Assembly (NCBI GenBank): GCA_902557995.1
Contig: CACECL010000002.1
Coordinates: 29,091-93,090, forward strand
Source of the DNA: an uncultured Pelagibacteraceae bacterium
Lineage (GTDB): Bacteria > Pseudomonadota > Alphaproteobacteria > Pelagibacterales > Pelagibacteraceae
Length of the DNA stretch: 64,000 nucleotides
Reading direction: 5' to 3'
Shown: positions 1-64,000 of the stretch, in pieces
Layout: the number at the start of each line of letters is the position of its first letter
How positions within the stretch are numbered: the first letter of the stretch is position 1
Notes under the pieces: generated by a model
What the model was told of the DNA's origin: nothing
What the model saw: the letters and a program-made list of their open reading frames with translations, nothing else
Database searches by the model: none
Program-made: the position numbers and the translations under genes

Positions 1-375
1 GCTTATTTCTAATCCTGCGGCAAGCATCTTTTGTATAAATTCTTTGGCTGAACCATCAAGGATTGGAACTTCTTCGTTATCTATTTCAATTAAAGCATTA
101 TCAATACCTAATCCAAACAATGCACCCATTAAATGTTCAATTGTTGAAACCTTAACTCCAAATTCATTTTCTATAGTTGTATTTAAAGATGTATTTGTAA
201 CATTCATAAAATTTGGATAAACAAAGTTGTTATTTTGTAAATCTATTCTTTTAAATACAATACCAAAGTTAGTTTCAGCCGGTATAATAGAAATTTTTAC
301 ATTAACACCACTGTGTAGTGCAACTCCACTAAAGGAAACATTTTTTTTAATTGTTTTTTGAGTTAGATATGACAC
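1..375 (-). CDS. lpxC: UDP-3-O-acyl-N-acetylglucosamine deacetylase (5' part; runs off window)
   Basis: Manual translation from GTG at 375: MSYLTQKTIKKNVSFSGVALHSG...VSTIEHLMGAL...EVPILDGSA; position after ftsA-like gene. Confidence 0.95.
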   Translation of the reverse strand, partial: MSYLTQKTIKKNVSFSGVALHSGVNVKISIIPAETNFGIVFKRIDLQNNNFVYPNFMNVTNTSLNTTIENEFGVKVSTIEHLMGALFGLGIDNALIEIDNEEVPILDGSAKEFIQKMLAAGLEIS

Positions 376-439
376 TCGTTAGTTTTAGTCCTATTTAAAT
401 ATTATTAAAAAACAACAAATGTTACCGTATAAAACAAAC

Positions 440-1138
440 TTAACTGAAAAGTTGAAAAAATTTTTCAAAAAAACCTTGTTTTTTCAGTTTTTTAGATACA
501 ACTGAAACCTCATTATCATTATAACCTTTTAAAATTTTATGAGCCTGTACTGATAGTTTTATCTCCTCGGAATTAAATAAATTTTTTAAGTACATTTTAC
601 TTAAATGTTTTACTAATTTAATTTGGTATTTTTTCAATATTTCTTCAATTTTAATAATTAAATCATTTGATATTATTAAGAATTCAATCTCTAAATTAAT
701 TTGTTTACTTTTTAAATTACTTAAGAATTTTGGATAATAATTTCCATCTATTATAAATTTATTTATTACCATATGCATAATTTTATATTCTTGATAATTT
801 TCTTTAAATAAATCATTAGCTTCGATAAGTAGATTTTGCAAATTTTTTTCATTGAAAGTCTGTTCATAATTTTTTTTTTGAACACATAAGTTAATTTTCA
901 TAACTTGATCATTTTCAATTATCAAATTTAAATTTTTAACGAACCCACCAATTAATTTTTCAATTTTAAATATATTGTCTTCTAAAAATTCATTTAAAAT
1001 AATTAAATTAATTTCATTATCTTCTTTTTTTAAATTGAGTTTATTTTCGTATAAATTTTTAAGTTCCCTGGTATTTAACAAGTAAATTGCAAATTCAGAT
1101 GGTGAAATATAAAGGTAAGTTTCTAATTCCTCAGTCAT
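440..1138 (-). CDS. Truncated/degenerate FtsA-like protein
   Basis: Sits in the ftsA position between ftsQ and lpxC; 1C-domain-like segment IMHMVINKFIIDG; C-terminal amphipathic helix GFFEKFFQLFS; only 232 aa. Confidence 0.65.
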   Translation of the reverse strand: MTEELETYLYISPSEFAIYLLNTRELKNLYENKLNLKKEDNEINLIILNEFLEDNIFKIEKLIGGFVKNLNLIIENDQVMKINLCVQKKNYEQTFNEKNLQNLLIEANDLFKENYQEYKIMHMVINKFIIDGNYYPKFLSNLKSKQINLEIEFLIISNDLIIKIEEILKKYQIKLVKHLSKMYLKNLFNSEEIKLSVQAHKILKGYNDNEVSVVSKKLKKQGFFEKFFQLFS

Positions 1139-1805
1139 TTACAATTAATTGATTATTAATTCTAAGATCTAATATTTTATAATTTTCCAGTTCTTGGTTG
1201 TTCAAAAATATAAAAACATTGTCAAGAGAGCTGATGAGATTTTGCTTTGGTAATTTTAAAAGAATACTATTCTTGAGTTCTATATCCCACCTTTTAGATG
1301 GAAAAAAATATAGATTTTTAATTTCATTATAATCAATTTTAGAAATATCAATAATTTTTTTTAGTTTCAAAAATTCGTCAGTATTTGGACTTCCAAAAAT
1401 AAAAGGTAAATATTTTTCTGTTTTAGTATTTTCTAATAATTTGCCATTAGAACCTATGATTAAAATTTTATCATTTTTATTTATCCTTGCTAGAAAATCA
1501 GTTTTTTTAATTTCAATATTTAAACTAGAAGGATATTTTTTAAATATTTCAAAGTTTTCTATTATAGAGAATGAGCTAATCAATTTATTTATTTCGTTAT
1601 TATTAATAAAAAAAATATTACCTAAATCTAAACTTTCTAAACTTTTTAAAATAATTTCATTATTTTTCTCTTTTAGACCATTAACATTAATATTTTCTAT
1701 TTTATCAAATTTAAAAATATTATTTAATTTTAAATTATTAATTGAGCCTAAAATTAATAGTAAAATGAGATAAATTATTACATTCTTACTTTTTTTTTGA
1801 TGCAT
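1131..1805 (-). CDS. ftsQ: Cell division protein FtsQ/DivIB
   Basis: N-terminal TM, POTRA-like K.YP..L.I.I motif, RWDI, C-terminal LDLRI; follows ddl. Confidence 0.85.
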   Translation of the reverse strand: MHQKKSKNVIIYLILLLILGSINNLKLNNIFKFDKIENINVNGLKEKNNEIILKSLESLDLGNIFFINNNEINKLISSFSIIENFEIFKKYPSSLNIEIKKTDFLARINKNDKILIIGSNGKLLENTKTEKYLPFIFGSPNTDEFLKLKKIIDISKIDYNEIKNLYFFPSKRWDIELKNSILLKLPKQNLISSLDNVFIFLNNQELENYKILDLRINNQLIVND

Positions 1806-2700
1806 CTTTTAAAATCCATTGAATTAATTTTAAAAAACTTATTCCCTTATAAGCAGCTATTTCAGGAACAAGAGAAAGTTTTGTCATTCCTGGCTGAGTA
1901 TTAATTTCTAATAAATAAAATTTATTTTTATGAAATTTAAAATCTGACCTTGTGATACCCATACAGCCAATTGCTTTATGTGCCTTCAAGGCTATACTCA
2001 TAATTTCATCTAATTTACTTTTATTTAATTCTACAGGTATTATGTGCTCAGTTTTTGCATTTCTATTGTATTTTGCTTCATAATCGTAAAATTTCCTTTT
2101 CGGTTTTAATTCGATTGCACCTAATTTTTTATTTCCCATTATTGCAACTTGAATTTCTCTACCAGCAATGAATTCTTCTATCATTACTCTCTTATAGTTT
2201 TTTAATAAATTTAAAATTTTAAATAAGTTTTTTTTATTACAAATATTAACATTCACACTTGAGCCCTCATTCAGGGGTTTTACTACAACTGGAAAACTTA
2301 ATTCTTTGTTAATTTTTTTAATTAAATTAAATTTATCTATATCATAATGATATACAAAAAACTTAGGGGTATTAATTTTGTGTTTAATGAATATTTTTTT
2401 TGAAACCTCTTTATCCATTGCAATTGCTGAAGCAATAACGCCTGAATGTGTATAAGGCACTTTGAATCTTTCAAGGATTGATTGAATATAACCATCTTCA
2501 CCAAATTGCCCGTGTAAAGCATTAAAAATTACATCTGGCTTAAAAATTTTTATATTTTTTTTTAAATTCTTGTCTGGTTCTGAAATCTTAGTTCTATAAC
2601 CATTTTTTTTTAATTCTTTTGCGACCTGTAGCCCCGTGTCAAGACTGATTAACCTCTCCTTAGAGATTCCTCCAGATAATATGAGTACTTTTTTTTTCAA
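1786..2700 (-). CDS. ddl: D-alanine--D-alanine ligase
   Basis: GG.S.ER.IS, LHGQFGEDG, EGSS, LEINTQPGMT motifs. Confidence 0.97.
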   Translation of the reverse strand: MKKKVLILSGGISKERLISLDTGLQVAKELKKNGYRTKISEPDKNLKKNIKIFKPDVIFNALHGQFGEDGYIQSILERFKVPYTHSGVIASAIAMDKEVSKKIFIKHKINTPKFFVYHYDIDKFNLIKKINKELSFPVVVKPLNEGSSVNVNICNKKNLFKILNLLKNYKRVMIEEFIAGREIQVAIMGNKKLGAIELKPKRKFYDYEAKYNRNAKTEHIIPVELNKSKLDEIMSIALKAHKAIGCMGITRSDFKFHKNKFYLLEINTQPGMTKLSLVPEIAAYKGISFLKLIQWILKDASKKK

Positions 2701-2701
2701 T

Positions 2702-3607
2702 CTATTCTAATATTTTTATTTCTTTTTCTAATTTGATACCTGTTTTTTTTTGGACACTGTCTGAAACAAAATCAATTAAATTTTTCATATCCTTAAACTT
2801 AGCATTACCTTTATTTACAAAAAAATTACAGTGTTTTTCAGAGATACATGCGTCTCCAAATGATTTTTCAAGTGGAACAGATTCTTTGATTAATTGCCAA
2901 ACTTTTTTGTCTGATTGATTAATAGGATTTTTAAATGTACTACCACTAGTCTTAATTTTTGTAGGTTGAGCTTGCTCTTTTTTTTCTTTAAGTTTCCTTA
3001 TCTCATTCTTAATTATATTCTTATCTTTCTTAAAACCTTTAAATGATGCACTTAAATAAATAAGATCTTCAGGTAACCCGCTATCTCTATATTTAAAATT
3101 AATATCTTTTGCAGGTATAGTTATTACCTTGCCAAATTTATTTAAGACCTGAATAGAAATAAGAATATCTTTGAACTCCCTTTGAAAACAACCTGCATTC
3201 ATTTTAATGCCACCACCTACTGTACCGGGTATACATGAGAGAAATTCAAAACCACCTAAACTATTTTCCATTGCAAATTCAGATAATGATTTATCTGCAA
3301 CTGCGCTGCCAGCCACTATAATTTGTTCAGAATGTAAAGAAATATTATTAAAATTTTGAGCAAGTTTTATTACAACTCCATCAAATTTGTTGTCAGATAT
3401 AAGTATATTAGAACCGGCTCCTAATATAAATATTTTTTCTTTATCTTTCATTTTTTTAAGAAATTTAATTAAATCTTTTAAATTATCTGCCTTATAGAAA
3501 GCTTTAGTTTTGCCTCCTATGTTAAACCAATTTTTTTTTTTAAGATCATAATCTAACTTTAAATTACTATTAAATTCTGGAACCAACTCTTTAAAATCAA
3601 TTTTCAT
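2702..3607 (-). CDS. murB: UDP-N-acetylenolpyruvoylglucosamine reductase
   Basis: GAGSNIL, IPGTVGG..MNAG, GSTFKNP, KHCNF motifs. Confidence 0.97.
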   Translation of the reverse strand: MKIDFKELVPEFNSNLKLDYDLKKKNWFNIGGKTKAFYKADNLKDLIKFLKKMKDKEKIFILGAGSNILISDNKFDGVVIKLAQNFNNISLHSEQIIVAGSAVADKSLSEFAMENSLGGFEFLSCIPGTVGGGIKMNAGCFQREFKDILISIQVLNKFGKVITIPAKDINFKYRDSGLPEDLIYLSASFKGFKKDKNIIKNEIRKLKEKKEQAQPTKIKTSGSTFKNPINQSDKKVWQLIKESVPLEKSFGDACISEKHCNFFVNKGNAKFKDMKNLIDFVSDSVQKKTGIKLEKEIKILE

Positions 3608-5001
3608 GATAACAATTTAGGTAATTCTCTCATCCAGCCTGAGATAGTCCCAGCACCCATTCCTATAACAATTTTTTTTCCATATATATTTGCTTTAATA
3701 AATTTTGCTAATTGGAATCTATCATCTACTAGAAAAAGCTGGACTTTAGAGTTTTTAATCATTTCTTTCGCAAAGTTTATATAACTAAATCCAAGCTTTA
3801 ATTTTTCTCCAGCAGTATAAATTGGAAACAAAATAACTTTATCTGCATTTTTAAAGGCAAAAGTAAATTCTTTTTTTAAATCTTTTAATCTTGATATTCT
3901 ATGCGGTTGAAAAATACAAATTTTTTCATAATTTTTATAAACATTTTTTACGCCATTCAACACTTCTTTGATTTCTGTAGGATGGTGTGCATAATCATCA
4001 TAGAAATCTACATTATTAAAACTGAAAATTTTATTAAATCTTCTCTGAACTCCTTTAAAATTTTTAAGTCCTTTTTTAATATTTTTTATTGGTAGACCTA
4101 CGGTTAATGCTAACGCTGCAGCAGCTACAGAATTTTTAATATTATGAGTTCCTAATAAAGGAATTTTAAATTTTTTAATTAATTGATTTTTTTTATTAGG
4201 TAATTTTATATTTAAGTCAAACTCAGAGAAGCTTTTTAATTGTTTTATATTTTTGATACAAAAATTTGACTTTGCATCTAATCCATATGAATAAAAGTTT
4301 TTGTTTTTTATATTTTTAATTAAATTTTTGTTATTTTTGTCATCTATACAAATAAATGATTTACCAAATGGAGGAACCTTATTAACAAAATTTTCAAAAT
4401 ATTTATTTAATTTGTCCATAGTACCGTAATAATCCATATGCTCTCGATCAATATTTGTGATGATAGAATATGTCGGGGGTATGAAAACAAAACTTCCATC
4501 AGACTCGTCTGCCTCTAATATAGACCAATCACTTTTCCCAAGCTTTGCAGAATTATTTATAGAATTTATTACTCCACCATTAATAATAGTGGGATCAATT
4601 TTTGTTTCTTGAAATATAGATGCTATTAATGATGTTGTTGTTGTTTTGCCGTGTGATCCTACTACTACAATATTTTTTGTTAAAGAAACAATATTAGCTA
4701 ACATCTCTCCTCTTTTATAAGTTGGTAATAGTTTTTTTTTAGCCGCAACAAGCTCTGGATTATTTTTTTTAATAGCCGAGGATATAACTAGGATAGTTGC
4801 CTTATCTATATTTTTTTTCTTATGTCCAACAAAGACTTTTATTTTTTCTTTTCTTAATCTCTCAATATTTTTATTATTTGAAATATCACTTCCTTGAACT
4901 TTAAAACCTTTTCCTTTCATTATTAATGCTAGGCCACTCATACCTATTCCACCTATTCCAACAAAATGAATCAGTTCAGATTTTGCTAATTTAATTTTCA
5001 T
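3604..5001 (-). CDS. murC: UDP-N-acetylmuramate--L-alanine ligase
   Basis: GIGGIGMSGLA, GSHGKTTT, EADESD, DDYAHHPTE motifs. Confidence 0.98.
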   Translation of the reverse strand: MKIKLAKSELIHFVGIGGIGMSGLALIMKGKGFKVQGSDISNNKNIERLRKEKIKVFVGHKKKNIDKATILVISSAIKKNNPELVAAKKKLLPTYKRGEMLANIVSLTKNIVVVGSHGKTTTTSLIASIFQETKIDPTIINGGVINSINNSAKLGKSDWSILEADESDGSFVFIPPTYSIITNIDREHMDYYGTMDKLNKYFENFVNKVPPFGKSFICIDDKNNKNLIKNIKNKNFYSYGLDAKSNFCIKNIKQLKSFSEFDLNIKLPNKKNQLIKKFKIPLLGTHNIKNSVAAAALALTVGLPIKNIKKGLKNFKGVQRRFNKIFSFNNVDFYDDYAHHPTEIKEVLNGVKNVYKNYEKICIFQPHRISRLKDLKKEFTFAFKNADKVILFPIYTAGEKLKLGFSYINFAKEMIKNSKVQLFLVDDRFQLAKFIKANIYGKKIVIGMGAGTISGWMRELPKLLS

Positions 5002-6055
5002 TAATAATATCTAATATTTTTTCATTAACATTATTCCAAGTGTTTTGATAATTTAATTTCTCCAAATTATTTTTTTTTGTCATATAATCCTGACTTTTAT
5101 TTACCAATTCTAATAAAAATTTCTCAAATTTTTTGTCATCAAAATTTTTTTGATCAATTATCCAACAACAATCCTTTTCTTTGTAATATTTTGCATTTTC
5201 ATGCTGATGATTATCTTTTGATGATGGAAGTGGTATTGCTACAAACGGAATATTTAAAAAGGATAGTTCAGCTAAACTAGATGCTCCCGCTCTTGTTATA
5301 CATAAATCACCTTGTTTTAAAACTTTATTAAGATTGTGATCAAAACTAAAAACTTTATTTTCAATATTATTTTGAGAGTAAAAATTTTTCAAATAATTAA
5401 TATTTTTCTGACTTGTTTGATGAATAATTTTAATTGAAACCTGTTTTGCTATACTTACTAAGGATTTATGTAAGAGCTCATCGAAGACTTTTGCACCCTG
5501 ACTACCTCCTATGATTATAATTGTAAATAAATTACCTTGTTTTTCATAAATACCAGAATCATAATATTCTTTTCTTATCAAAGGTTTGATAGTAGTTAAT
5601 TTATGATTAATTCCAGAAGGCAAATTAATTAAATTCTTTGAATAACATATTAATTTTCTTGAAAAATTTAAAAAAAATTTATTAGCTCTCCCAAGAACCA
5701 TATTTGGTTCAATTAAAAAAATTTTAATTCCCAATATTTTTCCTGCTAAACATATCGGCAAAGACATATATCCACCTGTAGAAATTAAAATTGAAATATT
5801 TTTTTTTTTTAAAATAAAAAAAGATTTAAAAATTAGAAATAATATTTTTAAGAGTGAAAAAGGAAGTAAAAAATAATTATTTAATTTTGGTGTGTTGATT
5901 ACTACTGTGTTATAATTTTTATCTAAATATGCAAGACCTCTTACGTCGGTAGAAATCAAAGTTTCATGGGTATTCTTTAAATGATTATAAATCGTTATTG
6001 CTGGTATCACATGACCTCCTGAACCACCTGTGGATATCAAAACTTTAGTTGTCAT
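4991..6055 (-). CDS. murG: Lipid II GlcNAc transferase
   Basis: GGSGGH, GGY, GGSQGA, RAGASS, HQ..NA motifs. Confidence 0.96.
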   Translation of the reverse strand: MTTKVLISTGGSGGHVIPAITIYNHLKNTHETLISTDVRGLAYLDKNYNTVVINTPKLNNYFLLPFSLLKILFLIFKSFFILKKKNISILISTGGYMSLPICLAGKILGIKIFLIEPNMVLGRANKFFLNFSRKLICYSKNLINLPSGINHKLTTIKPLIRKEYYDSGIYEKQGNLFTIIIIGGSQGAKVFDELLHKSLVSIAKQVSIKIIHQTSQKNINYLKNFYSQNNIENKVFSFDHNLNKVLKQGDLCITRAGASSLAELSFLNIPFVAIPLPSSKDNHQHENAKYYKEKDCCWIIDQKNFDDKKFEKFLLELVNKSQDYMTKKNNLEKLNYQNTWNNVNEKILDIINEN

Positions 6056-6058
6056 TTT

Positions 6059-7180
6059 TTAGCTTATTTTTCTTTTTGTTAAATTTAAAATAATCCCAGC
6101 CAATATTGATGTACTTATTATTGATGAACCACCATAACTTAAAAAAGGTAATGTCATCCCAGTAGTTGGAAGTAATCTTATATTAACTCCAATATGAATA
6201 GTAGCCTGCATTAATATTAAACTAATTGATCCAATTAAAATAAGTTTAGCTTTATCATTTGTTTCAAAACTTATTTTTTTAAAAACCATATAAATTAAGA
6301 TCAAAAACAATAATAATATTAAGATTATGGCAACAACACCAAACTCTTCAGAAATTACAGAAATAATATAGTCAGTATGTGCCTCTGGAACTCTATTTTT
6401 AAGAACCCCCTCACCTATACCTTTTCCAAAAAAGCCTCCACTTGTAATTGACTCTATTGCTTTATCAGATTGGAAGTTATGAGCGCCTGTTTCTCTATTA
6501 AAAAATGAAAAAATACGTCCTTGTATATAATCAAACCTTGGAACATAAATGATAAGATAAGTAAGCAAAGACGCACCAACAATAAATATTGCTAAAAGAA
6601 TATATATATTAATTCCTGATGTGAAGATTAGAACTGCCCAACAAAATACCACTAATAAAGTTTGGCCAATATCTGGCTGAACTATTAAAAGCAAAGAAAT
6701 GACAGATATCAAAAAAATAGATATCAAATACTTAAATAAAATATTTGATTTAACATCACATAGAATAGTTGCTAAAATTATTATCAAAAATGGTTTTAAA
6801 ATTTCTATGGGCTGAAATCTTGGTAAGAAAAATAAGTCTATCCATCTTTTAGAACCTTTAACTTCAACACCAATTAATGGAACTAAAAATAAAGATAAAA
6901 GTGAAATAAAAAAAAGAATAATAGAGTATTTATATAATTGATCTGAATTTAATGAGGAAAATATAAAAATAAAAGATATTCCAATTAACACGTAAATTAA
7001 ATGTTTAAAAAAGAAGAAATAACTATTGGTATTTAACTTATCAGAAGCTATTAGAGAAGTTGAAACTAAAGAAAAAAATAATCCAATAATAAATAACAAA
7101 CTTATTAGTAAAAAAATAGATTTATCTATGTTTTTCCACCACTGATAATAAAATTTGTAAACAATACTATCGCTTTGCAT
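6059..7180 (-). CDS. ftsW: SEDS peptidoglycan glycosyltransferase FtsW
   Basis: Polytopic membrane protein with G.KRW, QP.E..K, QPD.G, PEAHTD, LPFLSYGGSS; dcw position. Confidence 0.95.
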   Translation of the reverse strand: MQSDSIVYKFYYQWWKNIDKSIFLLISLLFIIGLFFSLVSTSLIASDKLNTNSYFFFFKHLIYVLIGISFIFIFSSLNSDQLYKYSIILFFISLLSLFLVPLIGVEVKGSKRWIDLFFLPRFQPIEILKPFLIIILATILCDVKSNILFKYLISIFLISVISLLLIVQPDIGQTLLVVFCWAVLIFTSGINIYILLAIFIVGASLLTYLIIYVPRFDYIQGRIFSFFNRETGAHNFQSDKAIESITSGGFFGKGIGEGVLKNRVPEAHTDYIISVISEEFGVVAIILILLLFLILIYMVFKKISFETNDKAKLILIGSISLILMQATIHIGVNIRLLPTTGMTLPFLSYGGSSIISTSILAGIILNLTKRKIS

Positions 7181-8465
7181 TTATATACTTTTTAATTATT
7201 TGATTAAAATAATACCCTCTATCCTCAAAATTCTTGAAACTATCAAAAGAAGCTCCAGCTGGACTGAAAAAAATAATATTTTTTTTGGATTGTTGAATAT
7301 TAATTTCTGAAAAAATAACTTTAAGAGTTTCTTGTAAATTTTTAAAATTTTTAATTTTTAATCTATTTTTTAAAATTTTTATAAATTTTCTATGATGTGA
7401 TCCAAAAATATAAGCTTTGATATTTTTACACTTTATTTTTGATAGTTTAAATTTATCTCCTTTTTTGGGAATTCCTCCTAAGATCCAATGTGCATCATTT
7501 AAATTTTTTAATATATTTTCCGAGGAAGCAAAACTTGTAGATTTAGAGTCGTTAATTATTGTGAGATTTTTTTTATCAAATATAATTTGTTGTCTGAAAT
7601 CTAGGCCTTTAAATTTATTAATGGTTTTAATTAATTTTTTGTAGTTAAGTTTTAATCTTGGAGCAATTTTTAATATAAATGATAAATTTTCTTTATTACC
7701 GTCAGATAAAAAATATTTATTAGTAATTTTATTTAACTTTTTATCTATACTTGAAGTCTGTACTCTGTAGATTTTTGAAATATATTTATTTTTATTTAAT
7801 TTTTTAGTTATTAGTTCATCCTCCTTTTTTACGTATGCAAAAGATCCTCTTATTTGAGATTTTAATAATTTAAATTTTGCATTTACATAATTTTTTAAAC
7901 TTTTATGTCTCTCAATGTGGTCTGCAGTTATATTTAAAATTACTGCATATTTTGATCTAAATACTCTACTGTAATCTAGCTGATAAGAAGAAGCCTCTAT
8001 TACAAAGATTGTTTTTTTTTTAATATTTTTTTCTGATAGTGCTGGATTTCCAATATTCCCAATAAGTCTCGAGTCTTTTTTTTGATCTATTAAAGCATCA
8101 TGTAAAATTTTAGCAGTTGTAGATTTACCGTTAGTTCCGGTAATCGTAATACTTTCATTGTCATAAAATGAAAACAAAACATCAAGATCGGTATGAATTT
8201 TTTTTAAATTTTTCTTTAAAAATTTCGACAATTTACAATTTGAGATATCAATTCCAGGACTAATAATAATTCTATCAAAATTTATTTTTTTAATTTGCTC
8301 TAGTTTAATAATTTTTTTTTTAAGTTTTAATTTATTTTTTTGATTATCATCAAACAAATATATATCAGACTTGTTTTTTAAAAACTTATAAGATGAAAGA
8401 CCACTCTTTCCTAAACCATAAATTAATATTTTTTTTCCTAAAAAAATATTATTAAATATTTTCAT
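7167..8465 (-). CDS. murD: UDP-MurNAc-L-Ala--D-glutamate ligase
   Basis: GLGKSG, ITGTNGKSTT, EASSYQL, NDSKST, SPAGASFD; start set at the ATG overlapping the mraY stop (TAATG) rather than ORF-track 8522. Confidence 0.96.
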   Translation of the reverse strand: MKIFNNIFLGKKILIYGLGKSGLSSYKFLKNKSDIYLFDDNQKNKLKLKKKIIKLEQIKKINFDRIIISPGIDISNCKLSKFLKKNLKKIHTDLDVLFSFYDNESITITGTNGKSTTAKILHDALIDQKKDSRLIGNIGNPALSEKNIKKKTIFVIEASSYQLDYSRVFRSKYAVILNITADHIERHKSLKNYVNAKFKLLKSQIRGSFAYVKKEDELITKKLNKNKYISKIYRVQTSSIDKKLNKITNKYFLSDGNKENLSFILKIAPRLKLNYKKLIKTINKFKGLDFRQQIIFDKKNLTIINDSKSTSFASSENILKNLNDAHWILGGIPKKGDKFKLSKIKCKNIKAYIFGSHHRKFIKILKNRLKIKNFKNLQETLKVIFSEINIQQSKKNIIFFSPAGASFDSFKNFEDRGYYFNQIIKKYINAKR

Positions 8466-9550
8466 TATCTTAATTTTAAGGTAGCTAAACCAATCATTGC
8501 TAGAATGATAGAGATAATCCAAAACCTAATTACAACTGTAGACTCTGGCCAACCCTTTTTCTCAAAATGATGATGAATAGGGGCCATTCTAAAAATTCTT
8601 TTTCCAGTAAGTTTAAACGAAATTACCTGAACCACTACTGAAACTGCTTCTAGTACAAAAAGTCCACCTGTAATAGCTAAAACAATTTCATGCTTTGTGA
8701 TAATTCCTACTGCACCTAAAGACCCTCCAAGAGATAATGAGCCTGTGTCACCCATAAAAATTTTAGCAGGTGGAGCATTAAACCATAAGAAACCTAAACA
8801 AGAGCCAATAATTGCCCCACAAAAAATTGATACTTCACCAGTTCCTTCTATGTAAGGTATCTGTAAATAATTTGAAAAAACGATATTTCCAGTAACATAA
8901 CTTATAAAAGCAAAACATGCTGCAACTAATATTACAGGCACTGTTGCTAGACCATCTAATCCATCCGTAAGGTTAACAGCATTTGACGAACCAATAATTA
9001 CGAATATTGCAAATGGTATAAAAAACCATCCAAGGTTTATAATTAAATTTTTAAAGAATGGAAAATATAAGTTATTTAAATCTTGATAATCATTTAAATA
9101 AACAAACAAACTTACACCAATAATTGCTAATATTATTTGTGAAGTTATTTTAAACTTTGAAGAAATTCCTGATGAGTTACTAAATTTAATCTTCTTAAAG
9201 TCATCATACGCTCCCAACAAACCAAACGTAATTGCTATGTAAACACAAAATAAAATATTAATATTTGATAAATCTGCCCAAAATATTACTGATACCAGCA
9301 AGCCAAATAAAATTATTAAACCTCCCATTGTTGGTGTACCAATTTTTTTAACTATATGATCTTCAGGTCCATCCTCCCGAATTGGATTTAAAATTTTTTG
9401 TTTTGAAAAAAATTTTATAAAAGGACCTCCAATAATCAGTACAATAACGAATGAAGTGAAAAAAGATAAACCTGTTCTAAAAGTTAAATATTTAAATACG
9501 TTTAAAAAACTAAAAGTATCAATAAAATTTAATAAAAATTGATAAAGCAT
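8465..9550 (-). CDS. mraY: Phospho-MurNAc-pentapeptide transferase
   Basis: GTPTMGG, NAVNLTDGLDGLA, FMGDTGS, MAPIHHHFE motifs. Confidence 0.98.
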   Translation of the reverse strand: MLYQFLLNFIDTFSFLNVFKYLTFRTGLSFFTSFVIVLIIGGPFIKFFSKQKILNPIREDGPEDHIVKKIGTPTMGGLIILFGLLVSVIFWADLSNINILFCVYIAITFGLLGAYDDFKKIKFSNSSGISSKFKITSQIILAIIGVSLFVYLNDYQDLNNLYFPFFKNLIINLGWFFIPFAIFVIIGSSNAVNLTDGLDGLATVPVILVAACFAFISYVTGNIVFSNYLQIPYIEGTGEVSIFCGAIIGSCLGFLWFNAPPAKIFMGDTGSLSLGGSLGAVGIITKHEIVLAITGGLFVLEAVSVVVQVISFKLTGKRIFRMAPIHHHFEKKGWPESTVVIRFWIISIILAMIGLATLKLR

Positions 9551-12393
9551 TAATGCAATCCTTTCAGATCTTTTACTATGTCGTTGAATCCTGTCGCAAG
9601 TGAGGCTTTAATCATTAAATAATCATTATTATTTATATCTTTTCTAATCAATTCAATAATTTGAGAATTGTTTAATAAAATCTTGCCTTTTTTCGCTTTT
9701 GAAATACTTGCAAATATTATAGATGCCATTTTACCTTTAACAAATACCTTATCTATCTTAGTTTGATTAATTATTGGAGCAATAGATTGATGAAGTTTTT
9801 TAGAATGACTACCGAGTTCCAACATGTCACCAATTAGTAGATATTTATTTGATTTTTTGGAATTTATTTTATCAAAATTTTTTATTGCTGATTTTAATGA
9901 TAAAGGATTAGAATTATAACTTTGATCAATTAAATTAATTTTTTTATTATCAATTTTTACTACAGAATGATCTCCTCTTCCTTCAGGAATTTTAAAATTA
10001 AGAAAAATATTTTCGTTAAGTTTAAATATATTTTTATAAATACTGATAACTGCTAAAGCAGAAAGTGTATTGAATATATTGTTTTGAAAATCGTTAGATA
10101 ATACAAAATACCTTTTTTTATTATTTAATCTAATATTAATTCTAAAATTTTTTCCAAAGGGCTGTATATTAATTAATTTAATGTCTGATTTCTGACTTTT
10201 AATTCCAAAAGAAACTACTTTAATTTTATTTTCTATGGCAATTTTTTTATGTAATTGAAAAAAGCTGTCATCTGCATTTAATACAGCATAACCATTAGAT
10301 TTTATATTGTTTATAATTTCAGATTTTGCCAAAGCAATTTGTTTAATATTTTTAAAATTTTTAGCATGTGCATAATTTATATTTGTTATCACACCAACGT
10401 CTGGTTTTATAATTTTAGACAAATAGTCAATTTCTCCTTTTTTATCCATTCCAATTTCTAAAATTCCAAATTCATCATTTTGTTTTAAATTAAATAGACT
10501 TAAAGGAACTCCAAATTTGTTGTTATAAGATTTTGGAGAAATACTTACTTTTGAAATTTTACTTAATACATTACCCAACAATTCTTTAAGTGTAGTTTTG
10601 CCACAACTGCCTGTGATAGCTATAATATTTGTATCAATACTTTTTCTAAAAGTTTTTGAAATTTCTGTTAAGAATTTTAAAGTATTTTTTACTTTAATCT
10701 GTCGACTTTTATTAAATTTATTTTGAATTTTATTTACTACAACTAACGATGCCTTTCTTTTGAATGATTGTGGAACATATTTATTACCGTCATTTTTTTT
10801 TCCTCTAATTGCAAAAAAAATATCATTTTTAGTAACTTCTTGAGAATTAATTCTTGCTGTTTTTAAAGGTATGGAAACAGATAATTTTTTAATTTTAACT
10901 GCTTCTTTAACTACATTTAATTTTATATTATCTGATAAATTATTATTTTTATTCTTAATTGCATTTAGAATTACCTTTCTATCTGAAAAGAAAATTTTCT
11001 TATTTCCAATATCTTGTGTTTTCTCATGGCCTTTCCCGGCAACTAACAAAATATCACCTGAATTCAAATTATTAATAGCTTGTTTTATTGCCATTGCTCT
11101 ATTAGGAATTTCTGTAATTCTCCTTTTTTTAATACCTTTTTTTATATCTCTTCTTATTTTTTGAGGATTTTCAAATCTGGGATTGTCATTTGTAAGAATA
11201 ATACTATCTGAAAAGTCACTAGCTATTTTACCCATTTTTGATCTTTTATTTTGATCCCTATTTCCCCCACAACCGAATAGAACTGTGATTGTTTTATTAG
11301 GAAATTGTTCTCTAAGATTTAAAAGACAAGTTTTAAGAGCATCAGGCGTATGAGCATAATCAAGAATTACTTTTGATTGATTTTTAATTTTACCAATTTT
11401 TTCAAATCTTCCCTCAACTGGTCTTAATTTTGGAATTGTATTTAAAATTTTATTTAAACTAATACCGCTATATTTTGCAACAATTATTGCCATCAAAACA
11501 TTTTTTAGTTGTATTTTTCCAATTAAATTTAAATTTATATCCCTTATTGAGCTATTGAATTTAATTCTAAGAAATTGACCCTCTCCTTTGAAATTATGAG
11601 ATAAAAGCTTTAGATTATTTTTCTCATCATTAAGTGTATGCAATTTTAATTTCTTATTAATTGCAATTTTTTTTATGTTTTTAAACTCAGGTATTAATTG
11701 ATCTGTAATTACATTTCCTCTTTTTTTGATTAGATTTTGAAATAAATAAAGTTTTGCTTTAAAATAATTTTTTAAATTTTTATGATAATCAAGATGATCC
11801 TGGGATAGATTAGTAAATATACCCGAATTAAACTTTAAACCATCTAATCTATTTTGCTTTAAACCATGGCTTGAGGCTTCCATAATTACATTTTCTATTT
11901 TTTGATTTTTTAACTTGCTTAATATTTTAGCCAATTTAATTGGGTCTATTGTGGTATTAGATAAATTCAAATTAATACTTTTTGATTTAACACCTAATGT
12001 GCCAATTGAAGCACCTTTTCTATTATTTAATTTTAATATTTGATAATAAAAATCTGCAACTGATGATTTTCCATTTGTACCAGTAACTGCAATTAAATTT
12101 TTTGGTTTTTTATTATAAATTTTAAAAGCAGTTTCAGCTAATAATTTTCTTACATTTTTTGTATGAATATACAAAATTCCATTTTGGAATTGATTTGTTT
12201 TTCTTTCGGTTACAATTATTTTTGATCCTTTTTTAATTGCTTTAGGTATAAATTTATTACCATCAATACTATTTCCTTTGATTGCAAAAAAAATATTATT
12301 TTTTTTAATATTCTTAGTGTCAAATGAAATTCCTGAGAAAGAAAAATTTTTATAATTTTTATTTACTTTATGAAAGTAGTTTCCTAGAAGCAT
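9550..12393 (-). CDS. murE-murF: Fused MurE-MurF ligase (947 aa)
   Basis: N-half: GTNGKSS, MEASSH, DYAHTPD, DNPR; C-half: GSCGKTT, YNN.FG, SYNSNP, GDMLELG; one uninterrupted ORF. Confidence 0.93.
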   Translation of the reverse strand: MLLGNYFHKVNKNYKNFSFSGISFDTKNIKKNNIFFAIKGNSIDGNKFIPKAIKKGSKIIVTERKTNQFQNGILYIHTKNVRKLLAETAFKIYNKKPKNLIAVTGTNGKSSVADFYYQILKLNNRKGASIGTLGVKSKSINLNLSNTTIDPIKLAKILSKLKNQKIENVIMEASSHGLKQNRLDGLKFNSGIFTNLSQDHLDYHKNLKNYFKAKLYLFQNLIKKRGNVITDQLIPEFKNIKKIAINKKLKLHTLNDEKNNLKLLSHNFKGEGQFLRIKFNSSIRDINLNLIGKIQLKNVLMAIIVAKYSGISLNKILNTIPKLRPVEGRFEKIGKIKNQSKVILDYAHTPDALKTCLLNLREQFPNKTITVLFGCGGNRDQNKRSKMGKIASDFSDSIILTNDNPRFENPQKIRRDIKKGIKKRRITEIPNRAMAIKQAINNLNSGDILLVAGKGHEKTQDIGNKKIFFSDRKVILNAIKNKNNNLSDNIKLNVVKEAVKIKKLSVSIPLKTARINSQEVTKNDIFFAIRGKKNDGNKYVPQSFKRKASLVVVNKIQNKFNKSRQIKVKNTLKFLTEISKTFRKSIDTNIIAITGSCGKTTLKELLGNVLSKISKVSISPKSYNNKFGVPLSLFNLKQNDEFGILEIGMDKKGEIDYLSKIIKPDVGVITNINYAHAKNFKNIKQIALAKSEIINNIKSNGYAVLNADDSFFQLHKKIAIENKIKVVSFGIKSQKSDIKLINIQPFGKNFRINIRLNNKKRYFVLSNDFQNNIFNTLSALAVISIYKNIFKLNENIFLNFKIPEGRGDHSVVKIDNKKINLIDQSYNSNPLSLKSAIKNFDKINSKKSNKYLLIGDMLELGSHSKKLHQSIAPIINQTKIDKVFVKGKMASIIFASISKAKKGKILLNNSQIIELIRKDINNNDYLMIKASLATGFNDIVKDLKGLH

Positions 12394-12395
12394 AA

Positions 12396-14084
12396 TTAAT
12401 TAACTTCTATATATTTTGTGGCTAAAATAGGCCCAATTTTATCTATGACTTTCCCAGCTACCTCTACTGAGGTCCAGCCAGCAGTATTATAAAGTGTGCC
12501 CTTCCACCCTCCTTTTCGATGTCTATACTTATAATAATAATTTTTAGATTTTTTTGGAGTATCTAGCATTACAATAAAAACAAATCTTGGATTTGATGTA
12601 GGAAAAATGGAGGCAAAAGTATTTATTTTTGCCTCAGAATATGCTCCTCCCTCAGGTTGATCAGCAGTTCCTGTTTTTCCACCAATTTCATAATTTTGAA
12701 CATCTGCAAATTTAGCTGTCCCTTCCTCAGTATTTACAATTTTTCTTAAAGCGCTAACAACTTGTTCTGAAATACCCCTTTTTAATATTCTTTTATTTTT
12801 TTTATTCAAATTATTTTCTTTATAAATTAATGTTGGCTTAATTTCATATCCACCATTTGATAAAACAGAATAACCTTTTGCTAATTGAAGAATTGTAGTT
12901 GCTATTCCATGTCCGAAAGAAGCTGTAGCCAATCTGCATTTTCCAAAATCATAATTTTTTTGAGGAGCAACTTCTTCAATATCAAAATCAATATCACTTA
13001 ACACGCCAACTTTTTCTAAAAATAATTTAAATTTTTCTGGGCCAATTTTTTGAGCAATTCTGACAGATCCTATATTTCCAGATCTAACTAAAATTTGCTC
13101 TGCAGTTAAATCTGATGGTATTTCATTGTCGTACTCACCTATTCTGTATTTGTCACATTTAATTGATTTAGGTAAATCTAAAAATTCAGTCTCGGGTTTA
13201 ATTACCTTTTCATTTAAGGCGCTAGCAAAAGTAAATGTTTTAAACACAGAGCCGAGTTCATATGTTCCTTTAGTTACCCTGTTAATATAATTTACATCTG
13301 AAATATTTTGTCTTTCATTTGGATTAAAATCAGGCAAAGAAACTAATGATAAAATATTGCCATTATCAACATCCATTAAAATGGCTGCACTACCTTTGCT
13401 TTTAAAAATTTCCTGATATTTAATTAATTCTTTTCTTATTAAAAACTGAATATCCTTATCTAGAGTAAGTCTAATGGGTTTTTTTGATTGTCTAAGTTCC
13501 TCATTCAATGATTTTTCCAATCCAGAAATACCGTTATTATCATCATCTATCTGACCCAAAACATGACTAAAAAGATTTTTTTGTGGGTATATTCTTAAAA
13601 CTCTTTCTTCTGGGACTAAAGATTTATCCCCTAGTTTCATTATTTTTTCATAATTTTCCTCTGAAATTTTCTTCTCTAAATAAAAAAATTTCTTAATTTT
13701 AATTTTTTTTTTAATTTCATTAAAATTTTTATCAGGAAAAATAATATTTAAATTAAGAAGTAATTTTTTTTCATTGATTATATCTTGAGTTCTTAAACCA
13801 ATATCAATCGATTTGACAGTCTTTGCTAAATAATTTCCATTTACATCCATGATGTCTGCTCGATAAAGATGATTTTTAAATGTAGGAAAATTATTTATTT
13901 TTTCTAATTTACTCTTTCGTGAACCTAAATGAACCAGGTGTATTGCATAAATCAAATAGATAATAAAAAAAACAAAGAAAATAAAAGCTACACGATTAAA
14001 TTGAATATTTAATCCATTCTCTTTTTTTTTAAATATAAAATCACTTTTGTAGTCTTCTATTATTAATTTTGATTTATCAGCCAT
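12396..14084 (-). CDS. ftsI: Class B penicillin-binding protein (PBP3)
   Basis: SVFK (SxxK), SGN (SxN) and KTGT motifs; N-terminal TM; dcw position. Confidence 0.93.
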   Translation of the reverse strand: MADKSKLIIEDYKSDFIFKKKENGLNIQFNRVAFIFFVFFIIYLIYAIHLVHLGSRKSKLEKINNFPTFKNHLYRADIMDVNGNYLAKTVKSIDIGLRTQDIINEKKLLLNLNIIFPDKNFNEIKKKIKIKKFFYLEKKISEENYEKIMKLGDKSLVPEERVLRIYPQKNLFSHVLGQIDDDNNGISGLEKSLNEELRQSKKPIRLTLDKDIQFLIRKELIKYQEIFKSKGSAAILMDVDNGNILSLVSLPDFNPNERQNISDVNYINRVTKGTYELGSVFKTFTFASALNEKVIKPETEFLDLPKSIKCDKYRIGEYDNEIPSDLTAEQILVRSGNIGSVRIAQKIGPEKFKLFLEKVGVLSDIDFDIEEVAPQKNYDFGKCRLATASFGHGIATTILQLAKGYSVLSNGGYEIKPTLIYKENNLNKKNKRILKRGISEQVVSALRKIVNTEEGTAKFADVQNYEIGGKTGTADQPEGGAYSEAKINTFASIFPTSNPRFVFIVMLDTPKKSKNYYYKYRHRKGGWKGTLYNTAGWTSVEVAGKVIDKIGPILATKYIEVN

Positions 14085-14389
14085 TACTCTTTAATAATTT
14101 TAAAATTTTGGAATTTATTTTTATCATCTGAAATATTATAGATTTTTATGTCGTTTATATTTTTTTGAATTAAATCATTCTCAAAATACTGAGATTGATA
14201 TTCAAGTAATCTTTCTGCAGAACTTAAATAATCATACTCCAAGGATACATTTTCAAATTCAGACCTTAAAACTCTAATATTCTCTTTTGCGGTAAATATT
14301 TCATCTTCAATATGTTTAGTTGTATTTTTTATTATTGCAGTTGATAATACTAAAAAAAAAATAACTACTGCTAAAGCAAATTTTTTCAA
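14084..14389 (-). CDS. ftsL: Cell division protein FtsL
   Basis: Short bitopic coiled-coil protein ([11 protein letters not shown]) between rsmH and ftsI. Confidence 0.75.
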
Positions 14390-15396
14390 AGTTTATCTCC
14401 GTAATTTTCAATTTCCATGTAATTTCTGAATTGCTCCTCTATATCAGTATCAAAATTGTAAAAATCACTTTTTTTTATTACATATCTAAATTTAGCAGAT
14501 CTAGATGGTGGATTTTCGCTTACCTCTTCATCCGAAGGAGTTATTGGTTTTTTTTGAATTAAATTAAATAATGTTTCTGCTTGTTTTGCTACAGGGCTGT
14601 ATCGTGAAATACTTTTATTTTCAGAAAGACTTTTAAAAAAATATTTTACTATTTTATCCTCTAAAGAGTGAAATGTAACTACCCCTAGAACACCACCTTT
14701 TTTTAAAACTTTAGCGGCATTAATAAGTCCAAAAATTAATTCACTTATCTCTTTATTTACAAATATTCTAAGGGCCTGAAAAACTTTAGTTGCATTATGA
14801 ACTTTAAAATTTTTTCTTTTTTTTGATTTATCAATGATTTCAACCAAAACTTTAGTATCAATTATATTTTTAGATCTTTCTTTTATAATATTACGTGCAA
14901 TGTATTTTGCTTCATTTTCATCTCCAAAAAATTTGAAAATTTTTTCTAATTCTTTTTCTTCTAGTTTATTTATTGCATCTTGTGCTGAATAACTGTTTAA
15001 TCCCAGTTGCATATTTAAATTACCGTCAGAATCGAATGATAATCCTTTTTGTGGATCTTTTATTTGAGTATAGGAATAACCAAGATCAAAAATTACACCT
15101 TTTATGTTTTCATTTTTAAGCTTTAAATTATTTAATTGACTAAATTTAATATTTTTAAAAATAAATCTATCTTCAAAATTTTGCTTTAATTGATTAGCAA
15201 TTTTTTCACTTTCCTTATCTCTATCGAGAGCTATTACTTTTGTATTTTCAAAATCTAAAATTTTTTTGGAATAACCACCTTGACCGAAAGTACAATCAAT
15301 AAATGTGCCACCATGTCGAGGGGAAATAACGCTAATAATTTCTTTTAGCAGTACCGGATAATGCTTTTGTATTTTCGGTACTATGGTGGCGTCCAT
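14386..15396 (-). CDS. rsmH: 16S rRNA m4C1402 methyltransferase
   Basis: H.PVLL.E, DCTFG.GG, DLG.S, FQALRI.VN.E, FHSLED, NP.SRSAK motifs. Confidence 0.97.
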
Positions 15397-15414
15397 TTAT
15401 TTCTTGGAAGACCA

Positions 15415-16896
15415 TTAATTTTTTTGTCTTCTTAAAAATGCAGGTATCTCAAGATCATCTTCTTCTTCATGGTCAGAAGATAAAAGTTCATCTGAACTTG
15501 AGGTTTCGGTTTCTGAACTGAATAAATCCGGCGCATCAGAATCCACTCCGAATTCTTTAAGATCATTAGAAAACTCTTCATCATTATTGTTCTCTTGGGT
15601 TTCTTCATGATTAGTTTCTAAAGCCTCTTGTGCAAAAGATTTTTCCATTTTATTAACTGAATTATCTTCAACTATACTTTCACTTTCCATGCTAGTATTT
15701 TGAACATCTTCTTCCTTTATCATTTGGTTATGAGAGCTTTCAGTTTGTTGTTCTTGGATAATCTCATTTTCAAGCTTTAAAGCATTGGCACCATGTGTAA
15801 TAGGGTTTGATGCTGTTGTATTTGAAAAATTAAAAGATTGAGACGATCCCATGTTCGAAAAATCAGAATAACCTGGATTACGATTTTGAATTCGATGAAC
15901 CATATTTACTACTGATTTTGATTCTGGTTGCTGGCCATCTAAAGAAGTAGCAACGATTGATACTCTCATTTTTCCATCTAGCTCTGTATCCGTGATTGCG
16001 CCAATAATTAATTCTGCTTCAGGATCAACTTCTGCTCTAACTTTATTTACCGCCTCATCAACTTCAAAAAGTTTAAGATCTTTGCCACCAGTAATATTTA
16101 CTAGTAATCCTTTTGCACCTTTTAAAGTATAGTCATCAATTAATGGATTGCTAATTGCCATCTCGGCTGCTTTTAGGGCTCTACCTTCTCCCTCAGCTTC
16201 ACCAGTACCCATCATGGCTTTGCCCATTGCTGCCATTACGGTTTCAACATCAGCAAAATCTAAATTGATTAAGCCAGGTCTGACCATTAAATCGGTTATA
16301 CTTTGAACACCATGCATTAAAACATTATTTGAAAGATTAAAAGACTCTTCAAATGTTGTTTGTTCATTTGCTATTTTGAATAGGTTTTGATTTGGGATAA
16401 CAATTATTGTATCAACATGTTTTCTTAATTCTTCCAAACCTTGTTGTGCTCTTCTCATTCTAGAGGGGCCTTCATATAAAAATGGAAGAGTCACAACACC
16501 TACAGTTAAGATATTTAATTCTTTAGCGGCTCTTGCAATGACATGAGCAGCACCAGTACCTGTTCCACCACCCATACCAGCTGCAATAAAAACCATGTTT
16601 GCACCTTGAAGTGTGTTTACAATTTCATTTAAAGATTCGTCTGCTGCGGCTTGCCCTATATCAAGTTTTGCACCTGCTCCTAAACCTTTTGTTAAATTTA
16701 AACCAATTTGAATTCTTGTTTTTGCTTTACTAAGCTTCAAATCTTGAGCGTCAGTATTTACTGCAATAAATTCTACACCTTGTAGATTATTTTCTATCAT
16801 TTCGTTAATTGCATTTCCGCCAGCTCCACCAACTCCTAAAACTAGTAGTCGTGGCTGTAGCTCTTTTATCTCTGGTGCTTTGAAATTAATTGTCAT
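15415..16896 (-). CDS. ftsZ: Cell division protein FtsZ with long acidic linker
   Basis: GGGTGTG tubulin signature, NLDFAD, C-terminal [10 protein letters not shown]. Confidence 0.99.
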
Positions 16897-16921
16897 CTTT
16901 TATCCCCTATTGTTTGTTGTG

Positions 16922-17365
16922 TTAAAGCTCCCATCTAAGATTACCACGATTAATATTTGCTTTTTTTCTCGCTGTTATCTTAAATTTTTCAAATGCTGTT
17001 GGTTCCCATATTTGAAACGTTTGTCCTTGACCAACAAACAACATACTATTTTTTATTTTTGCATGTTTTAATAATTTTGATGAAAGTGAAATTCTGCCCT
17101 CACTGTCAAATTGTAAATTTATACTTTCTGCTAATATTGATGTTGCAAAGTAATCTCTTTTTTCTTCAAAAGGATTTAAAGAATCAATTGCTGAAGAAAT
17201 TTTTTCAATTCTATCTTGAGAACACGCTTCTATAGATGAGTTATTGAATGATGGATAACAAATAACACCATTGTAACCTAAGTTAGATAAATGTGACCTA
17301 AAACTAGCTGGCACAGATACTCTCCCTTTTTTGTCTAATTTGTTTTCGTATGTTGATAAAAACAT
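16922..17365 (-). CDS. mraZ: Transcriptional repressor MraZ
   Basis: DKKGRVSVPA and D.EGRI repeats, F.IW.P. Confidence 0.95.
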   Translation of the reverse strand: MFLSTYENKLDKKGRVSVPASFRSHLSNLGYNGVICYPSFNNSSIEACSQDRIEKISSAIDSLNPFEEKRDYFATSILAESINLQFDSEGRISLSSKLLKHAKIKNSMLFVGQGQTFQIWEPTAFEKFKITARKKANINRGNLRWEL

Positions 17366-17383
17366 AAAACATAAATTCCTTTA

Positions 17384-17438
17384 TTCCCATATAAATGGGA
17401 ATTTATGGGATATTATGGGTTTTACTATTAGACGTCAA
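17384..17438 (-). promoter_or_regulatory. dcw promoter (TTGACG-N17-TAATAT) overlapped by MraZ-box-like TGGG repeats
   Basis: Minus-strand -35 at 17438-17433 and -10 at 17415-17410; plus-strand ATGGG at 17395, 17405, 17415 (10-bp period) and an inverted copy at 17385-17390. Confidence 0.7.
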
Positions 17439-17545
17439 TACCTATTATTTAAATACTATTATTGTTTTAGTAATAAAGAAAATAGACACTTATACTTTAA
17501 AACGAGAACAAACTAAGAAACTTGTATTGATATTTTGATTTAAGG

Positions 17546-17900
17546 TGCCAGATAAACTATAAGCCGGGTTCTGTCATTTAAACCTATCATTTGTCTAGGC
17601 TTGAGATCACTCTCTAGCTCAAGCAACTAACCCTGATGACTAGCCAAGGACGGCTTTTAGTTTTTCAACAATGTCATCTCTACTTAGTCTTGCTCCCAGT
17701 GGGGTTTTCCAGCGTTCATTGTTACCAATAGAACCGGTGTGCTCTTACCACACCTTTTCACCCTTGCCATGTTATGGCGGTTTATTTTCTGTGGCACTAT
17801 CCCTAGGGTTTCCCCCGCCAGGTATTACCTGGCACTGTGTCCTTGTAGAGCCCGGACTTTCCTCTTTAAAAAATTAAAGCGATAAGTCATTTATCTGGCA
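17546..17900 (-). ncRNA. rnpB: RNase P RNA (type A)
   Basis: Minus strand has GAGGAAAGTCCGGGCTC near the 5' end and ACAGAACCCGGCTTA near the 3' end; termini pair as P1 (TGCCAGATAAA/TTTATCTGGCA). Confidence 0.96.
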
Positions 17901-17930
17901 GAGAATAATTTATAATTAAATTTTAAAATT

Positions 17931-18671
17931 TCAAGATAATTCATATAACTTTTTCAATAAATTTTTGCTAATTAATAAGCATTCTAGATCGATAACACCA
18001 TTTACTAAATCTTGCCTGAATCTTCTTTGAAAAGCACTTGTTATAAATTTTGTAGATTTATTTTCAGTAATATTTTTAATTTTTTTATAACCAATTTTAT
18101 GTAAATTTTTAATAAAATTTATTTTTTCTTTTTTATCTACATCTATATTTCTTTTACTTAAAAGATAATTTTGATTTAGTCCATGCCAATAACCAATTTT
18201 TTTTTTTGATAAATATTTCCAAGGAAATTTTTCTCCTGGATCAATTTTTCTATTTGGTGCAATATCTGAGTGACCTAAAATGCAAGCTGGTTTGATTTTA
18301 TATTTTTTTATTAATAATTTACTCAATTTACATACCGATTTAATTTGTTTATTGGAAAATTTTATATAACGGTAATTATGTCCTGGATTACTTATCTCTA
18401 TTCCTATTGAGTGTTTGTTTAATGATTTATATTTTTTCCACTTTGAAATTCCAGCATGCCAAGCTGTGTATAAATCTGGAACTAGGGTCAATATTTCACC
18501 ATTTTTTTTTATAAAATAATGACTACTAACTTTTGATTTAGTTTCTGTTAATCTTTTGATTGCATCTAGCTCTTTTTTTATTCCTGTATAATGAAAAATA
18601 ATAAATTTTATTTTAATTTTTTTTCTTTTTTTTGGATCAAAATTAGGTGAGTAATTCAAAGTTGTATTCAT
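17931..18671 (-). CDS. N-acetylmuramoyl-L-alanine amidase (Amidase_2, AmpD/AmiD-like) with C-terminal PG-binding-like domain
   Basis: HYT, SSHY, AWHAG, SIGIE, GHSDIAP.RK.DPG, AFQRRFR motifs. Confidence 0.92.
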   Translation of the reverse strand: MNTTLNYSPNFDPKKRKKIKIKFIIFHYTGIKKELDAIKRLTETKSKVSSHYFIKKNGEILTLVPDLYTAWHAGISKWKKYKSLNKHSIGIEISNPGHNYRYIKFSNKQIKSVCKLSKLLIKKYKIKPACILGHSDIAPNRKIDPGEKFPWKYLSKKKIGYWHGLNQNYLLSKRNIDVDKKEKINFIKNLHKIGYKKIKNITENKSTKFITSAFQRRFRQDLVNGVIDLECLLISKNLLKKLYELS

Positions 18672-18776
18672 AGGTATTATAGGTATAAATTTAGACCATT
18701 TATTAACACTTTATAGACATCATTTTAAATTAAATGCTATCTTACAATAAATAATGAAATAATGTATAATTTAAGT

Positions 18777-19574
18777 ATGTTTAAAAAATTTACTGTTTTA
18801 ATTGTTACTATTTTTTTTATTACAATAAATGCTTATGCAGGATCAACTGGCGAGCTGGAGCTTAATAAGAATGAACCAAAAGAAATTAAAGATTGTTTTG
18901 AAAAATTAAACAGAGCAACATTTTCATTTAATCAAGGACTTGATAAAGCTATTATAAAACCAATTGCAAAAGGTTATAGAAGTCTACCAGATCCAATTCA
19001 GAAAGGAACAAGTAATGCAGTCAGAAATTTATCTAATCTTATAACAATACCTAACAATGTTTTGCAAGGTGATATTAAAATGGCAGTTATAAATACTGGA
19101 AGATTAGTTATAAACACAACAGTCGGTATTTTAGGAACCATTGATGTTGCTAACAAAATGGGTTTTCCTAAATATGAAATGGAAGATTATGGTCAAACTT
19201 TAGGTGCTTGGGGTGTGGGTCCAGGTTGTTACCTAGTAGTTCCGGTTTTAGGTCCTTCCAATTTAAGAGATACTGCTGGATCTTTTATTAATGTAATGGG
19301 TGGAGATCCCTGGTATAATGTATCAGCACATGGGAACAACGAATTTCTTAGCCAAGATATTTATATGATATCTAAAGCTTTAAGTGGTATTGATTTTAGA
19401 GCAAACAACATTGAGTCATTAGATAACCTAGAAAAAAATTCTATAGATTTCTATGCTTCTGTAAAAAGTTTATATACCCAGGATAGAGAAAATAAAATTA
19501 AGAATAATCAAAGAGGCAATATAGAGGTCCTTTACAAAGATGAAACGGACTGGGAAGAAATAGATAAAAAATAG
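18777..19574 (+). CDS. mlaA: MlaA/VacJ family outer-membrane lipid asymmetry protein
   Basis: E..NR..F.FN..LD, R..INTT.G..G, EDYGQTLG.WG..PG.Y...P.LGPS..RD; start at MFKK chosen (ORF track gives 18762). Confidence 0.9.
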   Translation: MFKKFTVLIVTIFFITINAYAGSTGELELNKNEPKEIKDCFEKLNRATFSFNQGLDKAIIKPIAKGYRSLPDPIQKGTSNAVRNLSNLITIPNNVLQGDIKMAVINTGRLVINTTVGILGTIDVANKMGFPKYEMEDYGQTLGAWGVGPGCYLVVPVLGPSNLRDTAGSFINVMGGDPWYNVSAHGNNEFLSQDIYMISKALSGIDFRANNIESLDNLEKNSIDFYASVKSLYTQDRENKIKNNQRGNIEVLYKDETDWEEIDKK

Positions 19575-19589
19575 TTCCACACATACCCT

Positions 19590-20177
19590 ATGAATTTAAA
19601 AAGAATTTTTATAATTTTATTATTATTTAATTTTAATAGTGCTCATGTTTATTCTATGGCACCTGATGTTTTTATTCAATCTACGGTTAATAGGGCTTCC
19701 CAAACATTATCAGAAAATATCTCAAAAGATGAAAAAATATATCAATTAAAGATAATTGCCAAAGAAACTGTAGATATTAAAGGAGTAGGTTTTTATTCCT
19801 TAGGATCAATAAGAAATAAATTAAATGAAGCTGATAAGAAAAAATATTCTGAACTTTTTGAACTATATTTTCTAAAAAGTTTTTCTAGTAGATTGTCAGA
19901 ATACACAAATCCAAAAATTGAAGTTCAAGGAAAAAAGAGATTGAATGAAAACTACACAATTGTTAATAGCAAATTAATTGCCACATCTGATAGACCTGAA
20001 GTAAAAATTGATTGGAGAGTTTATACAAAGAATTCCAATAATCCTTTAATTAGAGACTTAATTATCGAAGGACTTAGTTTGGCAAGAACTCAGAAAGAGG
20101 AATTTGCTTCGATTTTAAATTCTAATAATAATGATATAAATGCGTTATTTAAAGCGTTAGAAGATTTTTCTAAATAA
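19590..20177 (+). CDS. mlaC: MlaC/Ttg2D periplasmic phospholipid-binding protein
   Basis: Signal peptide; I.D..IEG.SL..T...EF motif; follows mlaA. Confidence 0.88.
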   Translation: MNLKRIFIILLLFNFNSAHVYSMAPDVFIQSTVNRASQTLSENISKDEKIYQLKIIAKETVDIKGVGFYSLGSIRNKLNEADKKKYSELFELYFLKSFSSRLSEYTNPKIEVQGKKRLNENYTIVNSKLIATSDRPEVKIDWRVYTKNSNNPLIRDLIIEGLSLARTQKEEFASILNSNNNDINALFKALEDFSK

Positions 20178-20201
20178 CAAATTTATACAATTTGGTAATA
20201 A

Positions 20202-20246
20202 TGTTGGGCCCGCCAGGACTCGAATCTGAGACCAATACATTATGAG
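20202..20246 (-). repeat. att-like duplicate of the tRNA-Ile2 3' half
   Basis: 42/45 identity to 21383-21427; the exact match stops at the anticodon loop (CTCATAA). Confidence 0.92.
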
Positions 20247-20440
20247 CGTCCTTAACTAACTCAAATTAACTTAGTAATAATTTAATAATTTTAGCTTTAG
20301 ATTTTTTGGTACACCCTCTCGTCACTATAAGGAATAATTTTTGATTAAAATTGAGTGTACGAATTAAAAAAAATTTTTTTAAAATTCATAAATAAAACAA
20401 GTTTGAAGCAAACTTTGAACATACGCCAATGATTTACTTT

Positions 20441-20587
20441 TATAATGCATTGGATTTCAATCCTTTTCTATCGTATTCCGCTTTTTTTATTATCTCCCTT
20501 GTTGCGTAATTCGAGTCAAACGAAAAGGATTGAGACCATAACCAATTACAAACTTTTAACCCTCAAAAAATCAATCAACAATAGGAG
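20441..20587 (+). promoter_or_regulatory. Putative promoter and structured 5' leader of the islet operon
   Basis: TATAAT at 20441; 12-bp perfect inverted repeat 20457-20468/20522-20533; SD AGGAG at 20583-20587. Confidence 0.5.
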
Positions 20588-20596
20588 TTCCAATAT

Positions 20597-20782
20597 ATGG
20601 AAATAGGCCGTGTCTGTAAGTACTGTCACGTGAGTGCTTACGTTGCGTATGATAACTGCGACCCCGTTTATAAACAAACTTTCAAATTCGAAATATTACC
20701 AGGTGAACACAACAGTTTAGTCTGGGATAAAATCATAAAAATATTTAAGAAAAATGGATACAAAGTGGAGCTCAAATCATGA
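20597..20782 (+). CDS. Small hypothetical protein with CxxCH/Cys motif
   Basis: 61 aa; good SD (AGGAG) 9 nt upstream; ATGA overlap with next ORF. Confidence 0.6.
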   Translation: MEIGRVCKYCHVSAYVAYDNCDPVYKQTFKFEILPGEHNSLVWDKIIKIFKKNGYKVELKS

Positions 20783-21354
20783 AAAGATTTTTACTTATTA
20801 TTTTATTACATCTATCTCTTTTTTTTCTTGTATTCGCCTACCAAGCCCAAGCAGAAGAGGACAATGAATGGTATGTAAATGACTTTGGGACCTTTGTTGT
20901 TGCTGCAGTATCAGGTGAAGTTATTCATGGCGATAAATTAAGGTTTTTTATAAAAAAAGAAGATTGCTCTAAAGTTTCAATGATGTTTTCATTTTCGACT
21001 AGTTTAAAAAAAGATGAAATTAAAGAACTCCAAGATAAAAAATTACCTATACGTATTAATGATTGGGACACAATAAGAGGTGCTAGAGTAGTTTACGTTC
21101 ATCCTTTTGGGTTTATGACTATAGTTATGATGCAAACACCAGGATATCACAAAATAAAAGAATTTATTGGTGCACTAAATGCAATGTATACGTTTGAGAA
21201 AATGTTTAGTATTCAATTAGTTAAACAACCACATTATGACCCTGAAGATCACTTTGATATTTTGCGTAATCATTGGAAATTAGATCGTCTTGAAGAAAAT
21301 ATAGAAATAGCACAAAGTATGTGTATTGGACCAGATGAAATAAGAAAAACGTAA
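20779..21354 (+). CDS. Hypothetical exported protein
   Basis: 191 aa; Sec signal peptide ending AQA; two Cys; family not recognised. Confidence 0.75.
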   Translation: MKRFLLIILLHLSLFFLVFAYQAQAEEDNEWYVNDFGTFVVAAVSGEVIHGDKLRFFIKKEDCSKVSMMFSFSTSLKKDEIKELQDKKLPIRINDWDTIRGARVVYVHPFGFMTIVMMQTPGYHKIKEFIGALNAMYTFEKMFSIQLVKQPHYDPEDHFDILRNHWKLDRLEENIEIAQSMCIGPDEIRKT

Positions 21355-21382
21355 AATAATAAATAAATTTATCTTAATAATT

Positions 21383-21459
21383 TGGTGGGCCCGCCAGGAC
21401 TCGAACCTGGGACCAATACATTATGAGTGTACTGCTCTAACCAACTGAGCTACAGGCCC
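21383..21459 (-). tRNA. tRNA-Ile2 (CAT anticodon, lysidine type)
   Basis: Cloverleaf GGGCCTG...CTCATAA...GGTTCGAGTCC...CGGGCCCACCA; G1-C72 paired (not initiator); C4-G69/C5-G68 as in TilS substrates; elongator Met not fully excluded. Confidence 0.88.
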
Positions 21460-21517
21460 AAAACTTAGAGTTAGTTATACTATTTTTTTATAGTTATCAA
21501 TTAAAGATGATAAAAAA

Positions 21518-21592
21518 TGGTGGGCCGTGTTGGTTACGCTCCAACTACCCCTGCAATGTCAATGCAGTACTCTACTATTGAGCTAACGGCCC
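21518..21592 (-). tRNA. tRNA-Val (GAC) with non-canonical T-loop
   Basis: All four stems pair; anticodon loop TTGACAT; encoded CCA; T-loop AGCGTAA. Confidence 0.88.
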
Positions 21593-21595
21593 TTA

Positions 21596-23419
21596 TTAAC
21601 TTTCTAAGAAACTTTTTAACTGCTTTGATCTGCTAGGATGCTTTAATTTTCTGAGTGCTTTAGCTTCAATTTGCCTAATTCTTTCTCTAGTAACTGAAAA
21701 CTGTAATCCAACTTCTTCTAAAGTATGATCTGTATTCATCCCTACACCAAATCTCATCCTTAAAACTCTTTCTTCTCTTGGTGTAAGAGTTGACAAAATT
21801 TTTGTCGTAGCTTCACCAAGGTTTGACTTTATGGCTTGTTCTAGTGGCGCTAATGCTTTTGTATCTTCTATAAAATCTCCCAGACTACTATCTTCTTCGT
21901 CACCAACTGGCTTTTCTAAAGAAACTGGTTCTTTTGAAATCTTTAAAACTTTTCTGACTTTATCTAATGGCATTCTTAATTTTTGAGCCAATTCCTCAGG
22001 GGTTGCTTCTCTTCCAAATTCACTTAAAATTAATCTTTGAGTTCTTACAATTTTATTTATAGTTTCAATCATATGAACAGGTATTCTAATAGTCCTAGCT
22101 TGATCAGCAATAGATCTTGTAATAGCTTGTCTAATCCACCAAGTTGCATAAGTCGAAAACTTGTAGCCTCTTCTATATTCAAATTTATCTACAGCTTTCA
22201 TTAATCCTATGTTACCTTCCTGGATTAAATCTAAAAATTGTAAACCTCTATTAGTGTATTTTTTTGCAATTGAAATTACTAATCTTAAGTTTGCTTCTAC
22301 CATCTCTTTTTTTGCAATTCTTGACTCCTTTTCACCTTTTTGAATTCTGCTTACTAATTTTTTAAAATCTGTTACTGATATTCCAAGCTTGTGACTTATT
22401 TCTATTAATCTTTCTCTAATATTTTTAAATTCATTTTTATTTTTAACAAAAAACTGTTTCCAGATAGCATTTGTATCTAAAAAACTTTTTAAGTTTGGAT
22501 TAATTTCATTACCAACATAAAATTTAATAAATTCATTTCTTGGTATTTTATGATCCATTGCAAGTCTTAAAAGATTACCTTCTAAAGAAATAATTTTTTT
22601 ATTTTCGACGTAATGTTTTTGGACAAGTTCCTCAAGTACAGATGGAGATAATTGAAGAGATTTTATATTTTCTAATATATCATTAACAATTTTTTCATAA
22701 CTTTTCTCTTTGGCACTGGAGAAAGATTGTGAATTAAGAACACAATTTAATTTCTCATTCTGATATTTTATTAATTTTGAATATTCTTTTGTAAGAGTAT
22801 TAATAGTCTTAAGAACCTTTGGTTTTATTTCGGTCTCCATTGCTGCAAGAGTAGGATTAAAATCATCATCATCTTCGCCTGAACCTTCATCTTTATCTGT
22901 TTCACCTGCATTTTTTTGCTTAGCACTTGGTCCTGTAGTTTCATCTTCCATATAGTTTGTATCTATATCGATTATTTCTCTTACAAGAATTTCGTCTTTT
23001 TGTAATAGTTCATTCCATTCAAAAAATTGTTGAGCTGTGATTGGACTTTGAGATAATGCTATTAACATTACATCTTTTCCTGCTTCAATTCTTTTTGCTA
23101 TTGCAATTTCACCTTCTCTAGATAGCAACTCAACACCACCCATTTCTCTAAGATACATTCTTATAGGATCATCACTTTTTTCAATTGTTTTACCTTCTTC
23201 TTTGTTAGAGTTTTCTTTTTTTCTTAAAACTTTAAAATCTGATTTTTTTTCAACTAAAGAAATTTTTTCATCCAAAATATGAATAAAAGCTTGTGCTAAA
23301 TTTTCATCAGATAAATTTCTTTTACCTAATGACTTACTTAACTCTTCGTGGGTTATAAATCCTCTATGAGTTCCACGACCCATTAATCTAGCAAATGATT
23401 TTGTAATTATTCTTTCCAC
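21596..23419 (-). CDS. rpoD: RNA polymerase sigma-70 factor RpoD
   Basis: [48 protein letters not shown]. Confidence 0.99.
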
Positions 23420-23491
23420 AGCAATTTAATGTAAACTAAGATGTCTTATATAATCTCAATTATATAAAAATCCATTATTAATTTTAGCCGA

Positions 23492-25267
23492 TTAATTGAG
23501 ATTCTGCTTTTTTTTAAGCTCTTTTAGCTCATTAAATGTGCTCTCACTCATATCAATTGAAAACTTCGATTCTAACTCTTGGATTCTAAACTCAAGATCA
23601 TAATTCATTAAATCTCTAGAGATGTCCTCTAGTAATTCAATTATTTTTTGATCATCATCAGATTGATTTTTTAAGATATGTTTGATTGGAGCAAATTTGT
23701 TTATTTTTTCTATTAACTGAACATCTAAGTCAAGATCTTGAGTTGTGATTTGCGAACCAGATTTCAATTTTTCAATAATCATTTCAAATATTTTTTTATT
23801 TAACTCAGTAAATAATTTAATATTTTCAATCAAATGAACATTTGCTTGCAACAAATCTAATTTATTTATGACCAAATATAATAAAGAAAACTCTTTTAAT
23901 TCAACTCCAGTCAAAGACTTGCTTTCTTGAAAATATTTTTTTGTGCTCTCTAAAGATTTTGTTTTTTTTGTATAAAATCTTTTATTATTTTGATTGGAAT
24001 GTGGTGTTAGTTCAGAAATTTTTTCTAAAAAATATTCTAAAACATATTTTTTTATAAAATCATCCTTAATTGTATTTGCAATTGCTCTAAGTTTCTTCTC
24101 AAAAATAGCCATCGATGAGGGATTATTTTTAGTTTGTTTTTTATAATGACTAAAAATAAATTGATGGATTGATAATTTGCTCTGCTTTGTAAAATCTACA
24201 AAATTAGCTTTACCATTTTTGTTCACATAGCTATCAGGATCTTCTTTATCCGGTAAAAATAAAAAAGAAATTTGTTTCTCTGGTTTTAGTTCCTTTATTG
24301 AATTTTCTGCTGCTCTTACAGCAGCCTTATAACCACTTTCGTCACCATCGAAACATATTATGATATCATCAAAAAATTGATTTAAAGTTAAAATCTGTTT
24401 ATCAGTTAGAGACGTACCAAGATTTGCCACTACGTTATCAATTCCATTTTTGCTCAGGCCTAAAACATCCATGTATCCTTCAACAAGATAAATATGATCA
24501 ATTTTATTTGAAAGTTTTCTTGCTAAATCTAAATTATATAAATTTGATCCCTTTTTAAAAAAATTTGTCTCAGGTGAATTTATATATTTAGCTAAATAAT
24601 CTAAATTTTCTATAATTCTCCCTCCTAAAGCAATTGGTTGACCTGAAATATTATTGATTGGAAATATTAATCGACCTCTAAATCTTTCTAAATAAATTTT
24701 TTTTTTCTCGTCTAAATAGAATAAACCAGTTTCTACTAAAGTTTGCTCACTATAATCTTTTTTCAATTTTTCAAAAAAATTTGGATTTTTTTCTATATAT
24801 CCTATTTTAAATTTTTTTACTTCATCTTTACTTAGTGATCTATTTTTTAAATAATCCCTAGCAATTGAATAATTTTCATTTTTTAAAAGTTCATTATGGT
24901 AATAGTTTACGTATTCACTAAAAATAGATTTATACTCATTCCACTTTTTTTCTCTTTCTTCATCTTGTTTTGAAAACATATATGGCTGCATCCCCGCTAA
25001 TTGAGCTAGGTATTTAACTGACTCTCCAAACTTTAAATTTTGAGTTTTCATTACAAAATCAAAAATATTTCCATGTTCAGAAGTTGCAAAACAATGATAA
25101 AATTCTTTTTCATCATTAACAGTAAATGAAGGTGTTTTTTCATTTTTAAAAGGTGATAAACCCACAAATTCTTTACCTCGTTTTTTTAAGGAAACAGTTT
25201 TTGATACTACCGTTGAAACTTTCAACCTATTTTTAATTTCATCAAGGTACTCTTTTGGATATTTCAT
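23492..25267 (-). CDS. dnaG: DNA primase
   Basis: EKTPSF, KYINSPET, VEGYMD, FDGD..G, DPD motifs. Confidence 0.97.
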   Translation of the reverse strand: MKYPKEYLDEIKNRLKVSTVVSKTVSLKKRGKEFVGLSPFKNEKTPSFTVNDEKEFYHCFATSEHGNIFDFVMKTQNLKFGESVKYLAQLAGMQPYMFSKQDEEREKKWNEYKSIFSEYVNYYHNELLKNENYSIARDYLKNRSLSKDEVKKFKIGYIEKNPNFFEKLKKDYSEQTLVETGLFYLDEKKKIYLERFRGRLIFPINNISGQPIALGGRIIENLDYLAKYINSPETNFFKKGSNLYNLDLARKLSNKIDHIYLVEGYMDVLGLSKNGIDNVVANLGTSLTDKQILTLNQFFDDIIICFDGDESGYKAAVRAAENSIKELKPEKQISFLFLPDKEDPDSYVNKNGKANFVDFTKQSKLSIHQFIFSHYKKQTKNNPSSMAIFEKKLRAIANTIKDDFIKKYVLEYFLEKISELTPHSNQNNKRFYTKKTKSLESTKKYFQESKSLTGVELKEFSLLYLVINKLDLLQANVHLIENIKLFTELNKKIFEMIIEKLKSGSQITTQDLDLDVQLIEKINKFAPIKHILKNQSDDDQKIIELLEDISRDLMNYDLEFRIQELESKFSIDMSESTFNELKELKKKQNLN

Positions 25268-25728
25268 TATTTATTCAACAATTCTTTAATCAATGATCCT
25301 GCTTTGGAAAAATCAATTTCATCTGCATGAGTTTTTTTAAGTTCACCCATAACTTTTCCCATATCTTTTAATGAATTTGCTCCAATTTTTGAAATAACAT
25401 CTGCACAAATTTTCTTAGTTTCCCCTTCACTAAGCTGCTTTGGAAGAAAACTTGTTAAAATATCATACTCATTTTGCTCAACCTCTAAAAGATCTGTTCT
25501 ATTATTTTTTTTATAAATATCGATCGATTCGGCTCGTTGCTTAACCATTTTTTTTAAAAGCTTCTTAATGTCCTCATCGTCAGTTTCTTTTTTATTTGGG
25601 CCTGATCTGTTAACAATATCCAAATCCTTAATCGAAGATAATATTAACCTATAGGTTGATATTTTATTTTTATCTTTAGATTTTAAAGCATTTTTATATT
25701 CGTTTTCGATGGTCTGTTTTAATGACAT
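25267..25728 (-). CDS. GatB/YqeY domain protein
   Basis: K.R.ES...Y....R.DL...E, LP.QL, DMGKVMG; usual position before dnaG. Confidence 0.9.
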   Translation of the reverse strand: MSLKQTIENEYKNALKSKDKNKISTYRLILSSIKDLDIVNRSGPNKKETDDEDIKKLLKKMVKQRAESIDIYKKNNRTDLLEVEQNEYDILTSFLPKQLSEGETKKICADVISKIGANSLKDMGKVMGELKKTHADEIDFSKAGSLIKELLNK

Positions 25729-25854
25729 AATTTTTTAATCTACTTTAAAGAAAAAATTCTTCAAAAGAAAAATTGTTTTTTTACAATTTTATATTACATC
25801 TCTGTTGCGATAATAAAGCAATTATTGTATTAACCTTTAACTCATGAGTTGTAA

Positions 25855-27051
25855 TTGAACAAAAAATCAAAAAAAACTAACTCAAAAATAAAATCTCAAA
25901 TCAATACAGGCGTTTTAGTTCTCGAAAATAAAAAGGTATTCAAAGGAATTGGAATTGGATACCAAGGAGAAGCCACAGGCGAAGTTTGCTTTAATACATC
26001 CTTAACAGGCTATCAAGAAATCATCTCTGATCCTTCATATGCAGGTCAAATTATAAACTTTACCTTTCCCCACATTGGAAATGTTGGAACCAATAAAGAA
26101 GATCATGAATCTGATAAAATATGGGCAAAAGGAGTGATAATTAATTCTGAAATAACTTCACCCTCAAATTACAGATCATTCCTACATTTAGATACTTGGC
26201 TAAAGAAAAATAAAATTATTGGAATTACTGGCTTAGACACCAGAAGCTTAACAAACTTTATAAGAGACAAAGGCGCCCCCAAAGGTACTATTAGTTATTC
26301 AAAAAAAGGAAAATTTAATATTAATAAATTGACCAACTCTACAATAAAATGGAGTGGATTAAAAAATCTTGATCTTGCAGAAGTAGTTTCAACCCAGAAA
26401 AATTATATTTGGAAAGGTCTTAAAACATGGAAAAAAGAACTTGGATATAAAAAAAATAATAAGAACTCACTTCATGTTGTTGCAATTGACTATGGAATTA
26501 AAAAAAACATCTTAAGATATTTTTCTGACTTCAACTGTAAAGTTACAGTTGTCTCCTGTAAAACTAGTGCCCACAAAATTTTAGCTTTAAAACCAAATGG
26601 AATATTTTTATCAAATGGTCCTGGTGATCCAGCTGCAACAGGGAAATATGCTATAGAAATTATTAAAGATCTAATTAAAAAAAATTTACCAATATTTGGT
26701 ATTTGTTTGGGTCATCAAATTTTAGCATTGGCATTAGGTGGTAAAACAAAGAAAATGAAACTTGGTCATAGAGGAGCAAATCACCCTGTTAAAAATTTAA
26801 TTCATGATAATGTTGAGATAACGAGTCAAAACCATGGATTTGAAGTAGTTAAAGAAACATTACCAAAACATATTGAGGTCACACATAAATCTTTATTTGA
26901 TAATAGTATTGAAGGTATCAAACTAAAAAATAAACCAGTCTTTTCAGTTCAATATCATCCAGAGTCTAATCCAGGACCTCAAGATAGTGTTTATTTGTTT
27001 CAAGAATTTATTAACAACATGAAAAAAAATGCCAAAAAGAAAAGATATTAA
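25855..27051 (+). CDS. carA: Carbamoyl-phosphate synthase small subunit
   Basis: GEVCFNT..TGYQE, SNGPGDP, GICLGHQ, QYHPE. Confidence 0.98.
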
Positions 27052-30000
27052 AAAAATATTAGTTGTAGGAGCCGGTCCAATAATTATAGGACAAGCATGT
27101 GAATTTGATTATTCAGGGACACAAGCATGTAAAGCTCTTAAAGATGAGGGTTATAAAGTAGTCTTAATAAATTCAAATCCTGCAACAATTATGACTGATC
27201 CAGATGTTGCAGATAAAACTTATATTGAACCAATTACACTAGGTGTATTAGAAAAAATTCTAAAGAAAGAAAAACCTGATGCAATTCTTCCAACAATGGG
27301 AGGGCAAACTGCGCTTAACCTTGCAATGGAAGCAGAGAAAAAAGGAATTCTAAAAAAATACAAAATTGAGTTGATAGGGGCGAATTCTAAAGCAATTTCT
27401 AATGCAGAAGATAGAAAGAAATTTAGAAAAAATATGATAGATATTGGTTTAGATTTACCAAAATCAGAAATCTTAAATAATAATAATCAAGCAGCAAAAG
27501 TATTAAAAAAAATTGGTTTACCTGCAATTATAAGACCTGCTTTTACACTTGGTGGGCTTGGTGGGGGAATAGCTAAAACTAAAAAAGATTATTTTAAGAT
27601 TGTTAAAAATGGATTGCATGAATCTCCAGTAAGCCAAGTTCTTGTAGAGGAATGTTTAGAAGGCTGGAAAGAATTTGAGATGGAGGTTGTAAGAGATAAG
27701 AAAGATAACTGTATCATCATTTGCTCGATTGAAAATATAGATCCAATGGGAATTCATACAGGTGACTCAGTAACAATTGCACCAGCTCTTACTTTGACCG
27801 ACAAAGAATATCAGGTGATGAGAAATGCTTCTATTGCATGTTTAAGAAAAATTGGAGTTGAAACTGGAGGATCAAATGTTCAGTTTGCTATCAATCCTAA
27901 AAACGGGCGAATGGTTGTCATTGAAATGAATCCACGTGTATCAAGATCATCAGCACTTGCATCAAAAGCAACTGGATTTCCAATTGCGAAAGTGGCTGCA
28001 AAATTAGCAGTTGGTTATACTCTGGATGAATTAAAAAATGAAATAACTAAAGTTACTCCTGCATCATTTGAACCAAGTATAGATTATGTAGTAACTAAAA
28101 TTCCAAGATTTACATTTGAAAAATTTTCTACTTCTCCTGCAACTTTAGGGACATCAATGAAGTCAGTAGGTGAGGCAATGGCTATTGGAAGGAACTTTAA
28201 AGAATCTTTACAAAAGGCTTTGGTATCTCTTGAAACTGGTTTTTCAGGTTTAGACAGAATTTTTGATTTAAATAAAAAGCAAATTGAAAAGAAACTTAAA
28301 GAAACTATTCCAAATAAAATATTACTAGTTGCTGAAGCAATTAGAAAAAAAATAGACTTAAAAAGAATATACAATTTATCAAAAATTGATCCTTGGTTTT
28401 TAGAACAAATTAAGGAGATAGTAGATTGTGAAATACAGATAAAAACCAAAGGACTTCCTAAAGATTTTGCAGAATTTAATAAAATAAAATCAATAGGATT
28501 TTCAGATAAAAAACTTTCGGAATTAACTAAAACGTCTGAAGAAATTGTAAGAAGAAAAAGATCAGCGCTTAAAATACTTCCAGTTTATAAAAAAGTAGAT
28601 ACTTGTGCAGCTGAATTCAAATCTTTTACTCCATATATGTACTCAACTTATCAAAGAAATTTTTCAATTAACTCTGAATGTGAAGCTGATCCATCAAATA
28701 AGAAAAAAATAATTATTCTTGGAGGAGGACCAAATAGAATTGGTCAAGGAATTGAGTTTGATTATTGCTGTTGTCAGGCAAGTTTTTCATTAAAAGATGC
28801 AGGTTATGAGACTATCATGGTAAATTGTAACCCTGAAACAGTATCAACAGACTATGATACGAGTGATCGATTATACTTTGAGCCTTTAAAAGAAGAGTAC
28901 GTATTTAATATTATTAAAAAAGAACAAGAAAAAGGAAACCTAATAGGAGTGATAGCTCAGTTTGGTGGACAAACTCCAATTAAACTTGCTAAATTTTTAC
29001 ATGACAACAAACTTCCAATTTTAGGAACACAATATACTTCTATCGATTTAGCAGAGGATAGAGACCGATTTAGAAATTTATTAAACAAATTAAAACTAAA
29101 GCAGGCGGAGAGTGGAATTGCAAAAACATTTAATCAGGCAATTAAAATTGCAGATAAAATAGGATTACCATTAATGGTAAGACCCTCTTATGTTTTGGGT
29201 GGAAGAGCAATGGAAATTGTTCATGAAAAAAATCAGCTTAAAAAGTTTGTTGAAGAAGCATTTAAAGCTGCAGAAGAAAATCCAATTTTGATTGATAAAT
29301 TTATTGATCATGCAATGGAAGTGGATGTGGATGCCATATCAGACGGAAAACAGGTTCACGTTGCAGGGATTATGCAACACATCGAAGAAGCTGGAATTCA
29401 TTCAGGAGACTCAGCGTGTAGCCTACCCCCTGTATCGATTAAACAGTACCTTCTTAAAGAAATAGAAAATCAAACAAAAAAATTAGCTATAGCTTTAAAT
29501 GTTAAAGGTTTCATGAATATACAGTTTGCAATAAAAAAAGATGAAATTTATGTAATTGAAGTTAATCCAAGAGCTAGTCGAACAGTTCCTTTTGTATCAA
29601 AAGCAAAAGGTCTTCCTCTAGCTAAAATTGCATCAAGAGTGATGGCTGGTGAAAAATTATCTAAGTTTAATTTAAAAGACAAATCTAAAGGTATGTACGC
29701 AGTTAAAGAAGCTGTATTTCCATTTAATAAATTTCCAAATAGTGACTTATTGTTAGGACCTGAGATGAAATCTACTGGAGAAGTTATGGGATTTGATAAA
29801 AATTTTGGAATGGCTTTTGCCAAAAGTCAGATCGCGGCAGCTAACTCATTACCTAAGCAAGGATTAGCTTTTATATCTCTCAAAGATAGTCACAAAGATG
29901 AGGGAATTGATTTAGCAAAACAACTTCTTAAACTTAAGTTTACATTATGTGCTACTAGAGGAACTGCAGAATATATTCGAAAATATGGGATGAAATGTAA

Positions 30001-30253
30001 AATTATTAATAAGGTAAGCACTGGTTCGCCTCACATAGTAGATGTTTTAGACTCTAAAAAAATTGCATTAGTAATAAATACTGGAGGTGGAAATAGTGAA
30101 CATAGATTAAGCGATGCAATAGCTTTAAGAAGAGCAACGCTTAAGAATAAAGTTCCTTATTGTACTAATATGTCAACTGCTCAAGCTTGTATAGAAGCAA
30201 TTAGATCTTTAAAAACAAAAAAAATGGAGGTTAATTCCCTGCAAGATATTTAA
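27029..30253 (+). CDS. carB: Carbamoyl-phosphate synthase large subunit
   Basis: [16 protein letters not shown], duplicated ATP-grasp halves, C-terminal MGS-like domain. Confidence 0.99.
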
Positions 30254-30260
30254 GTAATTT

Positions 30261-31706
30261 CTAAACATCAACAATCATTGTATCTTTAGATCCTCCACCT
30301 TGTGAACTATTTACAATTGTGCTCCCTTTCCTTAATGCAACTCTTGTTAAACCGCCAGATGTTACGTAAGTAGATTTTCCACTTAACACAAAAGGTCTTA
30401 AATCAACATGTCTTGGCTCTATATTGCTGTCAGTAATTGTAGGAAGAGTAGATAAAATTTCTAAAGGCTGAGCAATAAATTCTCTAGGTTTACTTTTTAT
30501 TTTTTGAATCATTTCATCTTTTTCTTTTTTTGATGCTCTTGCACCAATTAAAATACCATATCCCCCAGACGCATTAGCTGGTTTAACAACTAATTTTGAA
30601 ATGTTTTCAATAACATAATCTCTATCTTTTTTCTCATGACATAAAAAAGTTTCAACTTGATTTATTTTGGGTTGCTCACCTAGATAATAAACAATCATTT
30701 TATTTACATAAGAGTAAATAGCTTTATCATCTGCTATGCCTGTTCCAATTCCGTTTACTATTCCTACGTTTGCTTTTTTCCAACACTTAAAAAGTCCAGG
30801 AACTCCAATAAGTGATTCTTTGTAGAATACTTTGGGATCTAAAAAGTTATCATCCAATCTTCTATATATACAATCTACTTTAAGTTTACCTTTAACAGTT
30901 TTCATGTATACAGTATCATTTTCCACGAACAAATCTTTACCTTCAACAAGAGCTATTCCCATTTGTTCAGCTAAAAAAGAATGTTCAAAATAAGCAGAAT
31001 TATAAATGCCAGGAGTAAGTACTACCATGTGAGGATTTTCAGTTCTTTTAGGTATACATTCCTCCATGCAGTGGTACAGTTTATTTGCATATTGATGTAT
31101 TGAAGAGACTTTATATCTCGTAAATAACTCTGGAAAAACATCCCTCATCACCATACGATTTTCAAGCATATAAGATACACCTGACGGAACTCTCAAATTA
31201 TCTTCCAAAACCAAGTATTCACCATTTATATTTCTAATAAGATCAATTCCAGAAATGTTTGACCAAGCTTTATACTTTGGAGAAAAACCATCACATTCTT
31301 TGATATAATATGGCGAGTTAAAAACTAATTCCTTAGGAACTATATTATCCTTAAAAATTTTTTTTTTATTATAAACATCATCGATAAATAAATTAAGTGC
31401 TTTTACTCTTTGTGCCAACCCTTTTGAAATTTTGTTCCATACAGATTTAGGAATTATTCTGGGAATTATATCTAAAGGCCATTTTTTTTCTTCTGCTCTG
31501 TTGTTGGCTGCATAGACTCTAAAATTAATTCCTCTTGCACTAATTGTACTTTGGCAATTTTTTTCAATTTCTTGTAATTTTTTTTTTCCATTCCTCTCTA
31601 AAATACCAGAAATAATTTTAGCATGTTTTCTTATTTTACTATCATCAGATATATAACCGTCATAAGAGGACTTTGAGTCATAATTTTTCCAGAACTGAGT
31701 AACCAT
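30261..31706 (-). CDS. Circularly permuted type-2 ATP-grasp protein (DUF404/COG2308-like)
   Basis: D.IPRII, GIDL.R, LEDNLRVPSGVSY.LENR, TPG.YNSAYFEH, YRR.DD.FLDP, RHVDLRPF, GGLTRVAL..VNSSQGGGSKDT. Confidence 0.93.
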   Translation of the reverse strand: MVTQFWKNYDSKSSYDGYISDDSKIRKHAKIISGILERNGKKKLQEIEKNCQSTISARGINFRVYAANNRAEEKKWPLDIIPRIIPKSVWNKISKGLAQRVKALNLFIDDVYNKKKIFKDNIVPKELVFNSPYYIKECDGFSPKYKAWSNISGIDLIRNINGEYLVLEDNLRVPSGVSYMLENRMVMRDVFPELFTRYKVSSIHQYANKLYHCMEECIPKRTENPHMVVLTPGIYNSAYFEHSFLAEQMGIALVEGKDLFVENDTVYMKTVKGKLKVDCIYRRLDDNFLDPKVFYKESLIGVPGLFKCWKKANVGIVNGIGTGIADDKAIYSYVNKMIVYYLGEQPKINQVETFLCHEKKDRDYVIENISKLVVKPANASGGYGILIGARASKKEKDEMIQKIKSKPREFIAQPLEILSTLPTITDSNIEPRHVDLRPFVLSGKSTYVTSGGLTRVALRKGSTIVNSSQGGGSKDTMIVDV

Positions 31707-31816
31707 AATAACTAATATTTTAATAAATATACAAAATAGACAAATGCGAAGAATGAATGACAGTTATGCTAAAAATAGTTTGTAAAAATGTTTATTTTTA
31801 AATATCAATTACACCT

Positions 31817-32542
31817 ATGACATATTGTATAGGTATTAAAACTAACGAAGGTCTTGTTTTTGCGTCAGACTCAAGAACCAATGCGGGTCTTGATAATGTA
31901 AATATATATTCAAAAATGATGACCCATGATGTTGGTGACAGAACTATTGTAATAGTAACTTCAGGAAATTTAGGTACTTCGCAAGCAGTTTACAAATCAA
32001 TTGAGAAAGATTTAAAAAGCTCAACCGGGATAATGAACTTAAACACTTGCTCTGATTTCGAACAAATAGCTTCTTACATTGGTTCACTTAATATTGAGCA
32101 CTCCTCACCTCAAGGAATTAATACAGATAATGTCTTACTAGGTTCAACATTTATAGTTGGAGGACAAATCAAAGGTCAGCAACACGAACTCTATTTAATA
32201 TATCCACAAGGAAATTATATAAGACCTGCAGATAGCAAACCTTATCTTGTAATTGGAGAAGTAAAATATGGTAAACCAATATTAGATCGGGTAATCAAAC
32301 CAAACGTATCTATTGGGGACGCATCACGTTGCGCATTAATTTCGATGGACTCAACATTAAAAAGTGATTTAACAGTAGGCCCACCAATAGATTTTGCTGT
32401 GCACAAAAAAGATGCTGAAAGATTGGCTTCACTTGAATGTTTAAATCTTTCTGACGAAACTTATTCCCGAGTTTGTAACCAGTGGTCAGAAGGAATATTT
32501 AAAGTTTTCGACTCATTTCCAAGATTTGATTGGGAAAAATAA
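31817..32542 (+). CDS. Anbu proteasome-type (Ntn-hydrolase) peptidase
   Basis: N-terminal MTYC giving Thr1; SDSRTNAG.D, GNL.TSQ, GGQI, IGE.KYGKPILDR, SMDST.KS.L.VG.P. Confidence 0.93.
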   Translation: MTYCIGIKTNEGLVFASDSRTNAGLDNVNIYSKMMTHDVGDRTIVIVTSGNLGTSQAVYKSIEKDLKSSTGIMNLNTCSDFEQIASYIGSLNIEHSSPQGINTDNVLLGSTFIVGGQIKGQQHELYLIYPQGNYIRPADSKPYLVIGEVKYGKPILDRVIKPNVSIGDASRCALISMDSTLKSDLTVGPPIDFAVHKKDAERLASLECLNLSDETYSRVCNQWSEGIFKVFDSFPRFDWEK

Positions 32543-32544
32543 AA

Positions 32545-33207
32545 TTATTTAACTTTCCAATCGGTTTCAAAGGTAACATAATTTACTTGAATACATCTTC
32601 TTTCTTTAACAATTTTTTTTTTTTCCATACCATGCCAGGTATTTGGTCCACTTGTAAAAAGATAACCATAATTATGTTTGTAAGGAAGTGTCTTAACTTT
32701 CTCTAATTTTTCATTGTAAAAATCAGTTCCTAAATCTTCAGATTCATTTGTATTATTAACAAATATTAAGCCTGACATAAGTTTTTCTTTTATATCGCAA
32801 TGAGGTTTTAACCAAAAACCCTCTCTATCACATATAACCTCAACTCTAACATAAGAATTTGATAAATCTTTATTTATCATTTTAGAAATTGTTTCGTATG
32901 TTTCTTTAGATTGAAGTTCGTTTATAAATTTTACTAAATTTGGAAATTGTGATGCATTTTCTTTATTAATAAAACATCTAAACTTTATTGCTTGTCCACC
33001 TGAAGCTATACCTTGTCGAAATTCTGCAGCTCCACCATCTATTGCTCTTGTTCCATCATAATTAAGATTATGTTTACTAACATCAGGAATGTCAGCTTTA
33101 ACTATTTCATCAATTGCTCCTTCTGACAGAGCATCACTATACTCCCAGTGATTAAAAGGGAAATTATGTTCTTTTGAATTATTTTTAATTGAATTTAAAA
33201 ATGACAT
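32545..33207 (-). CDS. 2OG-Fe(II) oxygenase-like protein
   Basis: HxD (WLKPHCD), distal H (TWHG), R..QVNYV. Confidence 0.75.
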   Translation of the reverse strand: MSFLNSIKNNSKEHNFPFNHWEYSDALSEGAIDEIVKADIPDVSKHNLNYDGTRAIDGGAAEFRQGIASGGQAIKFRCFINKENASQFPNLVKFINELQSKETYETISKMINKDLSNSYVRVEVICDREGFWLKPHCDIKEKLMSGLIFVNNTNESEDLGTDFYNEKLEKVKTLPYKHNYGYLFTSGPNTWHGMEKKKIVKERRCIQVNYVTFETDWKVK

Positions 33208-34151
33208 TATGATTGAATTTTTTCTTTAATAATTTTTGCTACTCTATTCGTTTCATCTAATTTTTGATAGTTCCAATTTTCAATTTCTTCACCTAAGTTT
33301 CTAGTAATATTTAATTTTCTAAATAAATTTCTAAAATTCTGAAATCTGACGTCTTTTCTTTTTGGTAAAATATTAGCAACATAAATTGGTTTTCCAGTTA
33401 AAGCAGCTTCAGATATCATTGAGCTAGAGTCACATGTAACAACTATATTTTCCGAAATTGCTAAAGCTGAAAGATAAGCTTTTTTATCAACATTCATAAT
33501 CACAGTGTGATTTTCTCCAAAAAACTCTTTTGCATAATGTATAGTATTTAATGGTGTTCTCATTGAAGGTATCACCACAAGTTGAAAATCATGTTTTTTC
33601 AATAGTTTGTAAAAAATTGAAAATATATGCTTCATATTTTTTGTTGAGTAGTCATAATATTTTGTAGGACCACCCATTATCAAACACCAAACTTTTCTAT
33701 TATCCTGTTTGATATATGAATTTAAATAACTTCTATTTTCTTCAATTTCATTTTCCGTCAAATAGTGAATTGCACCTTTTGTTTTAATTACATTTGCACC
33801 ACTTATCCCATCATGTTCGGGAGCAACAATAAAATCAAAATGATTAAAATCCACCTTTGGATCTTGAATATGAATATTTAAAACTTTTTTTTTTGAAATA
33901 CTTTTTAAGTGGATTGAGGGAATCACACTTTTTCTTCCACATGAAATAATTACATCAAAATCAGAATCGTTTATTTTTTTATAAACCTTTTGTGATACTG
34001 GTGTTAATTTTGGGGGAACAATTTTCCAAAAATTATTTAGTTCAACCTTATGGTGTGTAAAATCAATATCTAAGGCTTTTGCTAAACCTTCTACCTGGCT
34101 TATCATGCCATGCATTCCTTGAGTTAATAATAAACCTTTTAATTTAGACAT
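33207..34151 (-). CDS. ELM1/GtrOC1 family (DUF1022) putative glycosyltransferase
   Basis: G..SQ..GLA.AL, HIQDP, FD.IV.P.HD, GG, S.RTP, VT.DS.SMISEA..TGKP. Confidence 0.85.
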   Translation of the reverse strand: MSKLKGLLLTQGMHGMISQVEGLAKALDIDFTHHKVELNNFWKIVPPKLTPVSQKVYKKINDSDFDVIISCGRKSVIPSIHLKSISKKKVLNIHIQDPKVDFNHFDFIVAPEHDGISGANVIKTKGAIHYLTENEIEENRSYLNSYIKQDNRKVWCLIMGGPTKYYDYSTKNMKHIFSIFYKLLKKHDFQLVVIPSMRTPLNTIHYAKEFFGENHTVIMNVDKKAYLSALAISENIVVTCDSSSMISEAALTGKPIYVANILPKRKDVRFQNFRNLFRKLNITRNLGEEIENWNYQKLDETNRVAKIIKEKIQS

Positions 34152-34172
34152 TAATCACTATATAGCTTTCAT

Positions 34173-35117
34173 ATGAGTCAAAATCCAACTAAACACACAA
34201 AAGTGTTAATAATTGGATCAGGTCCAGCTGGATACACTGCAGCAGTTTATGCTGCTCGAGCAATGTTAAATCCTATTTTAGTTTATGGATCTGAGCCAGG
34301 AGGACAATTAACAACAACTACTGATGTTGAAAATTTTCCAGGATTTGCTGAAGTTATTCAAGGTCCTTGGTTGATGGATCAAATGAAAGAACAAGCAAAA
34401 GCAGTTGGAACTGAAATGATTGAAGACCATATTGGATCTGTAAATTTAAAAAGTTCACCATTTGAAGCAATCGGTGATAGTGGTCAGAAATATACTGCTG
34501 ATAGCATTATTATCTCTACTGGAGCTCAAGCAAGATGGTTAAATATAAAATCAGAACAGGAATTTAGAGGATTTGGAGTTTCTGCTTGTGCAACTTGTGA
34601 CGGTTTCTTTTTTAAAAATAAAGAAGTTGCTGTAGTTGGAGGAGGTAATGCAGCGGTAGAAGAAGCTATGTTCCTTACAAAGTTTGCATCCAAAGTTAAA
34701 TTAATTCATAGAAGAGATAATTTGAGAGCTGAAAAAATGCTTCAAAAAAAATTAATGGAAAATAAAAAAATTGAAATAATTTGGGACTCTGTAGTTGAAG
34801 ATGTGTTAGGTGATAAAGATCCTAAAAATGTCAAAGGAATAAAGATTAAAAATGTTAAAACAAATAAAATACAAGAATTGAAACTTGATGGCGTATTCAT
34901 TGCTATTGGTCATGATCCAGCTACTCAACTTTTTAAAGATCAATTAAAAATGGATAATGAGGGATATTTGATTACCAAACCTGACTCAACAGAAACTAAT
35001 GTTCCTGGTGTTTATGCAGCTGGAGATGTAAAAGACAAAACATTTAGGCAAGCTGTAACCGCTGCAGGTATGGGATGTATGGCTGCACTTGAAGCAGAAA
35101 AATTTTTATCTCACTAA
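34173..35117 (+). CDS. trxB: Thioredoxin reductase
   Basis: GSGPAG, CATCDG, GGGNAA.EEA, AAGDV. Confidence 0.98.
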   Translation: MSQNPTKHTKVLIIGSGPAGYTAAVYAARAMLNPILVYGSEPGGQLTTTTDVENFPGFAEVIQGPWLMDQMKEQAKAVGTEMIEDHIGSVNLKSSPFEAIGDSGQKYTADSIIISTGAQARWLNIKSEQEFRGFGVSACATCDGFFFKNKEVAVVGGGNAAVEEAMFLTKFASKVKLIHRRDNLRAEKMLQKKLMENKKIEIIWDSVVEDVLGDKDPKNVKGIKIKNVKTNKIQELKLDGVFIAIGHDPATQLFKDQLKMDNEGYLITKPDSTETNVPGVYAAGDVKDKTFRQAVTAAGMGCMAALEAEKFLSH

Positions 35118-35120
35118 AAA

Positions 35121-35534
35121 ATGAAATTAAATTGGATTATTTTTGTAACTGGATGGATGTCATTCAGAGCAGTTGGGTCAGGTTTGTTTTTGTTTTGGAT
35201 TTTTACCGAAAATGAACGTTCGGCACCATCCGAATGGATAATTCCTTTTGTGGGTGATTTTTTTATTGGAATAACTGCTTTATTTTTAGTTTACCACATT
35301 TTAAAAAAACCAAGCACTATACTATGGGGTCTTTTGCTGTCTTGGAATGTGATTGGTTTGTTAGATTTAATTGGGGCAATAAATGTAAGTTTTGCTGCTC
35401 CTTATGGACCTATACCAGAAATAGGATTTAATGAATTGGTTGTAAGATTTATTTTAAGTTTGAATACTTTATTTCAGATTTCTTGTATTTACTTATTGTT
35501 TCAAAAAGACATAAAAGAATATTTTAAATTTTAA
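35121..35534 (+). CDS. Hypothetical 4-TM membrane protein
   Basis: 137 aa with four hydrophobic segments; starts 3 nt after trxB stop. Confidence 0.7.
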   Translation: MKLNWIIFVTGWMSFRAVGSGLFLFWIFTENERSAPSEWIIPFVGDFFIGITALFLVYHILKKPSTILWGLLLSWNVIGLLDLIGAINVSFAAPYGPIPEIGFNELVVRFILSLNTLFQISCIYLLFQKDIKEYFKF

Positions 35535-35537
35535 AAA

Positions 35538-36193
35538 TTAATTATTACTAATTTCAACTATTTCATTAGACTCGAATACTTGTTGTCTAAAGTCACCATT
35601 AGAAATTTTAATCATTGCTTTTGCAACTTTTTCAGATTGAATTGGTTTCATTTTTTTTAATGGTCCTAAAAATAAAGGTGATAATAATTTAAATATAAAA
35701 ATACCTAATTTCTCTCCTAATCTTTTTTCTTTTCTATCTCCAATTAAAAAAGAGGGTCTCATTATTCCAAGTTTATTAAAACTCAATCTTTTTAATTCTT
35801 CCTCTACTAATCCTTTAAATTTTAAATAATCTCCTGAACTATTAGGATCTGCATAGCCTGAAGAAACAAAAACGAATGAATTTACTGAGTTAGATTTTGT
35901 TATCTGTGCGATTTGTTTTGGTAAATCAAGTTCAACTCTTCTATATTCATCTTTATCAGGTGAATTTTGCTTTGTAGTACCAATGCAAAAATAACAGTGG
36001 TCACCTGTCATCTCTTCTTTATGCTTTTCTATATTATTAAAATCAGTTTTAACAATCTCAACTTTAAGGTCGTTAATGATGATTTCTGAACGTACAAAAA
36101 GTTTAATTTTATTATAGTTCTCATTTTTTATTAATTGATCAAGAAGATGACCACCAACTAAACCAGTTGAACCAAAGACTAAGGCTGTTTTCA

Positions 36194-36194
<1 letters not shown>
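35538..36194 (-). CDS. NAD(P)-binding oxidoreductase, TIP30/CC3/YraR-like
   Basis: GSTGLVG, CIGTT, VSS..A, Y...KG, RPS.L.G.R.E.R.GE. Confidence 0.85.
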
Positions 36195-39585
<3,391 letters not shown>

Positions 39586-39604
<19 letters not shown>

Positions 39605-40338
39605 TTATTACAGGTGGAGCAACAAGAATTGGTGCTGCGATTGCAAAAAAATTATCTGGCCCTAATAAAGAAATTCTCATTCATTTCAATAAGTCAAAAT
39701 TAAAAGCTGAGAAGTTAAAAAAAGAACTATCAAATGATGGTACTAGAGTTTACTTAGTTAAAGGTGATTTGAGTAAAGAAAATGATGTAAATAAAATTGT
39801 AAAATATGCAAAATCAAAACTTAAATATTTTGATTGTCTAATTAATAACGCTTCTTTATTTGAAAATGATAAATTAGAAAACTTTTCAACAGATAGTTGG
39901 GGGCAACACTTAAGAACAAATTTAAGGACACCTGCATTATTATCAAAAGAATTTGCAAAAAATGTTAAAGGAAAAAATAACAATATAATTAATATTATTG
40001 ATCAAAGAGTATTTAAACTAACTCCATATTTTTTTTCTTACACAATTAGTAAAACTGGACTTTATACTTTAACTAAAACTAGTGCTATGAGTTTGGCTCC
40101 AAAGATTAGAGTAAACGGTATAGCACCTGGTCCAACTATTAAAAATCAAAGACAATCTGAAAAACATTTTAGAAAACAATACTTGGCAACCCCTTTAAAA
40201 AGACAAGTTGATGTAGAACAAATATGTAATGCTGTTGACTTTTTTATTAAAAATATATCTATTACTGGTCAAGTTTTGGCTATTGATAGTGGTCAAAATC
40301 TTAACTGGCAAACACCAGATGTAATGGGCAAAGAATGA
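39586..40338 (+). CDS. SDR oxidoreductase, FolM/pteridine reductase-like
   Basis: [19 protein letters not shown]; upstream of folB. Confidence 0.8.
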
Positions 40339-40760
40339 AAAAAAATAATTTGAAAATTGTCAAAATAGATAAAAATAAAAGCCTATTTAATTATGAGAAA
40401 AAAATCCTAATTAATGAATTAATTTTAGATTTAAAACTCGGTTATTACGATTTTGAAAAAGAAAAACAACAGAAAGTTAAATTTAGTCTTGAGATAGATT
40501 ATGAGGACAAAAAACCTTCAAGTGATAAAGATATAAAATCCATTGTTAATTATGGAACCATTGTTAAATTAATAACAAAACTTGTAAAAAAGAAACATTA
40601 TAATTTCTTAGAAACTTTAGCAGAAGCTGTTTTTGACGAACTATTTAAAGACAAAAGGATTGCTAAAATAATGTTAAAAATTGAAAAATTAGAAATCTTA
40701 AAACAGTGTTCATCTGTTGGTATTCAAATTACCAAAAAGAGAAGCCATGATAAGCTCTGA
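40335..40760 (+). CDS. folB: Dihydroneopterin aldolase
   Basis: G.Y..E....Q, VNY, FLETLAE, K.EK, VGI. Confidence 0.85.
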
Positions 40761-42582
40761 AATAGGAAAAGAAGTAATTAAAAAAGAGCTACCTCTAGTA
40801 CCAAAACTTCCAGGCGTATACAGGATGCTTAATGAAAAAAATGAAATTCTTTATGTAGGTAAAGCCAAAAATTTACCAAATAGATTAAAGAGCTATGTTG
40901 CAGAAAAAAATCACATAATTAGAACTGAAAGAATGTTATCTCAAACAAGAAAATTAGAGATAACAACAACATCTAATGAAAGCGAAGCTTTGCTACTAGA
41001 AGCAAATTTAATTAAAAAACATAAACCAAAGTTTAATATCCTATTACGTGATGATAAGTCATTTCCATTTATATTTATTGGTAATAAAGATAAATGGCCT
41101 CAAATAAAAAGACATAGAGGAAAAAAAACAAAAGAAGGTTTTTACTTTGGACCCTTTGCCTCTGCTGGTTCAGCTAATTGGACAATCAAAATGATTCAAA
41201 AAATTTTTCATTTAAGAGTTTGTGATGACACTGTTTTCAAAAATAGAGAAAGACCGTGTATATTATATCAAATAAAAAGATGTTCTGGACCTTGTGTAGG
41301 CTATGTAAAAAAAGAGGAATACAATCAAACAGTAGAGGATGCTATTGAATTTGTTTCGGGAAAATCTAGGAAAATTCAAAAAAATCTTTCTAATCAAATG
41401 GAAAAAGCAAGTGAGAATCTTGATTTTGAAAAAGCTGTAATTTTAAGAGATAGAATCAAAGCATTAAATATAATTCAATCCTCACAGAGAATTAATGAAG
41501 CAAACTTAGTTGAGGCAGATGTTATTGCTGGTTACAAAGAATCTGGAAAAACCTGTATTCAAGTATTTTTTTATAGATCAAAACAAAATTGGGGTAATCA
41601 AGCTTTTTTTCCAAAACACGACCCCGATGAAGAGTTTAGTGAAATTCTGAATTCATTCATTTCTCAATTTTATGAAAACAAAAGTGTTCCTTCGTCAGTT
41701 ATTCTTTCAGAAGAAATAAAAGAAAAAGCTCTAATTGAAAAAACATTGACACAAAAAGAAGGTAAACAAATAAATATTTCAGTTGCAAAAAAAGGATCAA
41801 AACTAAAAGTAATTAATCAAGCAATTAAAAACGCAAAGGATAGCCTAAATAGAAAACTTTATGAAAGTCAGAATAATAAAGAATTGTTCGATGCAGTAGC
41901 TAAAAAATTTAATTTAGAAAGCAATATAAATTTAATCGAGGTTTATGATAATAGTCATATTCAAGGTACAAATAGTGTTGGCGCTTTAATTGCCTACGGT
42001 GATGAAGGGTTTATCAAAAAAAGATATAGAAAATTTAATATTAAGCATAAAAAAAATGAGCAAGATGATTATGGAATGATGAAAGAGGTATTAAATAGAA
42101 GGTTCAAAAGAGCAGTTCAAGAAAAAGATAATTACCTTGCTTTTCCTGATTTGGTTCTAGTAGACGGGGGGAAAGGTCAATATTCAGTTGCTAGAGAGAG
42201 CCTTAACGAACTAGGACTTCACGACATTCCAATTATAGCGATAGCAAAAGGTAAATTTAGAAATAGTGGAAATGAAACTTTTTTTCACAATGGCAAAGAA
42301 TATAAATTCACTAGAAATGACCCCACCCTATTTTTTCTTCAAAGAATAAGAGATGAATCACATAGATTTGCTATAAGCGCTCATAGAGCAAAGAGAAAAA
42401 AAGGTATAAGCAAATCTCTGTTAGATCAAATAGAGGGGATTGGGGCTATAAGAAAAAGAGCTTTATTGAACCATTTTGGATCTGCAAGATCGGTTGAATC
42501 AGCAAGCTTAGATGAAATAAAATCTGTAGAAGGTGTTGAAGAAAAAGTAGCAAAAAAGATATATAACTTTTTTCACGAATAA
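40747..42582 (+). CDS. uvrC: Excinuclease ABC subunit C
   Basis: [17 protein letters not shown] domain, [18 protein letters not shown], HhH; ATG at 40747 chosen. Confidence 0.98.
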
Positions 42583-42584
42583 TT

Positions 42585-43169
42585 ATGCTAAAAAAAATTC
42601 CAAACATATTAACGATAGGGCGAATAATAATTGTTCCTTTTTTTGTTTTAGCTTTTTATCTTCCAGGATTTTATGGTGATCTTACTGCTTTAATATTATT
42701 TATTATTGCATCATTTACAGACTTTTTAGATGGTATGTTGGCCAGAATGTTTGGGGTAGAGTCAAAACTGGGTGAATTATTAGATCCTATAGCTGATAAA
42801 ATAATTGTTGCTACAGCATTAATACTTCTGGTTATGGATGGAACAATCAGAAATTACGAGGTAATTGCAGCAATAATAATTCTTACAAGAGAAATTTTAA
42901 TTTCAGGTTTGAGAGAATTTTTAGCAAAGGGAAAAATAAAACTTCCTGTTTCAAACCTTGCTAAACTTAAAACAGTATTACAAATGGTATCGATAGCTCT
43001 TTTATTATCTGGAGATACTGGAAATAAAATAATTAATTTCCAAGATTATAATGCTCAAACTATAGGTATAATTCTTTTGTGGTTATCGGCTGCTTTAACA
43101 CTTTTTACTGCATATGATTATATGCGAAAAGGTATTGATCATGCTATGTCTGAAGATAGTAAAGACTAG
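42585..43169 (+). CDS. pgsA: CDP-diacylglycerol--glycerol-3-phosphate phosphatidyltransferase
   Basis: PN.LT..R, D.LDG..AR......G..LDP.ADK; follows uvrC. Confidence 0.95.
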   Translation: MLKKIPNILTIGRIIIVPFFVLAFYLPGFYGDLTALILFIIASFTDFLDGMLARMFGVESKLGELLDPIADKIIVATALILLVMDGTIRNYEVIAAIIILTREILISGLREFLAKGKIKLPVSNLAKLKTVLQMVSIALLLSGDTGNKIINFQDYNAQTIGIILLWLSAALTLFTAYDYMRKGIDHAMSEDSKD

Positions 43170-44047
43170 GCTGCTTTTTTCTTCCTAACCAATACCTGAT
43201 AACTTTCATTTAAGTCAATAATAGTATCACAAACTTTAAATTGATTTTCAGCAATACAAGATACTGGTGTTACTTCTGCTGCTGTTCCAGTTAAAAAACA
43301 TCCAACAAAATTAGGTAATTCAGTTGGACTAATTTTTCTTTCATGTACTTTTATATTTTTTGATTTCGCAATTCCAATTACAGTTCTTCTTGTAATACCA
43401 TCTAAAAAAGAATCTGGTATTGGAGTGTGGATTTCCCCATTTTTATCTTTGAAAAAAATATTTGCTCCAGTTGCTTCAGCAATATTCCCTTCGTGATCAA
43501 GCATTAAAGAATCTGTATATCCTTGCTTTTCTGCCTCATGTTTTGAGAGTGTACAAATCATGTAAAGACCTGACGCCTTTGTATCCCACGGTATTGTATT
43601 AGGTGCTGGTCTTCTCCAATTTGAAATATTTAATCTTATTCCTTCTACTTTAAGTTTAGGATCAAAATATGATCCCCATTCCCATGTTGCAATCGCAACA
43701 TGTATTTTTGTTTGTTGCGCAGAAATAGCCATCATCTCACTACCTCTCCAAGCAACAGGTCTTACATAACCATTTTCTACTTTTTGAGTTGCAATAATTT
43801 TATTTGACGCATTATTGATTTCTTCTTCTGTATATGGAATTTCAAAACCCATTCTTTTAGCAGAATGAAAAAATCTAGCTGTGTGCTCTTCTAATTTGAA
43901 AATTGAACCATCATAAACTCTCTCACCTTCAAATACACAACTAGCATAATGCATACCATGGCTTAAAACATGCAGTTTAACATCAGCCCAATCAACTAAT
44001 TCGTTGTTGTACCATATTTTTCCAGATCTCTTGTCGTAAGGTATCAT
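43166..44047 (-). CDS. ilvE: Branched-chain amino acid aminotransferase
   Basis: HY...FEG.R.Y, YVRP, E.TGANIF, L.GITR, GTAAEV. Confidence 0.95.
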   Translation of the reverse strand: MIPYDKRSGKIWYNNELVDWADVKLHVLSHGMHYASCVFEGERVYDGSIFKLEEHTARFFHSAKRMGFEIPYTEEEINNASNKIIATQKVENGYVRPVAWRGSEMMAISAQQTKIHVAIATWEWGSYFDPKLKVEGIRLNISNWRRPAPNTIPWDTKASGLYMICTLSKHEAEKQGYTDSLMLDHEGNIAEATGANIFFKDKNGEIHTPIPDSFLDGITRRTVIGIAKSKNIKVHERKISPTELPNFVGCFLTGTAAEVTPVSCIAENQFKVCDTIIDLNESYQVLVRKKKAA

Positions 44048-44119
44048 GTGTGAAAATTTTTTAATTTATAACTGAAAAATATCTTTGTATCTTTAATATG
44101 TCAATATAACTTACCTATT

Positions 44120-44557
44120 ATGAAAGAACTTTTATATTTAAAAGATGACCAGCTTAAAGATCTTATTGAAAAACTATTTGTAAGCTACAGAGAAACCTTT
44201 TCTGACTCTAAAAAAATATTAGATAGATATTCAATTGGTTTAGCACACCATAAAGTAATTCATTTACTGTCAATGTATGAAGGTATCTCAATCTCTGAGC
44301 TGCTAAAAAGATTAAAAGTGACAAAACAAAGCTTAAATCGTGTTCTTAAAGATTTAATTAAACTTGAAATCATCATTTTTAAAAAAGATGATCAAGATAC
44401 GAGGGTAAAGCATGTTTTTCTCAATGATAAAGGTAAAAAGATTTTTAATGAAATTTTCAATTTACAAAAAAAGAGAATTTATAATGCTTTGCTAAATTCA
44501 AGTTCTGAAGAAGTAATAAATTTTGATAATGTAATAAGTAAGATAATTAATGGATAG
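44120..44557 (+). CDS. MarR family regulator (PetP-like)
   Basis: G.AHH, L.VTKQSLNRVL..L, D.R. Confidence 0.85.
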   Translation: MKELLYLKDDQLKDLIEKLFVSYRETFSDSKKILDRYSIGLAHHKVIHLLSMYEGISISELLKRLKVTKQSLNRVLKDLIKLEIIIFKKDDQDTRVKHVFLNDKGKKIFNEIFNLQKKRIYNALLNSSSEEVINFDNVISKIING

Positions 44558-45227
44558 GTTTATCGCACATATACTAGTGGTTGATGATGATGATGGAATT
44601 AGATCTCTTGTAAAAAAGTATTTAAATGAAAATAAATTCTTAGTCACAACTGCAGAAAATGCAGAAAATGCATTAGAGAAAATAAAAATAATTAAGTTTG
44701 ATTTAATAGTTTTGGATATCATGATGCCTGGTAAAAGTGGGCTTGAATTTTTAAAAGAAAATAAAAAAAAATTAGATACGCCAGTTATACTTCTCACTGC
44801 CAAAGGTGAAGCGAGTGAAAGGGTTGAAGGGTTAGAGATTGGTGCTGATGATTATTTACCAAAACCATTTGAACCAAAAGAATTAATTCTAAGAATACAA
44901 AACATATTAAATAAAACTATTAAAACAGATCAGAAAAGAGTTATAGAATTTGAAAATGTGAAAATTGATTTGAACAAACTTTTAATATTTAAAAGTGATA
45001 AAGAATTTAAGATTAATGCAACGGAAAAAACGATTTTAGAAAAAATGATTAATAACCCTGGCAAAACATTTTCTAGGGAAGATATTGGTCAATTAATTAA
45101 TCTAGATAAAGAAAGATCAATAGATGTTATTATTACTCGGCTTAGAAAAAAGATTGAAATTGATCCAAAAAATCCAAAATTTTTACAGACAATAAGAGGT
45201 GCAGGATATGTTCTCTGGATTGAGTAA
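44550..45227 (+). CDS. OmpR-family response regulator (PetR-like)
   Basis: VVDDD, LDIMMPG, GADDY..KPF, R.IDV.I.RLR.KIE. Confidence 0.92.
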   Translation: MDRFIAHILVVDDDDGIRSLVKKYLNENKFLVTTAENAENALEKIKIIKFDLIVLDIMMPGKSGLEFLKENKKKLDTPVILLTAKGEASERVEGLEIGADDYLPKPFEPKELILRIQNILNKTIKTDQKRVIEFENVKIDLNKLLIFKSDKEFKINATEKTILEKMINNPGKTFSREDIGQLINLDKERSIDVIITRLRKKIEIDPKNPKFLQTIRGAGYVLWIE

Positions 45228-46527
45228 TTACTTAAAAGAAATATTACCAAAAAGATTATTTTATAGAGCGCTTCTTATAGTTGCTATTCCAGTTTTAGTT
45301 TTGCAACTAGTAATTACTATTGTTTTTTTTGATAGCCTATGGATCAAAACAAATAAAGGTATGACAAGAACTTTAGTAAATGAAATTAGTACATTTGTTG
45401 AAGCTTATGGAAGTGAGAAAGAAAATAAACAAGAGTTGCTAGATCTTTTTTCTATATTTTTGGATTTAAATATTGAATTTACCAATAACGAAAAATTAAA
45501 GAATACAGATAATGAAAGATGGTTTAGCCCTATAGATAGAACTTTAAGAAGAGAGCTAAAATCTAAATTTGGATTAGATAAATACTGGTTTGATACAACA
45601 AGTTATAAAGAATTAATTGATTTAAGAATTAAATATGAAGATGGTTATTTTAAATTTTTAGTACCTAAAGATAGAGTTGCAAGTTCTTCAGCAAGAATAT
45701 TTGCACTTTGGATCACGGTACCTGCAATTATAATGGTGATCATTTCTCTAATATTTTTAAAAAATCAAACTAGACCAATCACAAATCTAGCTCGTGCAGC
45801 TGAAAGGTTTGGTAAAGGAGAAAATATTGAAGAGTTCAAACCCTCTGGAGCCCTTGAAATAAGACAAGCAGGACATGAATTTGATAAAATGAGAAAGAGA
45901 ATTGAAAGACATATAAATCAAAGAACAGAAATGTTATCTGGAATAAGTCATGATTTAAGAACACCATTAACAAGGATGAAACTACAATTAGCTTTTATAA
46001 AAGATAGAGAAACTGTTAATAAATTAACTGAAGACATCAATGAAATGGAGAAAATGTTAAACGAATATTTGCAATTTACCAGCTCATCTTATGTTGAAAA
46101 AGATGAAATGTTTAATCTATCTGAATTAATTTCAGAAGTTATTGAAAAATATAATAATGAAAATATTTCACAAAACTTAACACCAAGAATTTACTTTAAT
46201 GGCAGGAAAAATTTAATTAATAGATGTCTAAATAACCTAATTGATAATTCACTAAAATATGCAAATAAAGTTGAAATTGGCTTAAGTAAAAAAAATACAA
46301 ACTTATTCATTATTATTGATGATGATGGTCCTGGAATACCAAAAAATGAATATGAAAATGTATTTAAACCTTTCTATAAAATAGATAAGGGTCGAGCAGA
46401 CTCGAAATCAAGTGTTGGTCTTGGTTTATCAATTTCATCAGACATTATCAAATCTCATGGTGGAAATATAATGTTGGAAAAATCAAAAATGGATGGTCTA
46501 AGAGTTAAGGTTTTCTTGCCTGTTTAA
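45208..46527 (+). CDS. EnvZ-like sensor histidine kinase
   Basis: Two TMs, HAMP, SHDLRTPL, N/G1 (DDGPG)/G2 (GLGL) boxes. Confidence 0.92.
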   Translation: MFSGLSNYLKEILPKRLFYRALLIVAIPVLVLQLVITIVFFDSLWIKTNKGMTRTLVNEISTFVEAYGSEKENKQELLDLFSIFLDLNIEFTNNEKLKNTDNERWFSPIDRTLRRELKSKFGLDKYWFDTTSYKELIDLRIKYEDGYFKFLVPKDRVASSSARIFALWITVPAIIMVIISLIFLKNQTRPITNLARAAERFGKGENIEEFKPSGALEIRQAGHEFDKMRKRIERHINQRTEMLSGISHDLRTPLTRMKLQLAFIKDRETVNKLTEDINEMEKMLNEYLQFTSSSYVEKDEMFNLSELISEVIEKYNNENISQNLTPRIYFNGRKNLINRCLNNLIDNSLKYANKVEIGLSKKNTNLFIIIDDDGPGIPKNEYENVFKPFYKIDKGRADSKSSVGLGLSISSDIIKSHGGNIMLEKSKMDGLRVKVFLPV

Positions 46528-46756
46528 CTTTTTTATTTTTTTTTTCCTCAAGTTTATTGATTTTATTTTCAAGATTCTCAACACGTTTTGAGAGTACTTC
46601 AAACTCATCTTTACTTGTAAGTTTCATTTTAAAAACAAACTCATCTCTTTTAGATTTTAAGATATTAAATAATTCAGTAGTTAAGTCTTTTGAAGATACT
46701 AGTCCCTGCTCTATTAATTTTGCAAACTTATCAATTATAAATTTAGAATTTTTCAT
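46505..46756 (-). CDS. UbiK/YqiC (BMFP)-like coiled-coil protein
   Basis: M.L...EFE.L..R...LE.....LE; divergent from lgt as in other Alphaproteobacteria. Confidence 0.7.
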   Translation of the reverse strand: MKNSKFIIDKFAKLIEQGLVSSKDLTTELFNILKSKRDEFVFKMKLTSKDEFEVLSKRVENLENKINKLEEKKNKKVKQARKP

Positions 46757-46788
46757 ATTTAAGATATACATTATAAGTATTATTAAAA

Positions 46789-47559
46789 ATGTTCATTAAT
46801 AATTTTGACCCAGTAGCCTTAGAAATATTTTCTTTAGAAATCAGGTGGTATTCTTTAGCTTATATATTTGGAATTATATTAGGCTGGGTACTCGCTAAAA
46901 AATTATTTATACAAGACATAGAAGTTAAAAATAAATTTGATGATTATTTAACTTATTTAATTATAGGTATAATTTTAGGAGGAAGACTTGGTTATATTTT
47001 TATTTATAATTTAAGTTTTTACATAAATAATCCATTAGATATATTTAAAATATGGCAAGGTGGGATGTCCTTCCATGGTGGTTTAATTGGAGTTATTTTC
47101 GCATCTATATTTTTTGCTAAAAAAAATAATCAAAACCCATTCTTGTATATGGATGTTGTCGCTTTAGTAGCTCCAGTCGGATTATTTTTTGGACGAATAG
47201 CAAACTTTATAAATTCAGAGTTATATGGAACTATAACTAATGTACCCTGGGCAGTAACATTTGTTCAAGTAGATAATATTCCTAGGCATCCATCGCAATT
47301 GTATGAAGCACTATTAGAAGGTTTATTTTTATTTTTATTATTAATTTATTTTAAAAATAAATTTTTAAACAAACCTGGTGTGATTTCAGGATTATTTTTA
47401 ATAATTTACTCAATTTTCAGATTTATTATTGAATTTTATAGAGTACCAGATGAACAGCTTGGTTATATACTTTTAAACTTAACGATGGGGCAAGTAGTAA
47501 GTTTAATATTTATAATATCAGGAGTAATCTTATTTTATTTAAAATATGAAGCTCGCTAA
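46789..47559 (+). CDS. lgt: Prolipoprotein diacylglyceryl transferase
   Basis: RWY.LAY, GGRLGY, GGMSFHGG, GRIANF.N.EL.G, HPSQLYE. Confidence 0.97.
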   Translation: MFINNFDPVALEIFSLEIRWYSLAYIFGIILGWVLAKKLFIQDIEVKNKFDDYLTYLIIGIILGGRLGYIFIYNLSFYINNPLDIFKIWQGGMSFHGGLIGVIFASIFFAKKNNQNPFLYMDVVALVAPVGLFFGRIANFINSELYGTITNVPWAVTFVQVDNIPRHPSQLYEALLEGLFLFLLLIYFKNKFLNKPGVISGLFLIIYSIFRFIIEFYRVPDEQLGYILLNLTMGQVVSLIFIISGVILFYLKYEAR

Positions 47560-48598
47560 AACAAATAATTTACCATTAGATCAATTTATAAATTTTGCTC
47601 TTTATGACAAGGACAAAGGTTTTTATATGAAAAAAAATCCTTTTGGTGAAGATGGGGATTTTATTACTGCTCCCAATATCACAAGATTATTTTCAGAGAT
47701 TATTGCAATTTGGACAATTACTTTTTGGAAAAGCATTGGCTCTCCGAAAAAATTTAATTTGCTAGAACTGGGAGCTGGAAATGGTGAAATGATAAAGGTC
47801 ATAGATGAGACGCTTATAAATTTTCCCGAGTGTTACAATGCCTGTAGTTTTGTAATTCATGAAAAAAGTCGTTTTTTATTAAATGAACAAAAAAAAAATT
47901 TAAACTCTAAAAAATTTTCATGGTTAAAAAAAATTGAAAAAATAAACTCAAACCCAACAATTTTTTTGGCTAATGAATTCTTTGATGCCATACCAATCAA
48001 ACAATTTTTTAAAAAAAAAGATAGTTGGTTTGAAAGATTTGTGAATTTGAGTGATACAAACAAAGCTGAATTTAAAGAAGAAAAAATTGATATAGAAACA
48101 ATTGAAAAACATCTTAATTTCGAAATATCAAAAGATCAGAGCGTTATAGAATATTCACCAGATACATTTAAATATTTAAGAACAATTTGTGATTTAATAG
48201 AAAAAAATGATGGGGGAATGTTGATTATAGATTATGGTTATGCAGACAGCAAAATGCATGAAACTCTTCAGGCAGTAAATAATCACAAATATTCCAACAT
48301 TTTAGAAAATATTGGAGACTCTGATATTACCTACAATATAAACTTTCATTCCTTTGAAAAATTTATAAATCAGTTTAAAGAAATTAATTCAATTTTTACA
48401 AATCAAAAAAAATTTTTAACAAATATGGGTATTCTTCAAAGAGCAGAAATAATAAGCAAAAATATAGCATTTTCAAAAAAAGCAGATTTATTTTATCGAG
48501 TAAGACGTTTAATAGATGAAAATCAAATGGGTGAATTGTTTAAAGTCATGCTTGTAAAAAATAAGAGAAACAATTTTAAGACAGGTTTTCAAAATTGA
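47546..48598 (+). CDS. MidA/NDUFAF7-like SAM-dependent methyltransferase
   Basis: GDF.TAP, ELGAG.G, ANEFFDA.P, IDYG, MG.LFKV. Confidence 0.9.
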   Translation: MKLAKTNNLPLDQFINFALYDKDKGFYMKKNPFGEDGDFITAPNITRLFSEIIAIWTITFWKSIGSPKKFNLLELGAGNGEMIKVIDETLINFPECYNACSFVIHEKSRFLLNEQKKNLNSKKFSWLKKIEKINSNPTIFLANEFFDAIPIKQFFKKKDSWFERFVNLSDTNKAEFKEEKIDIETIEKHLNFEISKDQSVIEYSPDTFKYLRTICDLIEKNDGGMLIIDYGYADSKMHETLQAVNNHKYSNILENIGDSDITYNINFHSFEKFINQFKEINSIFTNQKKFLTNMGILQRAEIISKNIAFSKKADLFYRVRRLIDENQMGELFKVMLVKNKRNNFKTGFQN

Positions 48599-49353
48599 TA
48601 AAATCAAAAAAACTTTCGAAAATAAAAATAATTAAACATGGTTTTTTTAATAAAACTGGAGGTAAATCAAAAAAAATTTATAAAAGTTTAAACTGTGGTC
48701 CTGGTTCTAAAGATAATCCCTCAGATGTTAAAAAAAATTTACAAATAGTTAAAAAAAAAATAAAAAGCACTGCTAAAAGTATTTTTTTACTTCATCAAAT
48801 ACATAGTAATAAGTTAGTTTATATTAATAAAAAAAATAAATTTAAATCAAAACCAAAAGCAGACGCAGTAATTACAAACCAAAAAAACATACCAATTGGT
48901 GTTTTAACTGCTGACTGTGTGCCGATTTTAATCTGTGATGAAAGAATAAAATTAGTTGCAGCAATTCATGCAGGGTGGAAAGGTGCATACAAAGATATAA
49001 TTAGCAAAGTAATCCAATTTATGATCAAAAAGGGATCTAATACTAAAAATATTACTGCAGCTATCGGACCTGCTATCTCAGCTAAAAATTATGAAGTCAA
49101 ACAAGATTTTAAAAGAAAATTTATTAAAAAGGATAAAAAAAATAATAAATTTTTTAAAATTAAGTACAAAAAGCTTTATTTTGATTTACCTAAATATGTA
49201 AAATCATGTCTTTTAAAGAATAAAATAAAAAATATTGAATCTTTAAATATTGATACCTTTGATATTAATAATAATTTTTTTAGTGCAAGGAGAGCGTTAA
49301 GGCTAAATCATGATGATTATGGTAGAAATATTTCAATAATTATGCTTTATTAG
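48595..49353 (+). CDS. pgeF: PgeF/YfiH peptidoglycan-editing factor / purine nucleoside phosphorylase
   Basis: SLN.G, Q.HS, TADC.P, HAGWKG, GP.I, FFS.RR. Confidence 0.9.
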   Translation: MIKSKKLSKIKIIKHGFFNKTGGKSKKIYKSLNCGPGSKDNPSDVKKNLQIVKKKIKSTAKSIFLLHQIHSNKLVYINKKNKFKSKPKADAVITNQKNIPIGVLTADCVPILICDERIKLVAAIHAGWKGAYKDIISKVIQFMIKKGSNTKNITAAIGPAISAKNYEVKQDFKRKFIKKDKKNNKFFKIKYKKLYFDLPKYVKSCLLKNKIKNIESLNIDTFDINNNFFSARRALRLNHDDYGRNISIIMLY

Positions 49354-49362
49354 GCTCTTTTA

Positions 49363-50295
49363 ATGAAATTATTATCCGGAAATAGCAACAAACCATTAAG
49401 CAAAAATATTGCTAAATATTTAAAATCTAAATTAGTCAATTCTAGCATTAGAAATTTTTCTGATGGGGAAATCTATGTGGAAATTAATGAAAATATTAGA
49501 GGGAATAGTATTTTTTTAATTCAATCTGTTTCATCTCCTGCAAATGATAACTTGATGGAACTTTTGCTGTGTATTGATGCGCTTAAGAGATCATCAGCAA
49601 AAAATATTACCGCTGTTATTCCTTACTTTGGTTATGCCAGACAAGATAGAAAAGTTGCACCAAGAACATCAATATCAGCAAAACTTGTCTCTAATCTAAT
49701 AACTAAAGCAGGAGCAGATAGAGTTGTTACTGTCGATTTGCACGCAGGACAAATTCAAGGATTTTTTGATATTCCAGTGGATAACTTGTTTGCAACGCCA
49801 ATCTTTGCAAGACATGTAAAAAAAAAGATAAAAAATAAAAATCTAATTTGTGTTGCACCAGATGTGGGTGGAACTGAACGAGCCAGAGCACTTGGAAAAC
49901 TTTTAAATGTTGGGTTGGCTATTGTTGATAAAAGAAGACCAAAACCAGGTCAATCTCAAGTAATGAATATTATTGGAGATGTGAAAGGAAAAACTTGTAT
50001 TCTTGTTGATGATATTATCGATTCAGGTGGAACAATAGTAAATGCAGCTAAAGCTCTTAAAGATCGAGGTGCCAAAGAAGTTTATGTTTATATTACTCAC
50101 GGGGTACTTAGTGGAGAAGCAGTAAATAAAATTAAAAATTCTGTAATTAAAAATTTAGTAATAACTGACACAATTGATAATATGAACAGAGTTAAAGGTG
50201 CTAAAAACATTGAGGTTCTGTCAATTTCAGGGCTTATGGGAGAAGCAATTAAAAGAATATCTAATTCAACCTCAGTATCAGATTTATTCAAATAA
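49363..50295 (+). CDS. prs: Ribose-phosphate pyrophosphokinase
   Basis: [36 protein letters not shown]. Confidence 0.98.
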
Positions 50296-50340
50296 ATGCC
50301 TTGAGTTATTAACTAACTTAAGCTAAAAACCCTTGTTTTT

Positions 50341-51054
50341 ATGAATTCATTAGACGCCAACATCAGAAGTAACAAAACTAAAGGTGAATTAAATTCATTA
50401 AGGAATAATGGTAATGTGCCTGCTATAATTTATGGTGGAGAGGCTCAAAACGAGAAAATTTCAATATCTAAAAAAATACTCAAGTCACTAATTGAAAAAG
50501 AAAACTTTCTATCAAGCATCATAACTTTAAATGTTGATGGTAAACCTCAAAAAGTACTACCAAGAGAAATAAAATATGACATTATTTCTGATGAACCAAT
50601 TCATGTAGACTTTCTAAGAATAGTTACAGGAATAAAAGTTAGAATTGAAGTTCCAGTAAAATTTTTAAATCATGAAAAATCTCCTGGTTTGAAAAGAGGT
50701 GGAGTTTTAAACATTGTTAGAAGAAAAGTTGAGTTAAAATGTCCAAGCGAAAAAATTCCTGAAAATCTTGTAATAGATCTTGATGGAGTCGATATTGGAG
50801 AAAGTTTTAAAATTTCTTCTATAAATCTTGACAGTGAAGTTACTCCTACAATTCAAGGAAGAGATTTCGTAATTGCAACTCTAGCAGCTCCGACTGTTAT
50901 GAAAGAACCTGAAAAACCTGCAGAAGCTGAGGCAGCTGAGGGAGAAGGTGCTGAAGGAGCAGAAGCGGCAGCAGCCGAAGGTGGAGATAAGCCAGCAGCT
51001 GAAGGTGATAAAAAAGAAGGTGAAGATAAAAAACCTGCTGAAGAAAAAAAATAA
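50341..51054 (+). CDS. rplY: 50S ribosomal protein L25/Ctc (long form, acidic tail)
   Basis: R..G.VPAIIYG, HVDF.R, PG.K.GG.L. Confidence 0.95.
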   Translation: MNSLDANIRSNKTKGELNSLRNNGNVPAIIYGGEAQNEKISISKKILKSLIEKENFLSSIITLNVDGKPQKVLPREIKYDIISDEPIHVDFLRIVTGIKVRIEVPVKFLNHEKSPGLKRGGVLNIVRRKVELKCPSEKIPENLVIDLDGVDIGESFKISSINLDSEVTPTIQGRDFVIATLAAPTVMKEPEKPAEAEAAEGEGAEGAEAAAAEGGDKPAAEGDKKEGEDKKPAEEKK

Positions 51055-51095
51055 GTTAATTTAAATTGAATTTTATCCTCCAATATTAATATTTT

Positions 51096-51656
51096 ATGCT
51101 TCTACTTGTAGGATTAGGTAATCCAACCCCAGATAGTGAAAACAATAGACACAATATCGGTTTCAAGATTATAGATGCAATAAATAAAAAATTTGGACTT
51201 TCAAAACAAAAACCAAAATTCAAGGGACTTCTTACAACTGGTAATGTAGGAGACCAAAAAGTTTATGCAATTAAACCTTTAACATTTATGAATAATTCTG
51301 GAATTTGTATTAGAGAATTAATTGAATATTTCAAAATAGATGCTGAGGATGTTATCGTTTTTCATGACGATCTAGATGTAGAATTTGGAAAAATAAAAGC
51401 AAAATTTGGTGGCTCTGATGCAGGACATAACGGAATTGCATCAATAGATAAATTTATCGGTAAAGATTATTCAAGAGTGCGAATAGGAATTGGTAAACCA
51501 AAAGATAAAATGGAAGTTAGTGATTTTGTTCTTCAAAATTTTGACGAGGATGAAATGCTTGGATTGGAAAAAATTACCAACAACATCACAGATTCTATTT
51601 CAATACTTATAGACAAAAAATTAGATTTATTCTCTAGCACTGTAAATAATAAATAA
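51096..51656 (+). CDS. pth: Peptidyl-tRNA hydrolase
   Basis: GLGNP, RHNIGF, KP.TFMN.SG, HDDLD, GHNG, R.RIGIG. Confidence 0.97.
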   Translation: MLLLVGLGNPTPDSENNRHNIGFKIIDAINKKFGLSKQKPKFKGLLTTGNVGDQKVYAIKPLTFMNNSGICIRELIEYFKIDAEDVIVFHDDLDVEFGKIKAKFGGSDAGHNGIASIDKFIGKDYSRVRIGIGKPKDKMEVSDFVLQNFDEDEMLGLEKITNNITDSISILIDKKLDLFSSTVNNK

Positions 51657-52729
51657 TGAGTTTTAAATGTGGAATTGTTGGTTTGCCTAATGTGGGTAAA
51701 TCTACACTCTTCAATGCTCTAACAAACTCAAGCAAAGCCCAAGCTGCAAATTTTCCATTTTGTACGATAGATCCCAATGTGGGAGTAGTCCCTGTTCCAG
51801 ATGAAAGATTGAACAAATTATCAGAAGTTTCAAAATCAAAAAAAACAATTAACACAACTATTTCATTTTTAGATATAGCTGGTCTTGTGAAGGGAGCATC
51901 TAAAGGCGAAGGATTAGGCAATAAATTTCTGTCCCACATAAGAGAAGTTGATGCAGTTATTCATATGATTAGATGCTTTGACTCAGACGATATTCAAAAT
52001 GTTAATCCAGACGTTGACCCTATAAGAGATCTTGAGATCATTGAAACTGAGATGATGCTAGCTGACCTAGAATCTATTCAAAAAAGACTTGAAAAAAATA
52101 ATAAAAAAAATGTGGACGAAGACCAGCTTAAGATTTTAGAGATTGCACTAGACTGCATTAATAATGATAAAGATATATCAATATTAAATTCTCAATTTGA
52201 TACAAAACAACTTAATCAAAGTGGTCTTTTATCAATAAAACCGAAGATCTTTGTTTGTAATGTAGATGAGCAAAGCGTACAGGATGGAAATAAATATACT
52301 AAAGACTTCATCAAAAAATTTGGAAAAGATAACGCCCTGATTGTTTCCGCAGACATAGAAAACCAAATAAATGAATTAGCAGAAGATGAAAAAAAAAATT
52401 ACATGGATATGATTGGTTTAAAAGAAACAGGTTTAAGTATGTTAATTCAAAAGGGGTATAAAATATTAGAACTTGATACATATTTTACCTCTGGACCTGA
52501 AGAAACAAGAGCGTGGACAATACAAAAAAATTGTACTGCTCCTAAAGCTGCAGGAGAAATTCATACAGATTTTGAAAAAGGTTTCATTAGAGCTGAAACT
52601 ATATCTTATGAGGATTTTGTAGCCAATGATGGATGGGTAAATTCTAAGGCTAACGGAAAAATGAGATTAGAGGGTAAAGACTATATTGTTAAAGATGGAG
52701 ATGTGTTAAACTTCAGATTCAACACGTGA
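51656..52729 (+). CDS. ychF: Redox-regulated ATPase YchF
   Basis: GLPNVGKST, NFPFCTI.PN, DIAGLV.GAS.GEGLGN.FL, TGS domain. Confidence 0.98.
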   Translation: MSFKCGIVGLPNVGKSTLFNALTNSSKAQAANFPFCTIDPNVGVVPVPDERLNKLSEVSKSKKTINTTISFLDIAGLVKGASKGEGLGNKFLSHIREVDAVIHMIRCFDSDDIQNVNPDVDPIRDLEIIETEMMLADLESIQKRLEKNNKKNVDEDQLKILEIALDCINNDKDISILNSQFDTKQLNQSGLLSIKPKIFVCNVDEQSVQDGNKYTKDFIKKFGKDNALIVSADIENQINELAEDEKKNYMDMIGLKETGLSMLIQKGYKILELDTYFTSGPEETRAWTIQKNCTAPKAAGEIHTDFEKGFIRAETISYEDFVANDGWVNSKANGKMRLEGKDYIVKDGDVLNFRFNT

Positions 52730-53485
52730 CCAGATTCTTTTCATACTAAAATAAACTAAAACAGTTAAAATAATTAAATAAACAATCGCTTTAAATCCCA
52801 TCTGATGTCGAGATTCTAAATGAGGTTCAGCTGACCACATTAAGAAGGTCGTTACATCTTTTGACATCTGTTCTACTGTTGCATTTGTTCCGTCACCATA
52901 CTCTACTAATCCATCTGATAACGGAGCAGCCATTCTAATTTTATTACCATACATATATTTATTGTAGTAAACTCCATCATCTAAAGATACGTTGCTAGGA
53001 GCTTCTTCATATCCTTGTAATAAGGAATAGATATAGTCAACTCCACCTCCTCTAGCTTTAACCAAAACAGACATGTCTGGAGGGTATGCACCACCATTTG
53101 CCGCTTGGGCAGCTTTTACATTGTCATATGGCATTACAAATTTATCAGATAATTTACCTGGTCTTGTAAACATTTCACCATCTGAATTTGGACCATCAGT
53201 TACTTCAAATGAAGCTGCTATAGCTTTAGCTTGAGCTTCAGAGAATTCTGGCCCTCCTGGCTCTGCTAAATTTCTATAACTTAAATACTTCATCGAATGA
53301 CATGAGGCACATACTTCAGTGTAAACTTGATAACCTCTTTGAAGAGAAGCTCTATCAAATTTTCCAAATACGCCCTTAAAACTCCAGTCAGTTTTTAGAT
53401 ATTCTACTTTTTCAGCAGCAAAAGAATATGAATTTGAAGTAATAATTAAGATTATTAAAGAAAATAATTTAAATAAATTTTTCAC
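52706..53485 (-). CDS. petC: Cytochrome c1
   Basis: CASCH heme motif, PPD.S, C-terminal TM. Confidence 0.97.
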   Translation of the reverse strand: MKNLFKLFSLIILIITSNSYSFAAEKVEYLKTDWSFKGVFGKFDRASLQRGYQVYTEVCASCHSMKYLSYRNLAEPGGPEFSEAQAKAIAASFEVTDGPNSDGEMFTRPGKLSDKFVMPYDNVKAAQAANGGAYPPDMSVLVKARGGGVDYIYSLLQGYEEAPSNVSLDDGVYYNKYMYGNKIRMAAPLSDGLVEYGDGTNATVEQMSKDVTTFLMWSAEPHLESRHQMGFKAIVYLIILTVLVYFSMKRIWSRVESEV

Positions 53486-53486
53486 C

Positions 53487-54749
53487 TTACTCTATTTTAC
53501 TTTCTTTATTTCTAGCAGTAGCTAGATTTGGTGAACCACCTAGAACAGGTTCGGTAATACTTAGAGGCACTGGTAGAGTTTTTTCTTTAAAGCCTAAAAC
53601 AGGAAGAATAACTAAAAAATGCAAAAAGTAATACGCTGTTGCAACTCGTGCTATCAATAAGTAAAGTCCCTCAGCTGGCATCGCACCCACATAACCAAGT
53701 ATCAAAACATCAGCAACTAGTATCCAGTAAAATTGTTTATACAAAGGTCTGAATACGGCGGATCTTATTTTTGAAGTATCTAACCAAGGTAAAACCGCTA
53801 AGATTAATATTGCAGATAACATAGCAACAACTCCTAGCAATTTATCAGGAACTGATCTTAATATTGCATAAAAAGGTAAGAGATACCATTCAGGAACAAT
53901 GTGTGCAGGTGTTACCATTGGGTTTGCCTCGATATAATTATCTGCATGACCTAAAATATTTGGTGCATAGAATACAAAGAAAGCAAAAACAATCATGAAC
54001 ATCAGTAAAGCAAAACCATCTTTAATTACAATATAAGGATGGAACGGAACTGTATCCTTTGAGGGTTTTTTAATATCAATCCCAACTGGATTGTTGTTAC
54101 CAGGAACATGTAAAGCCCATATGTGTAAAACAACTAATCCTAAAATTAAAAATGGAATTAAATAGTGTAAAGTAAAAAATCTAGTTAACGTAGGGTTGTC
54201 AACTGAATAACCACCCCATAACCAAGTAACTATTCCCTCACCTACCAGAGGAATAGCACTAAACAAATTTGTAATAACTGTTGCTCCCCAAAAACTCATT
54301 TGACCCCATGGCAACACATAACCCATAAACGCAGCCGCCATCATTAATAAATAAATTATTATTCCTAAAATCCATATTATTTCTCTTGGAGATTTATAAG
54401 AGCCATAAAACAAAGATCTAAAGATATGAATATAAACAGCTAAGAAAAACATTGAAGCGCCGTTTGCATGAATATATCTAATTAACCATCCATAGTTAAC
54501 ATCACGCATGATGTGCTCTACACTTTCAAAAGCCATATCAGCATGAGCAATATAATGCATTGCAAGAGTTAATCCTGTTACAATTTGAGTGATTAAACAA
54601 AAAGTTAAAATTCCACCAAATGTCCACCAGTAGTTTAAATTTTTAGGTGTTGGGTAATCTGTTAAATGATTTGCAAGAGTTAATAGTGGCAATCGATCAT
54701 TGAACCATTGTCCTACTTTCGATTTTGGTTTGTAATCGTGGTCACTCAT
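53487..54749 (-). CDS. petB: Cytochrome b
   Basis: [21 protein letters not shown]. Confidence 0.99.
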
Positions 54750-54766
54750 TTTTTTCTCTTTTTTCT

Positions 54767-55276
54767 TTATCCAATTTTAATTGTATTGGCGTTAACAAAT
54801 TCATATTTAGGCACTTCCATATTCCAAGGTGCTGGTCCTTTTCTAATTCTTCCAGAAGTATCATAATGGGATCCATGGCATGGACAGAACCAACCATTAT
54901 AGTCACCTTTATCATTTAGAGGTACACATCCAAGGTGAGTACATACACCTAACATAACAAGCCACTCAGGATTTTTTGCTCTATCTTCATCTTTTTCAGG
55001 ATGAATTAAATCCTCCATTTTCACAGATCTTGCCTCATCTATTTCTTCTTGAGTTCTTCTTCTTATAAATACTGGTTTTCCTCTCCATAAAACAGTCAAT
55101 GTATTTCCAGGTGTTAATGAACTTACATCAACCTCTGTACTAGCTAGTGCTTTAACAGAAGCATCTGGATTCATCTGATCTATCATTGGCCACACTACTG
55201 CAGCGGCACCAACAGCTCCTACAGCTGTGGTAGCTGTAAATAAAAAATCTCTTCTTTTTGTTTTTTTTTCAGACAC
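54767..55276 (-). CDS. petA: Rieske Fe-S subunit
   Basis: Tat signal RRDFL; CTHLGC; CPCHGS. Confidence 0.98.
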
Positions 55277-55368
55277 TTTTAGTAGCTTTAATTATTATCT
55301 CTTTTTGATTTAAAATAGTTAATATACGAATTCATATAATATAAAATAATTATTTTACTACTGAAAGA

Positions 55369-55842
55369 ATGACACATAATTCAACAATTTTAGGACCCAA
55401 AATAGCTTTGTACGAGCCTGATATACCTCAGAATACTGCTGCAATCATAAGAACCTGTGCTTGTTTGGGTGCTAAATTGGAAATAATTGAACCATGTGGC
55501 TTTCTCTTATCAGACAAACGTTTTAAAAGAGTGGTTATGGACTATATGGACTATAGTCAAATAGAGTTCTATCAAAGTTCGGAAAAATTTTTTGAGGCAA
55601 AGAAAAAACAGAGAATCGTATTGATGACAACTAAGGGTTCAACAAATTATACTAAATTTAAATTTAAGCCTGACGATACTATTTTGTTTGGTAGAGAAAG
55701 TGCTGGGGTACCCGAAAAGGTTCATAAAATTATTAAAAATCGTTTAAAAATACCAATAAATAACCAAGTAAGATCTCTTAATGTTGCATCGTCTGTTGCC
55801 ATTGTTTTGGCGGAAAGTTTGCGTCAGATAGGATTAATATAA
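55369..55842 (+). CDS. trmL: tRNA (C34/U34) 2'-O-methyltransferase
   Basis: P.IPQNT..I.R, FGRES.G, RSLN.A SPOUT motifs. Confidence 0.9.
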   Translation: MTHNSTILGPKIALYEPDIPQNTAAIIRTCACLGAKLEIIEPCGFLLSDKRFKRVVMDYMDYSQIEFYQSSEKFFEAKKKQRIVLMTTKGSTNYTKFKFKPDDTILFGRESAGVPEKVHKIIKNRLKIPINNQVRSLNVASSVAIVLAESLRQIGLI

Positions 55843-55843
55843 A

Positions 55844-56671
55844 ATGGATATTTCAATCAAAAAAGACTTAGCGAGTAATTGGTTTAAGCTATTACAAAAT
55901 GCAATATGTGACGACATTTTAAAAATTGAAAAAAATAAATTAAATTTTCAATCAACTTCTTGGAAAAGAAGCAGTAAAAAAGATGAGGGGGGTGGTGAAT
56001 ATAGAATTCTTAAAAATGGAAAAATTTTTGAAAAAGTAGGAGTAAATTTTTCAAAAGTTTATGGAAAATTTCCTAAGCAATTTCAAAAGAATATACCAGG
56101 CGCAAATAAAGATCCTAGATTTTGGGCATCAGGAATATCAATAGTTATGCACATGCAAAATCCCCATATTCCTGCAATGCACTTTAATACCAGATTTATT
56201 TGTACAACTAAAAATTGGTTTGGTGGAGGTATGGATGTAACCCCAGCAATAAAAGATGAAAAAGAAAAGAAAAACTTTCATAAAATATTAAAAGCAATGT
56301 GCGATAGACATAACAAAAATTATTATAAAAAATACAAAAAATGGTGTGATGAATATTTTTATCTTCCTCACAGAAAAGAAGCAAGAGGTATAGGTGGAAT
56401 CTTTTTTGACTATAAAAATAATAATTTTGAAAATGACTTTAAATTTGTAAGAGATGTTGGTGTTACATTTCAAATGTTATTTAATGAAATAATTAAAAAA
56501 AAATTAAAAAGAAAATGGACTTTAAAAGATAAAGAGTTTCAGTATATTAAAAGAGGTCGATACGCAGAATTTAATTTGCTCTATGATAGAGGAACAAAAT
56601 TTGGGCTACAAACTGGTGGTAATGTTGAAGGAATTTTGATGTCATTACCTCCGATTGCAAAATGGAAATAA
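55844..56671 (+). CDS. hemF: Oxygen-dependent coproporphyrinogen III oxidase
   Basis: FEK.GVNFS, H.N.R, WFGGG.D.TP, RG.GGIF, RGRY.EFNL.YDRGT.FG. Confidence 0.97.
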
Positions 56672-56675
56672 AAAA

Positions 56676-57152
56676 ATGGATAAAGAACCAATAACATTAA
56701 ACGGATTAAATAAACTAAAAGAAGAATTAGTTTTTTTAAAAGAAAAAAAAAGACCTGAAATAGTAGCTGCAATTGCTGAAGCGAGATCCCATGGAGACCT
56801 TAAAGAAAATGCTGAATATCATGCAGCTAAAGAAGAACAATCTCATAACGAAGGAAGAATTACAGAAATTAACGATATTATTGCAAGAGCAAATGTTATT
56901 GATGTTACAAAACTAAACAATGAAGGAAAAGTAATTTTTGGATCTACAGTTTATTTAGAAGATTTAAATACTGGTGAAAAAATTAATTATAAAATTGTTG
57001 GAAGAGATGAGGCAGATTTAAAACAAAAACTGATTTTCTTTCAATCACCAATTGGTAAAGGCTTGATTGGAAAAAATAAAAGTGATTTAGTTGAAATAAA
57101 TACACCCTCTGGTGTAAAAAATTTTGAAATTAAAGACGTTAAATATATTTAA
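56676..57152 (+). CDS. greA: Transcription elongation factor GreA
   Basis: [24 protein letters not shown]; ATG at 56676 chosen. Confidence 0.97.
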
Positions 57153-58423
57153 CTTTTAACTATTTGCTGTACTTGCTTATCTGAAATTTGAAATCCATTT
57201 TGAACCCAAGTTTCTTCTATTTTTTTTAATTTATTACCTAAAGTTTTACCCTCAGGAATTTGAAATTTAGACATTAGTAGATCAGCCCCTATTGGCAAAG
57301 TTGGAATAGTTTTCTCTTTATAATTATCTAATAATTTGATTAGTTTTTTCTCTACTTTGTTTGATTTAAAAATTTTAAAATTAATTATATCGATTACAGC
57401 CTGTCGCCCATTAAAATAAAAAAATTTATTCAAATTTTTCTCTGTAAAGCTGTTTAAAGTTATTTTTTCTCTGTAAAAAAGATCTATCAATTTTAATCTT
57501 TTCTTATCTTTATTAGATATTTTAAATTTATAAAGAAAATAATCTGTATTATCAGTCCCATCAATCACTAAAAGCGCAATTAAGAATATAAAGTCAATTT
57601 TTAAAAAATTCTCTGCAACATAAGAATTTTGTTTTTTAAAATTTTTAATATTCTTTAATTGAGGGAAAATTATTTCTATTAGTTCTAAACTTTCTTTATC
57701 TTTAAGTAGTTTTAAAAATCCATTTGAACTAGTTAATTTTTTTAGTTCATCAATTAATCTTTCAGATGATATATTTGAAATTCCATCAATATTTTTTTTT
57801 ATATTTTTTATTATTTCTGGCTGATGCTTATGATTTGAGTAATTTAAATAAAATCTTAAATACCTCAAAATACGTAAATAATCCTCTTGAATTCTTTTTT
57901 CTGCATTACCAATAAAATTAATATAACCCTCCTCCAAATCTTTTTTACCGTTAAATGGATCAAATAAATTACCATCGCCATCTGCATAAATTGAATTGAT
58001 GGTAAAATCCCTTCTAGAGGCATCTTCCTTCCAATCTAAAGAGAATTCTACTTCAGCATGCCTTCCATCAGTTGAGACGTCTTTCCTTAAAGAAGTAATT
58101 TCATATTTATATTCGTCAATTATTGCAGTTATAGTTCCGTGCTCAATTCCTGTTTCGTAATAACTTATTTGTTTGTTTTTAAGAGCCTCACAAATTTCCG
58201 GAGGCGTTAAATTTGTTGCGAGGTCAATATCATCAACATTTTCTTTTTTTATCACTTTTCTTACACACCCACCTACATATCTGATTTCACTTTTCTCTGA
58301 AAAATTATTAATTGCTTCAAAAATCTTATTTGCGGGTGTTGTTAAAGTAATTTGTTTTAAATTTTGACTGATATAATCAAGATTTTTTGATCGGGAAAAA
58401 AATTTATCTAAAAAATTTTTCAT
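57149..58423 (-). CDS. cca: CCA tRNA nucleotidyltransferase / poly(A) polymerase family
   Basis: [33 protein letters not shown]...EL. Confidence 0.88.
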
Positions 58424-58426
58424 AAA

Positions 58427-58500
58427 TGGCTGGGGCGCTAGGATTCGAACCTAGGATGCAGGTACCAAAAACCCGTGCCTTACCGCTTGGCTACGCCCCA
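58427..58500 (-). tRNA. tRNA-Gln (TTG)
   Basis: TGGGGCGTAGCCAAGCGGTAAGGC...TTTTGGT...GGTTCGAATCC...CGCCCCAGCCA. Confidence 0.96.
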
Positions 58501-58533
58501 ATACTAGCTTCCTATAACATAAAAATATAAAAT

Positions 58534-59379
58534 TCATATAGTTTTTGCTGTAACACACCAATAATTTTTATATTTTCTTTTAAATTTAGCTTTTGCCAAT
58601 TTACAACTCTTTAATGAATTATAATAGGCAACAATTGTTGATCCTGAACCAGTCATTCTTACAAATAATGGATTATTGATGCTTTCTAAGAACAACTTTA
58701 TTTTTTTAAGTTTTGGATATTTTTTGAGCGCTATTGTTTCAAGTGCATTTTGTTGATCAATCAAATATTTTACTCCAAACATGTTTTTTTTAGGTTTGTT
58801 ATATTTTGATTTTGTATACTTTCGAGCAGCTAGGTATATTTTTTTAGTTGAGCATCCAAAATCAGGCTTAACTAAAATAGAGTAATATTTTGGAGTATTA
58901 TAAATCTTTTTTATTCTACCACCTGATGACAACACGCAGCTGGATGAAATCGTACCTAAAATAACATCGGAACCAACCAAGTCACAGATACTTCGAGTTT
59001 TTTGATGATTAGGATTAATAATTTTTTTTTTAACCAGATAATTAAACACACTAGCTGCATTCATCGATCCCCCACCCAACCCAGCTTCTTGAGGGATTAA
59101 TTTTTTAATTTTAACTTTGAATTTTTTATTTTTTAATAAATTTTCTTTATCTAGTATTTGAAATAATTTTTGAACAGTATTTTTTTTTCCAATATTTTTA
59201 GAAAACTTTCCATAAAAAGAAATATGATGTTTTTTTCCATTATGTTGATTGATTGAAATTACATCATGTAAATCTATGAAACCAATTATACTTTCAATTT
59301 TATGTAAAACCTTTTTTTTTCCAGTGATATTTAGTGCTAAATTTAACTTTGCATTAGATTTAATTTTACTAATTTTCAT
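58534..59379 (-). CDS. ispE: 4-diphosphocytidyl-2-C-methyl-D-erythritol kinase
   Basis: AK.NL.L.I, K.IP..AGLGGGS..AA, G.DV, MTGSGS. Confidence 0.93.
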   Translation of the reverse strand: MKISKIKSNAKLNLALNITGKKKVLHKIESIIGFIDLHDVISINQHNGKKHHISFYGKFSKNIGKKNTVQKLFQILDKENLLKNKKFKVKIKKLIPQEAGLGGGSMNAASVFNYLVKKKIINPNHQKTRSICDLVGSDVILGTISSSCVLSSGGRIKKIYNTPKYYSILVKPDFGCSTKKIYLAARKYTKSKYNKPKKNMFGVKYLIDQQNALETIALKKYPKLKKIKLFLESINNPLFVRMTGSGSTIVAYYNSLKSCKLAKAKFKRKYKNYWCVTAKTI

Positions 59380-61066
59380 TTAGGAATTTTTAAGACCCTC
59401 AATTACTTTAATATTGATTTTTTCTCTCATATCGTCTTTGGTGTCATCAAAAGTTAATACGTTGTTCCAAAAATATCTTGCTTGAATTTTTCGATTTAAT
59501 TTCCATAAAATGTCTCCATAATGATCATTCACGATTGGGTCATCTGGCATTAATTCTACAGCTCTTTTTAAATACTTTTCTGCTTCTACATAATCCTCTA
59601 TTAAAAAATAAGCCCATCCAATTGAATCAATAATATATGGATCATTGCTTTTTAAATCATATGCTGTTTTCAACATATCCATTGCTTCATTAATTTTATA
59701 GTCACGCTCTAACCAAGAGTAAGCAAGGTAATTTAAAATATATGCATCACTAGGATCAATTTTAAGCGCATGCAATAAATCTTCATCTGACTTTTCATAA
59801 TTACCCATTCTTTCATAGCTACCGCCTCTACGATACAATACATCTGATTTAATAAGTGAATTGTCATCCAGTGTTAAAATAATTTCTGTATAACGATCTA
59901 TTGCCTTTTCATAATTTTTAGAATTCTTATAAAAATTGGCTAAATCAAAAATCATTTTTATATTTGGATTTTCTATTTTATTAAATTTTGAATCTATGTA
60001 TTTAATTCCATTTTCATAACCCTGCTCTTGAATTATTATTTGAGCTTCTTTTTTTATTCTAAACCAATAATAAAATTCATCTTCTTTTTTAAAGTTTTTT
60101 AAGATCCTTTGTACTTTATCAAATTCATCATTAAGATAAAAATTTTCTGCAACCAATGACAGATTAAATTCAAACTTGGGATTTAAATAGTTTGATAAAT
60201 TTAAGTAAAAATTTGATTTCTCAAAATTATCCTGAGAAGAATAAAGATTAGAGATTAAAAATAAAAACTCACTGACAAGATCATTATGATCTTTGCATGA
60301 AAAAATTTTTCCAAAATCATCGAATTTTTCTTTGTCTATCCAACTTTTACTTTGTGAAAGTAAAAGTGTTGAATTTATATAATCAATTTGTTCAACAACT
60401 AATCTTGCTTCATTTAATTTATTGTTATCAATTAAATGATTAAGATAAAAGAAAATGTATCTTGAATAGTCGCTTTGTTGATTATTTATTAAATTAAGAA
60501 AAAATGACGAAGTTCTTTTATCTTCAATATAACATCTTTGAAATGTCTCGGCTATAAGAGACAGGTTTCCAAAATTTTTTTTGTTATCTAAGATTTTTTT
60601 ATTTTTAAATGTATAAATGTACTGTTTTAGAGTTTCAAATATAACTAGGTTTATCCTATCTTCATCTTGAAATTTTAAACTTTGTGTTAAATATTCATCA
60701 GCTTTTTTATATTTATTTTTCTTTAAACTATCAATTATTAAAATTATATACGCATCATAAAAATCTGAGTTAGATTTGTTTGCATTGTTATTTAACACAT
60801 TAATTGCTTGAGGTACTTTGTTATCTAAAACTAAAGAGTTAACATATCTTTTTTAAATAACTATCGTGTTTGTTAATTAATACTTTGGTTAAGTTAAAAA
60901 ATTTTAAAGCTTCAGAATTATCTCGATTTTCAAATGCAACAATTCCAGAAAAATAATTTGATAAATCTCTTGAGTTAAAATCATTAAAAGTAGCACTTTT
61001 AGAATACAAAGGTGTCTGATAAGATATGAATATTAATAGTACTAATTTTAAAAATTTTGGAAACAT
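59380..61066 (-). pseudogene. Exported TPR-repeat protein split by an apparent single-base insertion (frameshift near 60849-60854)
   Basis: Removing one A from the A6 run joins the 75-aa signal-peptide ORF (60839-61066) to the 472-aa TPR ORF via ...YLKRYVNSLVLDNKVPQAINVLNNN; LNYLAYSW, DSIGW, DHYGD.LW motifs; usual position before ispE. Confidence 0.8.
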
Positions 61067-61076
61067 GTAACATACT

Positions 61077-61796
61077 ATGACTAAAAAAGTGATAAATCAA
61101 AATACCAAATTAAACCAAGAACTAATTAATACTATTGAGCCAAAATTTAAATTCGCTGATAAGCCAATAAATAGATTAAATATTTTAGAAACGAACAATG
61201 GCACCCTACAAACTAATAAAGAAGAATTACTAAAAAATTTAAAAAATCAAATAAATTCAATTGAAAATTGTAAATTGAAAGAAAATTCAAACAAAATTAT
61301 TTTAGGTGAGGGAAATATAAATGGCCCTTTAATGTTAATTGGAGAGGCTCCTGGGGCTGAAGAAGAAAAATTGGGTGTTCCATTTAGAGGTGAAGTTGGC
61401 GAACTTCTTAACAAAATGCTTATAGCAATTAATATTAAGAGACAAAATATTTACACTAGTTATGCAATCAATTTTAGACCACCTGATGACAGAAAACCAA
61501 CCTCAACTGAAATTAAAAGATACTCAGTTTTTTTAAAAGAGCATATATCAATTATTAACCCAAAGATTATTGTTTTGATGGGTAGTTCAGCAATGGAGGC
61601 TTTAACAGGAATAGGTGAAAAAATAACTGATGAAAGAGGACATTGGAAGGAGCTGATTTTAAAAAACAAAACATTCCCTTTAATGATAACTTTTAATCCA
61701 TCTTATTTAATCCGTTTTCCAGAAAATAAAAAACACTCATGGCAAGATTTAAAGAAAATTAGAGACAAAATCAAAGATCTGAAGTTAAAAATTTGA
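61077..61796 (+). CDS. Uracil-DNA glycosylase family 4-like protein (divergent)
   Basis: IGEAPG.EE..G.PF.G..G.LL..ML, RPP..R.P, P..IV.MG..A, W.DL. Confidence 0.85.
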   Translation: MTKKVINQNTKLNQELINTIEPKFKFADKPINRLNILETNNGTLQTNKEELLKNLKNQINSIENCKLKENSNKIILGEGNINGPLMLIGEAPGAEEEKLGVPFRGEVGELLNKMLIAINIKRQNIYTSYAINFRPPDDRKPTSTEIKRYSVFLKEHISIINPKIIVLMGSSAMEALTGIGEKITDERGHWKELILKNKTFPLMITFNPSYLIRFPENKKHSWQDLKKIRDKIKDLKLKI

Positions 61797-62356
61797 TGAA
61801 GATAATTGCTGGGGTTGATGAGGTTGGTAGAGGAAGTTTAATTGGGCCTGTTTATGCTTCAGCAGTAATTTTAAAAAAATCAATTAATCAAAAGTTATTA
61901 AAAGATTCAAAATCATTAAGTAAAAAAGAGAGAGAGTATCTGTGTACATATATAAAAAAAAATTCTACTTGGTCCATAGGCAAAGCTTCTGTCAAAGAAA
62001 TAGAAAAGCTGAATATACTTCAAGCAAGTTTGCTGGCTATGAAAAGAGCTATCAAAAAACTTAAGAAAAAACCAACTCACGTTTTGATAGATGGAAACAA
62101 AACTCCAAAATTAGAAAATTATAATTTAAAATCAGTTATTAAAGGAGATAAAAAAATCCCCTCTATTTCAGCAGCTTCTATAATTGCAAAAGTATCAAGG
62201 GACAAATTTATAACCACCTTGTCAAAAAAAAATAAAGGTTATGACTGGGATAAAAACTTCGGGTACGGAACAAAACAGCACTTAAAAGCTTTGAAAAAAT
62301 TAGGTATTACTAAACATCATAGAAAAACTTTTTCACCAATATCTAAAATAAATTAA
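61796..62356 (+). CDS. rnhB: Ribonuclease HII
   Basis: AGVDEVGRG...GP, DSK, IDGN, KGD, AASIIAKV.RD, GYGT..H, HR..F.P. Confidence 0.96.
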   Translation: MKIIAGVDEVGRGSLIGPVYASAVILKKSINQKLLKDSKSLSKKEREYLCTYIKKNSTWSIGKASVKEIEKLNILQASLLAMKRAIKKLKKKPTHVLIDGNKTPKLENYNLKSVIKGDKKIPSISAASIIAKVSRDKFITTLSKKNKGYDWDKNFGYGTKQHLKALKKLGITKHHRKTFSPISKIN

Positions 62357-62395
62357 CACTACATCTAGTTACCTTCTAATTTAGAAACACTAATG

Positions 62396-62448
62396 GAATC
62401 CAAATTTTTCAATCTCAGGTTGACCGTAGAATCCATATGGAGTCTAAT
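62396..62448 (+). promoter_or_regulatory. Putative ccrM promoter with three GANTC sites
   Basis: GAATC 62396, GAATC 62429, GAGTC 62440; TTGACC at 62420-62425 with TCTAAT 17 bp downstream. Confidence 0.65.
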
Positions 62449-62460
62449 TAATTTTTACAA

Positions 62461-63531
62461 ATGAAAACTGATTTCAAAAATAAAATAATTAATGGAGATA
62501 GTCTCGAAGAATTAAAAAAAATTCCACGTGAAACTTTTAATTTAATTTTTGCTGACCCTCCTTACAACTTACAATTAAAAAGTGAATTAACTAGACCAGA
62601 TAGATCAAAGGTTAGTGCGGTAAATGATAAGTGGGATCAATTTGAAAATTTTAAAAAATATGATGATTTTACTTATGAATGGCTTAGTGAATGTAAAAGA
62701 ATTTTAAAAAAAGATGGGGCTATTTGGGTTATAGGAAGCTACCATAATATTTTTAGAGTTGGCACAGCGATCCAAAATTTAGGTTTCTGGATTTTAAACG
62801 ATGTCATTTGGAATAAAAATAATCCAATGCCAAACTTTAGAGGGACACGTTTTACTAACGCTCATGAAACTTTAATATGGGCTTCTAAAAGCGAAAAATC
62901 AAAATACACATTCAATTATCAATCTTTAAAATGTTTAAATGATGATTTACAAATGAGATCTAATTGGGATCTTCCAATATGCAATGGTTCTGAAAGACTT
63001 AAAAAGGATGGAAAAAAAATTCATTCTACACAAAAACCAGAAGCACTATTACATAGGATTTTACTAGCTTCATCTAATAAAAATGACCTAATACTTGATC
63101 CTTTTTTAGGATCAGGAACAACTGCTACAGTAGCAAAAAAACTAGGAAGAAATTATTTTGGAATAGAAAAAGAAAAAAATTATTTTAAAGCTGCTGAGCA
63201 ACGCATAAAAGCTACAAAGCCAATTGAGGACGATTTATTAGATACGCTAAAAAACAATAGATCAAAACCAAGAATTCCTTTTGGTTCATTAGTCGAGCTT
63301 GGAATAATTAAACCTGGAACAAATATTTTTGATAATAAGAAAAAAATTACAGCCAGAATTATGGCTGATGGTAGTATAAAACATAGTCAAGCTGAGGGTT
63401 CTATACACAAAGTTGCGGCTACTATTTTAGGAGCTGAAAGTTGCAACGGATGGACTTTTTGGCACTGTGATATAAATGGACGAATTTATCCTATTGATTA
63501 TCTAAGACAAAGATTAATTTCTAAAAATTAA
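62461..63531 (+). CDS. ccrM: CcrM-type beta-class N6-adenine DNA methyltransferase (GANTC)
   Basis: ADPPYNLQL, W.K.NPMPNFRG.RFTNAHET, H.TQKP, DPF.GSGT, C-terminal GSIH..CNGWTFW; follows rnhB. Confidence 0.95.
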   Translation: MKTDFKNKIINGDSLEELKKIPRETFNLIFADPPYNLQLKSELTRPDRSKVSAVNDKWDQFENFKKYDDFTYEWLSECKRILKKDGAIWVIGSYHNIFRVGTAIQNLGFWILNDVIWNKNNPMPNFRGTRFTNAHETLIWASKSEKSKYTFNYQSLKCLNDDLQMRSNWDLPICNGSERLKKDGKKIHSTQKPEALLHRILLASSNKNDLILDPFLGSGTTATVAKKLGRNYFGIEKEKNYFKAAEQRIKATKPIEDDLLDTLKNNRSKPRIPFGSLVELGIIKPGTNIFDNKKKITARIMADGSIKHSQAEGSIHKVAATILGAESCNGWTFWHCDINGRIYPIDYLRQRLISKN

Positions 63532-64000
63532 CTTTTATAAATTTTACCCAAATAACTTTCTAAAAATTTTTTATTTTTAGTTAAAAGTTTTAAAAAAATA
63601 TTTCTAAATATGATCATTGTAGGATTTGATAAATGGAAGGCAAATTGATTGAAATTAGATCTACTGTTAATCATTTTTACTCTCTTTAATCTGATATCAT
63701 AAAAATTATAATTATTTATTAAACTTTCATATAACTCATTAGCTCCCTCAATTGATTGGGATGCTCCCTGCGCAAAAGAAGGTGAAAAAGCAAAAAATGC
63801 ATCTCCTACAAGGAATATATTTTTTGGAGGATTATATAAATTTTTACTTACAAATATTGGAAATATTTTAATATTTTTAAGACTTTCAAAAAAACTTTGA
63901 GAAACTTTTTTAGATAATTTAAATTTAATATTTTTTATAAAAGAACTCTCGGTAAAAAGGTTATGGTTCTCTTGCTCATTTGAATTTAATTTATCTTTTA
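63528..64000 (-). CDS. FAD-dependent monooxygenase (3' part; start outside window)
   Basis: Manual translation: ...NIFLVGDAFFAFSPSFAQGASQSIEGA...YLGKIYKS*; GD/P..AQG flavoprotein hydroxylase motif. Confidence 0.8.
   Translation of the reverse strand, partial: KDKLNSNEQENHNLFTESSFIKNIKFKLSKKVSQSFFESLKNIKIFPIFVSKNLYNPPKNIFLVGDAFFAFSPSFAQGASQSIEGANELYESLINNYNFYDIRLKRVKMINSRSNFNQFAFHLSNPTMIIFRNIFLKLLTKNKKFLESYLGKIYKS

Follow-up and report, generated by a model that had tools for sequence, protein, structure and literature searches.

The insert between mlaC and the tRNA-Ile2 gene of a SAR11 bacterium (positions 20202-21382 of the 64,000-nucleotide stretch analysed here, hereafter the window) is probably a non-autonomous islet of a family designated type B, which would have entered the tRNA gene by insertion of the tyrosine-integrase type and which has spread between species; the window copy is most likely a relic. 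The window belongs to a SAR11-type assembly (G000; 987 kb, 77% complete) with the gene order RNase P RNA, amidase, mlaA, mlaC, islet, tRNA-Ile2, tRNA-Val, rpoD and dnaG. On the left, the integration slot is bordered by the conserved gene mlaC (19590-20177, plus strand; Pfam MlaC, E 2.5e-28). It is followed by a distal partial copy of the tRNA-Ile2 3' end (attR-type core, 20202-20252, minus strand), the islet left arm (20253-20370), the cargo and a residual islet right end (21355-21382), and then by the intact tRNA-Ile2(CAU) at 21383-21459 on the minus strand, of which 21383-21433 form the proximal repeat copy (attL-type core). The neighbouring tRNA-Val(GAC) (21518-21592, minus strand) is a second insertion point in relatives. 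An Rfam scan of 16500-24000 (E ≤ 1) recovered RNase P RNA and the two tRNAs only, with zero matches in the islet, and a promoter and terminator scan of the region did no better than on shuffled sequences. The RNase P RNA itself (bacterial class A, 17544-17898, minus strand, 285 bits) is ordinary.

The tRNA(CAT) was called by both ARAGORN and Rfam, and a second copy of its 3' part lies 1181 bp downstream of the gene in the same orientation, beside the mlaC stop codon. As the preliminary description had it, 45 nt of the tRNA 3' end are duplicated with three mismatches: alignment of 20202-20246 with 21383-21427 places these at 20204, 20225 and 20229, and a 42-nt core searched with up to three mismatches has exactly two matches in the window, against 0.00 expected from 100 shuffles. 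In the 6 nt past the 45-nt block (CGTCCT versus TGTACT) there are two further mismatches, at 20247 and 20250, and similarity ends there; the last well-matched block stops at the anticodon loop (TTATGAG), again as had been described. The distal core has therefore accumulated five changes in 51 nt, the CCA end and the T stem among them, and with the CCA end and the T-stem pairing lost it has no tRNA fold. Marine metagenome contigs (three records) span the junction of mlaC, distal copy and left arm in near-identical form, so the repeat is not an assembly artefact.

Three tRNAs with a CAT anticodon are present in the genome, one initiator-like, one elongator-Met-like and the one at 21383-21459, whose first 15 nt are one base off the tRNA-Ile(GAT) of the genus; the genome also encodes TilS. 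The earlier identification of this CAU tRNA as tRNA-Ile2, the lysidine tRNA, with an acceptor stem of the Ile type, is supported by these sequence features. It is 100% identical to the tRNA of the relatives compared, and in nearly all of the listed genomes of the genus the 42-nt 3' core matches exactly, single-base allelic variants being few. These variants were considered as a clue to a host-derived repeat copy, and among the variant-allele species there were zero with an islet.

Empty mlaC-tRNA junctions occur in approximately 20 sister species, in which the full tRNA directly follows mlaC with 5-25 nt between the mlaC stop codon and the tRNA 3' end, and the same slot is filled with other cargo in many further relatives. 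Since the junction is empty in these species, the ORFs and the repeat core are not a common property of all relatives. The window islet has the repeat at both ends, an intact tRNA and empty alleles in relatives, as an att-flanked island should. Across the genus the tRNA core is visible in 228 of 301 genomes and is present in two or three copies in 18 of the 301; tandem core stacks are found in G164 and G324. Inserts of 0.9-4.6 kb also lie between tRNA-Ile2 and tRNA-Val (G002, G035, G015, G013, G029 and G014), and inserts of about 1.3 kb between tRNA-Val and rpoD (G031, G217 and G287). The mlaC-tRNA region is a double or triple insertion hotspot. Three relatives (G020, G041 and G014) have a mlaC-tRNA gap of about 1.1 kb with a type B right arm beside the tRNA and an undetectable distal core, and these inserts are probably older, further decayed islets.

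Displaced copies of the tRNA end were sorted by the sequence that follows the core, which separates three types, A, B and C, the window copy being type B. In type B the identity ends past the anticodon loop and continues as xGTCCTGAGAGAAC..AAATTAAC; in type A it extends over 53 nt and is followed by ACCAYCCCAATTTTCACAGG, and the tail of the type C displaced core is TAGAACGAAT. More than 25 members of type B were examined. Ten type B islets from genus genomes measure 1.06-2.6 kb, are integrase-less and have cargo unrelated among islets, including T5orf172/MUG113 proteins, McrB-N with a NucS-type nuclease, hydrolases of the S9 and alpha/beta kinds, and YdjM; in type C islets the cargo includes CapR/DUF4379 proteins and trypsin-like proteases. 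Type B is a SAR11 family of non-autonomous islets with shared arms and one to four unrelated cargo genes.

The type B arms share one motif of about 24 nt (CAATTTGGTATACAATGAAAAAAT) in direct orientation on both sides. On the left the motif (AATTTGGTATACAATGAAAAA) lies 110 nt past the start of the core, and on the right 91 nt ahead of it, a spacing seen in 9 of the 11 genome-collection contigs with both ends visible and in most metagenome contigs. Searching for an exact 21-mer from it recovered 15 Pelagibacteraceae single-cell or MAG contigs of a one-genome-per-species collection and 23 SAR11 metagenome contigs, all of the latter integrated islets; every one of these matches (15 + 23 contigs) sits at the tRNA-Ile2 slot, where complete islets measure 1.2-2.2 kb. 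Arm motifs at exact core distances in more than 20 islets are as expected for protein-binding sites under selection, and such an arrangement would suit a split attP with arm-type sites. The attP junction predicted for type B would read right arm ...GTTGATTTTACTGGATT, 45-nt core, then AGTCCTGAGAGAAC....

An integrase to go with these arms was sought widely. Searches with nine island integrases (tblastn) found no remnant below E 0.5 in 27 islets or spacers, the 23 metagenome contigs with the arm motif have neither an integrase nor an attP junction, and the 301 genus genomes and the one-per-species, metagenome and viral contigs yielded no integrase accompanied by type B arms. Only one (G324) of the ten type B genomes examined first has any island integrase, these assemblies being incomplete. 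The window islet likewise has no integrase ORF and no tblastn remnant, so its earlier characterization as integrase-less stands. The genome holds a single PF00589 match, outside the islet, and this tyrosine recombinase is probably of the Xer type.

Three relatives do carry a tyrosine integrase at the same tRNA, within islands of 18-19 kb (G150, G324 and G011). The G150 island occupies 17.9 kb between exact repeats, and a 318-amino-acid Phage_integrase protein (L084:17833-18789) adjoins its distal core; the G324 and G011 integrases are 86% identical to it and lie beside the same type A core. As the integrase stands beside the same tRNA end in three relatives, the proposal that the window repeat is a tyrosine-integrase att signature is supported. 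Type A has a related arm motif at an equal offset, immediately ahead of the integrase start codon, and the window arm motif aligns both with that of its sibling islets and with this integrase-proximal arm of G150, the pairwise similarity of the window left arm to the G150 arm (p about 0.16) not being significant alone. Given the longer identity block (53 nt) and different tail, type A islands are not demonstrably cognate to type B. The G150 cargo comprises a double C5 methylase and an SF1 helicase that has an RNase-H-like domain, together with MORN and DUF4116 proteins and a homologue of S20, and the G324 island, collinear with that of G150 over 7.7 kb, has an initiator-type tRNA along with a BpuSI-like restriction-modification set. 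Translation genes are seen on integrase-bearing islands as the initiator-type tRNA(CAT) of G324 (L095:12885-12961) and the S20 homologue of G150 (L084:2253-2513). No phage structural genes were found among the ORFs scanned in these islands, and the integrase reaches at most 35% identity to any integrase of the phage collection.

The islets of the window genome, G217 and G287 form one type B subfamily with the same cargo and a diverged arm motif, which in the window is the position-matched GTACACCCTCTCGTCACTATAAGGAATAAT at 20309-20338. Between the window genome and these two species, flanking genes are 71-72% (amidase), 73-74% (mlaA), 77% (mlaC), 83% (rpoD) and 80-83% (dnaG) identical, whereas the islet is 93% identical in the left arm, 98% in the orf53 region, 97-99% in orf61 and 90-94% in orf191. 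With islets at 90-99% and flanks at 71-83%, the islet must have crossed species boundaries after those species diverged. Seven further islet pairs show the same relation (islets 90-99%, flanks 71-84%). Site-specific placement, empty sites and recent interspecies spread are established for the islet family.

The copy in the window appears to have decayed since. G217 and G287 have some 500-700 bp more between orf191 and the tRNA, comprising one or two minus-strand ORFs and an arm motif; in the window this right arm is deleted and 28 nt are left, the distal core and left arm being kept. Lacking its right arm and changed at five positions of the distal core, the copy is most likely fixed in place, and we regard it as probably an immobile relic. 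It had been suggested that the repeat mismatches indicate age. This is weakly supported, as one mismatch may be common to the copy of another species, and the missing right arm is the better sign of erosion.

The cargo consists of three conserved overlapping ORFs, orf53 (20445-20606), orf61 (20597-20782) and orf191 (20779-21354), all on the plus strand, where only two genes had been recognized before. The cassette starts at 20371 with the upstream or promoter region of orf53 (20371-20444, plus strand), at which homology to the cassette copies of G006, G281 and G291 begins. Conservation is higher in the region preceding orf61 than in the ORFs (90% versus 84% and 66%, G006). The 53-codon frame of orf53 is open in all 24 distinct homologues, the other frames in 3 and 0 of the 24; indels in the homologues keep the frame, and substitutions fall most often at third, then first, then second codon positions. 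Probably, therefore, orf53 is a small protein gene that was missed within a supposed non-coding leader; its conserved product has a hydrophobic N-terminus and a basic C-terminus. A riboswitch-like leader in the conserved 226 nt upstream of orf61 was rejected as the main reading owing to this ORF inside it, and an RNA structure overlying the orf53 coding sequence is possible.

The small Cys-rich protein encoded by orf61 has 64 unnamed marine homologues and is optional in the cassette, being absent from the G324 and G021 variants. The orf191 product, predicted to be exported, has an N-terminal signal-like helix and 266 unnamed marine homologues in which C63 and C182 are invariant; neither it nor orf61 had a significant match in Pfam or PHROGs. 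The AF2 model of orf191 (pLDDT 92) has as its best fold match by both aligners the Bartonella IalB structure 3dtd (VIA Z 8.7 over 126 aa, Foldseek E 0.02), which is borderline, and the predicted beta fold is possibly IalB-like. The cargo is thus predicted to be an envelope-directed operon of a small membrane-type peptide, a small Cys-rich protein and an exported protein.

This cassette is accessory (40 of 301 genus genomes) and occupies several loci. Besides the tRNA-Ile2 slot, it lies inverted between the tRNA-Ile2 and tRNA-Val genes in G322, and in G006 (L035:339-6271), G281 and G291 it is found beside priA, next to a gene for a 1531-amino-acid helicase-like protein, with orf191 up to 96% identical in amino acids to that of the window. 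Its position between the helicase-like gene and priA in three species suggests a second variable locus that trades cargo with the tRNA slot; no repeat or tRNA was seen there. In G188 the cassette (12174-12919) lies inside a 7.7-kb island at an elongator-type tRNA-Met (L116:8648-16446) with an integrase at 8800-9744, the repeat of which is 63 nt long and spans the 5' portion of the tRNA, anticodon loop included. An integron gene cassette was also considered and rejected for the window islet: the PF00589 protein was not identified as IntI, there is no attC-like inverted repeat at the cargo end and the site is tRNA-derived.

We propose that site-specific recombination of the tyrosine-integrase type would have taken the islet into the 3' half of tRNA-Ile2, the tRNA being rebuilt on insertion and a displaced copy of its 3' end left beside mlaC. 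The islets would thus be products of a tyrosine integrase for which the arms would be binding sites, with mobility provided in trans. Movement of type B between species may have used such an integrase in trans, or may have proceeded by homologous recombination via the tRNA, the core and the arms. The window copy would afterwards have lost its right arm and gained the distal-core substitutions, leaving a fixed relic. One explanation that dispenses with continuing integrase activity is that one or a few ancient integrations were followed by spread and cargo exchange through homologous recombination alone, with the tRNA, the 45-nt core and the arms as anchors; we consider this a plausible alternative, if not the probable one. 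Most type B genomes have no island integrase, no attP or circle junction was found in the metagenome contigs or the short marine-run contigs, and cargo is mosaic between shared ends, as in G033 versus G253. One distal-core substitution may in addition be common to the window genome and G217, which fits whole-block homologous transfer better than fresh integrase events. However, new cargo could enter by this route only from a source already flanked by the same arms, and neither the arm motifs at exact core distances in more than 20 islets nor the tandem stacks, whose hybrid junctions resemble serial site-specific insertion, are readily accounted for. More tentatively, and rather doubtfully, type B could be, rather than debris, a dedicated non-autonomous cassette system in which a split attP, made up of two motif-bearing arms and the tRNA-Ile2 core around one to four genes, is moved between SAR11 species by rare integrases that are borne on islands or remain unseen. 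Counting against active trans-mobilization, the cognate integrase of type B was not found, an island integrase occurs only in G324 among the first ten genomes, and there is no attP junction. Contigs of four marine runs (Logan) contain the occupied junction and the empty-site joints of relatives with no circle back-joint, these contigs being short and uninformative on excision.

The remaining explanations fare less well. A window copy that is still active and could be mobilized in cis by an incoming integrase is quite unlikely: it has kept its distal core and left arm, but its right arm is missing with 28 nt remaining, its distal core is changed and the one tyrosine recombinase of the genome is probably an Xer protein. 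The islet had also been interpreted as an eroded island or prophage, or as a cassette mobilized in trans. An eroded island or a cassette mobilized in trans fits the data; the prophage part does not, as phage genes are absent and SAR11-like viral contigs contain neither the core nor the arm motif. Pelagiphages of the HTVC019P type do integrate into SAR11 tRNA genes, but the reported sites are tRNA-Cys, tRNA-Leu and tRNA-Arg, not tRNA-Ile2 (bioRxiv 10.1101/410191). The islet has no significant PHROG match, viral contigs gave 0 matches to a 34-nt core, a 19-nt anticodon-side core and the arm motif, and the integrase-bearing islands at this tRNA have genes for restriction-modification, methylase, helicase and MORN proteins, with no phage structural genes among the ORFs scanned; a pelagiphage prophage stump is accordingly very improbable. 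A 23-nt word from the 3' end did match two GC-rich IMG/VR contigs (L197:406-455 and L198:4089-4135), which have the 3' half only of the tRNA(CAT) of another organism, unrelated to SAR11, up to the anticodon loop, an attP-like state at the same sublocation. The chance that the repeat is fortuitous, a local duplication or an artefact of assembly is practically negligible, for beyond the AT-rich background nothing speaks for it, and it is opposed by the shuffled expectation, by the same architecture in dozens of independent assemblies and by the metagenome contigs across the junction.

SAR11, the most abundant marine bacterium, is commonly portrayed as having next to no mobile elements, yet it has an open pangenome. 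The locus described here is one concrete route by which small gene packets are brought to one tRNA slot and swapped across species, the packet being an envelope-directed three-gene operon here and nuclease, T5orf172, hydrolase or protease genes elsewhere. If a trans-acting integrase were found, the system might also be of use for inserting DNA site-specifically into SAR11, in which genetic manipulation is hard. Perhaps, if the dedicated cassette system were real, SAR11 would have a site of gene exchange comparable to integron cassettes or CIMEs.

The CIMEs of streptococcal ICE/IME systems are stretches of att-flanked DNA without recombination genes that lie beside, or in tandem with, integrase-bearing elements. 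Sibling type B islets agree with this in having two att sites, each with its arm, and in lacking genes for recombination or transfer, as opposed to the window islet, in which the right arm is absent; in G324, moreover, a type B islet stands beside a type A island. Type B differs in that no cognate autonomous element was found for it and no conjugation genes occur anywhere, and in that the window copy is one-armed. Classical islands with the anticodon-loop sublocation are reportedly covered by Williams's survey of tRNA and tmRNA integration sites; they share with the window islet a reconstituted tRNA and an identity block that extends from the tRNA 3' end as far as the anticodon loop, and differ in that the window islet has no integrase.

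The tycheposons of Prochlorococcus have tRNA-targeting tyrosine recombinases, partial tRNAs at their flanks and degenerate remnants, and their serial integration pushes older elements inward (bioRxiv 10.1101/2020.12.28.424599). Compared by island architecture, the likeness lies in a streamlined marine host, tRNA-flanked elements and remnants. The host is another one, however, with SAR11 unmentioned in that paper, and the integrase-less members in SAR11 retain both arms and are much more numerous than those with an integrase. Closest in organism are the tRNA-linked islands of SAR11 itself, which show the same signature as the window islet in the same group of bacteria: in the available passages of that study, partial tRNA repeats mark cassette insertion in integrase-poor islands (Microbiome 2025, PMC11796062). 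Insertion marked by tRNA repeats as a route of island building in SAR11 is already known (PMC11796062), and the same passages describe no tRNA-Ile2 slot, conserved arms or same-site integrase islands. What this analysis adds is the tRNA-Ile2 slot, the occurrence of three att types at one tRNA and the fixed arm geometry of an integrase-less family, together with quantitative evidence of interspecies transfer and a third cargo gene.

Follow-up and report, generated by a model that had tools for sequence, protein, structure and literature searches.

A conserved, unannotated small reading frame with an internal RNA hairpin at the head of a Pelagibacter island operon

What fills a gap of about 350 bp, apparently devoid of genes, in a streamlined genome such as that of Pelagibacter? 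The question was raised by the window, that is, the whole stretch of 64,000 nucleotides analysed here (positions 29,091 to 93,090 of contig CACECL010000002.1, assembly GCA_902557995.1, from an uncultured Pelagibacteraceae bacterium), which is AT-rich and in which a strong hairpin precedes two genes on a 1.2-kb islet. A first-pass annotation had described the gap as non-coding DNA and interpreted the hairpin as a cis-regulatory RNA, riboswitch-like or akin to the leader of a type I toxin, or as a stand-alone sRNA. Among the bacterial lineages of the ocean, SAR11 is the most abundant, and because few of its regulators are known, every cis-acting control element recognized in these bacteria is informative. 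The features of the locus are compiled in Table 1.

Table 1. Features of the islet and its surroundings; coordinates refer to the window.
Feature	Coordinates	Strand	Remark
tRNA(CAU) gene, 3' half only, displaced copy	20202..20260	-	Left boundary of the 1.2-kb islet
Presumed promoter plus short 5' UTR, a block of about 60-75 nt	20371..20444	+	Moderately conserved
TATAAT hexamer overlapping the start codon	20441..20446	+	In the window and L003 only
Small ORF, 53 codons plus TAG	20445..20606	+	In the ORF list; conserved, unannotated, SD-less
Outer stem, 5' arm (codons 3-8)	20451..20468	+	Synonymous sites almost frozen
Imperfect inner stem (20471-20481/20504-20514) and pyrimidine-rich apical loop	20471..20514	+	CUCC at 20494-20497
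Outer stem, 3' arm (codons 26-32)	20522..20538	+	Paired in 98.9-99.5% of cells
Conserved peptide block E-T-I-T-N-Y-K-L-L, codons	20532..20558	+	Directly 3' of the hairpin
AGGAG Shine-Dalgarno (SD) sequence of the 61-aa gene	20583..20587	+	Inside the small ORF; AGGA invariant, last G nearly so (72 sequences)
61-aa Cys/His protein, first cargo gene	20597..20782	+	In the ORF list; without family match
191-aa protein, signal-peptide-like N-terminus	20779..21354	+	Start overlaps the preceding stop (ATGA)

The hairpin and the reading frame that contains it

The outer stem comprises 12 perfect base pairs at 20457-20468/20522-20533, and the positions given in the first-pass annotation for the TATAAT hexamer, the stem arms, the inner stem, the loop motif (20494-20504) and its supposed partner (20576-20587) are all correct. 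A comparison with shuffled controls, which had been proposed there, comes out in favor of the structure: the 94-nt hairpin folds with -25.3 kcal/mol against -12.7 ± 2.8 kcal/mol for dinucleotide shuffles (z -4.5, none of 200 shuffles being as good), while the reverse strand gives z -3.4 and the fold of a 160-nt stretch z -2.5. In 72 homologues the hairpin has a mean minimum free energy of -24.8 kcal/mol (z -4.5), and it is kept in more than 130 Candidatus Pelagibacter copies. RNAalifold retains 15 outer pairs; the outer-stem cells are paired to 98.9% in 38 distinct sequences and to 99.5% in all 72, compared with about 57-65% if the partners are slid by one column. The homologues thus show the conservation that had been asked for, and covariation to a modest degree, the pair at columns 21/100 of alignment A2 occurring as UG, AU, CG and GU.

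Many positions of the outer stem exchange U-A and U.G, and such a change between A and G opposite U preserves pairing on the plus strand only; the consensus fold amounts to -7.3 on the plus strand versus 0.0 on the minus strand. Compared with synonymous recodings of the same peptide, the native hairpin gains 12 kcal/mol (mean z -3.9). The amino acids opposite the stem changes vary non-conservatively (I/S/G, E/G), from which it follows that pairing, not the peptide, is kept at these sites. The inner helix is found in every group, its register shifted by 1 nt between groups, and the CC of the loop hardly varies, if at all, including at a synonymous site. Covariation in the stem comes mainly from a single pair together with the U-A/U.G exchanges, and the shuffle statistics ignore relatedness; the case for the hairpin is therefore good where conservation and compatible changes are concerned, and only moderate where strict covariation is. 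Judged by the comparison of homologues, it is conserved as a plus-strand RNA beyond what the encoded peptide requires.

The peptide in question is encoded by the small ORF, which was already contained in the list of open reading frames and whose conservation as a coding frame contradicts the description of the gap as non-coding. Ending with the stop codon 20604-20606, the ORF overlaps the 61-aa gene by 10 nt. An open frame of 45-62 codons is present in 39 of 40 genome copies, in nearly all metagenome copies of sufficient length among the matches listed, and in each of 51 further loci that had been selected by the 61-aa protein alone. The ATG is invariant in 90 sequences for which it was not a selection criterion, and in 131 of 132 copies the distance from it to the codons for NYK is 96, 99, 102 or 108 nt, each divisible by three; the sole off-frame copy (L035, 98 nt) is a frameshifted relic. 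Another relic, L093, is truncated inside the loop.

The pattern of substitutions is that of a translated sequence. Third codon positions vary most (entropy 0.55/0.47/0.81 by codon position), and the pooled pN/pS ratio is 0.45 in the frame of the small ORF versus 0.82-0.83 in the other two frames. For the TITNYKLL block (about TNYKLLTLK) the ratio drops to 0.18 in frame 1, to be compared with 0.65 and 1.30 in frames 2 and 3, and nearly all substitutions in this part of the alignment are synonymous. The motif MHWIS.LF, like TITNYKLL, is kept at the amino-acid level, and hardly any variation is seen in the first 14 nt counted from the ATG. Residues 9-28, in the middle of the peptide, are nearly neutral with a pN/pS of 0.72. 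The conservation of TITNYKLL suggests that the peptide matters too, be it as a nascent chain or as a small basic protein. Its net charge is +8 to +9; the Kyte-Doolittle maximum over 19 residues reaches 0.9-1.4 with arginines inside the segment, and a clear transmembrane helix is therefore not present. AF2 models the peptide as one long helix with a pLDDT of 69, too weak for a fold search.

Gene callers miss this ORF. It is absent from a collection of 15 billion proteins for all six genomes tested, including records with RefSeq accessions (NZ_ prefix), and a profile search with its alignment against 1.84 billion representative proteins returned only 14 matching clusters, most of which carry extra residues beyond the match, either as N-terminal extensions or as fusions. 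These clusters are probably miscalls of the same element. Distant relatives outside the element did not appear among the 1.84 billion representatives. In view of its absence from the protein collection and the mere 14 or so miscalled clusters among the representatives, the small ORF is to be considered unannotated. Two metagenome contigs (L056 and L148) and protein P0080 have it fused in frame to the 61-aa protein, giving products of 112-114 aa; the fusion could be real or could reflect an indel from assembly or sequencing. Going by the alignments, 20445-20606 is a conserved, unannotated coding frame of 53 codons at the head of a small operon, in which constraints from coding and from RNA structure are superimposed within a seemingly 'intergenic' gap.

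The operon, its junctions and its genomic setting

The conserved operon consists of the small ORF, the gene of the 61-aa protein, and a gene for a signal-peptide-like protein of about 187 aa; it often continues with a 65-aa membrane protein, followed by a 124-aa protein with a similar N-terminus. Homologues of the 191-aa protein follow the 61-aa gene in nearly all loci, or directly follow the small ORF in a deletion variant. Searches of Pfam, NCBIfam, PADLOC and PHROGs gave no credible match for the three proteins (small ORF, 61-aa, 191-aa), and the ESM Atlas yielded only unnamed clusters for the 191-aa protein. The AF2 model of the 61-aa protein has a beta-beta-alpha arrangement with a pLDDT of 66, again too weak for a fold search.

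In most copies the stop codon of the small ORF falls within about 13 nt of the next start, and four types of junction can be distinguished. The offset of the stop is -10 nt in the class of 53/54 codons, +3 nt in that of 51 codons, -4 or -1 nt in that of 45/46 codons, and -13 nt in a class in which a different tiny ORF comes next. The class of 45-46 codons is the deletion variant (L033, L034 and L039-L041; at about +120 to +141 from the ATG), in which a clean deletion has removed the 61-aa gene: the small ORF runs directly into what remains of it, the last codons, and still shares an ATGA overlap with the gene of the exported protein. In another variant (L046, L113 and L131), the upstream block, the hairpin and the ORF persist, while TITNYKLL is replaced and a different ORF of 28 codons follows. 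As far as the sequences allow one to judge, the small ORF thus behaves as a leader ORF, its stop overlapping or abutting the next start and its frame evolving under purifying selection with frame-preserving indels. Comparison of the copies shows the ORF, its frame, the hairpin and this stop-start geometry to be shared features of the aligned elements.

The element appears to be a possession of one genus. A blastn search of 400 genomes of the family gave about 35 strong matches, all in the window's own genus, and with a covariance model of the hairpin, matches were obtained in 8 of the 20 genomes sampled from that genus, as against none in 130 genomes of 18 other genera. Two unpublished genomes (G223 and G068) yielded no more than chance-level matches and enter the tallies only. 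Scanning metagenome contigs with a pattern produced at least 120 stretches, at least 112 of them true copies, and all relatives identified by name belong to Candidatus Pelagibacter or Pelagibacteraceae. About 30-40% of the sampled Pelagibacter genomes carry the element, some in two copies. The search was extended to viruses: blastn of the whole islet against phage records gave tRNA matches only, and the 61-aa protein and the DNA pattern, run against viral contigs, found nothing beyond one chance match (L043).

On either side of the islet stands a copy of the 3' half of a tRNA(CAU) gene, forming a 59-nt direct repeat with 86% identity. The intact gene, at 21383-21459, is assigned to Met by ARAGORN and was taken as Ile2 in the first reading. 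The flanking tRNA repeat is a classic integration scar. The islet has no integrase, and neither integrase nor transposase was found within ±1.5 kb in 40 loci. Some copies of the module sit at the tRNA(CAU) site; most are not next to a tRNA, and several lie beside genes for C5-methyltransferases or restriction-modification systems. In L003, a close relative, two additional minus-strand ORFs are present in the same islet, and L004 carries the module in inverted orientation inside it. Immediately to the left of the islet, at 18762-20177 of the window, are genes for an MlaA-like lipoprotein and an MlaC-like protein (PF04333, PF05494), which in several relatives likewise adjoin the tRNA(CAU) insertion site as its conserved flank. 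Among the matches listed, 63 of 112 contigs end less than 300 nt after the ATG (42 of them within 130 nt), and 8 begin less than 300 nt before it. Assembly breaks fall just inside the module, which would be expected where unique upstream contexts meet a sequence common to many co-occurring strains.

Initiation signals, proposed mechanism and alternatives

Strong conservation always starts at the ATG, 20445; it covers the 61-aa gene and usually reaches into the N-terminal part of the gene after it, whereas DNA beyond the upstream block of 60-75 nt is unrelated between loci. In three loci the start of a divergent C5-methyltransferase gene seems to be no more than about 92 nt away on the upstream side; the corresponding ORFs end 92-93 nt upstream in two of these and 44 nt upstream in the third, where the initiating Met probably lies further back. 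Since the neighbouring genes on this side vary from locus to locus and in some loci are divergently oriented, the operon promoter presumably lies within the conserved stretch of about 75 nt. The perfect TATAAT noted in the first-pass annotation is not conserved among the homologues: the hexamer occurs only in this genome and one near-identical relative, and other copies have GAATCA, GGATCA, GAGAAT and similar sequences in the same columns, most reading GAATCATG. Two candidates for the -10 element, both from a consensus read by eye, can be named. TGATTTAnT, ending at -7, would yield a leaderless mRNA beginning with the A of the AUG. TAGAAT, at -7..-2 in most copies (TATAAT at -4..+2 here) and the best sigma-70-like hexamer, would place the transcription start at about +5 to +9 and exclude the AUG. 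To take TAGAAT/TATAAT as the -10 element would conflict with the coding evidence, unless another -10 such as TGATTTAnT is used.

The two start codons are preceded by quite different signals. Upstream of the small ORF, the duplex with the anti-SD sequence amounts to -0.89 kcal/mol, i.e. background (-0.85), whereas ahead of the 61-aa gene it averages -7.2 kcal/mol. The AGGAG of the latter had been proposed to pair with the loop of the hairpin, and one half of this proposal can be retained. The CCU/CUCC of the loop can pair with the invariant AGGAG in 90% of the cells; the extension TTGTT/AACAA is pairable in 74%, its closing G-C in 39%, with no double changes. The loop-SD duplex has a mean of -7.5 kcal/mol (z -0.73 against shuffled loops), the window's own being among the stronger ones (-10.1, z -1.8), and the SD, which never varies, leaves no room for covariation with the loop. 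The CUCC/GGAG half thus stands as pairable, while the TTGTTG/CAACAA half is unconserved and the energies are close to what composition predicts, and the full loop-SD pseudoknot was discarded for these reasons. A local SD-masking hairpin in the window's own minimum-free-energy fold was likewise set aside, as it is not conserved among homologues.

Further searches concerned known RNA families and other modes of control. Rfam 15 gave no match at the gathering threshold in 20150-20850 and nothing relevant at E<=10, leaving the riboswitch-like interpretation without a counterpart in that library. Elsewhere in the window, Rfam identifies the bablM sRNA at 62396-62464 (plus strand, 75.9 bits) and the class A RNase P RNA at 17544-17898 (minus strand, 285 bits). 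No terminator-like site was detected in a scan of 19500-22000; the stem is followed by ACCAUAACC, not by the U tract that, after a G+C-rich stem, marks an intrinsic terminator or attenuator. The conserved structure is a single extended hairpin with no multi-helix, aptamer-like junction. A programmed -1 frameshift into the frame of the 61-aa protein was rejected, since in this copy that frame is blocked by a TAG within the SD region, 5 codons ahead of the ATG, and the 15 nt concerned contain no slippery site. In the search for an antisense promoter, consensus scans, which are weak, gave a single minus-strand match, at 20620-20592, located on variable codons of the 61-aa gene.

Taken together, these features probably describe a translated leader ORF whose internal hairpin throttles an SD-less start and to which the cargo genes are translationally coupled. 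A promoter within the conserved 75 nt or so would give rise to an operon mRNA starting with the SD-less AUG at 20445. The stem starts at +7 of the small ORF and the hairpin spans nucleotides +7 to +94. Position +7 falls within the footprint of the 30S ribosomal subunit at initiation. Sitting inside the landing zone of the ribosome, the hairpin would limit initiation at the small ORF, which probably takes place mainly on nascent RNA while the 3' arm is still untranscribed. Ribosomes translating the small ORF would melt the hairpin, cross the AGGAG of the 61-aa gene and terminate on top of its start codon, and translation of the cargo would thereby be coupled to that of the small ORF. As long as the hairpin stands, the CCU/CUCC of its loop may also mask the AGGAG. 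A strict dependence of the cargo on the small ORF is not required by this scheme, as the 61-aa gene has a strong SD sequence of its own. Throttling, coupling and masking are inferred. A more elaborate version, which we consider improbable, makes the element a dual sensor: TITNYKLL would stall in the ribosomal tunnel, and the stalled ribosome and the hairpin, with its loop mimicking an anti-SD, would jointly decide on exposure of the AGGAG. If true, it would represent a previously unknown nascent-peptide control of a mobile island operon in about a third of Pelagibacter genomes.

Several other explanations have to be weighed against the coupled leader ORF. The peptide might act in trans as a small basic protein, a partner or subunit of the operon products, with the hairpin only tuning mRNA stability or translation rate. 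The conservation of TITNYKLL and MHWIS.LF as amino acids, the in-frame fusions to the 61-aa protein (L056, L148 and P0080), the high positive charge and the single long helix of the AF2 model would all be in keeping with such a role. However, the composition of the nearly neutral residues 9-28 follows the needs of the stem arms, L046, L113 and L131 are without TITNYKLL yet keep hairpin and ORF, the pLDDT is only 69, and the 1.84 billion representative proteins hold no relatives outside the element, so this remains a rather unlikely, if reasonable, alternative. The original interpretation, a non-coding cis-regulatory RNA of the riboswitch type or a stand-alone sRNA starting at about 20452, with the reading frame incidental, draws on the conservation of the hairpin, the -10-like hexamers just before it (TATAAT here, TAGAAT in most copies), the anti-SD-like motif in the loop, and the fact that pyrimidine-rich arms make stop codons rare in any frame over the first 20-39 codons or so. 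Against it, none of the four indel classes disturbs the frame, substitutions beyond the 3' side of the hairpin are almost exclusively synonymous, each of four architectures has the stop following the position of the next start, and the ATG is invariant in 90 sequences unselected for it; furthermore, there is no terminator, no Rfam match, and a single hairpin without aptamer-like junction. What survives of that interpretation is a conserved plus-strand hairpin at the 5' end of the cargo, most likely with a role in translation, while the notion of a non-coding RNA, riboswitch or sRNA has become very improbable.

A type I toxin-like module, i.e. a membrane-active peptide silenced by a structured mRNA and an antisense RNA, might be suspected because the ORF is small, unannotated and located on a flexible island, because a strong hairpin adjoins the start codon, and because the N-terminus is cationic and partly hydrophobic. 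It is nevertheless quite unlikely, given a hydropathy of 0.9-1.4 without a clear transmembrane helix, no conserved antisense promoter seen, and an ORF that, unlike type I toxins, is always coupled to downstream genes. Finally, the hairpin could be an element at the DNA level, a recombination or integration site or a cruciform at the edge of a mobile cassette. The module does occur in many genomic contexts, sometimes beside tRNA repeats, 63 of the 112 contigs among the matches listed end less than 300 nt after the ATG, and the 14 nt from the ATG are nearly invariant. On the other hand, G.U pairing is found on the plus strand only and the minus-strand consensus fold is 0.0, the breakpoints between variable and conserved sequence lie about 60-75 nt upstream and downstream of the hairpin, not inside it, and no recombinase is linked to the module; a DNA element is accordingly the least credible of these explanations, and a most improbable one.

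Relation to known systems

The element was missed by gene callers and RNA-family libraries alike, and it offers a way to approach a functionally uncharacterized island operon that is often located beside restriction-modification genes. It also carries a practical lesson for streamlined genomes, namely to look for small ORFs in a long 'non-coding' gap before calling it a riboswitch.

Coupled leader ORFs in structured mRNAs are represented by mok/hok of plasmid R1 and by the kinetic folding control of the maturation gene of MS2. There, too, a short upstream ORF ends on or beside the next start, structure limits the entry of ribosomes, and downstream expression depends on the upstream frame, a coupling that is predicted for the Pelagibacter operon. 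There is no sequence relation to these systems, and the present hairpin differs in being inside the leader ORF, directly after an SD-less AUG; moreover, the downstream gene has a strong SD of its own, and no antisense RNA is evident.

Regulatory nascent-peptide leaders form a second group, exemplified by secM-secA, mifM-yidC2, vemP and ermCL. With these, the element shares a small ORF having a conserved peptide block near the ribosome-binding site of the regulated gene, in combination with an mRNA hairpin. In contrast to these leaders, TITNYKLL resembles no known arrest motif, and the cargo is not secretion machinery. The distance between TITNYKLL and the SD varies between variants and is much shorter in the deletion class, and a conserved SD-sequestering hairpin downstream is missing.

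Within SAR11 itself, the Pelagibacter families in Rfam (Meyer et al. 2009, PMC2704228) are likewise structured elements at the 5' side of genes that were found via marine metagenomes. The present element differs from them, and from riboswitches, in that it appears to be coding, consists of a single hairpin and matches no Rfam model. As for the genomic setting, small tRNA-linked gene cassettes have been described in the flexible islands of SAR11, four of which are bounded by partial tRNA repeats (PMC11796062), just as the 1.2-kb islet in the window is bounded by a partial repeat of a tRNA gene. Unlike those cassettes, most copies of the present module are not adjacent to a tRNA, and the operon, the small ORF and the hairpin are undescribed there. 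No description of an element combining this small ORF and hairpin was found in the literature searched, and as a family it appears to be undescribed; in kind, it most closely resembles a coupled leader ORF in a structured mRNA.

Follow-up and report, generated by a model that had tools for sequence, protein, structure and literature searches.

This locus raises the question of whether an ATP-grasp ligase and the proteasome-like hydrolase Anbu can form a working system with the other two genes of their operon gone. Knowledge of the Anbu operon dates back to 2008; the operon is widespread, and its canonical four-gene form is reportedly treated by Iyer et al. in 2009. To our knowledge, neither the ligase family nor the Anbu family has a member with a known substrate or product, and reconstitutions of the system with all four proteins have failed. 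The canonical operon encodes an ATP-grasp protein (COG2308), Alpha-E (COG2307), a transglutaminase-like protein (COG1305) and Anbu, for example in P. aeruginosa and Y. bercovieri (Valas & Bourne 2008; Fuchs et al. 2017; Piasecka et al. 2018). The original prediction, made from the window (the whole stretch of DNA that was analysed, 64,000 nt from an uncultured Pelagibacteraceae bacterium of the SAR11 group), proposed that a streamlined genome had kept only a ligase and a hydrolase as a make/break pair, which would define the essential core of the pathway. The best explanation of the present results is that the pair represents a mobile form of the Anbu system, reduced to two genes and self-contained; with its proposed mechanism included, this reading has a probability of about 0.45. 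The module, its origin and its functionality, taken jointly, are very probable.

The open reading frames lie exactly as described in that prediction, with an intact circularly permuted ATP-grasp gene on the minus strand and an intact Thr1 Anbu gene on the plus strand, head-to-head and 110 nt apart. Its description of tight packing also agrees with the coordinates, as 7 nt separate the carB stop (30253) from the ATP-grasp stop and 2 nt separate the Anbu stop from that of the neighbouring gene (Table 1). The ligase matches PF14403 (E = 2e-153, model positions 1-374 of 374), PF04174 (E = 3e-129, model positions 1-332 of 332) and the solved homologue PDB 3n6x (E = 8e-137), which was deposited as a putative glutathionylspermidine synthase. 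Anbu matches PF00227 (E = 1.4e-9) and five solved Anbu structures (5LOY, 5NYJ, 5NYF, 5LOX and 5NYW; E = 2e-62 to 5e-46); these five entries are its only PDB matches at E ≤ 0.01, with no HslV or proteasome beta subunits among them. Among them, the Anbu-1 consensus design 5LOY ranks first, with an alignment that spans residues 2-240, and because the alignment to solved chains reaches residue 240 of 241, the C-terminal extension (helix H5) is predicted to be present. The N-terminus reads MTYCIG, placing Thr1 directly behind the initiator Met, and Thr1, Asp17 and Lys32 (T2, D18 and K33) are intact and unvarying in 58 sequences.

Table 1. Features of the ligase/Anbu locus; positions are those of the window.
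Feature	Position	Strand	Description
ATP-grasp ligase	30261..31706	-	Circularly permuted, COG2308 type; 481 aa, full-length, no fused domain
Divergent control region	31707..31816	.	110 nt, common to both genes
28-nt element	31741..31768	+	CAAWTG-N9-10-nATD-NN-WG-NN-ATG; candidate operator or core promoter common to both genes
Anbu	31817..32542	+	Anbu-1 type, proteasome-like Thr N-terminal nucleophile hydrolase; 241 aa, no propeptide
Next gene after Anbu	32545..33207	-	

Neither Alpha-E nor transglutaminase had been noticed in the window, and the absence extends beyond it. The 987-kb assembly to which the window belongs has no match to Alpha-E (PF04168) or Transglut_core (PF01841); as this assembly reaches only 77% completeness, it is near-complete relatives that carry the case for the absence of the partners. 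In particular, a 99% complete genome (G073), whose Anbu is 100% identical to that of the window, and two closed genomes (G071 and G116) contain no match to PF04168, PF01841, PF08379 or PF13369, and the three transglutaminase-type families PF01841, PF08379 and PF13369 have no match in two further genomes either (G133 and G099). Moreover, PF04168 has no match in 42 other two-gene SAR11 genomes, closed ones among them, and Alpha-E is missing from the flanks of 80 out of 80 further species-representative loci. The same Alpha-E search does find the gene where it is present, namely in 9 SAR11 and 124 other genomes. Matches to PF01841 in some SAR11 genomes were rejected as members of the system; they are proteins of about 640 aa that are unlinked to the locus and also occur in Anbu-less genomes. 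Judged by these family searches, Alpha-E and transglutaminase are missing outright and are not encoded elsewhere in the genome. The HMM survey of related SAR11 genomes that the original prediction had called for thus finds neither domain in the closed or near-complete two-gene genomes checked, and the partner genes that it had allowed for elsewhere in the same genome are found in none of G073, G071 and G116.

The two genes are inseparable within SAR11. Across 151 Pelagibacteraceae genomes, Anbu is present in 52, and the ligase adjoins it divergently in every one of them; 43 of these have the two-gene form and 9 also carry Alpha-E, so that about 29% of the sampled Pelagibacteraceae species retain the ligase and Anbu alone. 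The same head-to-head layout recurs in all 80 further species representatives, and the two-gene form is found in four or more genera and reaches into a second family. The co-occurrence across genomes on which the original prediction depended is therefore borne out. A survey of 250 other genomes of Pseudomonadota shows the ligase and Alpha-E together in 124 of 124 cases, and Anbu in only 83, compared to 124 for the ligase. Further, leaving the two-gene lineage aside, 134 of 137 distinct genomes with Anbu have Alpha-E too. Candidates for Anbu without Alpha-E outside SAR11 were set aside: a locus at a contig edge (G430), an orphan Anbu that is only 27% identical (G394) and a genome with 4819 masked bases in which the ligase is missing as well (G577). 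One part of the original prediction does not hold, as the pair is not a universal essential core of the pathway; outside SAR11, Anbu is the optional part and the invariant pairing is that of ATP-grasp with Alpha-E.

The ATP-grasp tree places the two-gene form as a single clade (support of 100) that is sister to the SAR11 three-gene form (97) within a SAR11 clade (100), and the Anbu tree is compatible with it. Since the two-gene clade is single and sister to the three-gene form, it is most likely that Alpha-E was lost once, from a three-gene form with Anbu on one side of the spacer and ATP-grasp followed by Alpha-E on the other; this supports the proposal that a lineage with streamlined genomes retained only the ligase and the hydrolase. 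The three-gene ancestor was already without transglutaminase, and its Anbu was already facing away from the ligase. The three-gene form itself (Anbu on the minus strand, ATP-grasp and Alpha-E on the plus strand; found in 9 of the 151 genomes, G055 and G114 among them) resembles the pair in its divergent layout and spacer length, and its ligase and Anbu are about 62-63% identical to the proteins of the window; it differs in having Alpha-E directly behind the ligase and in missing the 28-nt spacer element. The three-gene layout also occurs in a distant Pseudomonadota genome (G582).

Compared to the alphaproteobacterial members of the canonical operon, the ligase and Anbu are orthologous (44-50% and 34-42% identical, respectively), and both systems keep all invariant residues and have no AAA+ partner. 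However, the canonical operon includes Alpha-E and transglutaminase, whereas the SAR11 two-gene genomes have neither, and canonical Anbu is the last gene in a co-directional operon, whereas SAR11 Anbu is head-to-head with the ligase in 52 plus 80 loci. The nine alphaproteobacterial comparison loci are co-directional with the exception of one convergent locus. In addition, the SAR11 pair differs from the canonical operon in having its own conserved spacer element and in being a present-or-absent cassette. Operons of ATP-grasp, Alpha-E and Anbu in other bacteria (for example L036 and L043) lack transglutaminase like the SAR11 pair, indicating that the transglutaminase gene is dispensable; in contrast to the pair, they are co-directional and always keep Alpha-E. 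It was stated in 2008 that no genome with Anbu is completely without transglutaminase, which the SAR11 two-gene form contradicts.

Strong purifying selection acts on both genes, and there is next to no change in their conserved residues. In particular, dN/dS is 0.013-0.062 for the ligase and 0.010-0.061 for Anbu, at dS values between the compared genomes (0.15-2.3) where synonymous sites are near saturation, and the reading frames of both genes are intact in every complete locus. The ligases of the two-gene form, the three-gene form and the canonical operon share 103 invariant positions, with T61N as the sole substitution specific to the two-gene clade; in Anbu, the invariant positions are T2, D18, K33 and 34 more, and there are no substitutions specific to that clade. 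Considered as marks of a lost interface with Alpha-E, clade-specific changes amount to this one ligase substitution and none in Anbu. The ligase ends in an invariant stretch (SSQGGGxKDT), which may be a tail for docking. The pair is kept under strong selection without Alpha-E and transglutaminase, which implies that both are unneeded for its selectable function and that the joint task of the ligase and Anbu in SAR11, whatever it is, can proceed without them.

The pair behaves as a 2.3-kb cassette that is either present or absent. Clean empty sites, in which carB directly abuts a 220-aa gene, are found in three genomes (G077, G021 and G015), and at least nine different pairs of flanks surround the cassette where it is present. 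No gene lies consistently beside it across these contexts, and no repeats or duplicated target sites were seen at its junctions.

In every SAR11 locus examined, the divergent spacer measures about 104-116 nt, and in two-gene loci it contains the 28-nt element, whose inner part is a near-palindrome (ATAnC-N-GnTAT) and which is kept across genera, in genomes whose synonymous sites have nearly saturated. The element occurs in 77 of the 80 further loci, compared to 0 of 16000 shuffled spacers, and is unique in its own genome, where the position-weight matrix scores it at 27 bits and the next best site at 15 bits. Matrix and pattern scans find no second credible copy in this genome, which leaves no site that could tie the element to a known regulon. 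Several other identities were considered and rejected. Leader peptides starting from the element's ATGs would be of inconsistent length and sequence, and several clades have TTG in place of ATG; the spacer has no GG-N10-GC pattern for sigma-54; RNAalifold yields no consensus fold on either strand, with unremarkable single-sequence z-scores; and no riboswitch, for glutamine or otherwise, is indicated, as no Rfam family matches positions 31500-32000 even at E ≤ 10. Neither the whole window nor any of six related loci, three-gene forms among them, contains an Rfam match that reaches gathering score. Published NtrX sites have the form CAA-N2-5-TTG, to which the CAAWTG box bears a loose likeness only, and reading it as an NtrX site would be speculation. 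A simple sigma-70 and terminator scan does not discriminate in this AT-rich DNA; it gives 12 promoter-like sites, none of them in the spacer, where shuffled sequences lead one to expect 12.9.

In the proposed mechanism, the ligase would turn a carboxylate into an acyl phosphate at the expense of ATP and then couple it to an amine, yielding a small conjugate with an amide or isopeptide bond (a metabolite, or else a short protein tag). Anbu would hydrolyse the same type of bond through Thr1, and the pair would thereby set the level of one amide-linked product, with nitrogen scarcity as its likely setting. Alpha-E and transglutaminase would be accessory (for specificity, for regulation or as a second hydrolase) and not catalytic necessities. 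This predicted make/break reading is plausible, and an opposed ligase and hydrolase acting on one product has somewhat less than even odds. Glutathionylspermidine synthetase/amidase, a functional analogy only, combines an ATP-dependent amide ligase, related in fold class, with a hydrolase of the same bond; both activities there are domains of a single protein, with a cysteine hydrolase as the amidase, whereas the SAR11 system would use two genes and a Thr Ntn enzyme. Ligases are likewise paired with a dedicated protease or hydrolase in PafA/Pup with the proteasome and in cyanophycin synthetase with cyanophycinase, the latter pair being tied to nitrogen storage. The enzymes belong to families with no relationship, or only a remote one, to the SAR11 pair; the analogy is again one of function, and in contrast to both systems we know of no tag gene or polymer for the pair. 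Acyl phosphates are the intermediates through which ATP-grasp enzymes make amide bonds, and the operon ligase of Y. bercovieri liberates phosphate from ATP (PMC6376114); further, proteasome inhibitors bind covalently at Thr1 of P. aeruginosa Anbu (PMC5666114).

Several published observations count against this explanation: purified Anbu proteins are inactive on standard proteasome substrates, no complex of Anbu with its operon partners was detected (PMC6376114), and Fuchs et al. prefer protein degradation by Anbu over a role in peptide synthesis (PMC5666114). Following their preference, the ligase could mark proteins with an amino acid or a small tag, and an Anbu ring would then degrade them processively, much as in PafA/Pup with the proteasome, recycling amino-acid nitrogen in starvation instead of reversing the ligation. 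Their argument draws on the proteasome-like active site, the multi-subunit open ring, the defined S1 pocket and the inhibitor binding (PMC5666114); the induction of the operon in N-limited P. putida would fit as well, and a separate HslV-like gene elsewhere in the genome suggests that Anbu is an extra, specialised protease. However, no unfoldase or ATPase partner of Anbu is known, neither peptidase activity in vitro nor interaction with the ligase was detected (PMC6376114), and the packed cassette has no room for a tag gene or a small conserved ORF, making such degradation unlikely, if still the foremost of the alternatives. Another reading takes the system as not truly minimal, with a sequence-unrelated protein elsewhere supplying the function of Alpha-E or transglutaminase. 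The constant pairing of ligase and Alpha-E outside SAR11 does suggest that the ligase normally needs Alpha-E, the single clade-specific substitution leaves hardly any compensating change in the ligase, and other accessory genes, such as GpgS, track the cassette. A stand-in is nonetheless improbable, as no gene keeps to the cassette's side, the family searches of closed genomes are empty, and SAR11 genomes are strongly pressed to shed genes.

The ligase and Anbu could also be two independent enzymes with a common control region, each with its own business (a metabolite for the ligase, unrelated substrates for Anbu), in keeping with the lack of physical or kinetic coupling seen in other species (PMC6376114) and with the many bacteria that have the ligase without Anbu. 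Against this, neither gene is ever alone in SAR11, and both have moved jointly through at least nine contexts with a spacer of fixed length; full independence is accordingly given a low weight. A functionless, decaying operon remnant might be supposed from the loss of two out of four canonical genes, but the frames are intact, the catalytic residues are invariant, the two-gene form has spread beyond a single family, and a dN/dS of 0.01-0.06 at dS values of up to about 2 refutes decay, leaving this alternative with a negligible chance. The self-contained two-gene derivative remains the preferred reading.

A link between the pair and nitrogen is tentative and falls short of an even chance. The Anbu operon is the most induced locus in N-limited P. 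putida (PMC3235984), and a published SAR11 nitrogen-limitation study makes no mention of the ligase or Anbu genes. The spacer contains no nitrogen-sensing element of the kinds searched for (no glutamine riboswitch and no other Rfam family). Genes for glucosylglycerate, a nitrogen-free compatible solute, adjoin the cassette in 10 loci. Moreover, among 27 related genomes tested, 10 of which were noticed rather than sampled, GpgS occurs only in those bearing the cassette; it was not found in the single three-gene genome tested. A bolder version, in which the pair is an autonomous nitrogen-economy module of particular SAR11 ecotypes, controlled by a dedicated factor on the 28-nt element and co-inherited with glucosylglycerate synthesis, is doubtful. 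If true, the chemistry of the Anbu system could be reconstituted and identified with just two proteins from SAR11, and the module and glucosylglycerate synthesis would form one adaptive package for nitrogen-poor water. SAR11 are the most abundant bacteria and heterotrophs of the ocean, where their nitrogen economy matters for biogeochemistry.

For the Anbu system in general, the problem of reconstitution shrinks from four proteins to two, and the private conserved control element and the association with glucosylglycerate genes provide new handles on it. The pair is also carried by cultured SAR11 strains such as HIMB1409 and HIMB2201, in which this natural minimal version of Anbu can be used for expression studies.

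The ORF coordinates and family matches confirm the layout originally described for this locus, in which a reverse-strand ligase gene and a forward-strand Anbu gene are separated by a 110-nt spacer and tightly packed against their neighbours. In particular, profile searches match both the CP_ATPgrasp_2 and CP_ATPgrasp_1 models to the 481-aa ligase over its full length, and the solved protein 3n6x matches it with an E-value of 8e-137. The PDB matches of the 241-aa protein are Anbu entries only (E 2e-62 to 5e-46), the best being the Anbu-1 consensus design 5LOY, with residues 2-240 of the query aligned; the query's N-terminus is Met-Thr-Tyr, and both Asp18 and Lys33 are present. The window, which belongs to SAR11, has a G+C content of about 29%. 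Isolates with related loci include HIMB1409 (G073), whose Anbu is 100% identical to the window's, and HIMB2201 (G116), available as one closed contig.

Features of the ligase/Anbu locus and nearby genes in the window
Feature	Position	Strand	Match or remark
carA	25855-27051	+	
carB	27029-30253	+	
ATP-grasp ligase, 481 aa	30261-31706	-	CP_ATPgrasp_2, E 2e-153; CP_ATPgrasp_1, E 3e-129
Spacer, 110 nt	between 481-aa and 241-aa ORFs		
28-nt block, CAAWTG-N9-10-nATD-NN-WG-NN-ATG	31741-31768		common to two-gene loci
Anbu, 241 aa	31817-32542	+	PDB matches
220-aa gene	32545-33207	-	ends 2 nt past the Anbu ORF; without Pfam/NCBIfam match
ELM1-family homologue	33207-34151	-	PF06258, E 1e-77
Conserved SAR11 gene, 137 aa	35121-35534	+	without Pfam/NCBIfam match

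The window's own assembly (987 kb, 43 contigs) contains no match to Alpha-E or Transglut_core, and because it is 77% complete, the survey was widened to 150 further Pelagibacteraceae genomes with a completeness of at least 85% (151 counting the window's genome). Anbu occurs in 52 of the 151 genomes and the ligase in the identical 52; G030 has a single weak, partial and unrelated match to the ligase model. The predicted co-occurrence of the two genes extends to 80 of 80 further species representatives, where the ligase always lies divergently beside Anbu and Alpha-E is found in none of the flanks. Alpha-E is present in just 9 of the 151 genomes, all of the window's genus, and these are exactly the carriers of an Anbu about 63% identical to the window's. 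Transglut_core occurs in 31 of the 151, in proteins of about 640 aa, which were rejected as members of the system because they show no linkage to the Anbu locus and also occur in Anbu-less genomes; for example, such a gene in G055 (G055:C1:857803-858141) lies about 100 kb from the Anbu locus. Moreover, Alpha-E, Transglut_core, Bact_transglu_N and Transglut_core2 are all missing from five two-gene genomes, two of them closed (G071 and G116), two 99% complete (G073 and G099) and one 97% complete (G133). As the partners are missing from closed and 97-99%-complete genomes with the same form of the cassette, 43 of the 52 Anbu-bearing SAR11 genomes are true two-gene systems, and the claimed lack of both partners is borne out by profile searches across related SAR11 genomes.

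This arrangement is rare elsewhere. Across 300 Alphaproteobacteria genomes, Anbu is found in 62 and Alpha-E in 95, and only three Anbu carriers are without Alpha-E (G436, G430 and G394). G436, a 1.4-Mb genome from another family, has the same divergent two-gene form, with a ligase 72% identical to the window's. The other two were discounted, G430 because its Anbu gene lies at a contig edge and G394 because its Anbu is an orphan just 27% identical to the window's. Among 250 Pseudomonadota genomes with a completeness of at least 95%, 83 carry Anbu and 124 carry Alpha-E, and exactly these 124 also have CP_ATPgrasp_2; the sole Anbu carrier without Alpha-E (G577) was set aside, as its ligase is missing too and it has 4819 masked bases. 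Overall, 137 distinct genomes from outside the two-gene lineage are Anbu-positive, and 134 of them have Alpha-E. The pairing of ligase and Alpha-E is invariant outside the SAR11-type lineage (124/124), and Anbu is the optional member there. The original prediction of an essential pathway core made up of this pair must therefore be qualified: a pair free of Alpha-E and transglutaminase does exist, but it is not a universal essential core, because Anbu is dispensable elsewhere (83 versus 124). The ligase is the sole component common to all variants seen in this analysis. We found no paper describing Anbu without Alpha-E or mentioning Anbu in SAR11, and SAR11 contradicts a 2008 statement that no genome with Anbu is completely without transglutaminase. 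As of 2021, Anbu had no known function (PMC8665760). The two-gene form is genuine, occurs widely and has apparently not been described before; the system of which it is a variant is known but unexplained, and the form has practical value for solving it.

Both genes are under strong constraint. In the two-gene form, pairwise dN/dS values are 0.013-0.062 (ligase) and 0.010-0.061 (Anbu), with dS from 0.15 to >2; the three-gene form, which also keeps Alpha-E, has values of 0.04-0.09. The two-gene, three-gene and canonical forms have 103 invariant ligase positions in common, including the C-terminal SSQGGGxKDT, and 37 invariant Anbu positions, including T2, D18 and K33; one ligase position (T61N) and zero Anbu positions distinguish the two-gene clade from Alpha-E-linked proteins. 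Both enzymes look unchanged, so that the contribution of Alpha-E, whatever it may be, is not encoded in the ligase sequence. These comparisons show that, as judged by selection on the genes, ligase and Anbu can suffice for a maintained function without Alpha-E and transglutaminase. The window's genome has a second proteasome-family gene outside the window (G000:C25:4099-4605(-), a 181-aa frame; PF00227, E 7e-26) that is probably HslV, and Anbu is thus an additional hydrolase, not a replacement.

Other alphaproteobacterial comparison loci have the canonical order of co-directional ATP-grasp, Alpha-E, a transglutaminase-sized gap and Anbu; two lack the gap. In contrast, the SAR11 three-gene form reads Anbu(-), ATP-grasp(+), Alpha-E(+), with no transglutaminase behind Alpha-E. 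In a maximum likelihood ligase tree rooted on nine alphaproteobacterial sequences, the SAR11 sequences form a single clade (SH-aLRT support 100), split into a three-gene clade (97) and a two-gene clade (100) that includes G436. The Anbu tree likewise recovers 42 Pelagibacteraceae two-gene sequences and the three-gene sequences as clades (100 each), while G436 is a long branch whose placement is not resolved and is compatible with a single origin. In the most economical history, both the loss of transglutaminase and the turning of Anbu away from the ligase would predate the split of the SAR11 forms, and Alpha-E would have been lost once thereafter. Outside SAR11, the top match to Anbu (48% identity) lies in a 3.7-Mb closed Pseudomonadota genome (G582:C1:1876513-1879770), which has the divergent layout of the SAR11 three-gene form and is possibly its source, or a parallel origin. 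Further, the two trees place the G071 group differently relative to G000 (the window's genome) and G073, which suggests homologous recombination within the cassette. Against the G071/G116 group (comparison loci L020, L021 and L044-L048), the window's Anbu is 92-94% identical and its ligase only 84%.

The cassette behaves as a unit. In three closed, pair-less genomes of the same genus (G077, G021 and G015), carB is directly convergent on the 220-aa gene, overlapping it by 4 nt in G077, so that the 2.3-kb pair is a clean insertion or deletion; comparison with these genomes found no flanking repeats at its junctions. This conserved SAR11 gene of 220 aa keeps 86-94% identity whether or not a genome has the cassette, and is thus not part of it. 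Across 50 loci with context, the two-gene pair has at least nine different neighbour pairs (for example, carB and the 220-aa gene, znuA and ribonucleotide reductase, or gpgP and PEP carboxylase); as no neighbour is constant, the module has no further members.

The two start codons lie 104-116 nt apart in every locus, including three-gene loci. The 28-nt block, which begins 35 nt upstream of the ligase's start codon and ends 49 nt upstream of Anbu's, is kept across genera despite near-saturated synonymous sites. It occurs in 77 of 80 further loci, compared to 0 of 16000 shuffled spacers, is unique in its own genome by position-weight-matrix score, and was not found in three-gene loci. Its interior is nearly palindromic, ATAnC-N-GnTAT, with some symmetric substitutions (ATGTC-T-GACAT in G054, ATAGC-T-GCTAT in G141). 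The spacer fits no Rfam family and shows no conserved fold at the RNA level, and we take the block to be a candidate operator or promoter element that works at the DNA level and is specific to the cassette.

ATP-grasp enzymes join a carboxylate to an amine by way of an acyl phosphate. The ligase of the Y. bercovieri operon liberates phosphate from ATP, and standard proteasome substrates are cleaved by no Anbu tested (PMC6376114); in P. aeruginosa, the active site of Anbu is proteasome-like and reacts at Thr1 with proteasome inhibitors (PMC5666114). In the simplest model for an obligately coupled ligase and hydrolase that share a control region, the ligase would make, and Anbu would break, the same amide-linked product; we assign this a probability of roughly 0.4. 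Its main rival, a tag-and-degrade role, appears less likely, and a hidden substitute for Alpha-E is more improbable still.

In 10 of 43 two-gene loci, and in three different orientations, a gene cluster abuts the cassette (G099, at L023:2041-5806, G127, G020, G054, G080, G102, G026, G133, G143 and G123). Its genes best match a glucosyl-3-phosphoglycerate synthase (GpgS-like, 406 aa; NF040724, E 6e-108), an MpgP/GpgP-family phosphatase (264 aa) and a sucrose-phosphorylase-like enzyme (577 aa); all three score below the models' curated cut-offs, making these names family-level assignments. Whole-genome searches of 18 further genomes found GpgS confined to cassette-bearing ones: it lies elsewhere in the genome in 5 of 8 two-gene genomes, and is found in 0 of 9 cassette-less genomes and 0 of 1 three-gene genome. 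Glucosylglycerate contains no nitrogen and is a compatible solute that builds up in nitrogen-limited bacteria. The association would fit the induction of the P. putida Anbu operon by nitrogen limitation (PMC3235984); it is a lead rather than a result, because few genomes were sampled and they are related to one another. A GGACT/AIG2-like gene (PF06094, 133 aa; L026:8477-8878 in G133) is convergent on the ATP-grasp gene. Such genes lie against the ligase in two genomes (G133 and G143) and close by in G007, three loci only. Enzymes of the gamma-glutamyl cyclotransferase family split gamma-glutamyl-amine bonds, and this neighbour could hint at the ligase's product.

The ELM1-family gene, a homologue of a mitochondrial fission protein, adjoins trxB. 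Its relatives group at either about 80-86% or about 55-59% identity, suggesting that the genus has two allelic types. Elsewhere in the window, gathering-level Rfam matches at 62396-62464(+), 17544-17898(-), 21386-21592(-) and 58430-58500(-) comprise a bablM sRNA (75.9 bits), a class A RNase P and three tRNAs.
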